DNA of 64,000 bases from Desulfomicrobium sp. (lineage in GTDB: Bacteria; Desulfobacterota; Desulfovibrionia; Desulfovibrionales; Desulfomicrobiaceae), in the NCBI GenBank assembly GCA_040768745.1, contig JAXGMI010000002.1, positions 32,001 to 96,000 on the forward strand, in the 5' to 3' direction. The notes beneath the pieces are model-generated. The model was not told where the DNA came from. It worked only from the letters and a program-made list of their open reading frames with translations, and did not search any database. The position numbers were made by a program, and so were the translations under genes. Positions 1 through 64,000 of the stretch are shown in pieces (the first letter of the stretch is position 1; every line of letters starts with the position of its first letter).

Positions 1-330
1 GACCCAGGAGGCATAGACGCCGATGCCGCCCTCGCGGAAGAGCGGGATCTCCTCGGCGATGACCGCCAGTTCCTCGGGCGAAACGCCTGCGGGACAGCTC
101 ACGTCGGCCGCCATGCCCAGCGTGTGGAAACTCTGCTCCGCGCCGCCCACCGCCTTGTTGTGCCGGTTGCAGCGAAAGCCGCTGGTGATGGACAGCGGTT
201 TGCCGATGCGGTCGCGCAACGCCTGCAGGGCGTCGACCAGGTCGGGATGGACCGCAGCCGAATGGCCGCAGCAGTTCTTGCCCTTGCAGGCGAATTCCGA
301 ACGGTTGAAATTCTTGCTGAGATCACCCAT
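1..330 (-). CDS. Peptidase M15A family protein (probable endolysin), runs off the left edge
   Basis: Manual translation from ATG at 330: MGDLSKNFNRSEFACK...LQALRDRIGKPLSITSGFRCNRHNKAVGGAEQSFHTLGMAADV, with the M15 SGxR and SxHxxGxAxD motifs. Confidence 0.85.
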   Translation of the reverse strand, partial: MGDLSKNFNRSEFACKGKNCCGHSAAVHPDLVDALQALRDRIGKPLSITSGFRCNRHNKAVGGAEQSFHTLGMAADVSCPAGVSPEELAVIAEEIPLFREGGIGVYASWV

Positions 331-1607
331 TGCCGCCTCCTTGTGTGACCGCGCCGGAATCCGCGTCGATGGTCACCATGGCTGGCGGCTCGTTTTGCGG
401 CGTGGGCGGGGCCTCCTTGTCGTTGGGTTTGCCCTGGGACTCGGCGGACTTGTCGCCCGCGCCCTTGCCGAGGGCGTTCTTCTTGAGTTTGAGTTCGCAG
501 AGATAGCCAGCGCCGCTGATGCTGTGGCGCACCGAGTGGCAGTAGTAGATGCCGGAAAACTTCCGTCCCACGCCCTTGATCTCGACGTTCTTCTTGGCGC
601 GTAGCTGGGGAATGCCGATGGTGGCGGCGTCCGCCTCGACCTGGCGCAGCTCGGCCTCGCGGAATTTGCCTTCGGCGCTGTCCTGGGCGGGCTCCTGGCG
701 CGGCTCTTCGTGAAAGCCTTCGGAACGGTCGAAGCTGGGCACGATCTGCCCCGTCTCCTGTTCCTTGAAGCTGCCTTCGCCGGTGTTGCCGTCGACCAGA
801 TAGGTCTGCTTGCCCAGGGCCGTCCGCTCGGGCGTGGTGGCGTTGTTGGCCTTGTGCTCGACCACGTCCTTCTTGCGCGGGTCGACGCCGACCGTCTTGG
901 TCTCGACACCCGCGCCCTTGGCTCCCTGGGGATTGGGTGCTGGGGCGGAACGAGCGCAACAGGCCCTTGGTGTCGGTGAAATATTCGAGGGTCAGAAGCG
1001 GCGTCTGGTCGAGCTCGCGGGGATGGAAATGGAGTTCGTCGTCCTGGACGTAGAAGACATAGCCGCTCACACCGTCGCCATCGCGGTCGCGGGCCTTTTC
1101 CGCCATCTCCTTGAGGAACTGGGCGTCCGAGATGTTGCTCTGAGTGACGCGGAGATGGTTGCCTTTGGTGGCCGTAACCACCGGCGTGAGGCCGTTGGCG
1201 GCGGCGATCTGCTCGGCGATTTCCGAATAGAGGATGCCGGGAGCGGGTTTCTGCCAGACCTTTTGGTTTTCCTTGCCCGCGAGTTTGAAGCCCTTGTCGT
1301 AGGCCTTGATGCGGATGGTCGGGTCGCCGTTTTCCGGAAAATCGTAATCGATGTCCTTGATGACCGCCTTCTTACGCGGAGAGAGGTTCCCCACGTAGCC
1401 GAAGCGGGCCACGATCTCATTACCTTCCTGGAACAGAGGATCATCGACGAACTGCAGGTTGCGGTCGGTCACCGACAGTTCGAGGATATCCAGCTCCTCC
1501 TCGTTGTCGGTGAAGACGAACGAGGTGATCTCCTGGGTGATGTCCTTCGAGAGGGCTTGCCCCTCGATCTGAATCAGAAATGTCGGCTTGAAGGTATCCA
1601 GATCCAT
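323..1607 (-). CDS. Phage late control D / gp27-like baseplate hub (frameshift near 930)
   Basis: N-terminal part from ORF 99..1607 (QSNISDAQFLKEMAEK, GYVFYVQDDELHF) joins ORF 323..865 (GVGRKFSGIYYCHSVRHSI). Confidence 0.75.
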
Positions 1608-1637
1608 GCGTCTCTCCGGCGGTTCGCAGTTCCCTGC

Positions 1638-1668
1638 TTACTTACCGGAAGGCATGGCGAGGTGTCGG
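1638..1668 (-). promoter_or_regulatory. Phage promoter motif copy upstream of the late control D gene
   Basis: Plus strand TTACTTACCGG-N14-TGTCGG, intergenic. Confidence 0.75.
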
Positions 1669-1673
1669 AAACC

Positions 1674-1964
1674 TCAGTCGAGCAGGCGCATTTGAACATG
1701 TTCGCGGGAGGGAATGCGCAGCGCCAGGCCCGGCTCGAGTTCCAGCGGAAAGAAGATGTCGTTGTAGTCGCAGATGATCCACCAGAGCCGGACATCGCCC
1801 AGATAGCGGTGCGCGAGCAGATCCAGGCGGTCGCCTTCGACCACGGTGTGCAGGCGGTCGTCGTATCTGGGGGTGGTGTCGATGCGCTGGCGCATGCCGA
1901 GGGAGGTGCCGTCGCTGTCTCGGTAGAGAATGCTGCGGGCGTAGCGGGAATCACGGCCGATCAT
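1674..1964 (-). CDS. LysM / tail X-like baseplate protein
   Basis: MIGRDSRY...HTVVEGDRLDLLAHRYLGDVRLWWIICDYN...LRIP. Confidence 0.8.
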   Translation of the reverse strand: MIGRDSRYARSILYRDSDGTSLGMRQRIDTTPRYDDRLHTVVEGDRLDLLAHRYLGDVRLWWIICDYNDIFFPLELEPGLALRIPSREHVQMRLLD

Positions 1965-2429
1965 GAGCGCACCTCCGACCAGTTGATGGAACGGTCCACG
2001 TATTCCTCGAGGACAATATCCACCTCGGCCCGTTGCGGCAGCAGGTTGTCCCGGTCGAACAGGCCGAAGAAACGCGCCTTCACCTGCCGGACGATGCAGG
2101 TCACGCCGGGTAGAGATCGCCGAAATGAGCAGCACGCGGTGCGGCGCGTTCTTGAGCATGGTTCCGGCGTGTTCCGGATATTGCAGCGAGCGGAGCCAGT
2201 CGACCTTCTGTTTGACCGGCCCCTTGAACAGCTCGACCTTGAAGGCGATCCGGCGCGGTTCCCCGGCGACGTACTGGTAGCGCGGGTGGCTCATGCCGGG
2301 GATCTTGATCGTCGCGTAGTCGGTCGACTTCTCGTCGCTGATGGAGTTGGGGTTGTACTGGAATTCGAGCCGCTCCCCCGTGTCGGCGTCCACCAGATAT
2401 CCCTTGATGGGCTGTTGATCCCAGGCCAT
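1961..2429 (-). CDS. Contractile injection system tube-initiator-like protein (frameshift near 2120)
   Basis: LEFQYNPNSISDEKSTDYATIKIPGMSHPRYQYVAGEPR; position before the LysM gene. Confidence 0.7.
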
Positions 2430-2432
2430 TGC

Positions 2433-2744
2433 TTACACCTCGGCGATCTCGAGGATCGGCTTGCCCAGTTGTCCGGCCCGGTCGAGTTCCCGCCGCATGC
2501 CGCTGGAAATGCCGTTGCCGGTGAACGCCCACACCTCGTCGCAACATTCCATGTAGGCCAGGCCGCAGGCGATGCCCGTCTCCCGCTGCTCGGGAACGCT
2601 GTCATCGGTGAAGGTCGGATACAGCAGATGCGGCGCGAACGGCGCGTGACCGCTTCTCATGACCTGGCGGCAAAGCGCCTCGGCGACCTTCACGTTTCGG
2701 GCTATGTCGCCCGCGAACGGGCTGCAGACAAAGATGCGTTTCAT
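2433..2744 (-). CDS. DUF4406 / nucleoside 2-deoxyribosyltransferase-like protein
   Basis: KRIFVCSPFAGD...APFAPHLLY...CDEVWAF...SSGMRRE motifs. Confidence 0.7.
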   Translation of the reverse strand: MKRIFVCSPFAGDIARNVKVAEALCRQVMRSGHAPFAPHLLYPTFTDDSVPEQRETGIACGLAYMECCDEVWAFTGNGISSGMRRELDRAGQLGKPILEIAEV

Positions 2745-2752
2745 CGGTCCTC

Positions 2753-5700
2753 TCAAAGGGTTTCGTAGTTTCTGATCTTCCGCTCCCGAAGATCCTTGTA
2801 GACGGCCTCGGCCACCTTCCGGCCATCGATGTTGGTGGTCACGCTCAGTTCCACCGGGCGGTCGGCCAGGCCATCGAGGCGCGAGAGCAGCGATTCCAGC
2901 AGTTCGCGCAGCCCCGGACCGGCTTCCTCTCCGCGCATGGGTGTCGCGGGAGCGGTGCGGGCCGGAGCGATCAACCGTTCGGAAGGCACCGTCTCGGCGA
3001 GTCCGATTGCAGGGGCTTCGCTATCGGAGTCGGCGCGGCCGTCTTGGGCCGCTCGATCCCGGCCGGAGCCAGAGAGGCATCTCCGTTTTCCAGTGCCGGT
3101 TCCACCGCGAACGGCTGGATATAGCTCTTACTTACCGGCTCGACGGCCGCCGCGACGGTCTGCACGTGCCGTTCATCGGTTGCGGAGGCGGCGCGGCCGT
3201 GGCCATGACCGGCTGGAGCATCAGCATGGCGCTCAGGGCCTTGGGCACCAGGCGCTCGTCCAGACGCGGCACGAGACTCAGCACGCTTTCGATGATGCGT
3301 TGCCCAATCGATTCGGCGGGCGGCGCGGTCCGAGCGGTTGCTTCTGCTCGGCCACCTGCGGAATCGGGGTCTGGACTCCCAGCATGGCGCGAGCGGAGGA
3401 GAGCAAACCGTTGGCGATCCCGGCGCTGCGATCCTTGATCGCCTGAATGCCCGCGCTCGCGCCGCTGGAAAGCCTCTGCCAGAGGGATTGCCCCTCGGCA
3501 CCGGCGTTGGCAAAGATTCGACCGACAGCCCCGGGGACGGCCGACAGCGTGGCAACGATCCGGTCGCGGACATTGACGGCTCCCGTGGCCAGCGCGTCCC
3601 AGGCATTGACCTGGGGCGGCTTGAGCGCCAGCTCGGGCGTGTCGCCAAACAGGGATTGTTTGAGACCGCCGAAGATGGCACCGGCCTTGGCCGCGACGGT
3701 TTGAGCCCCGGAGGTCAACCCATCCCAGAGTTTTCCAGCCATCCGGAAGGGAGCCGAGGCGGCGTCCATGAGGTTTCCGCCCGCCGTCTTGATCTGCTGC
3801 CAGGCTCCCGCAGCGGCCGAGAGAATCCCGCGAGCGGCGAAGCCGAACACTTTCGCGGGCAGCGACTGGGTAAGGCTCATGCCGTCGGCGAGGGTCTTGA
3901 GCAGCGCGGAGCCGGAGGCGGTCAGGCTGGCGAGTGGTCCCTCGCGGGCATCGGAGAACGGCAGCAGATTGCGCAGCTTGCCCAGGGCGTTCTTGAGCAT
4001 GGTGAAGGGATAGGTCACCGCCGACCAGATCCCTTCGCCCAGGGTGATCAGCAGCTTCTTGCCCGCCTCGAAAAGGTGGTGTCCCCGGCGAAGAAGGAGC
4101 GCACGGTGGCAAACAGATCCCGCAGGGTGCTGATGATCGGCAGATTCAGAATCGCCTGGCCGATCTGTCCGGCGGCGTCGGCCACCAGGCGTCCGATGGA
4201 GGTGAAGATCCCGGAAATGAAATTCCAGACACCGACCACCACATCCCGCGCCCAGCGGAACGGGGTGGCAAGAAAATCGTAGACCGCGCCGCCGATGGCC
4301 TTGAGACCGTCCAGCAGGGAGATGTCGCCGGTCAGCACCTGCCAGACCGCATAGACGATCTTCCCGGCGGCCACGAAGGCCTCGCCGATCATGCGCACGG
4401 GCAACAGGAACTTGTAGATGAACTTGGCCGCTCCGACCAGGGACCCGACGATGACCTTGCCGACCCAGACCACGCTGCGCACCACCACCGCCAGGGCTCG
4501 GACGATGAGCGACAGGTTCCAGGCCACGATCTTCAGCGCGAATGCCAGCCCCTGCAGAAGCACACCGGCGACGGTGCCGATAACCGTGCCGAAGGTGCGC
4601 CAGGACGACCCATCGGTGGCGCTGGCGGCCACGCCGAAGATCTCCACCACCGAAAAGACCGCGCTGGCCAGCGCCGCATAGGCGCTCATCAGGGTGCGGA
4701 CGGTCGGTTCGAGGATGGCGCGGATGCGGCCAAAGGCATGGGAAAACGCGCCCCACAATCCGGCCAGGGCCTCACGAACGCGGTAATAGGCCTTGAAGAC
4801 GGTGACCACGAAGCCCAGCAGTCCGGCGGATTCGAGCTTCTGGGCCAGTTCGGCCGACATCTGCCCGACGCCGCCGCTGAGCGAGCCCACCAGCTCTCTG
4901 ATCCCCCGGAAGACCAGCGAGACCTTGTTCCAGGCCCCGGTGATGACTCCTGGATGCCGCCGAAGTTGGTTTCCCAGGCGCGTTTGAGCAGATACACCGA
5001 GAGGATCACGCCCGCGATGATCGCGGTGACGGGCAGAAAATAGGTCGCGACCGCCGAACCCACCCCGGCGAGCGCGGCGCTGATGGCCACGAACCCGGCC
5101 TTGATGGCGGGAAGCATGAGTCCCACCATGCCCACGGCGGCGGTGACGGCTCCGGCCACGACCAGAATGGTGCCGAGGGCCATGGACAGTCCCAGGACCA
5201 CCCGGGTCACGCCCGGCATCGATTTGGCCATGCGTTGCAGGAACAGAATGAAGCGGGAGACGCCGTTGATCACCGGCGTGACCACCGGCAGCAGAGTGCG
5301 ACCCAGGATTTCGCTGAGGTTGGCCATCTGCTGGCGCAGGAGCAGGAACCGGGCTCCGATGTCCTGGTTCATGGCGTCGGCCATCTGTTCGGTGACCGCC
5401 GTGCCGGTCTTCATGGCCCGGCCCACCGACTGGATATTGCCTTCGAGGCTCTCCATGCCCGCCGACATCTGCAGCAGGAACTTGACCGCCTCGTCGGAGC
5501 CGAAGGCCTTCTTCAGCTTCACCTGGGCGGCGGCGTTGGAGAGATCGGGGAACTGGCGCTTGATCTCCTGCAGGATGGGAACCACGCCCTTGAGACGGCC
5601 GCTGGTGTCGGTGAAGGACAGGCCAAGCTCGTCACCGGCCTCGGCCGCCTTCATGATGAACGCCTTGTACAGCGTGCCCGCCTCGGAGCCGGGCATGGTG

Positions 5701-6382
5701 GTCTGGAGCTGGCCGAGCACGGCGAGCTGCTCGTTCAGCGGAATGTTGCTCGCGGCCGCCACCGCGCCGATGTTCTTGATGGCGTCGGCCATCTGGGTGC
5801 CGTTGGTCTTGAACGAGGCCACGGTCTGCGCCATGGCTCCGGAAAAGGCGGTCGCCCATTCCATGTCGTTCATGTCGGCCATGATGGGCTTGAAGATCCC
5901 GTAGGCCGTGGTGAAGGTGCCGACCATCTCCTGGGTGGTGGCCTTGGTCGCCTTGGCGGTCATGGCGGCCATGGAGGTGAAGACGCCCACCGCCTCGTCG
6001 CTGAGGTTGGACAGGGCCGATTTCACGTCGTAGGTGGCGGTGATGAACGCGGCCTTGTCGGCACCGGACCACTGGTTGGTGAAGGATTCTGCGGCGTCCT
6101 CGATGGCCCGGAGGTCCTGCACGCCGAGGGACGCCAGCTCGCCCAGGGCTTCTGGGTCGCGGCGGTGGAGGCGACCAGGGCGGCGGGCACCGCCATCAGG
6201 GCCAGTCCCGCCCCCAGCATCATGGTGCCTTGCTGGATGCGGTCCAGGTTGCGGGTCATCCGCTCGCTGGCATCCGCCACGGTGGAATCGAGGTCCATCA
6301 TGGAGCCACGGATGCGCTGCGCGTTCTGCGAGAACGCATCCTTCATCGATACCACTATGCCCAGTCCGAGATCGCCGTTCAT
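2753..6382 (-). CDS. Tail tape measure protein (about 6 frameshifts)
   Basis: Concatenated ORFs 6023..6382, 4689..6122, 4048..4890, 3278..4756 and others; Ala/Gly-rich TP901-type core (GSEAGTLYKAF), hydrophobic repeats, C-terminal NIDGRKVAEAV. Confidence 0.85.
3128..3158 (-). promoter_or_regulatory. Phage promoter motif copy inside the tape measure gene
   Basis: TTACTTACCGG-N14-CGACGG. Confidence 0.5.
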
Positions 6383-7201
6383 CTATCGCCGTTCCGTTTG
6401 CTCACGTTCAAAATCAAGCTGCCGCTCGAGGGCCTCGACGAACTGACGCCGGACCCTGAGCGGCAGCGAGCGGGTTTCCGACCAGCCCCAGTGCAGTCCG
6501 CCGTAAGCGAGAAAGAATGCGTCGCTTACAAGCGAACTCCGGGGAACAAAAAAGCCGGTTCGGCCTCCAGACGGGTGCGGATCTTGGTGCCGCAGCCATC
6601 GCATTCGGTCTCGACCGAGGTGTCGATTCCCGCGTCGACCCGCGACATCTCCTGCCGCAGCGCGTTGCGGTCGCGCATCGACATTTCCGCCAGGCTCTTC
6701 TTGGAGGGGCCTTGCCGTCGATGTCGAGGATGCGGATGAGCATGGCCGAGCTGATGTTGGGCTCGCGCAGGCTGGCCAGGCGCTTTTCCTTGTGGCCGTC
6801 GAGATATCCGAAGCGCACGGTTTTCTTCGAGCCGGGCAGCTTGAAGGCGAACTCCGCTCCTCGCCGTAGGGGGTGACCTTGAGATCCTCGAGATTGATGG
6901 TCACGAAGTTGGTCATGCGGCAGGCGCTGTTCGGGCAGCTCAGCTCCAGCTCCACCTCGTCGCCGAGGGAAATCTGGCGCAGGCGGACCAGGGCGAACAG
7001 CCGGTCACCCGAGAGCAGGTTCATCACCTCGGAAAGATCGGGATCGGTCTTCTCGCCCAGCCGGACGAAACAGTTGCGGAGCACCTGGTTGATCGCCTCT
7101 CCGGAGCGGATCAGGCGCTGGTTGGTGAGCAGTTCTTCCTCGGCCCCGGTCATTTCCCGGAGCTCGAGTTCAGTGCCGCTTGGCAGTTCAAAGCTGTACA
7201 T
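6383..7201 (-). CDS. Tail assembly chaperone / T4 gp26-like protein (in-frame stop at 6526) with a -1 frame extension resembling DUF6760
   Basis: LREMTGAEEELL...GDRLFALVRLRQISLG..CP..C; two probable error frameshifts near 6860 and 6710; slippery T TTT TTG at 6553-6547. Confidence 0.7.
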   Translation of the reverse strand: MYSFELPSGTELELREMTGAEEELLTNQRLIRSGEAINQVLRNCFVRLGEKTDPDLSEVMNLLSGDRLFALVRLRQISLGDEVELELSCPNSACRMTNFVTINLEDLKVTPYGEERSSPSSCPARRKPCASDISTATRKSAWPACASPTSARPCSSASSTSTARPLQEEPGGNVDARPQRAAAGDVAGRRGNRHLGRDRMRWLRHQDPHPSGGRTGFFVPRSSLVSDAFFLAYGGLHWGWSETRSLPLRVRRQFVEALERQLDFEREQTERR

Positions 7202-7216
7202 GGTCGATCCTCCGGT

Positions 7217-7678
7217 TTAGGTCCAGTATTGGAAGCAGATGGTGAGCTTCTCGATGGTGTTCTCGGTGTTGCCGCCCTCGAGCTCGTCGTATTCGAGCGC
7301 CTTCACCCAGGCCCCGTGCAGGGTCCAGCGGCGGGTCTCGTTGCCGGTGCGGTCGTAGCGGACAACGTCGATGTCGCGCATGTAGTCGGCCGGAAGGCCG
7401 CCGGTGACGGCGTTCACGTCCACCTGTTTCTTGATCCATTCGCGGGCCGCCTCGTCGGAGCCGTCCTGCAGGTTGCCTTTCTCGAGGGTGATGTCCTCGA
7501 ACTTGACCCGGCCCGCCACCTTCTGGTCGAACATCGAACCGGCCGGGGCAAAGGCCACTTCCTCGAATTCGGTTTTGGGCTCCTGTCCCTTGTGGAACAG
7601 GGCCACGTCGAAGCCGTTTACCTCGATGGCGAACTGCCAGTTCTGGTAAAGGCTCTTGGGCATGTTTCCGCTTCTCAT
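7217..7678 (-). CDS. Tail tube protein (T4 gp19-like)
   Basis: KVAGRVKFEDITLEKG...WTLHGAWVK..EL...IEKLTI. Confidence 0.9.
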   Translation of the reverse strand: MRSGNMPKSLYQNWQFAIEVNGFDVALFHKGQEPKTEFEEVAFAPAGSMFDQKVAGRVKFEDITLEKGNLQDGSDEAAREWIKKQVDVNAVTGGLPADYMRDIDVVRYDRTGNETRRWTLHGAWVKALEYDELEGGNTENTIEKLTICFQYWT

Positions 7679-7693
7679 AGCCGTGTTCTCCCG

Positions 7694-9222
7694 TTAGATG
7701 ATTTCTTTGAAGTCCGCGCCGGTGCTGGTCAGGATGAAGTTCAGCTCGATGAACTCCGCCGTCTTGGTCGGCTTGACGAACACGCGGGCCACCATTTCGT
7801 TGCGGTCGATGACCGCCGGGGTGTTGGTCTCCTCGTCGCACTGGAAGGCGAAGTCGTAGAGGCCGCCCTTGTCCTTGATGTCCTGCAGGAAGGGTTGATC
7901 AGGCGGCCGAGGGCACGCCAGGTCTGGGGATGGTTCGGCTCGAACACCACGAAGCGGGAGGATTCCGAGATGGCTTCCTCCATGAACATCATCAGGCGGC
8001 GGACGTTGATGCGGTCCACGGCCGAGGGCTGGCTCTGCAGCGTCTTCTGGCCCCAGATGTTGATGCCGGTGTCGGGGAACACGGCGATGACGTTGACCCC
8101 TTCCGGATAGAGCACATCGCGCTCGCCACGGCTGGTCTTGTAGGCCAGGGAGAGCGTGTTGAAGATGCGGCCACGGTCGATACCGGCGGGCGCGTTCCAG
8201 ACGTTGGTCTTCTGGTCGCTGCGGGCGATGCAGCCCGCCACCGCGCCGCAGGGCGGCACCAGCTTCTTGCGCGAGTTGACCGGATCGCTGATCTCCAGCC
8301 AGGGGTAGTAGAGCGCCGCGTAGGAGGAGTTGAAGGCCGCGTGGCTGTACATCCCTTGTCCCTTGCGGAAGTCGACCGCTTCGAGCGGCTCCAGATGCAT
8401 GGGCGTGTCGGCGATGAACAGCAGATCCTTGCGCCCCTCGGCATAGGCGATTCCGGCGTTGATCACCGGCACCGTGGTGACGCCGGGGACCATCAGCAGG
8501 TTCAGGGCGTCGATCTCGTCAAAGCCATAGAGGCCGGTATGCTGCGAGGGATCGCCGATGAAATCGGCATCGGCCAGATCGGTCAGCCCGTTGTCGCCGC
8601 CGCTGAGCGTGAACACGCCCAATGCCGGACGGTCGCCGGGCGTTCCCGATTGCTGCGGCCAGATCCTGGACCAGGATGAAATCCGAGCGGTCGTTGATCG
8701 CCAGCTCCACATGGTTCGGCAGCGTCTCGTCCATGCTCAGATCCTTGAACACCTCGACCACATCGCCTTTGTGCCGGACCACCAGGTTGAAATGGTTGGC
8801 CGGGTCGAGGAGCCGTCCTCGATGGAGACGGAGAGCCGGTCGCCCCAGACGCCTTCGTTCACGGCCTCGATCCGCAGGGCGTCGGCGGGCGTCGCCTCCC
8901 GGTTCTGCAGCACGATGGAAGATTTGAGCGCCGTCAGGGTGTCCCGGTCGGTGGAGTCGGTGAGATGGGCGATGCGGGTGACGTAGAGGACCGAGCCGCC
9001 GTTGTCGAAAAACGCCCGTGCGGCGTAGGCCAGATAGCTCTCGTTGATATAGGAGCCGAAACGGTTGATGAACTGCTCCCAGCTCGTCACCAGCACGGGC
9101 TTGTTGATCGGGCCTTTCTCGGCCACCCCGACCATGGCGGCCGACGAGGTCGAGATCTGCTTCACATAGAAACTGAAGTCCGTTTCCCGGGTGTAAATCC
9201 CGGGCGATAGATAGGTCGGCAT
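7694..9222 (-). CDS. Contractile tail sheath protein (frameshifted)
   Basis: MPTYLSPGIYTRE, FFDNGG, YAALYYPW, PPCGAVAG, WNAPAG, IWGQKTL, INVRRL, VFEPN. Confidence 0.93.
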
Positions 9223-9224
9223 GG

Positions 9225-9482
9225 TTATTTCCTCCGCTTGCTGGTGGTCTTGGCCTCATCGGCTGCGGCGTCATCGGTTGCCGTGGGCTTTTCCGGCTCC
9301 GGTTCCGCGCCGCCGGTCAGGTCGGTGATGCGCACCAGGCCGCGTTTTCCGGCGGTCTTGATCTCGGCGGAGAGGTCCTTGCGGGCGATGCTCTTGCGTT
9401 CTCGCGGCCCGAGGTGAAGGGTTCCCTGGCCGGAGAGGTTGAACGTCAGGGGTTGGAACTGCAGGTTTCTGATCTCGATCAC
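9225..9482 (-). CDS. Hypothetical phage protein
   Basis: 85 aa ORF with RBS, in tail operon. Confidence 0.6.
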   Translation of the reverse strand: MIEIRNLQFQPLTFNLSGQGTLHLGPRERKSIARKDLSAEIKTAGKRGLVRITDLTGGAEPEPEKPTATDDAAADEAKTTSKRRK

Positions 9483-9494
9483 GGTTGTTCTCCT

Positions 9495-10043
9495 TTACGG
9501 TTGAATGGTTCGTTGCTCTGTCACGTCGCCGTGAAACTGGAAGGTCCGGTCCCGGATCAGCCGACCGTCGCGCAGGTCGCCGTCGTACACCGGGCAGGAT
9601 TCGATGCGGATGCGTCCGGAGCTTTGCCGGAGGTTGGAGAGGTTCACCCGGGCCAGGCCGCCCAGAGGAACCAGTTCGGTAAGGTTCAGGCTGCCCTGGT
9701 CGGCGATGGCGATCTCCGGGTAAAGCTGGAGGAACCGCGACACCGATTCGTGAAAACCGAGCAGTTCGGCCTCCCGGTCCACGGTCACCACCAGGTCGAA
9801 ATCGAGGTGATAGAGACGGGGAAACCGGCACTCCTCGAAACTCAGCTCCGCGACATTCTTCTCGAACAGGCGGCTCTGGCTGCGGCGGAAACGGTCTTCC
9901 GCCAGCTTCGGCCCCTGGAGGATGACGCTGGGGGTGCGCTGGACCTCGAACAGGTCATCCGGGAACACCAGCACGGTGTCCGGGTGGATGGCCTGCTTGG
10001 CCAGGCGGATCAGGGTTTCTGTGACGGTCTGTATCGTGCTCAA
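9495..10043 (-). CDS. Tail terminator / Pvc16-like protein
   Basis: Position just upstream of the sheath; PRLYHLDFDLVVTV motif. Confidence 0.55.
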   Translation of the reverse strand: MSTIQTVTETLIRLAKQAIHPDTVLVFPDDLFEVQRTPSVILQGPKLAEDRFRRSQSRLFEKNVAELSFEECRFPRLYHLDFDLVVTVDREAELLGFHESVSRFLQLYPEIAIADQGSLNLTELVPLGGLARVNLSNLRQSSGRIRIESCPVYDGDLRDGRLIRDRTFQFHGDVTEQRTIQP

Positions 10044-10067
10044 GGGACGCCTCCGTTTTCTGCCTGG

Positions 10068-10098
10068 TTACTTACCGGAAGCGCTGGCGATGTGTCGG
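10068..10098 (-). promoter_or_regulatory. Phage promoter motif copy upstream of the tail operon
   Basis: TTACTTACCGG-N14-TGTCGG, intergenic. Confidence 0.75.
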
Positions 10099-10102
10099 AG
10101 GC

Positions 10103-10587
10103 TCAAAGCGCGGAGCGGATCGCCTCGCGATAGTTCTGGAGGATCTGCTCGCGGTACTTCTCCATCACCGGATGCAGAAAGGGTCTGGCGGGGATGATGA
10201 TGGTCGCGCCGTTCGGATGTTTGATGGTGGCCCCGTACTCCATGACGGCACCGATGTTCACCATGTCTTCCCGTCCTTGTTGACGGTGCCGCGCAGCAGG
10301 CCGACGAACGCCTTGTCGGCCATGATCTTCTGGGTGATGGCGTTGACGAGAAAGCCGGTGTCGATGAGCGCCTTGCTGGAGCCTTTGCGCTCGATGGTGC
10401 TCTCGGCGAGTTTCACGAAGGCCTGTCCGCCCGGGGCCTGGGAGCGAATCCCCCGCTGGATCTCGCGCACCAGAAAAAGGGCGTTGCGGATCGTGGCCTG
10501 ACGCAGGGCCGTGGCCAGGCGCGGCCCCATGCCGGTGGTCAGCTTGGCGCGGGCCTTGTCCCAGTCACCGGTCCGCCTAACGCCCAT
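10103..10587 (-). CDS. Neck / virion morphogenesis protein (frameshift near 10270)
   Basis: LAESTIERKGSSKALIDTG; continuation in another frame MEYGATI...IPARPFL. Confidence 0.7.
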
Positions 10588-10936
10588 TGAGCTTCACCAG
10601 TTGCAGGTTCTTGTGAGTGACGGTGCCGAAGAAGTGTTCTTCTTCCACACTCTGTATGCGATAGGTTTCCCTGTCTGCGGCCAGGCGGTCTTCACCCCGG
10701 ACATCGGCATCCGGAAGGACACAGGCGAGCGCGTCGATCTTGCCGCTCAGCTCCTCCGGCGGGGTTTCGTTCAGTTCGAGGGGGATGACGGAGATTTCCG
10801 TGTATTCGGCATCGTCGGTGCCGTAGAGCCGCTCGCCGGGAACCACGCGCAGGACGCGTGCGGTCTGGCCCGAGGAGAGGATCAGCCGGGCGACGTCGGC
10901 CACGGCTTCGGCGCGTTCCCGGTCATTCAACAACAT
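10577..10936 (-). CDS. Probable head-closure protein
   Basis: 119 aa ORF; synteny in the neck module. Confidence 0.5.
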   Translation of the reverse strand: MLLNDRERAEAVADVARLILSSGQTARVLRVVPGERLYGTDDAEYTEISVIPLELNETPPEELSGKIDALACVLPDADVRGEDRLAADRETYRIQSVEEEHFFGTVTHKNLQLVKLNGR

Positions 10937-11385
10937 CGAGATCGATCCCTTGTTCGTAGATGACCGGTAAGGCCGCTCGGGGTCAGGATGTAGGCTTCCT
11001 GATCGAGCTGGGTGGCCGGACGCAGCTCGGTGAGCCGCTGCCGGTAGTCGGCGAGCAGATCGGCCTCGAGCTTGGCCCAGTGGCCGGGCTGGCCGGTTTT
11101 GTCCACCCGCTTGTCGCCGCTGGAAAAGGAGAAGGCGTTGGCGGTGGCCGAACGCATGACCTGGCAGGCGTGGATCTGCGCCATGATCACCAGGAGCTCG
11201 CGGACCTCGCCGGTGGGATCGGGGGTGATCTCTCCGGCCGTGACCGTCAGCGATTGGTCGAGGTCACGGCCGACCCGGAAAACGGCCTTCCGGACGCATC
11301 TCTCCAGAGTCTGGTCCTCGAAGAGAGATGCGCCCGGATCGGACAGGTCGAGCCGCAGGTCGGCGATCAGGTCACTCAGCAGCAC
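10923..11385 (-). CDS. Probable head-tail adaptor (frameshift near the 3' end)
   Basis: Helical N-terminus LIADLRLDLSD, FSFSSGDKRVDK; synteny. Confidence 0.55.
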
Positions 11386-11730
11386 CTTGCAGGCCCTCCA
11401 GACGGCTCTTGAGCGCGTCGATCACCGTGCGGCGTTTCTCGGTTCCATGTAGCCTTTGAGGGTCTCCGGATTGGCTTCCTCGTTGACCTTGGAGATGGCG
11501 TCGGTGGCGGAGAGCTTGCTCAGGTCCACCGGTTCCGCGTCCTGGTCTGGCTCTGGAGGGGCGAGCGGTTCCTGCTTCGGTTTGTCGGCCATGGCCAGGC
11601 GGCCATTCTTGAGCGCCGCCTGGATCTGCTTGGTGAGGCGTTCCACCTCGACCACCTGGCCGGGCTTGAGTTTCAACCCGGCGTCGGGGATCACCAGAAC
11701 GCCGGGACGGATGTTCTTGATTCGATTCAT
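11372..11730 (-). CDS. Small head-associated protein (frameshift near 11440)
   Basis: Follows the capsid gene; C-terminal EKRRTVIDALKSRL in the shifted frame. Confidence 0.5.
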
Positions 11731-11748
11731 CTCACGTCACCTCCCGGA

Positions 11749-12609
11749 TTACGGAACCAGTTTGACGGCCATGATGTCGGGGCGGGTAATGCCCTGACCG
11801 ATCTCGGACCACACCAGCCAGCCGGTCTTGAAGCGGGTCTTCTGGTCGATGGACTCCGTCTTCAGGTTTTCGCGCACCGGCATCTTTCCGACCTCTTCAT
11901 CCGGGACGATGATGATCTCGTCCAGCGGCATGGAGGCGGTCAGCAGAATGCCGCCGGTGCCGTAGTTCTTGATGACACCCTTCTGGCGCAGCTCGAGCTT
12001 GGTCTGGGGATCGAGGTTCCAGCCGCGCATGTCGTTGAACCGGCGGCCGCGCATGACGATGTACTTCACCGACAGCTCCAGGTCCTCGATGATCGAGATG
12101 GCCTCGTTCAGCGCCTCTTCGGTGAGCAGGTCGCCGGTGACCTCGATGGTGTTGGTCGCCGGGATGGCCGAGGAGAGCACCGAGATGGTGCGGCGGTCCA
12201 TCTCCTTGCGGATGGCGTCGGCGGCGCTGGTCTGGATGTCCATCAGCGTGCCGATGTTGCCGTTCTTGAGGACGGAAACGTCCACCATCGGATTGGAGTG
12301 GATGCGGTTGGTGGGGAACTCGACCTCGTCCTTGCCCACCTCCTGCTCCTGGGCGTCGCCGTCCTTGCTGATCCAGTGGGCCTTGACGGTCGGTTTCTTC
12401 TGGTAGACCGGACGTTCGCCCTTGGGCAGCGTGTGCTTGGTGAGCAGCAGCGAGGAGATCTCCTTGCGCTTGATCTCCTGTTCGATGGGCGCGGCGATGG
12501 CGGCGGCAAGCGCCCGCATGCCTTCGGGCGACTCGAGAGCCTCGCTCATGAGCCGCGCCATGGTTTCCATGTATTCCTGGGAATGGATCTTCAACTGATT
12601 GGTTTTCAT
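11749..12609 (-). CDS. Major capsid protein (HK97-like fold)
   Basis: 286 aa intact ORF after protease/scaffold and decoration genes; C-terminal GWLVWSEIGQGITRP. Confidence 0.75.
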   Translation of the reverse strand: MKTNQLKIHSQEYMETMARLMSEALESPEGMRALAAAIAAPIEQEIKRKEISSLLLTKHTLPKGERPVYQKKPTVKAHWISKDGDAQEQEVGKDEVEFPTNRIHSNPMVDVSVLKNGNIGTLMDIQTSAADAIRKEMDRRTISVLSSAIPATNTIEVTGDLLTEEALNEAISIIEDLELSVKYIVMRGRRFNDMRGWNLDPQTKLELRQKGVIKNYGTGGILLTASMPLDEIIIVPDEEVGKMPVRENLKTESIDQKTRFKTGWLVWSEIGQGITRPDIMAVKLVP

Positions 12610-12627
12610 GTGCGTTGGCTCCTTGGG

Positions 12628-12989
12628 TTAGACGAGCAGGCGGAATTTGAGGACGCCGCTCTGTACGGAAATGGCGTGGGCGACGACGTGCTCTCCGGCC
12701 GCGACGCCGTTGGTCAGGCGACCGCCCGCCGAAACTTTCAGGTCGTCTCCGGCGACGACGGTCCTTCGAAAACGTCGGTCTCGTAGACGCCGCCGTCGCA
12801 GTAGATGCCGGGCATTTCGCCACCGGCGTAGTCCTTGATCAGGATGCCGAAGGAGCGCTTGGTGGGATCGGTGTTGACGGCGAACAGGTCGTCGCCGACC
12901 ACGCGGACCACCTGGCCGAGCTGGCCGTCGCCCTGGATGTGGCCGTCGCCATAGGCGAGGCTGCGGTGACACGGATTGATGAATGACAT
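12628..12989 (-). CDS. Capsid decoration protein (frameshift near 12762)
   Basis: Gly-rich beta protein between scaffold and capsid genes; ORFs 12738..12989 and 12628..12972 join. Confidence 0.55.
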
Positions 12990-13001
12990 GGTGTTTCCTC
13001 C

Positions 13002-15401
13002 TTATGCGTTGATTTGCGAGTGTTCGGGAGAGTCCTCGCCGACACGGTTGCGGTAAGCGGCCATGAACCCGTCGCGCAGACGGTCCTCGAGCGACACCTT
13101 GCGGTCGTCCACATCGTGGGGCCGGACACCGGCGTCGCTGCGCAGCGGGGTTTCCGTCGATGCCTTGGCGGCGGGCTTGCCGCCCTGGTCGCTGTCGGCG
13201 GGTTTCTCTTCCTTGTCCTTGTCCGCTTTGGCCGACTTGGGCAGGCGCTCGTAAGCGGCCTCGGTGGCGGCGAAGGCTTCGTCGGACAGTTCGGCCAGGC
13301 GTTTCAGCTCGGCTTCCCGGTCCTCCTCGGAAGCGAAGGAGAGCCCCTGCTTCTCCAGCCGGGTGAGCAGCTTCTTGGCGCGGGAGCGGCAGGCGGCCGC
13401 CTTTTGTTCGGCTTCCAGTTCCTGGACGCGTTTCTGCAGCTCGGCGACCTGGGCCTTGAGCTGCCGGTTTTCCTTTTCCAGGTCGGTAACGCGGGCAGGA
13501 TCGCCTTCCTGCTGGGCCGGTTTCTTCTTGGCCGCTTCGACGGCCGGGTCATCGGTGGGTTTGGTTTTGTCTTCCATCGTGGAATCTCCTTCGGGTTGGG
13601 ATTGGTCGGGCTGGCTCTGAAGGGACGCCACCTGCAGAATCCTGGCGTTCTCGTCCGCGCCTTTGCGGTCGAGCAGTCCCAGTCCGGTGAAAGTGACGCC
13701 GTGCAGAATCTCGAAAACGGGTTGGCCATTGAAATCACGGCCCTTGAATTTGCGCAGGTGGGTGCAGTAGTCGGCCTTGTTCTGGAAGCGCTTGTGGCAG
13801 ACCGAGCATTCGCCTTCCTGGTAGTCGCACTCCATGGAGACCTGGGAGATGATCCCGCGCTTCATCAGCTTGTAGGCCAGCCGGGCGGCCGGGGTGTCGT
13901 GGACGTACAGCTCGCCGACGCATTCCACGCGGCCGCCGTTGTCGTCCTCCAGGTAGTCGGCGGCGACGATGCCACCGACGATGTCGTTGAACTCCTGCGA
14001 ATGCTGCAGATCGACCTTCTTGTTCACGGCCGTCATGTGCCGACCGGACAACTCCTCGGCGGTGAAGTGGTCGCCGTTCTTGTTGGTGCCGGTGCGGCAG
14101 AGCACGAAGCTGAACTGGGGGTCGCCCGCCGAGCCGACATCCATGGCCTCGGTCGCGAGGCGTTCGCCATCGCCCAGCCGGATGTCCACGGGGATGCTGG
14201 TGTGGAAGTTCGCGGCGGCGGCCATCGGAACGGGTTTCTCCTCCCGCTCGGCGCTGGCCTTGGCCCCGGGAGCGCAGACGAACAGACGCTCCTTGGCGTT
14301 GGAAGCCTCGCCGTGCTTGGAGGTGATGGCGTAGTGGTGATCCTTGGACTTCATCCGGCTCTGCTTGCCGAAGGAGCCGATGATCCGCTTCATCTCCTGC
14401 TCGTTGGGATAGGCGTGATCGCGGTAGGAGATCAGCCAGTGCGGGATGTGCTTGGCGTTGCCGAGAAAGGTCTGGAAGAACTCGCTGGCGTTGGCCTTGG
14501 TGACGGTCTTGTGGTCGGTCTCGTAATACTTGACCTTGGTGTCGGCCTTGATTTCGAGCCCTTCCCAATAGGTCATGAGCCCCTCCACGAAGTGGTAGGC
14601 CCGCTCGTAGTTGGTGGTCGAAAACTCGGTGGCGTAGGGCGGATCGAAGTAGGCCAGATCCGCCTTGGCTTTCGGCAGCAGGTCGTTGATGTCCTGCCGG
14701 TATGCCTTGTTCTCCTTGTCGTTGTCGAAGACCAGGGCGTTGATGCGCTGCAGGTTCTTGCGCAGACGATCCTTGAACTCGTCGGGGGTGTCCTGGCGGC
14801 GGCCATAATCGGTGGACGACGAGAAGTGGCCGAAGCCGCCCTTGCCGCTCATGCAGGTCTTGCCGAGGCCGAACAGGGCGATGTCTTTCTTGAAGCCGGA
14901 GAGCTTGTCGCAGTTGGCGCGGATGGTGTCGATCAGCGCATGGACGCCCTTGGCGAAGAAGATGCCCTTGAAGTTGTCCTGAACGAAGCTGCCCGCCTTG
15001 GCGTTGTCGGCCAGGAGCGCCTCGATCTCGTCCTCGCTCAGGCGAACCGAGTTGTTCTCGATGATCGCCTTGGCGGCGTGGTGGCAGTAGCGGAGCCGGT
15101 CGTTGGCGATGACCTGGAGGCCCTTGGTCTTGTACATGTAGGCCACGACCGCAGACCCCGAAAAGGCGTCCAGCACGGTGCCAGTGCCTTCCGGGGTATG
15201 CTTCCAGATCCAGTCGACGAGCTTCTGCTTACTGCCGATGTAGTTGGTGATGTACTTGGGGCGCTTCTCGGGAGGGAGCTCTTCAGGAGCGGACTGTTCG
15301 GCGGCCTCGGTCCCGAGCGCATCGGGATCGAGAGTCAGCGCCGCATCGGCCTCCAGTAGAAACGCCAGCCTTTCCAGGTCTGTGGCGAACAGTTCCATCA
15401 A
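13002..15401 (-). CDS. Fusion: D12-class DNA adenine methyltransferase + prohead protease + scaffold coiled coil
   Basis: YIGSKQKL, DAFSGS, YFDPPY; then TNKNGDHF, VDLQH, VSMEC, CSVC..YCTHL, FTGLGLL..GAD; C-terminal coiled coil; one uninterrupted 799 aa ORF. Confidence 0.8.
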   Translation of the reverse strand: MMELFATDLERLAFLLEADAALTLDPDALGTEAAEQSAPEELPPEKRPKYITNYIGSKQKLVDWIWKHTPEGTGTVLDAFSGSAVVAYMYKTKGLQVIANDRLRYCHHAAKAIIENNSVRLSEDEIEALLADNAKAGSFVQDNFKGIFFAKGVHALIDTIRANCDKLSGFKKDIALFGLGKTCMSGKGGFGHFSSSTDYGRRQDTPDEFKDRLRKNLQRINALVFDNDKENKAYRQDINDLLPKAKADLAYFDPPYATEFSTTNYERAYHFVEGLMTYWEGLEIKADTKVKYYETDHKTVTKANASEFFQTFLGNAKHIPHWLISYRDHAYPNEQEMKRIIGSFGKQSRMKSKDHHYAITSKHGEASNAKERLFVCAPGAKASAEREEKPVPMAAAANFHTSIPVDIRLGDGERLATEAMDVGSAGDPQFSFVLCRTGTNKNGDHFTAEELSGRHMTAVNKKVDLQHSQEFNDIVGGIVAADYLEDDNGGRVECVGELYVHDTPAARLAYKLMKRGIISQVSMECDYQEGECSVCHKRFQNKADYCTHLRKFKGRDFNGQPVFEILHGVTFTGLGLLDRKGADENARILQVASLQSQPDQSQPEGDSTMEDKTKPTDDPAVEAAKKKPAQQEGDPARVTDLEKENRQLKAQVAELQKRVQELEAEQKAAACRSRAKKLLTRLEKQGLSFASEEDREAELKRLAELSDEAFAATEAAYERLPKSAKADKDKEEKPADSDQGGKPAAKASTETPLRSDAGVRPHDVDDRKVSLEDRLRDGFMAAYRNRVGEDSPEHSQINA

Positions 15402-15454
15402 CGTCTCCGGTCAGTTTGCTGTGCTCTCCGCGACCTGCGGGGAGCGTTCAGCGG

Positions 15455-15485
15455 TTACTTACCGGAAGCGTCGGCGATGTGTCGG
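15455..15485 (-). promoter_or_regulatory. Phage promoter motif copy upstream of the head operon
   Basis: TTACTTACCGG-N14-TGTCGG, intergenic. Confidence 0.75.
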
Positions 15486-15501
15486 AGGGTGACGGCGAAT
15501 T

Positions 15502-15855
15502 TCAGCGGGCGGGGTTCAGCCGGGCCAGAACGGCCTTGCCGCAGGCGTCGAGGGAGGGGTATTCGTCGCTCTCGGTGATCTCGGAAAAGACCCCGTCATA
15601 GGGGGAGCGGGACAGCCGGTGGTATTCGAGAAAATCCGCCGGAAGCGAGGTGGCCCCGGCCTCGACCAGACGGTTGACCACCCAGGCGGCCTCGTCCTTG
15701 CGGTCGGCAAGCCCGTTCGGCCCCCGGTCGAGGTAGTACATCTCCACATCCAGACCGGGACCCGGCCCCTGAACCCAGACGCCCACGGGCACGTATTCCG
15801 GGGCGGTGGCTTGCCGGTCGGCGATTATCGAGTCGATCATATAGCGCAGTTTCAT
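15502..15855 (-). CDS. Hypothetical protein (candidate immunity protein)
   Basis: 117 aa ORF coupled downstream of the MuF fusion. Confidence 0.6.
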   Translation of the reverse strand: MKLRYMIDSIIADRQATAPEYVPVGVWVQGPGPGLDVEMYYLDRGPNGLADRKDEAAWVVNRLVEAGATSLPADFLEYHRLSRSPYDGVFSEITESDEYPSLDACGKAVLARLNPAR

Positions 15856-16362
15856 GACCAGTCCTCCGCGATCCGGAGATGCTCGCCAGAAGCTGGGCGT
15901 CGATCCGGTGGAATCTTTCGGCGTTTTTCTGGCGGTAGGCGATCCAGCGTTGCCAGTCCGCCGCGAGTTCGGGCTCCGAGACCGGCTCGATCATTTCGAC
16001 ATGGTGAATCCGGCCCAGATCGTCGGTCAGCTCGACAATCAGCCAGCCTTCGGCCTCCTTGCCGTCATGTTCGGCGTCAGGGTGTCTTCGACCCGGACAT
16101 CGACCACCTTGATGGTGTGGGCGTGCTGAAAGCCCTCGTCGTAACCGAGCGCCTTCCACAACAGCCAGAAATCGGTGCGCAGATGGTTGCCAGCGGTGTC
16201 GAAATGGGGTGCGATCCGGGTGACGGTGAAGCTGTCCACCAGGGTATCCAGAAAGAGATCCCCGGATTCCCTGACGGTCATGCGGCTGCCCCGGTTGTTG
16301 AACCAGTGCAGCGCTTCCTGCAGCCGCCGTTTCTCCTGTTCGATAAAGTCCTTCATGGTCAT
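15852..16362 (-). CDS. Hypothetical protein (frameshifted; candidate immunity protein)
   Basis: ORF 16039..16362 continues in the frame of 15596..16159 (AEHDGKEAEGWLIVEL...); start overlaps the MuF stop. Confidence 0.55.
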
Positions 16363-19300
16363 TGTTTGCGTTTGCTCCAGCTTTGCGGGGTATGGACGAT
16401 GTCCTCCACCTTGCGCCCGTCGGGCAGTTTCTTGATGCCGCGCCGGGTGAAACTCTGGATGATCTCCCGGCGTTCGTTGTCGCTTCTGGCCACGATGAAC
16501 TCGATGTTGTCCAGCAGCGTCACCGAGTATTTGAAGATGGTTTCGTTGCCATGGCGCTGCGAGAACCGCTTCCAGTCGTCGATGCTGGCTCCCCGGTTGC
16601 GCTGCACGTAGTCGTCAATCACCTTGCCGTAGGCGTCATGGTCATAGCTGATGGCGTCCATGCGCCGCAGCATCTGTTTCTTGAAATAGAGGGCCGGTGA
16701 GGCGTCGCTGGCCGGTTGCTTCTTGATCCGGGTGAAGAAATAGCTCGCGCCGCCGGTCTGCATGTCGGCCACCGGGGACATTCCGCCCGGAGCCACGCCC
16801 ATGCGCATCTTCTCGACCGTGCTGACCATGGCTCCGTTGTTCTCCATGATCAAGTCGATGAAGCCGGACATGCTCTCGCCGTTGGTCAGATCGTGGACCA
16901 GCGAATAGCCCTTCATCTGTTTTTCCAGGTCCTCCTCGGTGATGTCGAACCGGAACTGGTGCCGGTATCCGCCCTTGGCGTCGCGGTCCAGAAAGCCCGC
17001 CTGGTATTCGCCCAGCGGGTTGTATCCGGAAAGCTGGGTGATGTCCTGGACGCCCAGTTCCTTTTGCCAATAGCCGCGCAGGGCCTGGACCCGCTCGGTG
17101 GTGGTGGCGTTGCGGTCGTCGAGGGATTTCTGCAGCCGTTTGTAGTCGGCGCTCTTGTCGGTCTTGCGGATGTAGGCGAGCTTTTCGAGGTACATCTGCT
17201 CGGCGTTTTCCGCCGTGGCCACCCGGGTATCGATCCCAAGCTGTTCGAGCTTTTCCAGCATCGCCTCGACCCGTCCGGGGGTGGCGTCGCCGTCCAGGAT
17301 CATTTCCAGCTCGCCGCGCTGGGCATAGAGGTTGGTGTCCGACCAGGGGCGATAGCGGACCCGGGTGCCGTCCTCGAAGGTGACGGTGTACTGGTGCCCG
17401 TCCTGCATGCGGGAGTTGTGATTGAACAGCGTCCGGTTGTCGATGTCGTCGGCCTCGACGGTAATGGTGCCGGAACCGATCCTGCGCTTGGTGTGGGTCA
17501 CCTTGCCGCGTTCCACCTTGAACGGCGGTTTCTCCTTGGGTTTCTGCGCGTCGAGCTTGGGCAGGTACTGCTCGAATACGCCGTTGGTGGCCCGGTCCCA
17601 GTCGACGGACTCTTCGATCTCCTTGACCCATTTCAGATAATGGTCCGCCATCTCCTTGACCTTGGGGTCGGCGCTCTTTTGCAGGGTCTCCAGTTTCTTG
17701 CGCAGGCGCAGGGCCTTGTCGATCTTGGTCCGGTTGTACTTGCCGTCGCCCACGTGGAAATTGACGTTTTTGACGGCGTCCAGAATCGTCGGAAAGAAGC
17801 TGTCTTCGACCAGCGGTTGTCCCTTTTCCCCGGCCGCCGTCTGCACATACCTGCGCAGCACCTCGTCGATGCGGCGGTCGGTGTCCGGCCGGATCTTCAT
17901 CTTGACCACGGTGCGCTTCTTCCCCTTGAAGCTCTCGGTGAAGATCAGCGCGTTCTGGTCCTCCACGTCGCCGCTGTCGAAGGGCAGCGTCTTGCCCTGC
18001 CAGCCGAGTTTGCGGGCCTCCTCGACCAGGGTCTCCTCGGCGGAGGAGAGCAGCTTTTTCTTGCCGGTGGCGGCGCTCAGCTTGTCGAAACGGAAGCCCC
18101 GATCCCCCAGCACATCGGCGTAATAGCCCTCGAAGTCCCGCCGGAGATTGTGTTTCCGCTCCAGGGCCAGATCGTAGAAATGCCGCAGCCCGGCCGGGTC
18201 CTTGGCGAACCGTCCCTCGGCGTAGGGCCGCAGCAGATCGAGGTAATCCTCGTCGGCGATCTTTTCGACTTCCTGGATGTAGCGAAGGGTCGCGTTCGGA
18301 TCGACCCGTACCTTCCCTTCCTTGGCCGCCCGGAAGACCTTGTTGTAAAACGGCTCTTCCTCGCCGCAGACGCCGTTGGGGTGATAGTCGAGCGAGAGCT
18401 TGTCCTGGCCCAGAAACTTGAAGGCCTGGCCTTTGTCGATGCCGTAGACGCGACCGTCCCGGGCGCGGATGAACTGCTTGGAATGTCCGTCGTGGTTGGC
18501 GATCAGCCAGTCGACCACATGCTCGCGCTGGATCTGCTCCAGTTCGATGGTGGTCAGATCCTGGGGCAGGATGTTGCGAAAATCGAAGTCGTCCCGCAGA
18601 TCGGTACGCCATTTCTGGATGGAGCCGGTGCGGCCGTTCAACTGGATGGTGCGCACCTCGATGGAATGGGGGTCGATCAGGCGGCCGATCTTGTAGGCGG
18701 CTTCCTCTCCGAAGGCGATGAACTCATCGTCCTTGCGGCCAATGGGCTTGAACAGCCATTTGTCGCCGTTCTCATCGGTCCAGAACTCCTTTTCGTGTGC
18801 GCCGCCGACAGCGGCCTTGCCGGTTTTCTTGAATTTTGACGGCAGACCTTCTGCTGCCACGCGGTATCGACGGTGGCGAACTCCGCGCCTTTCTTGCCGA
18901 TCTTGGCCTCGGGCGGCTTGACCGGGCTCGGCTGTGGAGCCGGTTTCGGCGGCTCTTTCTTCGGCGTGGCGGGCTTGGCCGGTGCGGTTTTCTTCTTGCC
19001 GCCATGTTTTTCGGCCCAGGCGGCGTGCTTGGTGTCGATGCTGGCCTGAACCGCCTTGATTTTCGCGGGATCGGTCTCGGTGAAGAGCGTGGTCAGCTCG
19101 TCTTTGTTGGCCCACTGCCAATACTGGACCTTGGTCTCCTTGGCGAGCGTCTTGAGCTCCGTCGATTTCAGCTTGCCGACCTGATCCTGGAAGAGCTGTT
19201 TCTTGAGGGCGATTTCCTTGCTGTGGGCCGCCAGCAGATCCTGGGGTAGATCGGTGCCGCCGGAAACCGCCTGTTCCGCCTTGGCAATCGCGTCGAGGAA

Positions 19301-20944
19301 ATCCTTGTAGCCGGTCGGCGTGTCGGGAACGACCACGGCCTTGGCGGCGTCTTCGAGGGCCGTTTTCTGTTTCAGGATCAGCTTCTGCTTGGCCTCGTCG
19401 ACCGCCTTTTTCTTGACCGACTCGGCCATGTCGGCACCGGCCTTCTTCTGCAGCGCCTCGACGAGCTGCTGCTTGTTCTTGAGGATGCCGATGCCGTGCT
19501 TCTGTTTGGCCGCCGCGAGTTCCTTGCCCATCAGGCCGCTGTGATCCACGCCGGGCTCCAGCTTGTCGAGCAGCTCGATGGTCTCCTGTTTGGTCATGTT
19601 GAGGGAGATGCCGTTCTCCTTCGCCATCTCCTTGAGCTGCTGGGCGGTCATGCCCTCCAGCCCCTCGGCGGGAGGGATCTTCGCCATCTGGGCGGCGAGC
19701 AGCTTGGCCTGTTTGAGTTCCGCCTGCTTCAGTCCGAGCAGCTCGACCAGTTCTTCCTTGGTCCGCAGCAGGCCGATCTTGTGTTCCTTGAGCTTGGCGC
19801 TGAGCGCCGCTCCGGCCAGGTCGCCGTGATCGATCCCCGGTTCGGCCAGATCGAGCAGCTTGATGAAATCGGCCTTGGTCCGGGCAATGGCCACGCCGTT
19901 CTGTTTCGCCAGGGTCTGGAGCTGTTTGACCGTCAGCGAGCCGAGGTCGGCGATGTCGCCGTTTTCAAAGGCGCTCTTGAGCTTGGCGTTCTCCTTGGCC
20001 TGGGCGTCGGCCATGCCTTCCAGCATGGGGCGGGAGAATGCAGGCGTCCCCTGCGATGCCTGGGCGGCGGCCTTGGCGGCCATCTCGCTGCCGCAGACGG
20101 TCATCGGCCAGGCCACGATGTTGGTGCAGCGGCAGTGCGGATGCGCGGGTTGCTGGGGGAACTTGTCGATGGGAAAGGTCTTGCCGTCCAGGCCGCCGCA
20201 GACCGGGCACATGCGCTCGTCCTCCATGGCCAGCCATTCCAGCTTCTGGATGCCGACCCGCTCGTGGAACTTGAGCCTGCCCATGTTGTGGGCGCGGAGG
20301 ACCTCGGTGCGGGCGATCATCTCCATGCGGTACTGCGCCTTGCTGAACACCCGGCTTCCGGCCTGGCGAAAGGAGTCCTTGTCGACGATCACCTTGCCCA
20401 TGTCCCGGACGATGTCGTCGGCTCCCTTGCCCGTGGCGACGCCGTTCAGGATGGTGCGCTTGATGCCGTCTGCGAGTTCGCGGTGGACGTCACCGGCGAG
20501 CGTGAGGTTGTACTGCGCCATGAAGTCGAGGGCATTGGTGTCGACGATGGTGAACACCTTGGTGGCCAGCTTGTCGATGCCTTCGGGCTTGAGGTCGGCG
20601 TAGAACGGCAGCGCCGCGTCGGCGAGCTCTCCGATTCCCTGCTGGATGCCGAGCTTGAAGGAGTCCTTGGTCGTCTTGCGAAAGACCAGGGTCTGCTCCC
20701 GCTTGAGCCGCTTCATGGTGTCGTCGAGTTCGAGCTGGAGCTTTTCCAGCCCCTTGAGGGCGGCGAGCTTGTTGTCCGGCAGGGAGCCGAGGGAGCGGTA
20801 CTGGAGGATGGCGCGGGCGACCTCGTCTTCGGCCTGTTTCAGCGCCTGGGTGAGCTGGGCCGTGACCTGGTCGTTGTAGCGGTTGCGGGCCGTCAGGCTT
20901 TTCAGGGTGGCCGCCTGGATGCGCTGCTTGAGGTCCGACGGCAT
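16359..20944 (-). CDS. MuF / SPP1 gp7-like minor head protein with helical repeats, a HipA/PI3K-like kinase and a C-terminal enzyme-like domain (frameshift near 18845)
   Basis: IARTE...DERMCPVC..LDG...PAHPHCRC; three L(T)xxxLxxLAKxxG repeats; GGAHEK..WLFKP..EEAAY..DWLIANHDGH..GIDKG. Confidence 0.8.
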
Positions 20945-22452
20945 CAGCGGGGCTCCCGGCGGTCGATGAAACGACAGGCCGGGGCGTCGAAGGTGCGCTC
21001 GCTGTTGTGGACCCGGCAGTGGTTGGTGTCAGCAATGAAGTGGCTGCACTCGTCGCACACGGCAGCATCGCCGGTGGACTCCAGGTCGCCCGACCAGACC
21101 AATGCCGCCTCCGCCGTGGGTTCATCGTCCTCGGCCGGAATCCCGAGCATCTTCCGGGCGCGAGGCACGCTGAGGATGCCGGAGACGACCATATCCACCA
21201 CCGGCTTCACCTGCTTCTCGTCCATCAGGTCGATCTGCTTGCGTTCGGTCTCGCGGTTGGCGGCCTCGATGTCCGGGTCCAGGTCCATCTTGAGCTGAAG
21301 GCTGGAGCGGCTGATGAGCTTGCGGTCGTAGAGTTCGATGAGGAGCTTCTTGAAATCGACCGCGTCGCTGGGGTCGAGGTCGTTGAAGATGAACTGGATG
21401 CTCTTGTCGCCGTGGCCGTTCAGCTCCATCCAGTCGTCGAACACCCAGTCGAGGAGCTTGCGTGCGGCCTGTTTGATCTCGCGGATCATGACCATCATCT
21501 TCTGCATGCTCACCGAGGCGGTGGCGAAATTCGGGCCGTCGCCGGTCACCAGCGAGCGTGACAGACCCAGGGCCACCACGATGTCTTCCTTCACCTCCTT
21601 GACCTTGTCCTCGACGTTGAGGACCTGGCCGTCGGTGCCGTGGGTTTCGACATTGACGTAGAACGGGACCACCAGGCCGCTTTTCATGTCCATCTTGTTG
21701 ACCATGTCGCGGACCTGTTCGAGCATCCGCTGGTCCGGCATCACCATCTTCTGGCCGAACGCGCCGCCCACCTTGAGCAGGCGGAACGGCGTGGCCCAGC
21801 GCTTGGCGATGGCCTGTTCGGCCCGGCGGTAGTCGCGCAGCAGTTCGATGGCTTGAAAGGCGGGAAGCACGAGGGAGTTGCCCCGGGGCGAGAAGGCCGG
21901 TGCGTCCCATTTGAGGTGGACCACCTGTTCGACGGGCAGCGGGATGGATTCCCCGCCGCCGGGGGTGTCCTCGGGAAATTGCCGGGCCTCGATCAGCTCG
22001 CCCTGGGCGTATTTGACCTTGACCGAAACCGGGTTGACGCAGACCAGCTCCTCGATGTCCTGGCCGGACTTGGTGAAGCGCTTGAAGCCGATGGCGTCGC
22101 CTTTCACCAGGAGCTGAAGAACCATGTCCTTGATGAACTGCGAGATGTTCAGCCGCCAGGCGGCCTCCAGAGCCTGCTCCTTGAGGGTCTCGTCATCGCT
22201 GGTGATCTTGATCTCGTCGCCCACGGCGAAGGTGCGCCAGGAGTTGACGCAGTTCTTCACCAGCGGCTCCTCGACGTAGTATTCCCAGGCCTTGCGGGCG
22301 CGTTCTTCCCAGGTGGCCGGAATCGCTTCGGCGGCGTTGACCTTGCTGAAGGCGGCCGAGTCGAGCGCGGCCGCTGCGGCCAGCGGCGCGATGACAAAGC
22401 CGGTGGTGTCCAGGCTTTCGGGTTGTTCGTCCTGATGGGCGGTGCTTTCCAC
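20944..22452 (-). CDS. Portal protein
   Basis: Downstream of terL; LLVKGDA, VVHLKW...RGNSLV, ALGLSRSL...GPNFATA; probable GTG start at 22452. Confidence 0.8.
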   Translation of the reverse strand: MESTAHQDEQPESLDTTGFVIAPLAAAAALDSAAFSKVNAAEAIPATWEERARKAWEYYVEEPLVKNCVNSWRTFAVGDEIKITSDDETLKEQALEAAWRLNISQFIKDMVLQLLVKGDAIGFKRFTKSGQDIEELVCVNPVSVKVKYAQGELIEARQFPEDTPGGGESIPLPVEQVVHLKWDAPAFSPRGNSLVLPAFQAIELLRDYRRAEQAIAKRWATPFRLLKVGGAFGQKMVMPDQRMLEQVRDMVNKMDMKSGLVVPFYVNVETHGTDGQVLNVEDKVKEVKEDIVVALGLSRSLVTGDGPNFATASVSMQKMMVMIREIKQAARKLLDWVFDDWMELNGHGDKSIQFIFNDLDPSDAVDFKKLLIELYDRKLISRSSLQLKMDLDPDIEAANRETERKQIDLMDEKQVKPVVDMVVSGILSVPRARKMLGIPAEDDEPTAEAALVWSGDLESTGDAAVCDECSHFIADTNHCRVHNSERTFDAPACRFIDRREPR

Positions 22453-22526
22453 GTGATCCTCTCGGTAGTTTCGGCCATGACAGCCGCACATCCGGCCCGT
22501 GTGGGCCGAACCCGGCTCGATGCCGG

Positions 22527-22557
22527 TTACTTACCGGAGCGGGGTGGAAAGCGTCGG
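22527..22557 (-). promoter_or_regulatory. Phage promoter motif copy upstream of the portal gene
   Basis: TTACTTACCGG-N14-CGTCGG, intergenic. Confidence 0.75.
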
Positions 22558-22566
22558 AGGATGCGA

Positions 22567-24087
22567 TCAGATGAAGACCGGATTGGTGAGCACCGGCTTG
22601 AGCGAGACCACCTCTTCGCCGACCGGGTCGAGGTTGCCTTCTTCCCGGATCAGCATGGCGCAGCGCACCGCGTCGATGATGTGGTCGTTGCCCTTGGAAT
22701 AGATGATCTTGCCGTCCCGCAGGGTGTAGGTGTGGGTGGTGAACTGGTCTTCCACCTCCAGGTCGTCCGAGGGGAAATGACCTGCTTGCGCTGTAGGGCT
22801 CCGTTGATGAGGCTGGTCATCAGCTCCTTGGTCCGCTTCTTGATTTCCTTGCCGTCCCGCACCGCCAGCCGGGTCATGCCGCCGAAGTCGTATCCCTTGA
22901 GCCTGCCTTCCAGCTCCAGCCCTTGTACTTGTCCAGGGTGAGCAGCTCCTGAACCACGGCCAGACCGTTGCCGCCGTTGTCCACGCCGATGCCCGCCGGG
23001 GTGTAGTAACGCTCCAGCAGCGCGATGATCTGGGCGATGTGCGGATAGGAAACGTGTTCGAGATGCACGCGCAGGATCATCTTCAGCAGCGTCCGCTCGC
23101 CGATCTCCATCTCCTGGAATACGACGATCTCGGTGGGGTCGTTGGTGTAGCCCAGGTCGCCGCCGACCCAGAACTGCCCGCTGCGGGGCGTGAGGTTGAG
23201 CAGCATCTCCAGCCGGTCGTGGGCCGCTTCCTCGGTGTCGCAGTCGCGCAGCTCGGAATCGGTGATGACGATCTTCTGGTACTCCAGCAGATCCTGCCGA
23301 CAGAGGTTGAACTGCTCGACATTGAAGGCCCCATAGGAGGGCTTGCCGTGTTCACCGGCCACCTCGTGCTGCCAGCCGGAGCTGTCGCGGCCGCCGTAGA
23401 ACTCCAGCAGTTCGGCCTCGCGATCCTCGGTCCACAGGGGATTGAGCCAGGACGGCCAGCGGAACACATGGAACTGATCCGACGAGGTGAGCCGGTAATA
23501 GGTGGTGTCGCGCAGGCCGTTGGGCGTGGAGTAGATGCGTAGCGTCCCCCGGCCTTGAGGCACTGGCGCAGCGCCTTCCAGGCCCGTTCGGTCAGCCAGG
23601 CTCCTTCATCGACCCAGACGCGGCCCACGTGCAGGGACCGGAAGGCGTCGCCATAGGCCCCGGCCGGGCGGAAATAGAGCACCGAACCGTTGGTGAACTC
23701 CAGCCGGAAGTAGGGTTTGCGGTGGATCTTGGGCTTGCCGTACTTGGTCAGGGCGATGCTGTTCATCAGATCCGGGTTGGTGTCGAGCTGGAACTCGATC
23801 TCCTCGATGATGGTATCGAGGTGCCCCTGGTGCGGAGCCGCGATGAGGCCCTGGCCGCCTCGGGTGGTGAAGGCGTAATGGAGCGCGTCGGTCGAGAGCA
23901 CGATGGACTTGCCCACGTCCCGGCCGTCGAGGTGGATGATGTTCTTGGCCGGGCAGCGCAGGTCCTCCACCTGGTGCGGCCAGTAGTCGCGGCCTGAGCC
24001 ATCCCGGTTGTAGAGGTAGGCTTGCCCCCACAACACGGGATCGCTCAGGGTCGCCGCGAGTTTGCGCTCCTTGTCGGTTACCGCCAT
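22567..24087 (-). CDS. Terminase large subunit (3 frameshifts)
   Basis: GRDVGKS Walker A, VWVDEG Walker B, YSTPNG coupling motif, GGDLG and NDHIIDA nuclease motifs. Confidence 0.9.
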
Positions 24088-24365
24088 CAGTGCATTCCCG
24101 TCCTCAAGGCGTTGCCGAGGATGGTGCCCACCAGTTCCGTCAGGATCTGCTGCACGGCCAGGGTGTTCTTCCGGTCGTGGACAGCTTCCTGAATGTCGAT
24201 GATGGCCTGGTCCAACTCCGCCCAGGCCCGGTACTGCTGCTGGGCCGCTTCCAGACGGCCGAGGGCGTTCTCGATCCGTCCCGCCGCCAGCTCGGTGCCG
24301 ATTTCGACCAGGGCCTCACCGGCCTGGCGAACGGCATCGCTGTTTTCCTGAAGGATCTCTTTCAT
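24087..24365 (-). CDS. Hypothetical helical protein
   Basis: MKEILQENS... coupled between the lipoprotein gene and terL. Confidence 0.6.
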   Translation of the reverse strand: MKEILQENSDAVRQAGEALVEIGTELAAGRIENALGRLEAAQQQYRAWAELDQAIIDIQEAVHDRKNTLAVQQILTELVGTILGNALRTGMH

Positions 24366-24634
24366 TGGCCTGCCTCCTGGTTCGCGCCGTTGGCCCACTG
24401 GTCAAGGGCGTCCACGGCGGTCTGCAGGCGCAGGCCGACTCCGGTCAGGCGCTCGGCGTCCGGGTGGCCGACCTCGCGCAGCGCCTTGTTGGCCTCGGTC
24501 ACGTACTCGGGCGTGTGGCGGTTGACGGTGGCCACCGCCGACTGGATCTGGGCCGGAGGCCGGTAGGTGGCGCAGCCGGTCATGATCCCGGCCAGGGCCA
24601 GCGGGATGGTCCATTCGAGGGTCTTCTTCAACAT
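24362..24634 (-). CDS. Small lipoprotein
   Basis: MLKKTLEWTIPLALAGIMTG-C signal peptide II / lipobox; AAGGAG RBS. Confidence 0.7.
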   Translation of the reverse strand: MLKKTLEWTIPLALAGIMTGCATYRPPAQIQSAVATVNRHTPEYVTEANKALREVGHPDAERLTGVGLRLQTAVDALDQWANGANQEAGQ

Positions 24635-24774
24635 GTTGATCTCCTTTGGGTTATGGGTTTGGGGCACATGCAGAAAGATCTCTGCAAACACTTGATTTCC
24701 AACGAAATAGAAGCGTCATTGGATGTGACGCGGGATGGTCCCGCATCCACGAAAACCGGAACCGGAGGCAGGCC

Positions 24775-24969
24775 ATGACCTACGACAGAAACCGCCAGCA
24801 GGCACTCAAGGCGTACCGAGAAAAGCAGGAGAACATCACCCGGCTGATCGAGGGCATTCGCGGCAAGCTCGAAGCGGACGCGAAGCAGCCGGACATCACC
24901 TGGGCGAGCGTCGGCTCCCTCGGCCACGTCGAGGAACTGCTGCGGGAGCTGGACGAGTTCCTGTCCTGA
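24775..24969 (+). CDS. Small hypothetical protein, first gene of the recombinase cassette
   Basis: GGAGG RBS; MTYDRNRQQ...WASVGSLGHVEELL, 64 aa. Confidence 0.7.
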   Translation: MTYDRNRQQALKAYREKQENITRLIEGIRGKLEADAKQPDITWASVGSLGHVEELLRELDEFLS

Positions 24970-25002
24970 ACACACCGGGCCACCGACAAAGGAGACATCG
25001 AC

Positions 25003-25377
25003 ATGACCGAATGCACCGTGCATCAAGCCGCCGAGGCTTTCATCGGCCACCTGCGGGAATCCGGAAAGAAAGAGCGGACCCTCTACACCTACCGGAAGGA
25101 CCTCGACGTGGTTGAGGCCTTCTTCGGCGCGGATCGCCAGCTCGCCGAGATCCGGCTTCCCCAGGTCGGCAAGTTCTACAAGTCCGACCTGCTGCTCAAA
25201 CTCCCCGACGGCAAGGAGCGGGCCGAACGCACCGTCGCCAAGACCGTCCGGGTGTTCCGCATGATGATGGTCTGGGCCAGGGAGTCGGGGCGCATCGAGA
25301 GCTGCCGCCTGCCCAAGAGCACACCCATGGGCCACAGCCGGGTGAAGGAGTCCAGCGATGAGCAACCGAACGGCTGA
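25003..25377 (+). CDS. Stand-alone integrase core-binding (SAM-like) domain protein
   Basis: FIGHLRESGKKERTLYTYRKDL...RTVAKTVRVFRMMMVWA..G.I parallels the recombinase N-terminal domain; no catalytic residues. Confidence 0.65.
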   Translation: MTECTVHQAAEAFIGHLRESGKKERTLYTYRKDLDVVEAFFGADRQLAEIRLPQVGKFYKSDLLLKLPDGKERAERTVAKTVRVFRMMMVWARESGRIESCRLPKSTPMGHSRVKESSDEQPNG

Positions 25378-26272
25378 CCTCGACCTGACGGGCGCGACAG
25401 AGGCGTTCTGTGCCCGCCTGTCGGCCGAAGGACGCTCCCCCGGCGACCATAGCCGCATACCGCCGGGACCTCGCCCTGGTGGCCCGCGTGGCCGGGGAGC
25501 TGGCCCCGGGCATCGTCTGCCGGGCGGTCACGGCCGGGCTCCTCGACCAGGTGTTCTCCGCCGGGGCGGTCACCGAGAGTGAGCGAGGCCCACGCTCGGC
25601 GGCCTCGCTCCATCGGATGAAGGCGGCGGTGCGGGCCTTTTTCGCCTGGGCCGCCGAGGCGGGCGTGGTCGATGACAATCCGGCCCGGTCCATCCGCATG
25701 CATCGGCTGCCGAGAAAGCTGCCGGTGTTCCTGACCGCCGCCGAAAAGAAACGTCTGCTCAAGGAGCTCAAGGGACGGACCGACTTCTCCGCGCTGCGCG
25801 ACCGCGCCATGATCGAGGTGCTGCTGGGCACCGGGATCAGGCTTGGCGAGCTGGCCGCGCTCGACATGGATGACATCGACCTCGACGCCAAGCATCTGCG
25901 GGTGCGGGCCAAGGGGAATGTGCCGCAGGTCAAGTTCATCAAGACCGACCTCCGCACATTGCTCGCCGTTACCTGGCCGAGCGCCGTCGACACGGCCGCC
26001 CGGAAATGGAAGCCCTGTTCCTGTCGAACCGGGACGGCAGACTCTGCCAGCGACAGATAGCCAACCGGCTCGCCCACTGGCTGCGGAAGGCCGGGATCGA
26101 AAAGGAACTGACGCCGCACGGGCTGCGGCATACCTTCGCCACCCACCTCTACGGCGCGACCAACGACCTACTCGTGGTGCAGCGGGCCTTGGGGCATCGG
26201 GACGTGTCCACCACCCAGATCTACACCCACCTCGTGGACGGCCAGCTCGAGGAAGCCCTCGAACGCCTCTGA
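25358..26272 (+). CDS. XerC-like tyrosine recombinase (frameshifts near 25440 and 25965)
   Basis: RDRAMIEVLLGTGIRLGEL, AKG, HGLRHTFAT, LGHRDVSTTQIYTH: full R-K-H-R-H-Y set. Confidence 0.9.
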
Positions 26273-26302
26273 TCCTTCCGGACCCGACGATGGGAGCGGC
26301 CT

Positions 26303-26328
26303 CGGCTGCTCCTGTTTTCGTTGGGGAA
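26303..26328 (+). terminator. Probable intrinsic terminator of the recombinase cassette
   Basis: GGAGCGGCC-TC-GGCTGCTCC followed by TGTTTT. Confidence 0.55.
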
Positions 26329-26470
26329 GACAGTATCGAAGACAGTGAATGAAAGTGCCCGCAGAAGAACACATCCGCCGATGATGAATGATCATGACGA
26401 TGGTTCTCGGCCTCCCAGGCGGAGCGGGAAATATCGATTGACCGGAATTTCTCCTTTTCTGTCTGTCGGC

Positions 26471-26723
26471 CGCACATGGCTATAACTGCTTGGCTTGTGC
26501 GCTCCGGGCGCGGAACACACATGGCAATATCTGCTTGGCATATGCGAGGACCGCTGGCGAAGGAATGGCTGCTTGCGGGGCCTGGCCGGTTCTGCCTGGG
26601 GCTCGACATGCCCATATTTACTTGGGTTGTGTGAGAGAGCTCCGGCGTGAACATGCCAATATCTACTTGGGTTATGCGGCTCGGCTTATGCGCACACATG
26701 CCAAGCGGATATCGAGAGCTGCA
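26471..26723. repeat. Array of five 31-bp imperfect palindromes (12-7-12) with 45-bp period
   Basis: Units start at 26471, 26516, 26603, 26648, 26693; consensus approx. nnnACATGSCAA-TATCTRC-TTGGSWTRTGCG; fifth core inverted. Confidence 0.8.
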
Positions 26724-26872
26724 GGAAGAAATCGAGGAGTGGAAATGATGATCGGCGGCCGGAAAATACCGATTCCGAAAGTGCAAGGAACACGTCTTAT
26801 CCGCAATTCCTGGTGTAGCTGTCTGCCGCAAGTCGCCGTGTGCCGGGGTCATCGGAAAAGCCCTCCATGGTG

Positions 26873-27373
26873 TTATCCGCAATTCTTTCCGCGTTTCTTG
26901 CGGCCGGAGGTTTTCGTTGCCGGGGCGTTGGCGGCCTCGGCCACCTTCTCGAGCAGCGCCGCCGCCCATTCCGCCGGAGAGGTCTGCGGGCCTTTCGGCT
27001 CCTCACCCTCGCGGGCGATCTTGGTGGTCTTGAGATCCTTCATGTGGCAGCGGATCATCCGGTCGAGTTTTTCGGCGGCGTCCGTGTTCCCCTCGATCTG
27101 GGCGCGGACCAGCTTCACCGAGTAGACGCCCACCAGCTCCACCTGCAGGAAGTCGCTGGACTTGTTGAACTCGAAGTCCTGGTTGAGGCGGTCGATGATC
27201 GCGTCGAACATGACCTTCTCTTCCGGCGTCAGGCAGCGGTCGGCGAAGATGCCGTGACGCAGCCGGTTCTGGTTGCCCTCGGGCGCACCAGGCCCGCGCC
27301 GGGGCGGTTCGGTCTTGCCCTCGTTGCGGTGCCAGCGGTCCAGCGTCTCTTTGTCCGGTTTGTTCAGTGCCAC
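26873..27373 (-). CDS. Terminase small subunit
   Basis: GAPEGNQNRLRHG motif typical of TerS; upstream of terL. Confidence 0.7.
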   Translation of the reverse strand: MALNKPDKETLDRWHRNEGKTEPPRRGPGAPEGNQNRLRHGIFADRCLTPEEKVMFDAIIDRLNQDFEFNKSSDFLQVELVGVYSVKLVRAQIEGNTDAAEKLDRMIRCHMKDLKTTKIAREGEEPKGPQTSPAEWAAALLEKVAEAANAPATKTSGRKKRGKNCG

Positions 27374-27464
27374 GTGGAAATCCTGCCGAATATTGTTTTC
27401 CCAAGCCGGGATGCGGGGCGGGAGGCCGATTTAGCCTCCAAACGCGCTCCCGCCGGTTCAGGGG

Positions 27465-27495
27465 TTACTTACCGGAAGCGACGGCCAACTGTCGG
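27465..27495 (-). promoter_or_regulatory. Phage promoter motif copy upstream of terS (overlaps the upstream stop codon)
   Basis: TTACTTACCGG-N14-TGTCGG. Confidence 0.75.
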
Positions 27496-27743
27496 TCCCG
27501 ATCCTGTTTTCGTTCGGCGGCGATGATCTGGTTGACCCGGCGGGTGGTCACACCGGCGAGGTTGGAGATCTCCTGGCTGCTGATCCCCTGCAGATGAAGG
27601 GCAAGCACCAGGTCGCGGCGCTCCTGGTAAAACCGGCTCGGTGCCGGAACCCAGAGAATCCCGGTGTAGTGCTTCTGGATTTGCTCGAAGAGTTCCTCGG
27701 GCAGGACATCCTTGGCGTTGGCGTAGCGTTTCTTTTTCTTCAC
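27465..27743 (-). CDS. CD3324/Mor-like HTH protein
   Basis: YANAKDVLPEELFEQIQKHY.G.LWVP; C-terminal HTH GISSQEISNLAGVTTRRVNQII. Confidence 0.7.
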   Translation of the reverse strand: MKKKKRYANAKDVLPEELFEQIQKHYTGILWVPAPSRFYQERRDLVLALHLQGISSQEISNLAGVTTRRVNQIIAAERKQDRDRQLAVASGK

Positions 27744-27746
27744 GGT

Positions 27747-28517
27747 TCAATCCTCCACTTTCTTCATCCACGGCTGCGGCACGTCCGGGTTGTAGAACCG
27801 CAGCGTGCTGGGACGCCCTGACTTCGGCCCATGGATAATTGCGATAGAACGCTCGGTGACCTCGCCAATCTCCTGATCGCCATCGACGAAGCAGACCAGG
27901 CCGTAGTCCTCGCCGCAGGGAAACCGGAAGCGGCCTAGGTTCTGATAGAGGCGTGCCTCGGACCAGCCCTTGGCCATGGCCTCCTCACGGATGGCGTCGA
28001 CCTTGGCGACAGCCTGGGAAGACACCGACTGCTTACATTTCCAAGATTGGTTCCCGGGATAAATCCAGTCCTTTCTCGGAACTTCGACGGGTTTCTCCTG
28101 GGACTCGGGACGAAGCGCGGGTGGCCGGTAGTTCTTCGGGGAAAAGGACTGCACTACCTCCTGCAGGCTTTCCTTGCCGAACTCCCGGATGGACAGTTCC
28201 TGCAGGGCGTTGAATCTCTGCCGTAGCGTGTTCCAGGCATCGTCGGGGAGCTTTCCGGCCTTGTGCGCGGCTTGGGCGGTGACCATGCGGGAACGCAGCC
28301 AGACAAAGTATTCAGGGGACAGACGGCGACACAGCGTGCCGTTTACCTCCCGGTCTTCAGGCCAGTCGCGGGCGTCCTCGATGTCGTGGATGTCGAGCCC
28401 TGTGGAGACATAGATAGCGGGCTGCGGTGGTTGCGGTGGTAATGATGGGGTTTCACATCCGGCCGAGGCTTCCTGCCCTCCGGTGGTGTGCTTGATCATG
28501 GTTTTCAGAAGGCTCAT
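27747..28517 (-). CDS. Hypothetical phage protein
   Basis: 256 aa ORF preceded by the promoter motif. Confidence 0.7.
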   Translation of the reverse strand: MSLLKTMIKHTTGGQEASAGCETPSLPPQPPQPAIYVSTGLDIHDIEDARDWPEDREVNGTLCRRLSPEYFVWLRSRMVTAQAAHKAGKLPDDAWNTLRQRFNALQELSIREFGKESLQEVVQSFSPKNYRPPALRPESQEKPVEVPRKDWIYPGNQSWKCKQSVSSQAVAKVDAIREEAMAKGWSEARLYQNLGRFRFPCGEDYGLVCFVDGDQEIGEVTERSIAIIHGPKSGRPSTLRFYNPDVPQPWMKKVED

Positions 28518-28557
28518 GGCTTCGGGCTCCAGAAATACGGGTTAATCGCTTTTCCCG

Positions 28558-28588
28558 TTACTTACCGGAGCCCAAAGCCAGATGACGG
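28558..28588 (-). promoter_or_regulatory. Phage promoter motif copy
   Basis: TTACTTACCGG-N14-TGACGG, intergenic. Confidence 0.7.
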
Positions 28589-28687
28589 CGGACCGATGCC
28601 TTCGCTTGTAATCGTTTTTTGAGCGAGAGGCCGTTTTGTAACTGTTTTTTGAGGTCTCTAAACGTTTTTCGAGAAACCGGCAGGCTC

Positions 28688-29039
28688 GGCGGTGGATACC
28701 TGCGGTGGCTGCGGTGGTCGTGCGGTGGAAGATTTTCTCGTCCCACCGCAGGGAGTGGTGCGTTGTTTGTTTATTGTTTTTAGATAGTTATGAAGAAAGA
28801 AAAGAGAGAGTGCGGTGGTTGCGGTGGTATTTGGGGAATGTCTCTCACGCTTGGCCGAAATTTATCTGGCGGGGAACGCCGGATTGGTGGGTCGAAAAAA
28901 TATTTCATTCCATAGGGGGTGAGACCTCTGGATTTACCACCGCAGCCACCGCAAAGGCTATGAACGCCTTGTCTGGCAAGGGTTTGGCGTGCGGTGGTCA
29001 TCCACCGCAAGAGACAGCGGTGATCACCGCACCACCGCA
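28688..29039. repeat. Cluster of TGCGGTGG octamers in both orientations (candidate replication origin)
   Basis: Exact copies at 28701, 28710, 28721, 28811, 28820, 28990 (forward) and 28743, 28937, 28946, 29002, 29032 (inverted); AT-rich patch near 28765-28800. Confidence 0.75.
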
Positions 29040-29058
29040 AAACCGGAGCTGCGAATAC

Positions 29059-30570
29059 TCAATCCGTTGTCTTTCGATTATCTATAGAAATGATAACGTT
29101 CGTTTCATGTTGACCCAGGTGCCACCGTTTACTAGTGACCTGTTGGAGGAAATGCAAATCATGGCTGATCAGCAACAGGCCACAGGGGCAATCTTTCAGG
29201 GCATTCTCTAAGCACTCGATTGCTGGAAGATCGAGATGATTTGTCGGTTCATCCATAACAATTAAATGCGGCTGACGAATAATTCCAAGCGCCAATAGCA
29301 CCTTGCGCAATTCACCTGGGCTGATATCAAGGTTATGTAACAGTCGTTCAGGGCGTGACCCAAGAGCACTCACCACTGTCATAATTTTACCAAGTTGTTC
29401 ATGAGAAAGGTGATTTACATCTGCCATGATTTTTCGGGTTTTCATCATGTCAATCTCTTGCGGTAAATATACCAAATGCTCATTAGGAATATTTATGTGG
29501 TTAAGAATATGTCGAATAAAAGTTGTCTTTCCCATTCCATTTGCTCCAGTAATAGCAATACGATCGTCACGTAGCATTGTAATCTCTGGTATATGCAATT
29601 TTCTTGATTCATCGAGAGCGATTATGTCAGCAGGAATAGTAAAGAGGATTCGACGTGGAGAGACGGAACCATCGATCCAGAAATGAGTTGCATAGCGTTT
29701 CTTGATTTTTATATCAGAAATTTGTTCCTGCACATGCTTTATACGACCTTTTAATTGCTTAGCAAGACGCCCGGCATGACCATCCTGTCCTGAAACACGA
29801 GCCAGGTCGATTTTGGCACGCCCATCGCTGTCACCACGTGCCAAATGACGTTTCGATTTCTTTTTGTTGGCGCGTGAGGCTTTAGCGCAGCGACGTTTCG
29901 ACTCGTCCTTTAATCGTTCCAGGTTTTGTTGCAAACTATGACGTCTATCCTGCAAACTTGATTCTTCTCGTTTAACATCTGCGGCAGCTTTCGTATAATT
30001 GCCAGGTTGTATTATGGCTTGAGGGGGGTCGAGAAAAATACATTGCTGGCAAAGAAGGTCAAGCAAATCTCGGTCATGGCTAACCAGCAGGCCAATACCA
30101 CGAAATGACGTAAGCGCTTCTATAAGCAGCTCACGGGCCGTAATATCAATATGATTGGTCGGTTCATCAAGAAGAAGGACATCCGGTTGTTGCCAGAGAG
30201 CGACAGCAATTTGAGCACGCTTACGCTCGCCATGACTTAGTGTCGGCCAGCGACTTACCCAATCATCGCCAATCCTTAGCTTTCCACGCAGTACGCATGC
30301 CTCTGCTTCAACGGTAGAAATCAAAAGTGATAGCTGTGCCGGAACATCGTCAGTGCGCTGCGGGCAGAAAACTATATGTCCGGACCGTTTGATAGTCCCT
30401 TGCTGTACCTGTAGATGTCCTGCCGCAAGTTGCAGAAAAGTCGTTTTCCCTGCACCGTTTGGCCCTACGATTCCTGTCCATCCTTCCGCAAGATGAACTG
30501 TGATGTCCTCAAGCAATGAGGATATTGCACTATCATAAGAAAAGGTAACGTTTTGAAAAGATATTGACAT
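29059..30570 (-). CDS. ABC-F family ATPase (candidate ribosome protection protein)
   Basis: Two nucleotide-binding domains (GPNGAGKT/LSHGE/LLLDEPTNH; GANGMGKT/ISPGE/MDEPTNHLD), long basic linker, no transmembrane segments; AT-rich. Confidence 0.88.
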   Translation of the reverse strand: MSISFQNVTFSYDSAISSLLEDITVHLAEGWTGIVGPNGAGKTTFLQLAAGHLQVQQGTIKRSGHIVFCPQRTDDVPAQLSLLISTVEAEACVLRGKLRIGDDWVSRWPTLSHGERKRAQIAVALWQQPDVLLLDEPTNHIDITARELLIEALTSFRGIGLLVSHDRDLLDLLCQQCIFLDPPQAIIQPGNYTKAAADVKREESSLQDRRHSLQQNLERLKDESKRRCAKASRANKKKSKRHLARGDSDGRAKIDLARVSGQDGHAGRLAKQLKGRIKHVQEQISDIKIKKRYATHFWIDGSVSPRRILFTIPADIIALDESRKLHIPEITMLRDDRIAITGANGMGKTTFIRHILNHINIPNEHLVYLPQEIDMMKTRKIMADVNHLSHEQLGKIMTVVSALGSRPERLLHNLDISPGELRKVLLALGIIRQPHLIVMDEPTNHLDLPAIECLENALKDCPCGLLLISHDLHFLQQVTSKRWHLGQHETNVIISIDNRKTTD

Positions 30571-30632
30571 TGTTGACCTCCAAGCATGCTGTAACAAAAC
30601 ATACTGGACGTCCCATTCCCATGGAATCAGCT

Positions 30633-30802
30633 AAAATAAAAAATGCCACGTCTTAAACGTGGCATTCAAATCATAAACGCTGAAGCCACCCAAGATCTAC
30701 GGAAACAGAACGCCATTTTTTGGATAATTTTAACGATCCAAAATGGGAACACGAAAATTTCGTGAAGGCTCGTTTCCGTTAGATTCTCAAGGGTATACCT
30801 CC
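30633..30802 (-). promoter_or_regulatory. Ribosome-dependent attenuator leader: uORF M-R-I, alternative helices, intrinsic terminator
   Basis: GGAGGT (30802-30797), TTG AGA ATC TAA (30790-30779), terminator stem 30642-30666 followed by a U tract. Confidence 0.7.
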
Positions 30803-30818
30803 ATATAAATTTGCTTTT

Positions 30819-30847
30819 AACTTAGCATCACAGGATGATGGCGTCAA
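30819..30847 (-). promoter_or_regulatory. Sigma70-type promoter of the ABC-F gene
   Basis: TTGACG-17 nt-TAAGTT with an extended -10 TG. Confidence 0.6.
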
Positions 30848-30914
30848 GTTTTGCCTTTGATTTTGATAAAGTTCAGTGTCGTCATATCATCCAGTTTGGG
30901 CAAAAAAATTCCAT

Positions 30915-33900
30915 TTACCTGCTCTTGTGGCAGATCCGATACTCGAAGTTCTTGGTGTGGGCGTTGCGCTGCCGGTCGATGTCGAACCCGGCGTCCCGGA
31001 TGACGTCCAGGTCGTTGCTGATGCGCCGACCGAGCTGGGCGGGCTTCTTGTATTCGAACTCGAGGTTGAATTCCCGGCCGACCCTGCGCAGCGCCGCGAG
31101 CAGCCGTCCCGCCGACACCGGTTCCATGGTGTTCTCGTTCTCGAACCTCACCTGGTAGCGTTCGATGAACCCCACTACGTGGTTTGCCCGGTCGTCCTCG
31201 CCGTAGCGGGCCTTCTCGTCCAGCTCCACCGCGTTTCGGTAGGCATGGAAGAGCGACGCCAGCGCCGTTGCGATGGGGTTCGACTCCCGCGCCATCTCCT
31301 GGCTGGTGTCGTTGATGGAATGGATCTGCTCGATGAACAGCGGGCTCAGATCCTCGAGTCCGGTGGTCACCTCGTGTTCCTCGGACCCGGCCAGCATCAT
31401 CAGGTACATCAGGCTCAGATAGTCGTTGCACCGGCGTTTGCCATGGGTCGGCATGGTTCGGTGCAGCAGGCGCATGACCTGTTTCTGGGCTCCGTCCCGG
31501 ATCATCGCCAGCACATGGCTGGTCCGCTTCATGATGGCCGAGATGATCAGATCCCGGTTCTGCTGGATGGCGGAGATGACCTCCGATTCCAGAAAGCAGT
31601 CGCTGGCCTGGTTGGCGAGGTCGAAGTTGATGACGAAGGACCTCGACAGGATCTCCGAAAGCTCCCCGCACAGCGGCTCGATGCCGGTGGTGTTCAGCAG
31701 GCATTTGGTCCGCTCGGTGATGGTCTCGCTGTCGGTGCCGCTCTTGCGTTTCTCCTTGGCGATGCCGGTGATGCTGGTCAGCATGAAGGTGGTCAGATCC
31801 TCGGTCATCTGCTTGACCTCGATGTTGTCGAGGACGATGAGCGGGTTCTGCGAGCCATCGGTGTAGTTCGCCGCGTCGGTGGCCTTCTTGTGCTGGGGCT
31901 CGCCGTAAAGCAGCGTCGACGTGATCTTGCTGGCGGTGGTCTTCCCGATCCGGCCGAGCCCTCGAATCGGGTCATGGGCCGCGTCCCGGCGAAGTCGATC
32001 AACAGGAAGCAGGAGAGCCAGGAAAGGATGAGAAAGCGATCCCCCTGTGGACAGGTCATGTTGCCCACCAGCAGATCGACCAGGAGCCGGTCCGCCTCTT
32101 CGAGATCAGCGTCGGGCAGGAATTTCAGCGGCTTCATCTTGCGCGAGCCGTCCAGGATGATGCCGTCCTCGTTGCCACCGTTCTTCATGATCTGAATCTC
32201 GTCCGGGGTGATCTTGGCGATCTCATGCTCCGGATTGTTCAGGTTGAAATAGACGGTGTAGGAAGCCACATCTGTGTGCAGCCAGGAAAAATGGTCTCGC
32301 ACCTGGCCACGGATCATTGCCAGGCTGGGCAGTACCTCAAAAAATGTCCGCCCGCCGTTGGAGGTCGGCACCATGCCCGTGTGTTTGTAGAGCATGGCCG
32401 CGTAATGGCGCTTGCGGCCTCGGTCCGGTGAATCCATCCAGTAAATGGCGTTATCGAAATACATGAACGGCTCGCCCTGCAGGGTGTGAAAGAACTGGGC
32501 ACCGTTGGAGGTGAACCAGTCGTAGGCGGCCTCGGCGGCCAGGGTGTAGTCGGGAGCGCCGTTCTCCAGTTCCGTGTCGATCAGCACCTCGTCGACCCGG
32601 GCGCGGCACGATCCGGGCATCGCGCCGGACATCCGCTTGGCCTTCTTCTTTTCGTTACGGAACTCGACCTTGCGGTCCTTCTGGATGGCGCGGATCTGCT
32701 CTTTCAGGGTGGCCATGGAAACACCACCACCGATGCGCTCCTGCACCAGCTTCAGCAGGCGGGCCTGTTCCAGCGGAGACTGCTCGGAAATCTCCCCCAG
32801 TATCGGTTCGAGCAGGCGGTTGCGTTCCTCTTCCTCAGCGCCCTCGGGCAGCGAGCGCACGCCGAACTCGATGGGCGTGCTGGCCTCGGCGAGCAGGCGT
32901 TCGAAATCCTCCCGGGTATGCCCGGCGGCAATGAAATCGTTGACGTCGATCTTTGCGGTGGCGAGAAGCGCCTCGGCCGCCTGGACTTCCTCGGCGGGAC
33001 GTCCCGCCAGCAGCTTGGCCAGCTCCTTCGGCCCCACGCTCGCCGTCAGGCTGAAGCGTTCGGTCAGCTCCTGCCGGGCCGAGATCTGTGTCTCCGACAA
33101 GGGCAGCGTCACCAGGCGGGTGTCGATCTTGTGTTCGGCCAGGGTGCGGGCGGTTTGCAGCGCCCCTTTGAGACCGGCCTGGGAGAGTTCGTTGTCCTGG
33201 CAGATGTAGACGGTTTCGACGCCGCGCAGCTTGGGGATCAGGCGCTCCCAATCGGCGGCCCGGATGCGGACGGTGACCGGCGATACGGTGGGCAGGCCCA
33301 GTTGCATCAGCGCCAGGCAATCGGTCACCCCCTCGGTGATGATCACCTTGCCGGGCCTGGCCAGCAGGCAGTCCTCGTTGAACAGCAGCGCGTTGTTGAT
33401 GAAATCGGCGACGTAAGGGCGCTGGTGCTCGTCGTGAACCGGCAGTTTCTTGTATTTCCCTTGCTCCCAGCCCACGTCCGGGGTCCACGGCGTCTTGCGG
33501 CCGATCATGAACACCACCCGGCCACGGCTCCAGTAGGGAAAGACGATGCGGCGCTCGAAAAATGGCGTCAGGCCATCCTGGCTCGTGGGACGGAAAGCGC
33601 CGGTGGCGGCAAGCTCCCGCTTGGAGAAGCCGTCTTCGCCCCGGGTCAGTTGGGCGACCGCGCCGGACGCGTTGTCCGCGTAGCCGATCAGGAGATCGTC
33701 GATGGTCTCCTCGCTCAGGGCGTATTTGGATTTCAGCCAGTCGAGGACCTCCGGCGACTCTTTGAGTCTGGCGTGGTAAAGCCTGGCCAGCGAGGTCAGC
33801 GCGTCCTTGACCCGCAGTTCGAAGGCGCGGTCGGCCTCCGTCTGGGCGAGACGCTCCTGGCTGAGGCCATAGCGCGACAGCGGCGGCAAGCCCGCCTTCT

Positions 33901-34225
33901 TGGCGAGATAGTCCCGGGCCTGACGGTGGCTGTCCGGCATCGGACCGGATTGCCCGGCGGTGACCGAGCCCGTCTGAATGAACTCAACGAGTTGCAACAC
34001 ATCACCGCCGACTCCGCAGCCGAAGCAGTACCAGCCCTGCTTGTCGAGCATCACGTGCAGCGACAGACGCGACTGGCTCTGATGGTTGGGGCAGTCGCAC
34101 ATCAGGCGCTGGCCGGTCTCTTGGGTGATCCGTCCCGGCAGGAGTGCCCGGGCCACGTCACCGATGTCCATCTCGGTGACGAGCCGGTAATACTCCCTGA
34201 CATTATCCGTTCCGCCCATACTCAT
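30915..34225 (-). CDS. CHC2 zinc finger / TOPRIM primase fused to a C-terminal P-loop ATPase (frameshift near 31945)
   Basis: CPNH...WYCFGCGVGGD; IITEGVTD; ICQDNE; GSAGSG|KTT Walker A across the frameshift. Confidence 0.85.
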
Positions 34226-36450
34226 TCGGCCTCCGCGACACGGGCGAAATCGGCCTCCGCGTGCTGGGCGGCGTCCAGAAACAGGGGCAGAAAGGTCCGG
34301 CGGTCATCCACCTGACACCGCTTGGCGCAGTTCTGGATGCCCCAGTGATCACCCAGAACAATGGCGGTGCGCCGGGCGCGGGTCACCCCGGTGTAGAGCA
34401 GATTGCGGTGGTGCATGAAGGAATGCGCCTTGTGGACCACCACCACGGCGCAGGGGAATTCGGAACCCTGGGTTTTGTGGATGGTGAGCGCATAGGCGAG
34501 CTGCAGGTCCTGAAGGTCGGGCGAACCCTTTTCCATCTCCACCGGCATGCCGTCGAAGTCGATGACCAGGGTGCCGTTCGCGAGGACATCGACCACATAG
34601 CCGATGGCACCGTTCATCACATTCAGGTCGTAATTGTTCCGGGTCTGGATGACCTTGTCGTGCTTGAGAAACGGAGCGCGGCGTCCCATGGCGACCGGCG
34701 GTACCTCGGCGTTCCAGAGCTTGCGCTGGATGAGCCGCTGCAGTTCCTCGTTCAGTTCCTTGGTGCCGAGTGGCCCCTTGTGGGTCGGCGTCAGCACCTG
34801 CACATCCTTGATGATGTCGAACCCCAGGGCGTCGAGCCGCTCCTGAAACAGCTCCAGCAGGAACGAGCGTGCAGCCATCGGGTCGGTGAACTGATCCACC
34901 AGATACCAATCCCGGCATCCGCCCACCGACGCCTCGCTGGTCTTGCGCACCTCGCCCTTGAGAACGGCGGTGCAGTTCTCCTTAAGGACGCCAGCCTGGC
35001 GCACGACCTTGTCGAGGATGACCGTGGGAATGGCGCGTGTCTGGATCAGATCGCGCAGGATGTTTCCCGGTCCCACCGGCGGAAGCTGGTTGTGGTCCCC
35101 GACCAGCAGCACCGTGGTCCGCGACAGGTCGACCGCCTCGAACAAGTGCCAGGCCAGGGACACGTCCACCATCGAAAACTCGTCGACCACCAAGACGTCG
35201 GCATCGATGGGATTCTCCTTGCTGCGCGAGAAACCCTTGCCGTCATAGCCGAGCAGGCGGTGAATGGTGGTGCCGCTGCGACCACTGACTTCCTCCAGGC
35301 GCTTGGCGGCCTTACCGGTCGGCGCGGCGAGCACGACCTCCAGATCACTCTCCTCGCAAATCGTGTTGATGACCGAAATGGTGTAGCTCTTGCCCGAACC
35401 GGCTCCACCCGAGATCAGGCTGATGCTGTGATTGAGGGCCGAGCGGACCGCGTCGAGCTGCTTCTCGTTCAGCGTTGATGCGCAGCGCCGAATCAGGGCA
35501 TCGAGTTTCTTGACGGACTGGAAATGCGGATTGGGTGTTTCGGCCCGGCCGAACAACGAGGCCAGCTCCCGCTCCATGCGGACGATCTCCGGCAGAGCGA
35601 CCACGAAACGTCCGCCGTGGGAATCGCAGGCAAGCGCCTGTTCTTCGATGAGCGCGTCGAGGGCGCTCTCGATACGGACCCGGCTGTCCAGGGCATCCAT
35701 GACCAGCAGCAGATTGGCCTGATCCACCAGATCCTCGTATTCGATCCAACAGTGGCCATTGTCCAGGGCATCACGGACGCAAAACAGCAGACCGGCCCGG
35801 ATACGGGGAACGTGGTCCTTGGGGGTTCCCAGCTTGCGGGCGATCTTGTCGACCTTCTTGAAGCCGAATCCCCGGATCTCCCGAATGAGGATGTACGGGT
35901 CTTCCTTCAGAATATCGAGGCAATTGCCGCCGAGTCTTTCGACCAGGGTGGTGACCTGATGATGGGTCAGGCCGAATGCCGAAAGCCAGGCCATGACGGT
36001 GTTGACGCTACGGTTCTTCAACCATTCGTCACGCAGCCGCTTGGCCGCATCCAGGGGCAGCCGAGCTTTGAGCGCGATGCGCTCGGGGTCATTCAGAAGG
36101 GTTTCTTCAAAGGCGTCGCCGAAACTCTCGACGATCAATCTGGCCTTGGCCGGACCAATGCCCTTGATCTCCGGATGGTTGGCCAGATAGTGGATCAGCC
36201 CCTCCGGATCGAGTTCGAGGTCGTGCTCCATCCCGTCGACCTTGAACTGACGGCCGTATTTGGGATGGGTGGCCCACGACCCGAGCAGGACCACAGGCTG
36301 ATTTTCCCGGGCGAACAAATTGCCCGCGAACTGGACTTCCTCACCGGTCGGGGTGAGCAGTCGGCCTGCGGAGAACTTGGGTCCGGCATAGTAAACGCGC
36401 TCTATTCTTCCCCGGAGTCGCGCCGGGTTACTCTCATTTCTTTTTGGCAT
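34222..36450 (-). CDS. RecD2-like SF1B helicase
   Basis: HhH IKGIGP, GGAGSGKS, APTGKAA, VVDEFSM, GDHNQLPPVG, AYALTIHKTQGSEF, YTGVTRA. Confidence 0.92.
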   Translation of the reverse strand: MPKRNESNPARLRGRIERVYYAGPKFSAGRLLTPTGEEVQFAGNLFARENQPVVLLGSWATHPKYGRQFKVDGMEHDLELDPEGLIHYLANHPEIKGIGPAKARLIVESFGDAFEETLLNDPERIALKARLPLDAAKRLRDEWLKNRSVNTVMAWLSAFGLTHHQVTTLVERLGGNCLDILKEDPYILIREIRGFGFKKVDKIARKLGTPKDHVPRIRAGLLFCVRDALDNGHCWIEYEDLVDQANLLLVMDALDSRVRIESALDALIEEQALACDSHGGRFVVALPEIVRMERELASLFGRAETPNPHFQSVKKLDALIRRCASTLNEKQLDAVRSALNHSISLISGGAGSGKSYTISVINTICEESDLEVVLAAPTGKAAKRLEEVSGRSGTTIHRLLGYDGKGFSRSKENPIDADVLVVDEFSMVDVSLAWHLFEAVDLSRTTVLLVGDHNQLPPVGPGNILRDLIQTRAIPTVILDKVVRQAGVLKENCTAVLKGEVRKTSEASVGGCRDWYLVDQFTDPMAARSFLLELFQERLDALGFDIIKDVQVLTPTHKGPLGTKELNEELQRLIQRKLWNAEVPPVAMGRRAPFLKHDKVIQTRNNYDLNVMNGAIGYVVDVLANGTLVIDFDGMPVEMEKGSPDLQDLQLAYALTIHKTQGSEFPCAVVVVHKAHSFMHHRNLLYTGVTRARRTAIVLGDHWGIQNCAKRCQVDDRRTFLPLFLDAAQHAEADFARVAEAE

Positions 36451-36884
36451 CTCGCGATCCTCCGGTGAAAACGTGTCAGGTACTCCTCGACAAAACGGCA
36501 GGCGGCCTGCCGGTCCGAGCAGAAGTAGACGGGGACACCGAAGTCGACGACGATGGAGGCGACCGTTCCGATCAGCGCATGCGGGTGGGCATCGCTGCGG
36601 TAGCGGCCATCGACCAGATCGCGAAAGTTGCATTCGACAACCACGCAGGCGGACTCGTAGGCGGAGAGCTTTTCCAACTCGCGGTGAAACCGCTTTCTCC
36701 CCCGGATGACGGTGGAGACGAAATCCGTCAGGGATTTGCGCTCCACCGCCACCCGTTCCTCGAGGCCGACCAGCGAGTAATCACCGGCGGGCAACGCCTT
36801 GCGAACCGCCGAAACCTTGTCGCTATCGAAGCTGTAGGGCTCCTGTTCGCGGGTGTCGACGACAACGGTGATCCGGTCCATCAT
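36402..36884 (-). CDS. ERCC4-domain nuclease
   Basis: VDTREQ, GDYS, VERKS. Confidence 0.88.
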   Translation of the reverse strand: MMDRITVVVDTREQEPYSFDSDKVSAVRKALPAGDYSLVGLEERVAVERKSLTDFVSTVIRGRKRFHRELEKLSAYESACVVVECNFRDLVDGRYRSDAHPHALIGTVASIVVDFGVPVYFCSDRQAACRFVEEYLTRFHRRIARCQKEMRVTRRDSGEE

Positions 36885-37357
36885 CAGAACGGGATCATGT
36901 CGTCCATCGCCGCGCCGGGAGCCCCGGCATCGTCGGCCATGACAATGCGACGGTTGAAGTAGATGTTCTCGTTTTCACCGCGAGTGCGCTTGGTCACCTC
37001 CAGCTTGATGTTGAGAAGCTGCTCGAGGTGGCCCGGCAGGTCGGAGAGCTTCTGAAGCTGCAGCCCGCAGGTGTAGAGGTCCTGCTTGAGCCACTTGATG
37101 TTCTCGTTGCTGGCCATGACGTTGTTGCGCCAGAGCAGACGGCCCTTGTGGGTCGGCGCGAGAATGCGCAGGGTCCACTTGAGCATGGGATTGCCCGAGG
37201 TCTGGGCGCGAGTCAGTTCGACCCGGTCAACGTTGACCTGGTACTTGCCGTCGGGAACGGCCTCGAACTCACGTTCCTCGACTTCGGCGGTTTCGAAGGC
37301 GTCGTCGAACTGCGCCAGGTCGAGGTTGCTGTTGGATTGGTTTTCGTAGTGTTCCAT
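36884..37357 (-). CDS. DUF669 family putative ssDNA-binding protein
   Basis: VPDGKYQV, SGNPMLKW, acidic DDMIPF tail. Confidence 0.8.
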   Translation of the reverse strand: MEHYENQSNSNLDLAQFDDAFETAEVEEREFEAVPDGKYQVNVDRVELTRAQTSGNPMLKWTLRILAPTHKGRLLWRNNVMASNENIKWLKQDLYTCGLQLQKLSDLPGHLEQLLNIKLEVTKRTRGENENIYFNRRIVMADDAGAPGAAMDDMIPF

Positions 37358-37369
37358 GGTCGGATCTCC

Positions 37370-38140
37370 TTACTGTTGGGGTTTCGCCGCCGCACTCGCG
37401 GTCGGCTCCGGCTTCGGCCGGGCGGCACTCGCCGCAGCTCCGGCTGCCGTGTTGTTGAACGCTTTCATGAAGCTCGGAAAATCGAGGGGGATGACTTCGG
37501 GGAGTCGGCCGGTGCGGTCACCGGCGTCGTAGTTGGGACTGGGCTTGGTGCGCATCACGCGCTGCCAGACCGGCTTGCCGTCCTCGCCGGTTTTCATGTC
37601 CAGGTCGCAGAACAGGATCAGGTCCACCAGACCGGTGACCAGCTTCCGCGCCTTTTCCGGCAGCGTCGGCACGATGCGGGTGTGTTTGCCGGTCCGGGTC
37701 TCGATGTCCCGCTCCTGGGAGTGGGAAATCAGGATCAGCCCGTAGGGCAGGAAGGCGAGCTTGTTGATGACGCGCTGGAACTCGTTGTTGATCAGCGCGT
37801 AGCCCTTGCCGTAGCCCAGGTCGGATTCGTGCTCGATCTTGAATTTCTTGCAGACGTAGTCCGAGCACATCTTGTAGGCGTTATCCACCGTGTCGACGAC
37901 GATGGTCTTGAACTCGTGCTTGCCCTCGGCGATCTCCGCGCAGGCCTGTAGGAGGTCGTCCCAGCAGGTGATCGGGGTCTGGAACACCTCCAGGGCGTTC
38001 AGGCCCGGCTCGGTCGCCAGGAACAGTGCGTCATCGGCCTTGGAGCACCAGGTGCTCTTGCCGATCTTGCTCGGGCCGTACACCAGGGCGGTGAGGTCCG
38101 AGAGCGTGTGTTTGGGTTTGCTTTTGGTCTTGGGAAGCAT
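37370..38140 (-). CDS. AAA_24 / Sak4-like ATPase
   Basis: YGPSKIGKST, IVVDTV, ILISH. Confidence 0.85.
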   Translation of the reverse strand: MLPKTKSKPKHTLSDLTALVYGPSKIGKSTWCSKADDALFLATEPGLNALEVFQTPITCWDDLLQACAEIAEGKHEFKTIVVDTVDNAYKMCSDYVCKKFKIEHESDLGYGKGYALINNEFQRVINKLAFLPYGLILISHSQERDIETRTGKHTRIVPTLPEKARKLVTGLVDLILFCDLDMKTGEDGKPVWQRVMRTKPSPNYDAGDRTGRLPEVIPLDFPSFMKAFNNTAAGAAASAARPKPEPTASAAAKPQQ

Positions 38141-38166
38141 GGCTTCGTCTCCTTATGGTTGGGATT

Positions 38167-39183
38167 TCAAAACACCGGAGCGGCGTCTTCACCGGCTCCG
38201 TCCCGCAGCTCTTCGTGCGGGGCGATCCGTTGGAAATGGTTTTCGATGACGTTGGGGTTGCCGCCCGAGCGGCAGAGCTGGAAGTAGGCGCAGGGCCTTC
38301 CGTACTGGAAGCAGTAGCTGGTGTTGCGGTAGAAGGTGTCGCGCCGACGGGCGTCGAGCATGGCCTTGGAGAGTTCCCACAGCTCCGCCCGCAGTTCCTC
38401 GAACTGGTCGCGGGAGATGTAGAGCACCTCGCGATGAAACATGCCCGGCTCGAGGTACTTTTCCTGGAGCCGTTGCTGGAAGGTTTCGTCGTCCTCCGGC
38501 AGCTTGCGCTTGGCGCTGCTCTTGCCGGTTTTCGACTTGGCAATCAGCTCCGCCCGGCGGGCCTCGAATTCGGCTTCGGTCTCACCCTTGCCCTGGCGCA
38601 ACTTGGCCTTGACCAGGACGTTGTAGATGATGCCGCTGACCGTGATGCCGAGGGTCTGCTCCAGGTACCAGGCGTAGAGGATGATCTGGAAATCGGTCCA
38701 CAGCCGCTCCAGGTAACTGGCGTCGATCTGCGAGGCGGTTTTGTGTTCCAGTAGGAAATACTGGCCATCCTGACGGACGATGCCGTCCACCTTCCCGGCG
38801 AGAATGAAACTGCGCGAGGTCGCCCCGGTCGCCGGGTTGACGATGGGACCTTCGAAGGTTTTCTCGAGCGCGACGACCTCGAACTCTTCGGCCGGGTAGT
38901 GTTCCGCATAGGCGCTCATCATGGCCCGGGCGAGATGCCAGTCGGCCTGTTGATGGTCGTCCTGCGCCCGGTTCGGATAGGTCCGGTCGATGTGGTCGAG
39001 GACCTTGGCCAGATTCCGCTCGCCGTGCCAGCACTCCAGGCAGTCGTGGATGACCGAGCCGAAGGCCAGATTGGGGTCGCGCTCGAGCGGCACCAGCTCG
39101 TCGATGTAGCGCCACTTGCAGGCCATGCGGCAGTTGCGGAACAGCCGCCACATGGAATAGGTGGTGGTCATCAGCTCGCTCAT
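38167..39183 (-). CDS. PD-(D/E)XK nuclease (RecB/Cas4-like)
   Basis: FGSVIH, GKVDGIV, LEHKT, Q..LY, C-terminal Cys cluster. Confidence 0.85.
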   Translation of the reverse strand: MSELMTTTYSMWRLFRNCRMACKWRYIDELVPLERDPNLAFGSVIHDCLECWHGERNLAKVLDHIDRTYPNRAQDDHQQADWHLARAMMSAYAEHYPAEEFEVVALEKTFEGPIVNPATGATSRSFILAGKVDGIVRQDGQYFLLEHKTASQIDASYLERLWTDFQIILYAWYLEQTLGITVSGIIYNVLVKAKLRQGKGETEAEFEARRAELIAKSKTGKSSAKRKLPEDDETFQQRLQEKYLEPGMFHREVLYISRDQFEELRAELWELSKAMLDARRRDTFYRNTSYCFQYGRPCAYFQLCRSGGNPNVIENHFQRIAPHEELRDGAGEDAAPVF

Positions 39184-39515
39184 ACCGCCACCCCCGCTTC
39201 GGCGGCGGGCGCTGCGCGATGCTTGGAGGCACAGGCGCAACCCGACGGCTGGGTACGTTCGATCAGGACCGAGCGTTCGCCGTATTCCTTGGTGGCGAAG
39301 CCGGTGAAAATGCGGGCGAGGTCGCTGCCGACATCGGTGGAGGCGTCGATCACGCAGGTGCGTCGGGCCTTGTCCAGATTGAACCGGCTCTCCATCCGCA
39401 CACGGGAACGGCCATGCAGGCTTTCGACGGCCAGCATCGCCAGCATGAAAGTGTCTTCCAGTTCCTGGGCCGGGACCGACTCGTCAAAACGGTACTTGTA
39501 GGTGTCGTGAGTCAT
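39180..39515 (-). CDS. Hypothetical phage protein
   Basis: MTHDTYKY...; GAGGAG RBS. Confidence 0.65.
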   Translation of the reverse strand: MTHDTYKYRFDESVPAQELEDTFMLAMLAVESLHGRSRVRMESRFNLDKARRTCVIDASTDVGSDLARIFTGFATKEYGERSVLIERTQPSGCACASKHRAAPAAEAGVAV

Positions 39516-39585
39516 GGTTGAACTCCTCTTTTGTTCAGGTTCTGATTTCCGAGGCCCCGGATAGCCGCACCATGCGGCACGGTGC

Positions 39586-39616
39586 TTACTTACCGGAGGC
39601 GGAGCCGATGCGTCGG
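39586..39616 (-). promoter_or_regulatory. Phage promoter motif copy between the sigma gene and the replication operon
   Basis: TTACTTACCGG-N14-CGTCGG, intergenic. Confidence 0.75.
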
Positions 39617-39619
39617 AGA

Positions 39620-40204
39620 TCACAGGTAGTCCTCGAGCCCGGCCTCGCGGAACGCGTCCCGGAGCTTGCTCAGCCGGTCGTAGAGGGTGGTTCTGGGAAT
39701 GCCCATTTCCCGGGCGACTTCGGCCATGGTGCTGTCGTGCAGGCGCAAGCACAGATCCCGGAGCTCTTCCGGCAGCGAGGCGATGGCCTGGCCGAGATCC
39801 ATGCGGATCTCATGGGCGAGGCGCTCTCTTGTTTCGCGTGTGCCGCCCCCAAGAGAGCCTTCGCTATCCAGGAAGTCGATCCGCTCGGTGCTGTCGCCCT
39901 CACCGTTGTCGAGGGGTTCGTTGAGTGATGTTTGGCAGAGCCGCCAGTCCCGGCATTGGGCGAACCGGGCCTCCAGAATGGTGGAGATGTGACGTTCGAC
40001 GATCCGGGCCATGAAGGTGGTCTTCTTGGCCTTGGCGGGATTGAAATGCCGCATCCGCTGCAGCAGATCGATCATCAGTTCCTGTTCGAGGTCGGGTCTG
40101 TCGTCCTCGGTGAATCCGGCCTTGCCTACGAGTTGACGTGCTTTGTGCCGAATGAGGTCGGCGGCATACTTGTCGATGCCGTCGTAAGAATTCTGTGAAA
40201 CCAT
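39620..40204 (-). CDS. Phage-encoded sigma70-family (ECF-like) sigma factor
   Basis: DLEQELMIDLL..FNP....TFMARIV (region 2); LPEELR..TMAEVAREMGIPRTTLYDRL (region 4). Confidence 0.8.
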   Translation of the reverse strand: MVSQNSYDGIDKYAADLIRHKARQLVGKAGFTEDDRPDLEQELMIDLLQRMRHFNPAKAKKTTFMARIVERHISTILEARFAQCRDWRLCQTSLNEPLDNGEGDSTERIDFLDSEGSLGGGTRETRERLAHEIRMDLGQAIASLPEELRDLCLRLHDSTMAEVAREMGIPRTTLYDRLSKLRDAFREAGLEDYL

Positions 40205-40399
40205 CGGGGCCTCCTCGGAGCGAGGAGGAGGTCCGCGTGGGTGTCGGCACGGGCCAGATCACAGGACAAAGCTGTCGCGTGGGCGAAGGGGTCGCAGGTA
40301 CGCCGCCAATTGCCGTATTCGGCTCGGCGACACCCACAACAGCCTCCGCCATGCGTCCAGCTTGTTGTCCAGTGTCTAAGGGTTCAGGTCGTTACGTGT

Positions 40400-40726
40400 T
40401 CAGGCTGCCCGTTCCTCGATGCGCATCAGGAACGGGAGACCGTGCTTGATCTCGAGCAGGCAGACTTTTCCGCTGCCCATCTGCGCGAGGTGCTCCAGCA
40501 GCGCCACGACCTCTTGCTTGAGGATGAAGTCATCCTGGTCGCGCTCGGGCCGGGGACCGCTCTGTCCGCCCAGCTTGATCTCGCGCTCGATGACCGTGTC
40601 AGGGGTGAGTTCCGGCTCGCCGTCGCGGACCGGAATGTTGGTGATGCGGCCGAAGTTGATGTCCTGCATCAGCTCGATGAGTCGCCGCTTCGGTGGGGTG
40701 AGATGTGCTTTGTTGACTTGTGCCAC
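40400..40726 (-). CDS. Hypothetical protein upstream of sigma
   Basis: GTG start with AAGGAG RBS; LIELMQDINFGRI..VRDGEP...HGLPF. Confidence 0.7.
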   Translation of the reverse strand: MAQVNKAHLTPPKRRLIELMQDINFGRITNIPVRDGEPELTPDTVIEREIKLGGQSGPRPERDQDDFILKQEVVALLEHLAQMGSGKVCLLEIKHGLPFLMRIEERAA

Positions 40727-40786
40727 TGCCAGTCTCCTTGTTCGGAAGTTCTGGCGCGCCCGGTGGCCAACCCTGTGCTGACCAAT

Positions 40787-40837
40787 AAAAAACGCCGGAT
40801 GTCGCGCCTTCAAAGCTGAAGGGGCGACATCCGGCGT
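40787..40837 (-). terminator. Strong hairpin / intrinsic terminator
   Basis: ACGCCGGATGTCGC (40792-40805) pairs with GCGACATCCGGCGT (40824-40837); T run on the minus strand. Confidence 0.7.
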
Positions 40838-40893
40838 CGTGCATCACGACAAAGAGCGTCGTGGGAAATTTTTTTAAACTTTTTTTGCCTGGG

Positions 40894-42159
40894 CTATCCG
40901 ATCACGGGCTTTGTTTCCCATGATATGGATTCGGAGGGCTGATATCTCATCTCGCCACCGAATTCCAGTGAAGACTCAAGGTGTTCTGCAAAGGCAGTCA
41001 TTCTGGCATCCTTGAGATTCTTCAAGGTGCGACGAACGGCCTTGCTGACATTATCTCGTGGCTTTCGAAGGGGATCGTTCGCGTGCCTCAGTTTTCCACC
41101 TGGCCCTATCATTGCCTTTACTTGAGAAAGGAGCATCTCCCGATTCTCATGTAAATCATCGAGACGTGATAAATCGGAACATTCGCGGGAATTTTCTATT
41201 TCTTGATCGATTCGGTTCAATTCGTTTCTGATTTCAGCAGCGGCCTGGTAATCGCCAACTTCCAATCCGCTGGACTCGAGCGCCTTTCTCGTTTCCTCGT
41301 CCAAAGTACCTCCGTGGTAGAGATCCAGCACCGAGATATAGCGGCCAGGTGCGGCAAGCAGGAGGGTGAGATATTCGACACCCTTTTGCCTCTCAAATGG
41401 GACTGATTCCCCACCTTGGAATCGAATTTGCCATCTGTCTCCGCATTGCCGGAAAATATTTGCCGGTAAAGGATCTGTAGATGCAGCAAAATGGTTATCG
41501 GGAAACAATATTCGGAATGGCGATTCATTCCGTATCCGCTTAAGGCGGCCGCCTTCCTGGAAGGCAACTTCCTCGCAAAGTGCCATAAACAGTGCAGCTC
41601 TTTGATTCATGAGGCGTTCAGCGCTTCTGCTTAGCAGTTTTCGAGTCGGTGCGAGCAAAACGAAAGGGTTCTGGTTTTCTAAACAAAGCTCACGGACGGT
41701 TTCAGTCATATCGTCCTTTTTCTCTGGGAGCGTCAAATAGACCGGAAACACTGTGCCGGTAGAAGGTAGAAAGTCGCCCAATCGCCAAGTATGGCTCAGG
41801 ATAGGAATAGGCTCTTCGCGGTGCTGAATGTCGAGTGCTCTGCATATCGCCTTATTGACGGCCGACTGTTTGAGCCTGTAGATGAAAGTCTGTTGCCGGA
41901 CAAGAGGAACCGCCCCAGCTTCCTTCTCCTGGCAGACGGCTACGATTTCGGAGTCCGAATGCACAACGACCTTGCGTGGGCATCCCAGTCCACAATCGGT
42001 TGGACAATCCACAGCAGTCGCGTGATTCTTGGTTAGCTGAAGAAAGTGGTCCCGAAACAACGGATACCGATCCCAGCCGGAGAGCGCGTGATCCCAATCG
42101 AACAGCGCCGCCGACTTTCCAGGCAGTGCTTCCAGGAACTCCCAGACAGGGTCATTCAT
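40894..42159 (-). CDS. Hypothetical protein, possible regulator-like C-terminal domain
   Basis: 421 aa, AT-richer; KGVEYLTLLLAAPG...RDNVSKAVRR...HL. Confidence 0.7.
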   Translation of the reverse strand: MNDPVWEFLEALPGKSAALFDWDHALSGWDRYPLFRDHFLQLTKNHATAVDCPTDCGLGCPRKVVVHSDSEIVAVCQEKEAGAVPLVRQQTFIYRLKQSAVNKAICRALDIQHREEPIPILSHTWRLGDFLPSTGTVFPVYLTLPEKKDDMTETVRELCLENQNPFVLLAPTRKLLSRSAERLMNQRAALFMALCEEVAFQEGGRLKRIRNESPFRILFPDNHFAASTDPLPANIFRQCGDRWQIRFQGGESVPFERQKGVEYLTLLLAAPGRYISVLDLYHGGTLDEETRKALESSGLEVGDYQAAAEIRNELNRIDQEIENSRECSDLSRLDDLHENREMLLSQVKAMIGPGGKLRHANDPLRKPRDNVSKAVRRTLKNLKDARMTAFAEHLESSLEFGGEMRYQPSESISWETKPVIG

Positions 42160-43318
42160 CCAGATTCCCTCTGTTCCCCGTAATGAAGCCGCGCAAAAAG
42201 AGCCAACGTTCCAGGATTACGGAGTCATCGTCACACCTGAAGCTTGCCCTGTTCCCTGAACTAATAGTGAGCGACCTTGGCTTCTTAACTTCTTTAAATT
42301 TCACATAAAAACTAGCCTGTGTAATTCGTCCATGTTGGGGAAACTGAAAGCCTCGATCTCGGAGTGAAGCGAAAAAATCCTCAGATCTCCTGATTTCCTT
42401 GTCTTTGTAAGCTCCTGCGTAAGAGAGCTGAACTTCTTTAAGCTTTACGTATTCAAGGCCATCAACATCCTCACACGATAGCGATTCTTCTCCCACCGTG
42501 CGCAATGACTCTAAATTAAATTGGCTTCTCTGGCTGAAAAAATTCTCATCACCAAAAAGATGTTTTCCAAACATCTTTCGATACAGTTCCTTTTCTCCTT
42601 TCGTTACTGCATGCATTCTTATTTCGCCAATCAGGGGATTGTATATGAGAACATCGAATTTCTCTGGTCTGAAGTATTGGCTCTTAGACTTGCCAGATTC
42701 GATAACGGACTCACGATTGAAAGAGCTGCCATGCCTAACTACGATCCATATGTAGTCATCCTTAGAAAATATTTTCACTTTGGAATATTTGCCTTTTCGT
42801 TTCTTGGCAAACCATTCATCAAGGTCGTTTTCCAACGCGGTTATTCTTTCTGAGGATGGAATTGTGAAAACTGGCAGAGGAGTAACCACCGTTTTGAAAT
42901 ATTCGAATGAGCGTTTATTGAGAGGCAATAGTTCAGCGATTACTCTTTCGATGATGGATTTATCCTTCATCCAAACCTGAATCGCAAGATCAGCAGGAGT
43001 GGCGGTTTCCTCAATCTCGGTGTCGAGTTCTGTCCCGTATATTTCTGCCTGAACTGCTTCAAACCCTTCTTGAGTCGAGACCTCGTTCACATAATACAAT
43101 GCCTCTGCCAAATCGCCCGGGGTCGAATTGTCCGGGGTCAATAAAACGTGACTGAGCTCGTTGTAATCCAGGCCATCTTCCTCCTGGATTGGTGGCAACT
43201 CTACGCCGCGAGCTGAAAAATAGGCGGCATGAGGCTCCAGAAAGGCAATGAGATGCTTCCTGTCGATTCGCCGGAGCATTCCCGGCTTCGAAAAGCGGCG
43301 TAGGGTGAATGATGCCAT
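42152..43318 (-). CDS. Hypothetical protein
   Basis: 388 aa, AT-richer, GAGGAG RBS, coupled to the next gene. Confidence 0.75.
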   Translation of the reverse strand: MASFTLRRFSKPGMLRRIDRKHLIAFLEPHAAYFSARGVELPPIQEEDGLDYNELSHVLLTPDNSTPGDLAEALYYVNEVSTQEGFEAVQAEIYGTELDTEIEETATPADLAIQVWMKDKSIIERVIAELLPLNKRSFEYFKTVVTPLPVFTIPSSERITALENDLDEWFAKKRKGKYSKVKIFSKDDYIWIVVRHGSSFNRESVIESGKSKSQYFRPEKFDVLIYNPLIGEIRMHAVTKGEKELYRKMFGKHLFGDENFFSQRSQFNLESLRTVGEESLSCEDVDGLEYVKLKEVQLSYAGAYKDKEIRRSEDFFASLRDRGFQFPQHGRITQASFYVKFKEVKKPRSLTISSGNRASFRCDDDSVILERWLFLRGFITGNRGNLDE

Positions 43319-43363
43319 AAGTTACTCCTCTGTTTTGTCGTTACTCTTCCATATCTGTCTCGA

Positions 43364-43987
43364 TCAATTCCGTTTCCATCCAACGATCTTGCCCAGCACG
43401 CGAAGGTCATCCTCCGGCCTGACTCGGATCTTCCGTACCTCCGGGTTCTCGGGCACCAATTCGATAAGCTCGTCTTTGATTCTCAGCCGTTTCACGGTCA
43501 CTTCGTCGTTGAACAGCGCTACAACGATGTCTCCGTCCTCGGCGATGGGCTGCTGCCGCACGATGATCAAATCACCATCGTTGATACCGGCACCGACCAT
43601 GCTGTCACCCACCGCACGGAGTGCGAAGTGCTGACCGGAACGAACGACGTCCGATTCGACCAGTACTTGGCCGGTGACGTTCTCTTCCGCCAGGATGGGG
43701 CAGCCAGCTGCCACCATACCCACAACAGGTACTGAAACCAGGGAGGCAGCCATCTCGCTGGGACGGCGGGCGACGGCAATGCCGCGAGACTTCCCGTCCT
43801 CTCGCTTCAGGTATCCCTTGCGCACTAGTTGGTTGATCCGGTCGTGGGCACTCGCCGGGCTGATTTCAAAGATCTCGCTCAGTTCCTTCACCGTTGGAGG
43901 GAAGCCCTTGGCATCGACAAAACGACATATCGCTTCGAGCGTTTTCCGCTGCAACGGCGTTATCTCATCCGTCTTCGCTTTGCCCAT
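43364..43987 (-). CDS. LexA-like phage repressor
   Basis: GFPPTVKEL wHTH, VAAG cleavage site, GDSM serine, VTVKR lysine. Confidence 0.9.
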   Translation of the reverse strand: MGKAKTDEITPLQRKTLEAICRFVDAKGFPPTVKELSEIFEISPASAHDRINQLVRKGYLKREDGKSRGIAVARRPSEMAASLVSVPVVGMVAAGCPILAEENVTGQVLVESDVVRSGQHFALRAVGDSMVGAGINDGDLIIVRQQPIAEDGDIVVALFNDEVTVKRLRIKDELIELVPENPEVRKIRVRPEDDLRVLGKIVGWKRN

Positions 43988-44050
43988 GGCGTCTCCATTT
44001 CTGTTGAAAGACAAAAAGGCGCAATGCGCCAGCAAACCCTAATAATATAA

Positions 44051-44068
44051 ACCTGATGCATATCAGGT
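44051..44068. promoter_or_regulatory. Palindromic operator candidate over the repressor promoter
   Basis: ACCTGAT-GCAT-ATCAGGT; extra half site at 44085-44091. Confidence 0.6.
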
Positions 44069-44093
44069 CAAGAAATAATCTCACACCTGATTT

Positions 44094-44124
44094 CCGACAC
44101 TTCCATGAGCCCCTCGGTAGGTAA
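44094..44124 (+). promoter_or_regulatory. Phage promoter motif copy, opposite orientation, upstream of the recombinase operon
   Basis: CCGACA-N14-TCGGTAGGTAA (9/11 match). Confidence 0.65.
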
Positions 44125-44306
44125 GGCCTGAAGAAAGCCGGTTTGAAACCGGACGAGCAGTTAGAAACCAGATAACCGACCAGAGGCGGAGCTGAGGCGG
44201 TTGTGGGTGCCATCGAACGCGCATCCCGACCGCCACCGTTTTCTGGCATCCACACCATCCAGCCCCCCGGTCCCACCGGAGGTGTTCGATGTTGGATGTA
44301 CAGGAA

Positions 44307-44531
44307 ATGAATGATGTACCGGGGACGGATGACCTTGGCGAAAACGGCAAACCCGGCCGCCTGTCGGGTGAGGCGAGGCTCCAGTCAGCCGCCTCCATTC
44401 TGGCCACGGCGATCCTGCGCCGAAAGGCAAAAAACGCATGTGTGGGCAATGAGTTAGAGGTTTTCGAAGATTCTTCCCCTGTGCTCGGAGAAGGACTTGA
44501 TTCATTGCCGGAACAGAGCATTCATTCATGA
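44307..44531 (+). CDS. Small hypothetical protein
   Basis: MNDVPG...ARLQSAASILATAILR; upstream of DUF2924. Confidence 0.45.
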   Translation: MNDVPGTDDLGENGKPGRLSGEARLQSAASILATAILRRKAKNACVGNELEVFEDSSPVLGEGLDSLPEQSIHS

Positions 44532-44565
44532 CAACTCGTCCGGAAACCAAAATAAGGAGTTGAAA

Positions 44566-45090
44566 ATGAATGAGTTACAGAACGCCGCCACCGGCGGCAA
44601 GATCCAGGACCGAACCCGAAACTCAGTCCTTCGGCAGATGGCCCTGCTGCAATCCATGTCCCTGGAGCAGCTCCGGGAAAAATGGCTCGACCTCTACGGA
44701 GAAGAGCCACCCCAGTACAAGAAACAATTCCTCATCAAGCGGCTGGCCTATCGCATCCAGGAGCTTTTCTACGGCGGGCTGTCCGAACAGGCCAAGGTCC
44801 ATCTCCAGCAGGCCGCCAAGGAGGACCCGGTCGCCACTGTCAATCGACGCATCCCAGAAGAGCGGAAATCGAACGAAGCGATCCTGCCCGGGACCAGACT
44901 GGTGCGGGTCTGGAACGACCGGCGCTATGAGGTGATCGTCCTTGCCGATGGCTACGAGTTCGAAGGCCGCACCTTCCGGTCGCTCAGCGCGGTGGCCAGG
45001 GAGATCACCGGGACCAGGTGGAACGGCAAGGTCTTTTTCGGACTGAAGAAGGTTTACGGCAGAAAAGCCGAGGGAGGTTCGGATGCTTGA
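44566..45090 (+). CDS. DUF2924 family protein
   Basis: LAYRIQE..GGLS, PGTRLVRVW, SLSAVAREITGTRWNG..FFGL. Confidence 0.85.
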   Translation: MNELQNAATGGKIQDRTRNSVLRQMALLQSMSLEQLREKWLDLYGEEPPQYKKQFLIKRLAYRIQELFYGGLSEQAKVHLQQAAKEDPVATVNRRIPEERKSNEAILPGTRLVRVWNDRRYEVIVLADGYEFEGRTFRSLSAVAREITGTRWNGKVFFGLKKVYGRKAEGGSDA

Positions 45091-46669
45091 TAACAGCAAT
45101 GTCGCGCCGGGCAAAAACAAGACCCTGCGCTGTGCCATCTACACCCGCAAGAGCCACGAGGAAGGTCTCGAACAGGAGTTCAACTCGTTGGATGCGCAAC
45201 GGGAATCGGCGGAACACTATATCGAAGCCCAGAGGATGCGTGGCTGGACGGCTCTGCCGGATCGCTACGACGATGGTGGATTCTCGGGTGGAAACATGGA
45301 GCGCCCGGGGCTGCGTCGCCTGCTGGCGGACATCAATGCCGGGAAGATTGACGTGATCGTGGTCTACAAGGTCGACCGGCTGTCCCGCTCGCTGCTGGAC
45401 TTCATGAAGATGATCGACCTCTTCAACGAGAAGGGTGTCAGCTTCGTCTCGGTCACCCAGCACTTCAGCACCACCGACCCCACCGGACGGATGTTTCTCG
45501 GCATCCTGATCACCTTCGCCCAGTACGAGCGGGAGGTCATCGCCGAGCGCATCCGGGACAAGGTGGCGGCCGCCAAGCGCCGGGGGAAATACTGCGGCGG
45601 CGTACCCATTCTTGGATACGACGTCGACCGGGACAACAAGAAGCTGCTGGTCAACCCGGATGAAGCCAGGACGGTGCAGTACATCTTCCGCCGATTCATC
45701 CAGATCGGCTCGGCCAAGAAGCTGGGCCAGGAATTGAACGAACAGGGATACCGCACAAAAGCCTGGACCACCAAGAAAGGCAAGGTTCGCGAGGGCTCAG
45801 AATGGAATACAGGCCACATCTACCGGCTGCTGAACAACCGGGTCTATATCGGCGAGATTGCCCACAAGGATCGCAGCTACCCCGGTGAGCACGAAGGAAT
45901 CATCGACCGGACGACCTGGGACAAGGTGCAGGCCATCCTGGAGGACAACAAACCGGTCAAGGTTTCCATGGCAAGAACCAAAATGGTCGCCCCGCTGAAA
46001 GGCGTCATCCGCTGCGGCCACTGCGGATGCGCGATGGGACCGACCTACGCCCGCAAGAACGGCCGCCACTACACCTATTACATCTGCCAGAAGGACAGCA
46101 AGCGGACCGTGAGCCGGTGCCCCCTCAAACGGATTCCCGCCGGGGACATCGAGCAGGCCGTGGTCGAGCAGTTGAGCGCGGTGTTCCGCACGCCGACGCT
46201 GGTGGCCAAAACCTACTTCGCGGCCCGGGACATCGAGCAGGTGGAGCGGGAGCGGCTGTTCAAGCAGAAAGCCCAACTCGAAATGGAGCTGTCGCAGGCG
46301 CGGGAGCAAGCCATCGAACTTATGAAACCCGGCAACGATCAGCCGGGCAAGACCGAGATGCTCACGACCGTCAACCGCCAGGCGGTCGAGCTCTCGAAAC
46401 AACTGACGCACGTGAGCGAGCGATGCAGAGCCTACCGGGGGAACAACATCACGGAACAGGACGTTTCGGAGGCCTTCCAGAATGTCGAGGGCTTCTGGGA
46501 GGACCTTTTCCCGGTGGAGCGAAACCGGCTCATCCGCCTCCTGGTGGATAAGGTCGAGATCCGCGAGACCGGAATCGACATGGAGCTGCGCACCAACGGG
46601 CTGACTACGCTCATCGCCGAGCTGGCCGGTCTGGCATGCGAAGTCACCGAACGGAGGGCAAGCCGATGA
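45083..46669 (+). CDS. Large serine recombinase
   Basis: AIYTRKS, DGGFSGG..RPGL, VYKVDRLSR, zinc ribbon CGHCG. Confidence 0.93.
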   Translation: MLDNSNVAPGKNKTLRCAIYTRKSHEEGLEQEFNSLDAQRESAEHYIEAQRMRGWTALPDRYDDGGFSGGNMERPGLRRLLADINAGKIDVIVVYKVDRLSRSLLDFMKMIDLFNEKGVSFVSVTQHFSTTDPTGRMFLGILITFAQYEREVIAERIRDKVAAAKRRGKYCGGVPILGYDVDRDNKKLLVNPDEARTVQYIFRRFIQIGSAKKLGQELNEQGYRTKAWTTKKGKVREGSEWNTGHIYRLLNNRVYIGEIAHKDRSYPGEHEGIIDRTTWDKVQAILEDNKPVKVSMARTKMVAPLKGVIRCGHCGCAMGPTYARKNGRHYTYYICQKDSKRTVSRCPLKRIPAGDIEQAVVEQLSAVFRTPTLVAKTYFAARDIEQVERERLFKQKAQLEMELSQAREQAIELMKPGNDQPGKTEMLTTVNRQAVELSKQLTHVSERCRAYRGNNITEQDVSEAFQNVEGFWEDLFPVERNRLIRLLVDKVEIRETGIDMELRTNGLTTLIAELAGLACEVTERRASR

Positions 46670-47088
46670 AAATGAAGCCGACCATTACCGTAGCCGACAA
46701 CGGCAACCTGCAGATCCATATCCCGATGCTGATCCGGCGCATGCGCGGCCGCAAGACGGTCATCGCTCCCCAGGCACTGGATGGAGAAATCACCGGAGCG
46801 CAGGAACCGGTGCAGTCCGCCGTCCTCCAGGCGCTGGGAAGGGCCTTTTCTTGGGCCGACATCCTCGAATCCGGCCAGATCAAGTCCATCAGCGAGCTTG
46901 CCCGTACCCTTGACGTCGATGGCTCGTATGTGGCCCGCATCCTCAAACTGACGACCCTGGCCCCCGACATCGTCGAAGCCCTGATCAACGGTGAGGAACC
47001 CAACGGGCTCTCGCTGGCCAAGCTGACCCAGACCTTTCCAGAGGACTGGGCCGAGCAGCGCCGCCAGTTCGGCTTTGCCACCGACTGA
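46666..47088 (+). CDS. Small HTH protein of the recombinase module
   Basis: SISELARTLDVDGSYVARILKLTTLAPDIVEA. Confidence 0.75.
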   Translation: MKMKPTITVADNGNLQIHIPMLIRRMRGRKTVIAPQALDGEITGAQEPVQSAVLQALGRAFSWADILESGQIKSISELARTLDVDGSYVARILKLTTLAPDIVEALINGEEPNGLSLAKLTQTFPEDWAEQRRQFGFATD

Positions 47089-47114
47089 CGACCGGACCGG
47101 AGACCGCCCCAGAG

Positions 47115-47145
47115 AGCCGACCATCAGCGTCGGCTTTTCTTCTTT
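47115..47145 (+). terminator. Intrinsic terminator of the recombinase operon
   Basis: AGCCGAC/GTCGGCT stem followed by TTTCTTCTTT. Confidence 0.65.
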
Positions 47146-47507
47146 AGGGGGCAGGAAGCCGGAGTTGACCGCGCTTCTTTTCATGGCCGAGGCGGGCGAT
47201 TTCGAAAAAAACGTCCGGTTGCGGCATCGAACGACGACCTAAGACAACCGCCAAAAATGGCAATCAGCCGCAAACCCATATCAATCAAGGATGTAGCTTT
47301 CCGGACGAGCTTCGGACTTGGTCCGGAGAAAACAGAGAATCAGGGGCCAAACAGAGAAAGAAAGGCGGGAGGATGGGGAGAATCGATGGTGCGAAGAGGT
47401 GCTTTGGAAAGATGTGAAACGGGCGCAACCCCTTTAGAAACAAGGGGAAAAAGAAAACCCGTCACCCCGGAGAATGACCCCAGAGAGACGGGTTTGTCTT
47501 TTCTAAA

Positions 47508-47898
47508 TGGTGGAGCCGGGGAGAATCGAACTCCCGTCCGAGAACGCTCCGCGCAAAGCTTCTACAGGTTTAGTTCAGGTTCTGCTTCTCGCTCCACGGG
47601 TAGCCCCTGAACGGGCTTCCGTGACGCCAGCCTGGATGATGTCTCGCGATCGGCTGTCCAGACAGCGGCTTTTCGCCAGCCTGATGGGGTTTGACACCCG
47701 GATACGGCTTATCAGACATCCACCGCACGGATGTGACGATCTGTGTCGTCATGCAAGGGTTGCCTAGAGACTAGGCGGCCATTGCGTAGTCATAATTGTC
47801 GTTGGCAATTATGTGTGTGCTGGGTTTTAACGAGGACCTCCCAGCGCCTCGACCTGCGACTTTGGCCTCATCATCCCCGTCGAAACCAGGGCGGCCCC
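47508..47898 (-). ncRNA. ssrA: tmRNA, tag peptide ANDNYDYAMAA
   Basis: 5' GGGGCCGCCCTGGTTTCGACGGGG; 3' GTTCGATTCTCCCCGGCTCCACCA; tag reading frame ends AA-stop at 47771. Confidence 0.96.
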
Positions 47899-47953
47899 TT
47901 TTCAAAGAACGTGACCAATACAATAAGAATGTTTCGGCAAAAGGCAAGGGATG

Positions 47954-47984
47954 AAAAAAAAGGAGCAAACCTGGTTTGCTCCTT
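47954..47984 (-). terminator. Terminator after tRNA-Arg
   Basis: AAGGAGCAAAC-CTG-GTTTGCTCCTT with a T run on the minus strand. Confidence 0.7.
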
Positions 47985-47994
47985 CATTTTCGAG

Positions 47995-48071
47995 TGGTGC
48001 GCCCGGCAAGATTCGAACTTGCGACCTACTGATTCGTAGTCAGGCACTCTATCCAACTGAGCTACGGGCGC
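47995..48071 (-). tRNA. tRNA-Arg (ACG)
   Basis: GCGCCCGTAGCTCAGTTGGATAGAG..CTGACTACGAATCAG..GTTCGAATC..CACCA, 77 nt. Confidence 0.97.
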
Positions 48072-48248
48072 GTCGAGAAGTCGCTTTCTATGTGCATGTG
48101 CCCTTGTCGTCAAGCAGTTTTCGGAAATTATTTCGGCCTGGGCCTCTGGCCAGGAATTTCACCACCTTTCCCTTGACAAGGGGGGGGAAGTGTCCATTGT
48201 TTGATTTTCTTTCACATGCGCCCATGCGCTTCAACCAAGGACAAACCA

Positions 48249-48797
48249 ATGCACGATATGCGCGGAACAACCATCCTGGCCGTGAAGGACGACCACGGCG
48301 TGGCCATCGCCGGGGACGGCCAGGTCACCCTTGGGCAGGCCATCGCCATCAAGCACGGTGCGCGCAAGGTCCGGCGTCTGTACCGGGACAGGATCATTTG
48401 CGGCTTTGCCGGGTCCACGGCCGATGCGTTCACCCTGTATGAAAAATTTGAAGCAAAGCTTGAGGAATTTGGAGGGAATCTGGTCCGGGCCAGCGTGGAG
48501 CTGGCCAAGGACTGGCGGGGCGACAAGTATCTGCGCCGACTGGAGGCCATGCTGCTGGTGGCCGACGCCGAAACCATCCTCATGCTCAGCGGCACGGGGG
48601 ACGTCATCGAGCCCGACGACGGCGTGGCCGCCATCGGATCGGGCGGGGCCTATGCCGTGGCCGCGGCCAGGGCCCTGCGCCGGCATACGGACCTCAGCGC
48701 CGAGGACATCGTGCGCAAATCCATGGCCATCGTGGCCGAGATCTGTGTCTTCACCAACGACCACGTGGTCTTTGAAACAGCCCCCAGGAACGCCTGA
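48249..48797 (+). CDS. hslV: ATP-dependent protease subunit HslV
   Basis: [29 protein letters not shown]. Confidence 0.97.
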
Positions 48798-50143
48798 TGA
48801 ACACCCTGACCCCCAGAGAAATCGTGTCCGAGCTGGACAAATACATTGTCGGCCAGACCCAGGCCAAGCGCATGGTTGCCATCGCCCTGCGCAACCGCTG
48901 GCGCCGCCGCCAGCTGGATCCGGAACTGGCCGAGGAGATCGCGCCCAAGAACATCCTCATGATCGGACCCACAGGCGTGGGCAAGACCGAGATCGCCCGG
49001 CGGCTGGCCAAATTGGCCGGCTCACCCTTCATCAAGGTGGAGGCCACCAAGTTCACGGAAGTGGGCTATGTGGGCCGGGACGTGGAATCCATCGTCCGCG
49101 ACCTGATGGAGATCGGGGTCAACCTGGTCCGCCAGGAGGAGGAAGCCAGCGTGCGGATCAAGGCCGAGGCCTCGGCCGAGGAGCGCCTGCTGGACATCCT
49201 CCTGCCCACCAAACCCCTGGAGTCGGGCAGCATGGAGTACATCGGCCCCGAACCGGCCACGCCCGACACCACCCGCGAGAAACTGCGCCAGCTGTGGCGG
49301 GCGGGCAAGCTGGACGAACGCATGGTGGAGGTGGAGGTCAGCGCCTCCGGGGCCAACGTGCAGGTCATGAGCATCCCGGGCATGGAAGGCATGGAAATGC
49401 AGATGCAGGACATGTTTTCCAAGGTCTTTCCCAAGCGCAAGAAGACCAAGAAGGTGCGGGTCAGGAACGCCTACGAGATCCTTATCCAGTCCGAATGCGA
49501 GCGTCTCATCGACATGGACAAGGTGCACGAGACCGCCCGTGAGCGGGTGCAGGAGTCGGGCATCGTCTTTCTGGACGAGATCGACAAGATCTGCGGTGGG
49601 GGGGGCGGCAGCGGCAAGGCCGACGTGTCCCGCGAGGGCGTGCAGCGAGACCTGCTGCCCATTGTCGAGGGGTCCACGGTGGGCACCAAATACGGCATGG
49701 TCCGCACGGACCACATCCTGTTCATCGCTGCCGGGGCCTTCCATATGTCCAAGCCCTCGGACCTGGTGCCGGAGCTGCAGGGACGCTTCCCTTTGCGGGT
49801 GGAACTCTCGGCCCTGACCAGGGACGACTTCTACCGCATCCTGACCGAACCCCAGAACGCTCTGACCGTACAGTACAAGGCCCTTCTGGGCACGGAAAGC
49901 GTGGATATCGAGTACACGGACGAGGCCCTGAACGAGATCGCCCGCTTCGCCCAGAAGATCAACGAGGAGACCGAAAACATCGGGGCCAGAAGGCTGTACA
50001 CCATCATGGAAAAGATCGTCGCCGACCTGTCCTTCGAGGCGCCGGACATGGACGGCGCGACCGTGACCATCGACCGCGACTACGTGGCCAGGGCCCTGCA
50101 GGACGTGCAGGAGAACCGGGACCTGACGCGGTACATCCTGTAG
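48797..50143 (+). CDS. hslU: ATP-dependent protease ATPase HslU
   Basis: [31 protein letters not shown]. Confidence 0.97.
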
Positions 50144-50417
50144 GGGCCGGAAAATCCGACCATTTCAGGACAGAGCCGAAGATGGATTTCACGCTGCGCC
50201 TGACATGGCCGCGTCGAAGACTCCCAGCGATGACGGGGAGTGCAATGCATCATTGCGCGCGCAGCGTGGCAATCCACCTTTTCCGCGGTCCGAACGCGGA
50301 CATCCGAATGGACCATGATCCCTGAATTATCCTTGAATTTTCACCCTCGCCTTGCCAAAGTACCCATCACGCCGTTATCCCGGCCCCTTTCCGCACCATC
50401 AAGCCCACGGGGGAATC

Positions 50418-51299
50418 ATGACCGACGACGCCCTTAAAGCCTCCATTCTGCTGGAGGCGCTGCCCTATATCCGAGAATTCTACGGCCAGACCATTGTCAT
50501 CAAGTACGGCGGCCACGCCATGAAGGACGAGTCACTGCGCCGCGGGTTCGCCCTCAACATCCAGCTGCTGCGCTACATCGGCGTCAACCCCGTCATTGTG
50601 CACGGCGGCGGGCCCCAGATCGGTATCATGCTCAAGCAGCTGGGCATCACCTCTGAATTCCGGCAGGGTCTGCGCGTGACCGACGACGCGACCATGGACG
50701 TGGTGGAGATGGTTCTGGTGGGCAAGGTCAACAAGGAGATCGTCAATCTGATCAATGTCCAGGGCGGCCGGGCCGTTGGCCTGTCGGGCAAGGACGGCGG
50801 GCTGATCCGGGCCCAGAAGCTGGAAATGGCCGTGGAGCGGGCAGACGCCCCGCCCGAGATCATCGACCTGGGCAAGGTGGGCGAGGTCGTGGCCGTGGAC
50901 ACCAAGCTCATCGATTCCCTGCAGCGGTCTGGATTCGTGCCGGTCATCGCCCCCGTGGGCGTGGACGAGGAGGGCAATACCTACAACATCAACGCCGATT
51001 CCGTGGCCAGCGCCGTGGCCGTGGCCGTGGGCGCCAAGAAGCTGATCCTGCTGACCGACGTGTCCGGGGTGCTGGACAAGGAGGGCAGGCTCATCTCCTC
51101 CATGACCATGCATCAGGCCATCCACGCCTTGGAGCGAGGGGTGGTCACGGGCGGGATGATCCCCAAGATCAAGTGCTGCCTGGAGGCCGTGGACGGCGGC
51201 GTGGGTAAGGCCCACATCCTGGACGGCCGGGTGGAGAACGTCATCCTCCTGGAGATGTTCACCCAGGGAGGGATCGGTTCGGAAATCGTGAACAGGTAG
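50418..51299 (+). CDS. argB: Acetylglutamate kinase
   Basis: VIKYGG, VHGGGP, GLRVT, NINAD, GGMIPK. Confidence 0.96.
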
Positions 51300-51325
51300 G
51301 GCCGCAGCCCCCATACCGATAATCG

Positions 51326-51358
51326 TACCCGGCAGGCGCGTCCTGCCGGGTATTTTTT
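51326..51358 (+). terminator. argB terminator
   Basis: TACCCGGCAGG/CCTGCCGGGTA followed by a T run. Confidence 0.8.
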
Positions 51359-51720
51359 GTGCGCCGGGCATGGCGCTTCAGTTATGGGTTGGCAGCCTCC
51401 TGCGGGTCGAGACGTGCGGAACCACGAGTCGCGGGGGCAACTGCGTTACCGCGAGGTGTGGCGGGAAGGAAGCCCGAGACAAGACCTTTGCTTTGATCCA
51501 GGACCATGCGGCCGATCTGTCCGCACTTGGGCCAGCGTACCCCGGACTCGGAGCCGTCGCACTGCACGCAACACACGCCATGGCAGGAGATGTACCGATG
51601 CAGGACGGGATGGGGTATTTCCTTGCCGCAGCTTGGGCCTGTCCCTTTCTGTTCTTCCATGGTCGGCGTCTGCTGTTGGTCGGGGACGGTGGAACGGCTT
51701 CCTTCCATGGGCAGAGCGCG

Positions 51721-52032
51721 GGCCGGTCCATCATGGAGGCCACCATCCAGGCCGGCGAACAGCGCCTGCGGCCCATCATCATGACCTCCCTGGCCTTCGC
51801 CTTCGGCGTGCTGCCCCTGGCCATGGCCAGGGGCGCCGGGGCCAATGCCCGCCACTCCATCGGTACGGGCATCATCGGCGGCATGATCGGCGAGACCACG
51901 CTGGCCATGCTCTACGTGCCGCTGCTGTTCTACCTCTTCGACCGCTTCGCCGAACGCTCCGAGGCCGGGTGGACGACCGCTGCGACGGCCCCCGACGCGG
52001 CCGACGCGCAGGACCAGACGGAGGTGCAGTGA
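51721..52032 (+). pseudogene. C-terminal remnant of an AcrB-like RND permease
   Basis: RLRPIIMTSLAFAFGVLPLA...IGTGIIGGM only; upstream part is not RND-like. Confidence 0.8.
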
Positions 52033-52033
52033 C

Positions 52034-52192
52034 ATGCGCGCCCTGGCGACCCTCGCCCTGATGCTCCTCGTGGCTGGCTGCACGGCCGGCCCGGATTACG
52101 TCCGCCCCGTCCTGGACGTGCCGCAGGCCTTCGTCAGGAAGGATGTCGCCCCGGCTGTTACGTACGGTGGTGGGGGAGGACGGCTGGCGTGA
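52034..52192 (+). pseudogene. N-terminal remnant of an RND outer membrane lipoprotein
   Basis: MRALATLALMLLVAG-CTAGPDYVRP, then stop after 52 aa. Confidence 0.7.
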
Positions 52193-52224
52193 CCCCGCCT
52201 CCTACCCGATATTGATGCCCGGAG

Positions 52225-53340
52225 CTAGTTGAGCATGGCCTGCACGACATGGACGTTGCTGAGCACGTCACGGACCAGGCCGGGGCTGAGGAGGATTTGG
52301 CGGGCTTCGGCCTTGGAAATGATTTCCCGGTAGCTGGGGTCGAACTGGTCGAGCCGCCTCACATCGTCCAGCAGCGTGCCATCGGGAGAAACGAGCTTGG
52401 CGACCTGGTTGGCCAGGAAGAGGATGCACAGATTTTTGGCGTGCTCTGCACTGCACTCCAACTGTGTGACGGGGAGCAGGGCAGGGAGATGGTGATCGAG
52501 AACCAGGGCGTGGAGCTGATCAGGGATGATGCCCGACCTGGCCATGATCTGGGCGGCCTGCAGATGGGTGACAGCCAAACGTTCGAATTCGCGGCCCAGG
52601 CACTGCGGATACGCTTCCGTCTCGTCCGGATTCCTGATCAGGAGGATGAGCACGAGCTTGCCGATGTCGTGCATGAGTCCCGCCGTGTACAGAGCGCCGC
52701 TGTCCATGTCCCGGCTGGCCCTGGCCATGAAGGAAGCCGTGATGGCCGTGGAGTTCATGTGCTGCCAGATGGATTTGAACATGGCCTGCTGGCCGGGGTT
52801 CTTGAACAGGCCGTAGGGCACGGTGCCGAAGGCGATCAGGTTCTTGAGGTGGGTCAGGCCAAGGATGTTCACTCCGGTGTGAATGGATTTGACAGGGATG
52901 GCGGTGCGGAAAAACGGGGAATTGACCGTCTTCAGCACGCGGGCCGAAAGAACAGGATCCCTGGTGACGATGTTGCCCAGTTCTTTCATGCTGATGCCGG
53001 GGTCGCCCATGATGGACAGCTGGGAGTGCAGCGTGCCCACTTTTCTGAAGGCATTGACCAGATCGGTGATGGCCGCAGTGACCAGGGCCGGCGGAGTGGC
53101 GAAGACATGGGTCATCTGCTGGTCCGTTGTGGAAGGGGATCCGCCATAGATGTGTTCCAGGGCGGAGAGCAGCACCGCCTCCCATTCTGAAAGGACCTTG
53201 GTGGGGTTGTCGGCCAGATCGATTTTAACTGGGTTGCGGTCCTCGCCCACAAGGGATTCCAGTTTGGGTTTTCTGGACGCAATCCAGCAGATGCCCACGA
53301 GGCAGGCCAGAAAGGCGATGAGTGCAAGAATGGAGGACAC
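52225..53340 (-). CDS. HDOD domain protein with an N-terminal membrane anchor
   Basis: DPVLSARVLKTVNSPFF, AGLMHDIGKL. Confidence 0.88.
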   Translation of the reverse strand: MSSILALIAFLACLVGICWIASRKPKLESLVGEDRNPVKIDLADNPTKVLSEWEAVLLSALEHIYGGSPSTTDQQMTHVFATPPALVTAAITDLVNAFRKVGTLHSQLSIMGDPGISMKELGNIVTRDPVLSARVLKTVNSPFFRTAIPVKSIHTGVNILGLTHLKNLIAFGTVPYGLFKNPGQQAMFKSIWQHMNSTAITASFMARASRDMDSGALYTAGLMHDIGKLVLILLIRNPDETEAYPQCLGREFERLAVTHLQAAQIMARSGIIPDQLHALVLDHHLPALLPVTQLECSAEHAKNLCILFLANQVAKLVSPDGTLLDDVRRLDQFDPSYREIISKAEARQILLSPGLVRDVLSNVHVVQAMLN

Positions 53341-53437
53341 GGCGACCTCACGCTGAGCGAACTGCGTTGGAACAGTTGTTGGGAGGCAAAGCAGAACGCA
53401 TGAAAACTTCTGGAGATGTTTTCATGCGTTCAACTGT

Positions 53438-54889
53438 TTACAGCCCTGCGTTGTCCACCAGTTCCATGGCCCGGGCCGCATGGACTTCGTCCAGGCGCTG
53501 GACCGGAAGGTTGCGCGGGGCCTCAAGAATGGACTGGGGGTCGCTCTCCACCCGTTCCAGGATCTCGATCAGATCGTCCACGAACTGGTCCAGGGTTTCC
53601 TTGCTTTCGGTTTCTGTGGGCTCGAACATCAGGCATTCCTTGACAATGAGGGGGAAGTAGATGGTCGGCGCGTAGTGCCCTTTCTCCAGCAGGGCCTTGG
53701 CGATGTCCAGGGCGCGTACGCCTTGGTGGACCTGGCGCACGGCCGAGGCCACGAACTCGTGCATGCAGATGCGGTCGTGGGGGATTTCCAGATGGTTTTG
53801 CAGCCGCTTGCGCAGATAGTTGGCGGCCAGCACGGCGTTTTCCGAGGCCCGGACAATGCCTTCCCTGCCCAGGCGCAGGATGTAGGCATAGGCCTTGAGG
53901 ATGACTCCAAAATTGCCGTAAAAGGGGGCGATGTAGCCGATGGACTTGGGATAGTCGTAGTCCAGGAAGTACTGGCCGTCCTCCAGTTTGACCACCCGGG
54001 AAATGGGCAGGTACTCCACCAGGCGCTGGCTGACCCCGACCGGTCCGGCCCCGGGCCCGCCGCCCCCGTGGGGGGTGGCGAAGGTCTTGTGCAGGTTCAG
54101 GTGCACGACATCGAAGCCCACGTCGCCCACCCGCATCTTGCCCATGATGGCATTCAGGTTGGCGCCGTCGTAGTAGAGCAGGCCGTCCACGCTGTGCACC
54201 AGTTCGACAATGCGCTGCAGGTTGCATTCGAACAGGCCCAGTGTGTTGGGGCAGGTCATCATGACCCCGGCCACTTTGTCATCCAGGACTTTTTCCAGCT
54301 CGTCGGGGTCGATCATGCCGTTTTTGGATTCGATGGACACCACTTCGTAGCCGGCGATGGCTGCCGAGGCCGGATTGGTGCCGTGGGCCGAATCGGGCAC
54401 GATGATCTTGGTCTTGGTGTTGCCCTTGTCGTGGTGGTAGGCGGCCATGAGCATGACGCCCGTCAGCTCGCCGTGGGCCCCGGCCATGGGCTGCAAGGTG
54501 AACGCGTGCATGCCGGTGATCTCGGCCAGGAGCTGCTCGGTTTCATACAGGATCTCGAGTGCGCCCTGGGTCAGATATCCGGCGCCCTTGAGCTGCGGGA
54601 TGAGGGGGTGCAGGCTGGTGAACCCCGGGTGAGAGGCGATGACCTCGGTGAATTTGGGGTTGTACTTCATGGTGCACGACCCCAACGGATAAAAGTTGCT
54701 GTCCACGCTGTAGTTCAGGCGCGAGAGTCTGGTGAAATGGCGGATGACATCGATCTCGGACAGTTCGGGCAGCTTCGGGGCGGTGTCCCGCAACAGGTGG
54801 GCCGGAATGTCCGCCGCCGTGTTTCCCCTGGGTGCCTTGGGCCATACGCCGGTTCTGCCAGCGGAGGAATTGGAGAAAAGGGTTTTCAC
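53438..54889 (-). CDS. gcvPB: Glycine dehydrogenase subunit 2
   Basis: PLGSCTMKYNP, HLNLHKTFATPHGGGGPG; GTG start. Confidence 0.95.
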   Translation of the reverse strand: MKTLFSNSSAGRTGVWPKAPRGNTAADIPAHLLRDTAPKLPELSEIDVIRHFTRLSRLNYSVDSNFYPLGSCTMKYNPKFTEVIASHPGFTSLHPLIPQLKGAGYLTQGALEILYETEQLLAEITGMHAFTLQPMAGAHGELTGVMLMAAYHHDKGNTKTKIIVPDSAHGTNPASAAIAGYEVVSIESKNGMIDPDELEKVLDDKVAGVMMTCPNTLGLFECNLQRIVELVHSVDGLLYYDGANLNAIMGKMRVGDVGFDVVHLNLHKTFATPHGGGGPGAGPVGVSQRLVEYLPISRVVKLEDGQYFLDYDYPKSIGYIAPFYGNFGVILKAYAYILRLGREGIVRASENAVLAANYLRKRLQNHLEIPHDRICMHEFVASAVRQVHQGVRALDIAKALLEKGHYAPTIYFPLIVKECLMFEPTETESKETLDQFVDDLIEILERVESDPQSILEAPRNLPVQRLDEVHAARAMELVDNAGL

Positions 54890-56214
54890 AGCGCACCTCC
54901 GATGATCTCGGCCAGGATGCCGACGCTCTGCTTGGTTGTTTTTTCGGTGCAGGCCACCAGGAGATGGTTGTCCATGCCCTGATAGTACCGGCCCAGGGGA
55001 AATCCGGGCACGAATTTTTTGTCCAGGAGCTGGCCGATGATCTCGTAGGCGCGCACTGGCAATTGCACGGTGAATTCGTTTCCGAAGGGCTGGTTGACGA
55101 CGCGCACTCCGGGCAGCCTCTCCAGTCGGTTGGCTGCGTAATGGGCGCGTTCGATGCTCAGCTGGGCTGTTTTCTTCAGGCCCTGGGGCCCCAGCAGGCT
55201 GACGTACATGAGGGCGCGCAGGGCGCACAGGGCCTGGTTGGAGCAGATGTTCGAGGTGGCCTTTTCGCGGCGGATGTGCTGCTCCCTGGCCTGCAGGGTC
55301 AGGACATACCCGGTTCTGCCGTTCTTGTCCGTGGTCCGGCCCACGATGCGCCCGGGCATCTGGCGGATGAGCTGTTTGGAGCAGGTCATGATGCCCAGGT
55401 AGGGACCGCCGAAGCTCAAGGGCAGCCCCAGGCTCTGGCCTTCGGCCACGGCGATGTCCGCACCCATCTGGCCAGGCGTCTTGAGTACCGTCTGCAGAAC
55501 CGGATACACCGACATGATGGAGACAATCTTGTGTTCCCGGGCTGTGGAGAACAGGGCGCTGAAATCCTGGATCGTGCCGAAGAAATTGGGGTTCTGCACG
55601 ATGACGGCCGCTGTCTGGTCGTCGAGGGCGGCCGTGAGGGCGTCCACGTCGGTGTCACAATTCTTGTGCGGGATGGTCACCAGATCGAGCTTCAGGTTGG
55701 TGGTGTAGCTGTCGAGCATGACCCGATAGATGGGGTTGACGCTCTCGGAGATGACAATGCGGGTCCGCTTGGTGTGCCGCACGGCCATCATGATGGCCTC
55801 GTACAGTGCCGTGCCTCCGTCGTACAGGGATGCGTTGGCGTACTGCATGTCCAGCAGGCGGGCCATGGCGGTCTGGTACTCGAAGATGGCCTGCAGCATG
55901 CCCTGGGAGGCCTCGGCCTGATAGGGCGTGTAGGCCGTGTAGAATTCTCCCCTGGAGCACAGGGCGTCAACGGCGCTGGGGATATAGTGGTCGTAGAAGC
56001 CCGCACCCAGGAAGGAAACCAGATCCGTGTGGTTCTTGGCGGCCGTCTTGTCGAGCTTCTGGCGGACGTCCATTTCGCTCAGCCCAGCGGGCAGGTTCAG
56101 TTCCCTGGCCCGGAAGGCGGTGGGGATGTCCTCGAACAGCGCTTCGATGTCCGGGACGCCGACGGCGTCCAGCATTTCCCGCTGTTCTGCCGGAGTGTGG
56201 GGGATGAAGGGCAT
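54886..56214 (-). CDS. gcvPA: Glycine dehydrogenase subunit 1
   Basis: YTPYQAEASQG, REQHIRREKATSNIC. Confidence 0.95.
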   Translation of the reverse strand: MPFIPHTPAEQREMLDAVGVPDIEALFEDIPTAFRARELNLPAGLSEMDVRQKLDKTAAKNHTDLVSFLGAGFYDHYIPSAVDALCSRGEFYTAYTPYQAEASQGMLQAIFEYQTAMARLLDMQYANASLYDGGTALYEAIMMAVRHTKRTRIVISESVNPIYRVMLDSYTTNLKLDLVTIPHKNCDTDVDALTAALDDQTAAVIVQNPNFFGTIQDFSALFSTAREHKIVSIMSVYPVLQTVLKTPGQMGADIAVAEGQSLGLPLSFGGPYLGIMTCSKQLIRQMPGRIVGRTTDKNGRTGYVLTLQAREQHIRREKATSNICSNQALCALRALMYVSLLGPQGLKKTAQLSIERAHYAANRLERLPGVRVVNQPFGNEFTVQLPVRAYEIIGQLLDKKFVPGFPLGRYYQGMDNHLLVACTEKTTKQSVGILAEIIGGAL

Positions 56215-56235
56215 GCTGCCTCCAGATTGTTTGTT

Positions 56236-56616
56236 CTAGTGGGCTTCGGCGGCGCAGAGCGCGGCGTAGGCGTGGGCATCGAGAAGACCGGCTGGTGCGG
56301 CGGAGAGCCTGATCTTGAACATCCACCCCGCGCCAAATGCGTCCTTGTTGACCAACTCCGGTGCACTTTCCAGGGCAGTGTTGACCTCGATGACCTCTCC
56401 GCTGACCGGCGCATAGATTTCGCTGGCCGCCTTGACCGACTCCACGCTGCCGATTTCCGTTCCGGCCTGGGCTGCTGCTCCGGGCTGGGGAAGTTCCACA
56501 AATGTCAGGTCGCCGAGCTGTTCCTGGGCATAATGGGTGATGCCGCATACGGCCATGTCGCCTTCTATTCTGACCCATTCGTGCGATTTGGCATAGAGAA
56601 GATCTGTTGGGTTCAT
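56236..56616 (-). CDS. gcvH: Glycine cleavage system H protein
   Basis: [20 protein letters not shown] lipoyl motif. Confidence 0.95.
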
Positions 56617-56770
56617 GACGTCCTCCGTCTGAAATTTTGGTGGATAGGGCAGGTTTTTTCTGCCGCTTGAGTTTGGGCTGACATAAATATAATGACATGA
56701 AAGCGCAATGAAAGAGATGCGCTGGCCTGGAGATGGAAGATGCATCCTTGGGAATGCTCGAGGAGGAAGG

Positions 56771-57310
56771 ATGAAATTGCTGAGCTTCTGTGTTGTTGCA
56801 GTGGCGGCTTCCATGATGTGGACGCCGGTCTGGTCTGCCGGCCTGACCGGGGCCCAGGTCAAGGGTTTTGTGCATGTCATGCAGGAGTTGAAGCCCCTCT
56901 TCGACAAATACGCCGACGAAATCGGCGACGACGGGGATGCGATGAGCACGGCGCACATTGTCAGGGATTGGGCCGGAGGGTTGCAGGGACAGACTGAGGC
57001 CGAAGGCGTGCTGCGCAGGTACAGCTTCGATTCCACGAGCTGGTCCGCTGTTTCCCAGCAGGTGACAGAGGCCTACATGGCGCTCAAGTTCGGTAAAGAC
57101 GGCCAGGACATTTCCGCTCAACTGCAGGATGCCCTGCGCGCCATCGAGGACAGTTCTGATTTTCCGGCGGAAGACAAGGAACAGATGGTCGCCCGGATGA
57201 AGCAGAGCATCGAGGAGTTTGAACGAATCCGCAATGTCCCACAGGCGGATCAGGATGCGGTGCAGCCGTATCTTACGAATCTGGATACGATCTTCGACTG
57301 GCAGGAGTGA
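56771..57310 (+). CDS. Exported hypothetical protein
   Basis: GGAGG RBS; signal peptide [14 protein letters not shown]. Confidence 0.7.
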
Positions 57311-58419
57311 GCCCCGGACGAAGATTTTCCTCAGCCATGCCGCCCCAGGGCGGCATCGCTGTTTACGGAGGCGGCGTGTTCCACAGAAGAGTTGCCTGTG
57401 TCTGCTGCGTGGTGTGCGCCTGTCTGTTTTTCCCGTCCCTCGGGGCGATGGCCGGGTTCGGATCGGAGAGCCTGCTGCGTTCCCTGTGGACGCAAGGGGA
57501 GCTGGCCGGCAATCCGGCCGATCATGTGGTGACCAGACCCTATGCAAACCCTGCCGATCTTTCGCCGCCAGCCCGCACGGGACCTCTCATTCAGCTCGAC
57601 CCCACGTCCGAGGGACTGCGCGGGGTCATCCGCAGGGTGCGCATTGCCAATGACGCAAAGGTCCTGGCCCTGACCTTCGACCTGTGTGAGCGGGCCAGCA
57701 ACCGCACGGGCTACCGCACCGAGATCGTCAACTGTCTGCGAGAGAAGGGCGTGGCGGCCACTTTTTTCGCCGGTGGCAAGTGGATGCGCTCGCACCCGAA
57801 GCAGACCATGCAGCTCATGGCCGATCCGCTCTTCGAACTGGGCAATCACTCCTGGACCCACGCCAACCTGGCTCTGACCGACGGGACCGAGACCCGCGAC
57901 CAGGTGCTCTGGACCCAGGCCCAGTACGAGTTGCTGCGCGAGGAACTGGCGCGCCGGGCCCAGGCGCGAGGCCTGGAGGCGGAGATGGCGGCGGTGCCGA
58001 TGTCCATGTCGGTCTTCCGGTTGCCTTACGGCCGCAACGCCCCGGAAACCCTCCAGCGCCTGGCGGCCATGGGGTTGCCCGTGGTGCAGTGGGACGTCCT
58101 GGGCGAGGCTGGGGCCGGATCCGCGAGGAACATGGCCCTGCGTGCGGCGGGCGAGGTGAGGTCCGGATCCATTGTGCTCATGCACGCCAACGCCGTTCCG
58201 CGCCACACCCACGACATTGTTCCGCTCTTCGTGGACGAACTGTTGCATCGTGGCTGGCGATTCGTGACCGTGAGCGACCTCCTGGCCATGGGCAAGCCCG
58301 AGACGGTCCAGGACGGATACTTCGAGCGCCCCGGAGACAACCGGCAGTTCGACACGGGCTATCCGGGCAAGGGCACCCTGCACCCGGACCCGCAGGCGGC
58401 GGCCAGGACTGGAAAATAA
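57307..58419 (+). CDS. Polysaccharide deacetylase family protein
   Basis: ALTFD, ATFF, GNHSWTH, FRLPYG, IVLMH. Confidence 0.88.
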   Translation: MSPGRRFSSAMPPQGGIAVYGGGVFHRRVACVCCVVCACLFFPSLGAMAGFGSESLLRSLWTQGELAGNPADHVVTRPYANPADLSPPARTGPLIQLDPTSEGLRGVIRRVRIANDAKVLALTFDLCERASNRTGYRTEIVNCLREKGVAATFFAGGKWMRSHPKQTMQLMADPLFELGNHSWTHANLALTDGTETRDQVLWTQAQYELLREELARRAQARGLEAEMAAVPMSMSVFRLPYGRNAPETLQRLAAMGLPVVQWDVLGEAGAGSARNMALRAAGEVRSGSIVLMHANAVPRHTHDIVPLFVDELLHRGWRFVTVSDLLAMGKPETVQDGYFERPGDNRQFDTGYPGKGTLHPDPQAAARTGK

Positions 58420-58658
58420 CGGCTGGACCGCTCTCTTTTCGCGTCGCGGAAAACATCCGGCTGCGGCCCGAAACCTGCCCGTGATCCCCTGCGCGACCTC
58501 CGGAAGCCCCCTGCGTCCTCAAATCCATTGCCCCCGACTCTTGTCCGATCAAATCCAGTGGCAGCCAGGCCGTGTCTCGTCGCCGTTCCGGCGGGAAGGC
58601 CTCTTGCCCGGGCCCGACAAGAGCCGGGTGTACGGGTCGGGGACGGCCAGGGGGGTGT

Positions 58659-59087
58659 TCAGGACAACCGTTTCATGCGGATCGCCAGGGCGCGGCCCAG
58701 GCTGACCAAGCCCAGGAGCATGACAAAGCCCAGGTGCCCCCAGTCCACGAGCACGACGAAAGTCGGGGAGAAGAAGGCGTCGGGCTGGTTTTTCATGACC
58801 CGCACGAGGCCCGTGCTCACCACGCCGGCCCAGGTCAGGGCCAGTAGAATGCCGCCGGCGTTCCAAGTCCTGCGCATAGCCAGGGGCAGCCGCCAGCCCA
58901 GGAAGACCAGCAGCACGGCGGCCAGTCCGTAGTGCAGAACGTGGTTCAGGTAGTAGTCGGCGGTCCAGGCGAAGCCGGGCACATCGGCCAGGTAGTAGCG
59001 CGCGAAGATGGGCATCTGCGCGAAGCCCGTGAAGAGCAGGGCGAAGACGGTCAGTCGGAAGACGATGTCGAGAACTCGCTTATTCAT
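58659..59087 (-). CDS. Membrane partner of the Fe-S protein (four hydrophobic helices with His)
   Basis: TGFAQMPIFARYY...HY...H; coupled to the 4Fe-4S gene. Confidence 0.7.
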   Translation of the reverse strand: MNKRVLDIVFRLTVFALLFTGFAQMPIFARYYLADVPGFAWTADYYLNHVLHYGLAAVLLVFLGWRLPLAMRRTWNAGGILLALTWAGVVSTGLVRVMKNQPDAFFSPTFVVLVDWGHLGFVMLLGLVSLGRALAIRMKRLS

Positions 59088-60042
59088 TTTTTCCCTCCGA
59101 GGTCGCGCCACGGATCAGATGCAGGGCCCCGGCCATCAATCCGGCCAGAGGCGCGGCATAGACAGCGCGGGCCAGGACGTCTTCCGCGGTGAAGGGGTCC
59201 GCCACGGCGGCCAGGTGCGGCCTTCCAGGACCCTTCTCGATGGACTGGTTCAGGACGTCGAATGGCACGGGCGAGACGTAGAAGGTGTTGGTCCCGCCGT
59301 TCTCCGTGTCGCCGTAGAGAAATCCGCCGCTCTCCTCGGCCAGCTTCCTGGCCTGGGCAAGGATTTCATCCCTGGGTCCGATGGTCTGCACTCCCTCGGG
59401 GCAGGCCTCGATGCAGGCGGGCGTGCCGCCGGCAACCACGCGGTCCTGGCAGCGGTCGCACTTGAACATGACGCCGTTGCCCGCGAAGCTGGGGGCGAGC
59501 TTCAGGTACAGGCCCACGCCTGTCTGGCGCTCGGGGATGTGCCAGGGGCAGACGTCCTTGCACTTGGAGCCGCCCAGGCAGATCTCGTCGTCTATGGCCA
59601 CGATGCCGCGCCCGTCCTTTGACGCCGCGCCCCAGGGGCAGAGGTTGGCGCAGGGCGGGTTCTGGCAGTGCAGGCAGCGCCGCGGGATGTTCAGCTCGAA
59701 GGGCTTGCCGTCGTATGTCCCCGAGGCCGTCTGGATGTAGAGCCAGTTGTAGGGCGTCAGACGGTCGTCCACATGGCGCTTGTCGCTCCAGTCCGCAGCC
59801 TTGACCCTGGACGGGTACATTTTCGGGAACGGTTTGACGGGCTCGGGGTATTTGCGGGCGTTGGCCTCGCGGCAGGCCTGCACGCAGGCCCCGCAGGCGA
59901 TGCATTTTGACAGGTCCAGCAGGGTGGCCAGGACGACCTCCTCGGCGCCGTCACTCTGGGCGCGTGCCTTCGCCGGGCCCGCAACAGTCCCCGCGGCAAC
60001 GGCAAGGCCGGAGGCGAGGAAGGATCTGCGGTTGATTTTCAT
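59080..60042 (-). CDS. Tat-exported 4Fe-4S dicluster protein
   Basis: NRRSFL Tat motif; CxxCxxCxxxC clusters. Confidence 0.9.
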   Translation of the reverse strand: MKINRRSFLASGLAVAAGTVAGPAKARAQSDGAEEVVLATLLDLSKCIACGACVQACREANARKYPEPVKPFPKMYPSRVKAADWSDKRHVDDRLTPYNWLYIQTASGTYDGKPFELNIPRRCLHCQNPPCANLCPWGAASKDGRGIVAIDDEICLGGSKCKDVCPWHIPERQTGVGLYLKLAPSFAGNGVMFKCDRCQDRVVAGGTPACIEACPEGVQTIGPRDEILAQARKLAEESGGFLYGDTENGGTNTFYVSPVPFDVLNQSIEKGPGRPHLAAVADPFTAEDVLARAVYAAPLAGLMAGALHLIRGATSEGKNE

Positions 60043-60084
60043 GCGTTTCTCCAAAATATTCTGTGTGCGATGTTCAAAGGCATA

Positions 60085-60313
60085 ATGGATCCCCGCCTGC
60101 GCGGGGATGACGTCGAGGCGGGGCGGCTGGTGGCGGGAGATGTCTGAACCCGAGCAATGCCGGATTCCGGATTTTTAGACAAGAGGTGCCCCTTGCGGTG
60201 AGCGCGGAGGACGCACTTGTACGCTGTCATCCCAGTGGAGGCGTGACTCATGTCCAGTCAGGAGCCTCCTCCGCACTCCAGGAACGTCATCCCAGTGGAG
60301 GCGCGGATCCATG
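60085..60313. repeat. Three REP-like palindromic units
   Basis: ATGGATCCCCGCCTGCGCGGGGATGACG (60085) and degenerate inverted copies GTCATCCCAGTGGAGGCG at 60226 and 60286. Confidence 0.6.
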
Positions 60314-60566
60314 CCTTCCCGTAAACGCCTTCGACTCACCCGCAGCGCTCTGCACGGGCAACAGAGCCGTCAGCAGCGGCACGGGGCTCAGGCGCAGGAC
60401 CTTCCCGGCCACGGATCCCAGCGGCATGTCGACGAACACGCCTCGCCCGTGAGCTCCCATGACCAATTGACAAATGGTAATCAGTAGCAAATATACTGTG
60501 CCAGACACGTCTTACCCGCGCAGCAGGGCGAAATCGACACTGCGCCGCGCAAAATCCGGAGCTGAC

Positions 60567-62045
60567 ATGACATCCGCCGACAACGCCCGTTCGACCCGGA
60601 AGGGATGGAACTTCGACAACAGCTACGCCAGGCTGCCGAAGCACTTGTACGACCTGCAGGGTCCGGTGCAGGTGGACTCCCCGCGTCTGGTCGTCTTCAA
60701 CCGCGAGCTGTCCGACGCCCTGGGCCTCGACACCGCGGCCCTGGACGGGCCCGAGGGCGCCGCCGTCCTCTCCGGCAACCGCGTGCCGAACGGCGCCCTG
60801 CCCATGGCCCAGGCCTACGCCGGGCACCAGTTCGGCCATTTCACCATGCTCGGCGACGGCCGCGCCATCCTGCTGGGCGAGCAGGTCACCCCGGCCGGGG
60901 AGCGCTTCGACATCCAGCTCAAGGGCTCCGGCCGCACCCGCTTTTCCCGGCGCGGGGACGGTCGCGCGGCCCTGGGGCCCATGTTGCGGGAATACATCGT
61001 CAGCGAGGCCATGCACGCCCTCGGCATCCCGACCACGCGCAGCCTGGCCGTGGTCACCACGGGGATGCCCGTGTACCGCGAGACAGAACTGCAGGGTGCG
61101 GTTTTGACCCGCGTGGCGGCCAGTCACCTCCGCGTGGGCACCTTCGAGTACCTGGCCGCCCTGGGCAATCCCGATGATCTGCGCACCCTGGCCCTCTACA
61201 CCATCGATCGCCACTTCCCGCATCTGCGTGCCGCCGACAACCCGTTTCTGGCCCTGCTCGACGCAGTCATCCGCCGGCAGGCATCCCTGATGGCCAAGTG
61301 GCTGCATGTCGGCTTCATCCATGGGGTCATGAACACCGACAACATGGCCCTCAGCGGAGAGACCATCGACTACGGTCCCTGCGCCTTCATGGACGCTTAC
61401 GACCCGGCCACGGTCTTCAGTTCCATCGACCATCAGGGGCGCTACGCCTACGGCAATCAGCCACACATGGCCCAGTGGAACCTGACCCGCTTTGCAGAGA
61501 CCCTGCTGCCCCTGGTTCACGAGGATCACGTTAGGGCCGTGGACCTGGCCACGCAGTCCGTAGAATCTTTTCAGGACATGTTTCGGAGGGACTGGCTCGG
61601 GATTATGCGGGCCAAGCTCGGGCTCTTCAGCGCGGAGGAGGGTGACATGACGCTCTTCCAGGACCTGCTCAAGACCATGCAGGAGGCGGGGGCCGACTAC
61701 ACCTCCACCCTGCGCGGCCTGGCCTCGACAGACCCATCCGGCGTCCCGATCTTCCGGCACGGGGCGTTCCTGCATTGGCATGAGAGCTGGCAGGCCAGAC
61801 TGGCCCGCCAGCGCCAAGGCGTGGAGGAGGCGCGGGCCCTCATGCGCACACACAACCCCGCAGTCATCCCCCGCAATCACCGGGTGGAGGAAGCCCTGGC
61901 CGCAGCCGAAAAGGGCGACATGACCGTCATGGAACGGCTCCTGGCAGCCCTGAAAAATCCATACGCCGATCATGGCGAACACGACGCCTATCGCATGCCG
62001 CCACCGTCCGCTGCCGCCCCGTACAGGACATTCTGCGGGACGTGA
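60567..62045 (+). CDS. selO: SelO/YdiU protein adenylyltransferase
   Basis: YAGHQFG..LGDGR, QLKGSG, GDGRA, HGVMNTDN, IDYGP, FCGT C-terminus. Confidence 0.93.
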   Translation: MTSADNARSTRKGWNFDNSYARLPKHLYDLQGPVQVDSPRLVVFNRELSDALGLDTAALDGPEGAAVLSGNRVPNGALPMAQAYAGHQFGHFTMLGDGRAILLGEQVTPAGERFDIQLKGSGRTRFSRRGDGRAALGPMLREYIVSEAMHALGIPTTRSLAVVTTGMPVYRETELQGAVLTRVAASHLRVGTFEYLAALGNPDDLRTLALYTIDRHFPHLRAADNPFLALLDAVIRRQASLMAKWLHVGFIHGVMNTDNMALSGETIDYGPCAFMDAYDPATVFSSIDHQGRYAYGNQPHMAQWNLTRFAETLLPLVHEDHVRAVDLATQSVESFQDMFRRDWLGIMRAKLGLFSAEEGDMTLFQDLLKTMQEAGADYTSTLRGLASTDPSGVPIFRHGAFLHWHESWQARLARQRQGVEEARALMRTHNPAVIPRNHRVEEALAAAEKGDMTVMERLLAALKNPYADHGEHDAYRMPPPSAAAPYRTFCGT

Positions 62046-62086
62046 CGGTGCCCGTACAGGGGAGTATGAGAGGAGAGGGGAGGGCC

Positions 62087-64000
62087 ATGAACACACATTC
62101 CGCGCCGAACCACAGGTCCGGACCCGCAGTCACGGCGGTACTGGCTGCCATGATTGTGCTGGGTTTGCCGGGCCGGCCTTTGCTGCACGCGGCCCAAACC
62201 CAAGTGCAGAGGCTGCGCATCGTCCTTGATCTTCAGGGCGGTCACCTGCGCGGTTACGGGTCCATCCCACTGCCTCCCGGACTGTCGGGGGGGCCGGCAA
62301 TCCTCCTGCACCCGGACATGCGGGTTCTTTCCGTGCGCCTGAACGGCAGGCCGGTGGAGTTCTCCTTTGACGGCGGCATGCTCCGCCCCGACGTCGGGCC
62401 TGCCGGAAACAGAGACCAGCGGGTGCTGGATCTGGAATATGAGGGCCGTTTCCACAATCCCGTTCCCCGGGAACAGTTCGACATGGACAATCCCGGTTCC
62501 GGGGTCGAGGCCAGCGTGACCGAAGAAGGCGTCTTTTTCCAGGCCGGGAGCGCCTGGCACCCCCGGCTCAGGGGCTTCGATCCGGTCCTGGACCTTGAGA
62601 TTGACGCGCCGCGCGGCGTCCTGGCCGTCACAGCGGGCCGTCTCCTGGGCCACGAGGACCTGGGCGAGAGGACCTTCTCGCGCTGGCGCGCCGGGCGTAC
62701 GGCCGGGGGACTGCCCCTCTCTGCCGGAGAATACATCCAGGGCCGCCTCGACACGCCGACCGTCCCCGTGCTGACCTATTTCTCCTCCGGAAGCCAAGCC
62801 CTGGCCGAGACCTACCTGCAGGCCTCGGCCCGCCACCTGGCCGTCTGCGAAAAACTGCACGGTCCTTACCCCTTTGACCATTTCGCCGTAGTCGAGAACT
62901 TCTTTCCCACGGGGTACGGCATGCCCGGCTACACCCTGCTGGGTTCCTCCGTCGTGCGTCTGCCCTTCATTCCTGCAACCAGCCTGCGCCACGAGGTGGC
63001 CCACTGCTGGTGGGGCAATGGCGTCCTCGTCGATTCCGCCACGGGCAACTGGAGCGAAGGCCTGACAACCTACGTCGCAGACCACCTGGCCCAGGAGGAG
63101 ATCTCTGCCGAGGCGGCCAGGGAGTACCGCCAGCGTATCCTGCGCGACTATGCCCTGCTGGCCGCAGGCCCCCGTGATTTTCCTGTCCATGGCTTCCGTT
63201 TCCGGTCCGACCCGGCCACCCAGGTGGTGGGCTACGGCAAAGCCATGTTCCTCCTGCACATGATCCGTCAGCGCATGGGAGATGAGCGCTTCTGGGCCGC
63301 ACTGCGCCAATTCTACGCGGGCTGGCTGTTCCGCGAGGCGGGCTGGGGGGACATGCTTGCGGCCTTCGAGGCCGCGGGATGGGACCTGAGGGAGCGGAAC
63401 GTCTTCGAGCGGCAGTGGATCCGGTCCCCCGGAGCGCCGGACTTGGCCCTGGGTCCGGTGACGGTCTCGCCCGTGGCTTCGGGTTTTGTCACGCAGGGCA
63501 CGGTCACCCAGAAGGCCCCCTTCTACGACCTGTTTGTGACCGTGCGCGTCGAAACCGTTGACGGGCCCCGGGAAACGCAGATCTTTCTGAACGGGGAGAG
63601 CTCCGGTTTTTCCATCCCCAGTCCGTCCAGACCCCTGCGGCTGGGCGTGGATCCGGACCGCCACATTTTCCGTTTGCTGGCCCCGTCGGAAATTCCGCCC
63701 ACCGTGAACAGCGTCAAGGGCGCGGACAACCTGCTCGTCGTCGTCAGCGACGACCTCGCGCACATGTCCGGTGCCAACCTCGCCGCTTTTCTGGCCAGCC
63801 TGAACCAGGAGGAGGCCCGTGTTGTGTCCGAATCTGAAGCGCAGGCCATCGCGTCCTCGGCCTCGAACCTGCTCTTTTTCGGTTTTCCCCGCAGCGCAGC
63901 CCTGCAGACCCTGCTTTCGTCCCCCGAGGGGTATGGTCTGGACCGGTGGGCTCGGGGCTTCGCCTTCCGCGACAAACCCGCCGGCGCCGAACTTGACGTC
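62087..64000 (+). CDS. M1 family aminopeptidase-like exported protein (runs off the right edge)
   Basis: In-frame HEVAHCWWGN...EGLTTY (62990 onward); not in the ORF track because no stop falls in the window. Confidence 0.85.
   Translation, partial: MNTHSAPNHRSGPAVTAVLAAMIVLGLPGRPLLHAAQTQVQRLRIVLDLQGGHLRGYGSIPLPPGLSGGPAILLHPDMRVLSVRLNGRPVEFSFDGGMLRPDVGPAGNRDQRVLDLEYEGRFHNPVPREQFDMDNPGSGVEASVTEEGVFFQAGSAWHPRLRGFDPVLDLEIDAPRGVLAVTAGRLLGHEDLGERTFSRWRAGRTAGGLPLSAGEYIQGRLDTPTVPVLTYFSSGSQALAETYLQASARHLAVCEKLHGPYPFDHFAVVENFFPTGYGMPGYTLLGSSVVRLPFIPATSLRHEVAHCWWGNGVLVDSATGNWSEGLTTYVADHLAQEEISAEAAREYRQRILRDYALLAAGPRDFPVHGFRFRSDPATQVVGYGKAMFLLHMIRQRMGDERFWAALRQFYAGWLFREAGWGDMLAAFEAAGWDLRERNVFERQWIRSPGAPDLALGPVTVSPVASGFVTQGTVTQKAPFYDLFVTVRVETVDGPRETQIFLNGESSGFSIPSPSRPLRLGVDPDRHIFRLLAPSEIPPTVNSVKGADNLLVVVSDDLAHMSGANLAAFLASLNQEEARVVSESEAQAIASSASNLLFFGFPRSAALQTLLSSPEGYGLDRWARGFAFRDKPAGAELDV

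What the first reader, a model, noticed from the sequence alone, without database searches (positions are those of the whole stretch)
24775..26723. Tyrosine recombinase cassette followed by a 45-bp-period array of lox/sfx-like sites
Seen: after a three-gene plus-strand cassette (64 aa protein, stand-alone core-binding protein, XerC-like recombinase) and its terminator lie five 31-bp units: cgcacatggcta-taactgc-ttggcttgtgcg (26471), cacacatggcaa-tatctgc-ttggcatatgcg (26516), tcgacatgccca-tatttac-ttgggttgtgtg (26603), tgaacatgccaa-tatctac-ttgggttatgcg (26648), cacacatgccaa-gcggata-tcgagagctgca (26693). Start-to-start spacing is 45, 87, 45, 45, with unique 14-bp linkers. The fifth core is the reverse complement (tatccgc) and keeps only one good arm. 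Known: inverted arms around an asymmetric 6-8 bp core is the tyrosine recombinase site architecture (loxP, dif; 12-7-12 for R64 shufflon sfx sites). Inference: these are the cognate sites, but 14-bp segments are too short to be shufflon cassettes. The array could be a landing pad or record of past recombination, a resolution/inversion switch, or a protein-loading platform. I do not recognise a described system like this.
Basis: partly seen in the sequence, partly recalled or inferred. Interest (0 to 1): 0.85.

Follow-up and report, generated by a model that had tools for sequence, protein, structure and literature searches.

The report
Optional repeat array beside phage recombinase
A real but dispensable cluster of palindromic DNA repeats, variable in copy number, sits next to a Xer-type recombinase inside a widespread prophage; it is probably an accessory protein-binding platform rather than the enzyme's essential target.

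Summary
Four direct 31-bp dyad units lie at 26471, 26516, 26603 and 26648, with an inverted half unit at 26693 (4 matches against 0.06 expected). This is their only site in the genome.

The setting is a temperate myovirus prophage that carries a large serine recombinase near its right end (45083-46669). The Xer-type module lies inside the prophage, between terS and terL.

I compared 85 copies (84 related loci plus the window):
- The unit number is 4, 3, 2 or 1 in 39, 1, 6 and 8 of the 54 close copies. It changed at least 7 times on their tree.
- A 70%-identical lineage keeps only an 8-bp motif, at an exact 45-bp spacing, in 24 of 31 copies.
- The other 7 of 31 keep the whole cassette and terS but have no array.

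So the array is neither the recombinase's indispensable site nor a pac/cos site. Hairpin covariation, codon-type substitution and cargo flanked by units were all tested and not found.

A dyad I call E1 (11-6-11; 26780-26807) and a second dyad, D (26426-26456), are conserved across the family. They are better candidates for the crossover site.

My best reading, at about 0.35, is accessory binding sites like those of TnpI/IRS or cer. Two earlier reports of this scan, on other genomes, reached the same view.

The parts
24775..24969 (+). 64-aa ORF, first gene of the cassette; function unknown
   Evidence: phrog_14596, E 3.4e-5; no Pfam or NCBIfam hit. tblastn finds it at 31-57% identity in most distant relatives; L027, L034 and L039 gave no match, and the L039 locus starts too late to hold it.
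25003..25377 (+). 124-aa stand-alone core-binding (SAM-like) domain protein, a paralog of the recombinase N-terminal domain
   Evidence: BLASTP against the intact recombinase of L008: 25% identity over 118 aa, E 2e-6. phrog_1 integrase positions 164-251, E 1.2e-6. 93-98% identical in 20 close genome loci and 51-69% in distant ones.
25358..26272 (+). Xer-type tyrosine recombinase gene, here interrupted by two single-base indels (about 25437-25442 and 25962-25963)
   Evidence: Pfam Phage_integrase and Phage_int_SAM_1 on the pieces. The intact 304-aa form in L008 scores 222.5 bits on TIGR02224 XerC (cut-off 335) and E 3.5e-36 to XerD structure 1a0p. The indels are unique to the window.
26292..26322 (+). 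Intrinsic terminator of the cassette
   Evidence: The fold of 26284-26324 is -26.2 kcal/mol, z -5.65, with a U-run after the stem.
26323..26425 (.). Spacer module 'B' (short GACAGT repeats), shared with the array-less relatives L030 and L031
   Evidence: Read. The L030 versus L029 comparison shows that only this slot differs.
26426..26456 (.). Dyad D (GGGAAATAT-N10-GAATTTC type), conserved across the family
   Evidence: Arms GGAAATTT(T)/(A)AAATTTC(C) with a variable spacer of about 8 bp were found in the relatives that my pattern matched (38 of 85 copies). The 47 close copies that it missed have the window's variant by eye.
26471..26501 (+). Array unit 1 (CGCACATGGCTA-TAACTGC-TTGGCTTGTGCG)
26516..26546 (+). 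Array unit 2
26561..26600 (+). Decayed unit remnant in the 87-bp gap
   Evidence: D2 copy at 26564-26575, 83% to the core/right-arm junction of unit 2. My reading of it as a decayed unit is inference.
26603..26633 (+). Array unit 3
26648..26678 (+). Array unit 4
26681..26712 (.). Terminal head-to-head element: an extra right-arm half-site (26681-26692) abutting the inverted half unit (26693-26712). It is kept in every close copy, whatever the unit number.
   Evidence: half-sites; present in all 54 close copies. A counterpart, TTATGTGCGCATAAGCCAA, occurs in the distant lineage.
26757..26782 (.). D', a degenerate second copy of dyad D. It sits where the single D lies in the distant lineage.
   Evidence: By-eye alignment of sequences (about 19 of 29 positions); not tested statistically.
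26780..26807 (.). E1: an 11-6-11 dyad (AGTGCAAGGAA CACGTC TTATCCGCAAT). It is present across the family and is a candidate crossover site.
   Evidence: Found in 84 of 85 copies, with 3-9 of 11 dyad matches and central CACGTC in most. It is unique in the genome at up to 3 mismatches. It also lies in the first codons of the ORF downstream of terS, so coding could explain part of its conservation.
26870..26885 (.). E2: a direct copy of the E1 right arm, overlapping the terS stop codon. It co-varies with E1 across lineages.
   Evidence: (D4)
26873..27373 (-). terS (small terminase subunit, weak matches only)
   Evidence: phrog_1889, E 1e-4; NF040601, E 0.0047. It lies upstream of terL (23083-24087) and the portal gene.
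25176..26852 (-). Stop-free reading frame on the terS strand, running through the whole spacer and the array (ATG at 26852 with a GGAGGG ribosome-binding site). It is open but shows no amino-acid constraint.
   Evidence: 78 of 84 copies are open from E1 to the recombinase stop. 0 stop-creating variants against 5.8-6.6 expected, P 0.0015-0.003. Synonymous:nonsynonymous is 63:133 against a null of 54 synonymous; the terS control gives 107:35 against a null of 50.

Best explanation
The array is a genuine but optional cluster of dyad protein-binding sites, restricted to some lineages and variable in copy number. It lies in the spacer between terS and a conserved Xer-type recombinase module inside a temperate phage. 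That phage also carries a large serine recombinase near its right end, presumably its integrase.

The most likely role is accessory. The half-sites (consensus TTGGC-W-T-R-TG-Y-G, phased every 45 bp) would be loaded by one of the module's own DNA-binding proteins: either the recombinase core-binding domain or its catalytically dead 124-aa paralog. The resulting nucleoprotein scaffold would sit beside the real crossover site. The best candidates for that site are the family-wide 11-6-11 dyad E1, 57 bp to the right, or dyad D just to the left. The array would then tune efficiency or directionality, as the DR1-DR2 motifs do for TnpI at the Tn4430 IRS, or as the accessory sequences do at cer. Unit number drifts through in-register exchange between units.

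Shown: the anatomy, the uniqueness, the phasing, the variable copy number, the dispensability, and the conserved neighbouring dyads.
Inferred: who binds, that E1 or D is the crossover site, and what the recombinase does for the phage (dimer resolution or cyclisation).
For: 1. The units are real and statistically exceptional.
2. Two lineages whose spacers no longer align (about 70% identical in the flanking genes) both keep a shared 8-bp motif in direct repeat at exactly 45 bp. In the distant lineage TTATGYGC lies at 89/134/179 in 18 of 31 copies and at two of those positions in 6 more. In L079 there are 4 matches against 0.28 expected. Both lineages also keep a head-to-head pair. Motif and phase are retained although the linkers are not, which points to a DNA-level function.
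3. The array always lies on the same side of E1, next to the recombinase gene's 3' end.
4. It is dispensable. 7 of 31 distant copies lack it but keep the 124-aa gene, the recombinase and terS. Close copies have 4, 3, 2 or 1 units (39, 1, 6, 8 of 54), with at least 7 changes on a 52-row tree. This matches published accessory motifs, described as 'dispensable accessory sequences' (PMC2847244, abstract and introduction passages).
5. The terminal head-to-head element survives in all 54 close copies.
6. The cassette encodes a second, catalysis-free core-binding-domain protein, a natural candidate for non-catalytic site occupancy.
7. E1 (84 of 85 copies) and D are conserved across the family where the array is not.
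Against: - No binding data exist.
- A position weight matrix built from the ten half-sites does not pick out the E1 or E2 arms. So, unlike in TnpI/IRS, the putative accessory motifs do not share a sequence with the putative core.
- Array-less phages keep the 124-aa protein, so that protein does not depend on the array.
- Variability inside units is about the same as in the flanks (entropy 0.0-0.21 against 0.12-0.13), so purifying selection on the units is not demonstrable at this divergence.
- Deletion junctions are compatible with plain homology-driven slippage.
- E1 may be conserved partly because it encodes the first residues of the ORF downstream of terS.
- Contigs of 4 metagenome runs show no alternative joints.
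Confidence: 0.35

Rival explanations
1. The units are themselves recombination-competent lox/dif-like sites of the adjacent recombinase. Exchange between units, or between sister copies, would resolve, delete or invert DNA.
For: - The 12-7-12 anatomy has an asymmetric core.
- The copy-number variants are all in register.
- In 18 of 28 distinct four-unit arrays the four cores all differ. The observed two-unit form is what a unit 2 x unit 4 exchange would give, and those two units share a core in 9 of 28 arrays.
- For the L074/L067 and L046/L060 pairs the exchange interval includes the right part of the core.
Against: - 7 of 31 distant cassettes have no units.
- In the distant lineage the motifs are not arranged as 12-7-12 dyads.
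- L023 needs an exchange inside the left arm.
- 10 of 28 four-unit arrays persist with two identical cores.
- No joints were seen in 4 runs, although contigs cannot show rare forms.
Confidence: 0.15
2. The array is a loading platform for a different protein: TerS (a packaging enhancer), the 92-aa Mor/C-like regulator, or a host nucleoid or Xer protein. Its place next to the recombinase would then be incidental.
For: - It lies directly downstream of terS, on the terS-strand transcript.
- The 45-bp phasing suits wrapping around an oligomer (inference).
- The array matrix does not match the candidate recombinase sites.
Against: - An essential pac/cos site cannot be missing from 7 of 31 relatives that keep terS and terL.
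- No further half-site cluster exists elsewhere in the prophage, for example near the repressor or replication genes.
- No contig ends coincide with the array.
Confidence: 0.2
3. The array has no function of its own. It would be a repeat expansion that arose by duplication and is kept in flux by slippage and gene conversion in a tolerant spacer.
For: - It is optional and variable in copy number.
- Polymorphisms mostly swap one unit's variant for another's, as gene conversion would.
- Per-site variability is no lower than in the flanks.
- The same slot holds unrelated fillers in other lineages: module B, an REase-fold gene, a toxin-antitoxin-like pair.
Against: - Motif, head-to-head pair and exact 45-bp phase are retained in two lineages whose spacers otherwise do not align.
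- The four-unit form persists in 39 of 54 close copies spread over several phyla.
Confidence: 0.2
4. The period of 45 reflects a 15-residue protein repeat in a real gene on the terS strand.
For: - A stop-free frame with an ATG and a GGAGGG site runs through the spacer in 78 of 84 copies.
- All spacer length variants differ by multiples of 3.
- 0 stop-creating variants against 5.8-6.6 expected.
Against: - Synonymous:nonsynonymous is 63:133 against a null of 54 synonymous (P 0.09), whereas the terS control gives 107:35 against 50 and the recombinase C-terminus 39:11 against 16.6.
- There is no third-position excess.
- The frame content is swapped wholesale between lineages.
- No Pfam family is matched.
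- In L081 and L096 the array lies outside any ORF.
Confidence: 0.05

Closest known systems
TnpI / internal resolution site (IRS) of Tn4430 (PMC2847244; abstract, introduction and figure-legend passages read)
   Same: A tyrosine recombinase gene lies next to a compact site made of several copies of one binding motif: an inverted pair plus direct repeats on one side. The direct repeats are dispensable accessory elements.
   Different: - The IRS is 116 bp with four motifs that share 9 bp with the core. Here there are up to ten half-sites over about 240 bp at a 45-bp phase, and they do not match the family-wide dyads E1 and D.
- The element here is a phage, not a Tn3-family transposon.
- A separate protein made only of the core-binding domain is present.
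- Binding is untested.
Xer sites with accessory sequences (cer, psi) and single-recombinase Xer modules such as XerS/difSL (review PMC5357621; passages read)
   Same: The recombinase is Xer-like. E1 has the 11-6-11 plan. As with XerS/difSL, the gene and its candidate site sit side by side as one module. cer has accessory DNA flanking the core.
   Different: - Bits on the XerC and XerD models are below the curated cut-offs (222.5 against 335; 205.3 against 329.6).
- The known accessory proteins are host PepA, ArgR and ArcA, not a paralogous core-binding domain.
- This module is inside a phage's packaging region.
- Likeness of E1 to any real dif sequence was not tested here.
Cre/loxP of phage P1
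   Same: A phage-borne tyrosine recombinase that is not the integrase, with its site next to the gene. A possible role is cyclisation of terminally redundant DNA or dimer resolution.
   Different: - loxP is a single 13-8-13 site without an array.
- P1 is a plasmid prophage, whereas this phage is integrated and carries a large serine recombinase near its end.
- There is no evidence here about virion DNA ends.
   Same: Multiple 12-7-12-type sites for one tyrosine recombinase.
   Different: - Shufflon sites are in mixed orientation and flank invertible gene segments.
- Here four units are direct, the linkers are 14 bp, and no constrained coding segment lies between them.

Membership tests
Tyrosine-recombinase crossover site (lox/FRT/dif type) | Two inverted arms of about 11-13 bp around an asymmetric 6-8 bp spacer | tested here: met
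   12-7-12 in four units. 70% of arm cells are complementary over 47 distinct unit sequences.
Tyrosine-recombinase crossover site (lox/FRT/dif type) | The site is inherited together with its recombinase in homologous elements | tested here: not met
   7 of 31 distant cassettes lack any unit or motif, while all 54 close ones have 1-4 units.
Tyrosine-recombinase crossover site (lox/FRT/dif type) | Exchange points fall inside the spacer | tested here: inconclusive
   The junction intervals cover the right part of the core plus 7 nt of the right arm in two sister pairs. L023 needs an exchange in the left arm.
Tyrosine-recombinase crossover site (lox/FRT/dif type) | Recombinase binds and cleaves the site | not testable with these tools
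   No protein-DNA modelling or assay was available.
Accessory-arm resolution site (TnpI/IRS, cer/psi type) | A core dyad with extra binding motifs clustered on one side, dispensable for catalysis | tested here: inconclusive
   The geometry fits: the array lies 57 bp to one side of the family-wide dyad E1 and is dispensable. That E1 is the core is inference.
Accessory-arm resolution site (TnpI/IRS, cer/psi type) | Accessory motifs share the core arms' recognition sequence (TnpI case) | tested here: not met
   The half-site matrix ranks no E1 or E2 arm among its 40 best hits in the window.
Shufflon | Sites in both orientations flanking invertible coding segments | tested here: not met
   Four units are direct, the linkers are 14 bp, and the spanning frame shows no amino-acid constraint.
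Integron-like cassette array (attC) | Cargo genes flanked by the sites; sites that act as folded single strands | tested here: not met
   Cargo in L027, L081 and L096 is not flanked by units. No compensatory changes were found: 484 of 500 shuffles (percentage paired) to 500 of 500 (covariation score) reach the observed value.
pac/cos terminase recognition site | Present in every relative that packages with the same terminase | tested here: not met
   7 of 31 distant copies with terS lack it. Binding by TerS was not testable.
Protein-coding 15-residue repeat | Excess of synonymous over nonsynonymous change | tested here: not met
   63:133 against a null of 54 synonymous, P 0.09. Controls: terS 107:35 and the recombinase 39:11.
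XerC/XerD equivalogs (NCBIfam TIGR02224/TIGR02225) | Score above the curated cut-off | tested here: not met
   222.5 against 335.15 bits and 205.3 against 329.6 bits for the intact L008 protein. It is Xer-like, not XerC or XerD proper.
Tyrosine recombinase (Pfam PF00589 + PF02899) | Catalytic domain plus SAM-like core-binding domain above the gathering score | tested here: met
   PF00589 scores 45.7 and 85.8 bits on the two window pieces (cut-off 27.1). PF02899 scores 27.1 bits (cut-off 22.3).

The most novel reading that the evidence does not exclude
The array-bearing segment is a small mobile insert, put in and taken out by the phage's Xer-type recombinase at dyad D. In the window it is bracketed by D (26426-26456) and a degenerate copy D' (26757-82), and array-less relatives carry one clean D at the same place. 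In addition, its units may be lox-like sites with mutually different cores. These would let incoming, terminally redundant phage DNA circularise without host recombination, which would help explain why near-identical copies of this prophage occur in several bacterial phyla.
Probability: 0.08. Interest if true: 0.75.

Novelty: new variant of a known kind. Interest (0 to 1): 0.4.

Why it matters
Temperate phages that integrate with one recombinase yet keep a second, Xer-type recombinase in the middle of their packaging genes are not described in the papers my searches reached. Searches returned no paper describing such a module; I saw search listings and abstracts only.

If the array proves to be an accessory scaffold read by a paralog made only of the core-binding domain, it would be a new way of building a topological filter for a tyrosine recombinase. 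It would also be a compact, self-contained recombination module that works in many phyla.

If the array is only a drifting repeat, the finding is ordinary. The lasting value is then the map of the module (D, E1/E2, the helper paralog) and the clear negative results for the more exotic readings.

Tried and rejected
- RNA family: no credible Rfam match in 24000-29000 (best E 0.18, far below the gathering score).
- Tandem repeat: Tandem Repeats Finder finds none.
- Hairpin (RNA or single-stranded DNA) reading of the units: no covariation. The 271-nt minus-strand fold has z -3.0, driven by the inverted half unit pairing with unit 2, as any inverted repeat would give.
- Promoter in the array: none found by the consensus scan.
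- Characterised phage relatives: a blastn search of 24000-27500 against GenBank phages gives one 90-nt hit. TerL's best hit is 27.8% identical and the recombinase's best is below 40%.
- Operator in the cassette promoter: the best extra half-site (24646-24657, score 12.97) is not conserved in the distant lineage. I dropped it as chance.
- Link between array half-sites and the E1/E2 arms: looked promising by eye, but the matrix scan does not support it.
- Heterospecific-core idea: only 18 of 28 distinct four-unit arrays have four different cores.
- Contig ends as virion ends: the 9 loci that lacked a recombinase or terS match were examined. None of the cut loci ends in the array, and L007 and L038 end at the terminator hairpin.
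- Rearranged forms: read laying on contigs of X1, X2, X3 and X6 found no joints. Contigs drop rare variants, so this says little. No raw-read run was offered.
- Co-occurring gene: L030 (no array) and L029 (array) are collinear at 82-88% identity and differ only in the slot after the recombinase terminator, so no neighbouring gene tracks the array.
- Literature on P1 cyclisation: one search gave nothing usable, so that comparison rests on recall.
Full report
OBSERVATION

Four 31-bp units start at 26471, 26516, 26603 and 26648. A fifth element at 26693 is the reverse complement of a unit's core plus right arm (inverted pairs I1-I3, 75-89% complementary). The spacing is 45, 87, 45 and 45.

- A 20-nt degenerate unit pattern matches 4 times in the window against 0.06 expected; 0 of 100 shuffles reach 4.
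- In the 3.09-Mb genome, with up to 2 mismatches, it matches 6 times, 4 of them here.
- The 12-nt half-site pattern matches 10 times against 3.41 expected, and 8 of the 10 lie in 26490-26704.
- I add a further right-arm-type half-site at 26681-26692. It abuts the inverted half unit, so the array ends in a head-to-head pair. There is also a decayed unit in the 87-bp gap.
- Tandem Repeats Finder reports nothing, because the linkers differ.
- The consensus of 47 distinct unit sequences is TGnACATGCCAATATCTGCTTGGCTTATGCG. The right arm and the inner nine bases of the left arm are the conserved parts.

CONTEXT

The array lies inside a prophage.

- To its left on the minus strand are terL, a portal gene, a Mu-F-like head protein, the major head protein, sheath, tube, tape-measure and baseplate genes.
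- To its right are terS, a 92-aa Mor/C-like regulator, a low-GC ABC-type ATPase, a replication and recombination block (primase, RecD-like helicase, ERCC4, DUF669, AAA_24, PD-(D/E)XK) and a LexA-like repressor.
- At 45083-46669 there is a large serine recombinase, preceded by a DUF2924 gene. From its place at the prophage end I take it to be the integrase, which is inference. The Xer-type enzyme then has some other job.

The cassette on the plus strand is real:

- The 64-aa ORF matches phrog_14596.
- The 124-aa ORF is a paralog of the recombinase's own core-binding domain (25% identity, E 2e-6).
- The recombinase scores 222.5 bits on the XerC model, below its cut-off of 335, and E 3.5e-36 to the XerD structure.
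- A strong terminator follows.

In this window the recombinase gene carries one extra base near 25437-42 and lacks one near 25962-63, compared with all 19 close relatives aligned and with contigs from all 4 metagenome runs laid. terL, the sheath gene and other genes are also split here. This copy is therefore either decaying or poorly polished. I cannot tell which.

RELATIVES

A genome-contig scan with the 124-aa protein gave 34 loci. A viral-contig scan with the intact recombinase gave 63. In 84 of these both the recombinase end and terS could be placed. With the window, that makes 85 copies for comparison: 54 'close' (terS above 85% identical) and 31 'distant'. I left out the loci that are cut short or lack one of the two genes: L007, L011, L033, L034, L035, L038, L040, L063, L066, L072, L075, L085 and L104.

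Close copies are 93-99% identical in DNA over 23001-28571. They come from records labelled as several phyla.

Among the 54 close copies the spacer from the recombinase stop to terS falls into six length classes:

| Spacer length | Copies | Units |
|---|---|---|
| 606 | 36 | 4 |
| 681 | 2 | 4, plus a 75-bp insert |
| 747 | 1 | 4 |
| 561 | 1 | 3 |
| 474 | 6 | 2 |
| 429 | 8 | 1 |

Every class keeps the terminal head-to-head element. On a maximum-likelihood tree of the flanks (52 rows) the unit number changes at least 7 times, and well-supported branches alone force at least 4 separate origins of the one-unit state. The array is therefore in flux on a very short timescale.

In the distant lineage the flanking genes are about 70% identical and the spacer does not align with the window's. 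24 of 31 copies carry a different array there. The 8-mer TTATGYGC lies in direct repeat at exactly 45-bp intervals: three copies in 18 loci and two in 6. One inverted copy abuts the second direct copy, which again gives a head-to-head pair. In L079 all 4 matches lie in the spacer, against 0.28 expected in the locus. L083 has lost exactly one 45-bp step.

The other 7 distant copies (L027, L030, L031, L036, L039, L100, L102) have the 124-aa gene, the recombinase and terS but no array. tblastn found no 64-aa match in L027 or L039, and the L039 locus starts inside the 124-aa gene. L030 and L029 are collinear at 82-88% identity and differ only in the slot just after the recombinase terminator. On a recombinase tree the array-bearing clades are separated by array-less ones (many forks are unresolved). 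So the array was either gained once and then lost, or it moved between lineages.

WHAT THIS RULES OUT

- The array cannot be the recombinase's indispensable site, nor an essential pac/cos site, because whole functional-looking modules exist without it.
- It is not an integron-like or landing-pad record. The cargo found in the same spacer is an REase-fold gene in L027, L081 and L096, plus a pair in L034 that I take by eye to be a toxin-antitoxin pair. This cargo is not flanked by units.
- The units do not behave as hairpins. The observed pairing and covariation are no higher than in shuffles.
- They are not a constrained protein repeat.

AN UNEXPECTED FINDING

The minus-strand frame that starts at ATG 26852, behind a GGAGGG site, is free of stops through the entire spacer in 78 of 84 copies.

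- All spacer length variants differ by multiples of three.
- None of 196-212 polymorphisms creates a stop, against 5.8-6.6 expected (P 0.0015-0.003).
- Yet synonymous change is not enriched: 63:133 against a null of 54 synonymous. The terS control gives 107:35 against a null of 50.

The frame is kept open, but its amino acids are not conserved. One possibility is that translation must continue through this stretch of the late transcript; this is inference and is untested.

WHAT IS CONSERVED INSTEAD

Two dyads are conserved across the family.

- D has arms GGAAATTT(T)/(A)AAATTTC(C) around a variable spacer of about 8 bp (window 26426-26456).
- E1 is an 11-6-11 dyad (window 26780-26807, AGTGCAAGGAA CACGTC TTATCCGCAAT). 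It was found in 84 of 85 copies, with 3-9 of 11 symmetric positions. Its right arm is repeated at the terS stop (E2), and the two co-vary across lineages.
- An earlier report of this scan on another genome (e1-5357290) had named a '28-bp dif-like site about 60 bp further on'. That site is E1. I confirm its position, plan and conservation. I did not compare it with any real dif sequence.
- E1 also lies within the first ten codons of the ORF downstream of terS, which may explain part of its conservation.
- In the window the array segment is bracketed by D and a degenerate D' (26757-82). D' stands where the single D of the distant lineage stands. This is a by-eye alignment and fits either insertion at D or a local duplication.

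MECHANISM

I commit, at about 0.35, to the reading that the array is an accessory binding platform.

- The phased half-sites would be occupied by the recombinase's core-binding domain or by its catalysis-free 124-aa paralog.
- They would stand beside the real crossover site (E1 or D).
- They would shape the efficiency or directionality of a resolution or cyclisation reaction that the phage needs apart from integration.
- The published parallel is TnpI at the Tn4430 IRS. There an inverted pair of motifs forms the core, and two direct motifs on one side are 'dispensable accessory sequences' that impose resolution selectivity (PMC2847244, passages). cer with its accessory DNA, and single-recombinase Xer modules whose gene abuts the site, are related cases (PMC5357621, passages).

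Against this reading:

- The half-site matrix does not recognise the E1 or E2 arms.
- Variability within units is not lower than in the flanks.
- Junctions of the deletion variants fit plain homology-driven exchange as well as site-specific exchange.
- No alternative joints were seen in contigs of four runs, although contigs cannot show rare forms.

The rivals are: the units as true crossover sites (0.15), a platform for another protein (0.2), a functionless drifting repeat (0.2), and a real protein repeat (0.05).

NOVELTY AND VERDICT

No close relative exists among deposited phage genomes. Three literature searches found no description of such a module (listings and abstracts only). Two earlier reports of this scan on other genomes (e1-1202213, e1-5357290) reached the same main conclusion, that the repeats are an optional add-on of variable copy number. 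My counts reproduce it independently on this window and on 84 related loci.

The array is real and is more than chance. But it is most likely a variant of the known theme of accessory sites for a tyrosine recombinase, or a drifting repeat. It is not a new kind of system. Interest: 0.4.

Noticed in passing
window 23001-28571 and loci L007-L026: This prophage segment is 93-99% identical in DNA in genome records labelled as very different phyla: Thermodesulfobacteriota, Pseudomonadota (Ectothiorhodospira), Planctomycetota, Verrucomicrobiota and Hydrogenedentota. Several of these are on contigs longer than 1 Mb or on complete chromosomes. A near-identical temperate phage across phyla is unusual and deserves its own look, covering host range, mis-binning and the serine integrase target.
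   Followed up: partly
window 25176-26852 (minus strand): A stop-free frame on the terS strand runs through the whole spacer and on into the antisense of the recombinase gene. It is open in 78 of 84 copies, with 0 stop-creating variants against about 6 expected, yet it shows no amino-acid constraint. It may serve to keep the late transcript translated across the inverted cassette.
   Followed up: partly
window 26794-26809 and 26870-26885: The direct repeats E1 and E2 (GTSTTATCCGCAATTC), the second overlapping the terS stop codon, change in concert across lineages. This suggests paired binding sites or repeated conversion between the two.
   Followed up: partly
window 25437-25442, 25962-25963, 22874-24087, 7741-9222: This copy of the prophage has frame-breaking indels in the recombinase, terL, the sheath gene and other genes that are intact in relatives. 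It is either a decaying prophage or an assembly with indel errors.
   Followed up: partly
L010, L059, L063, L033 (insert at the equivalent of window 26428): A 75-bp insert with a terminator-like hairpin (CAAAACGGCAGGACAGCCGTTTTG) sits just left of dyad D in some close copies.
   Followed up: no
L057, between the lipoprotein gene and the 64-aa gene: A roughly 1.28-kb insertion interrupts the divergent promoter region of the cassette in one viral contig: the spacer is 1420 nt instead of 139. It looks like an insertion sequence but was not analysed.
   Followed up: no
L027, L081, L096 (spacer) and L034: The same spacer carries cargo in some relatives. One is a roughly 260-aa gene with an REase_MTES_1575/DUF559-like fold on the terS strand. 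In L034 there is a plus-strand pair that looks, by eye only, like an AbrB-type antitoxin with a Fic/Doc toxin (not scanned).
   Followed up: partly
window 24700-24774: The cassette's upstream region is highly conserved between lineages that are 70% identical elsewhere. It holds a GCAGAAAGATCTCTGC palindrome, a TTGATT...TAGAAG promoter-like pair and two hairpins (GCGTCATTGGATGTGACGC, GCGGGATGGTCCCGC). This suggests tight regulation of the module.
   Followed up: no
window 28571 onward, compared with the other loci: A mosaic boundary lies at 28571. Most relatives continue with a block of GCGGTGG repeats, whereas the window, L014 and L020 continue with a different, lower-GC block that holds an ABC-type ATPase (29059-30597).
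   Followed up: no
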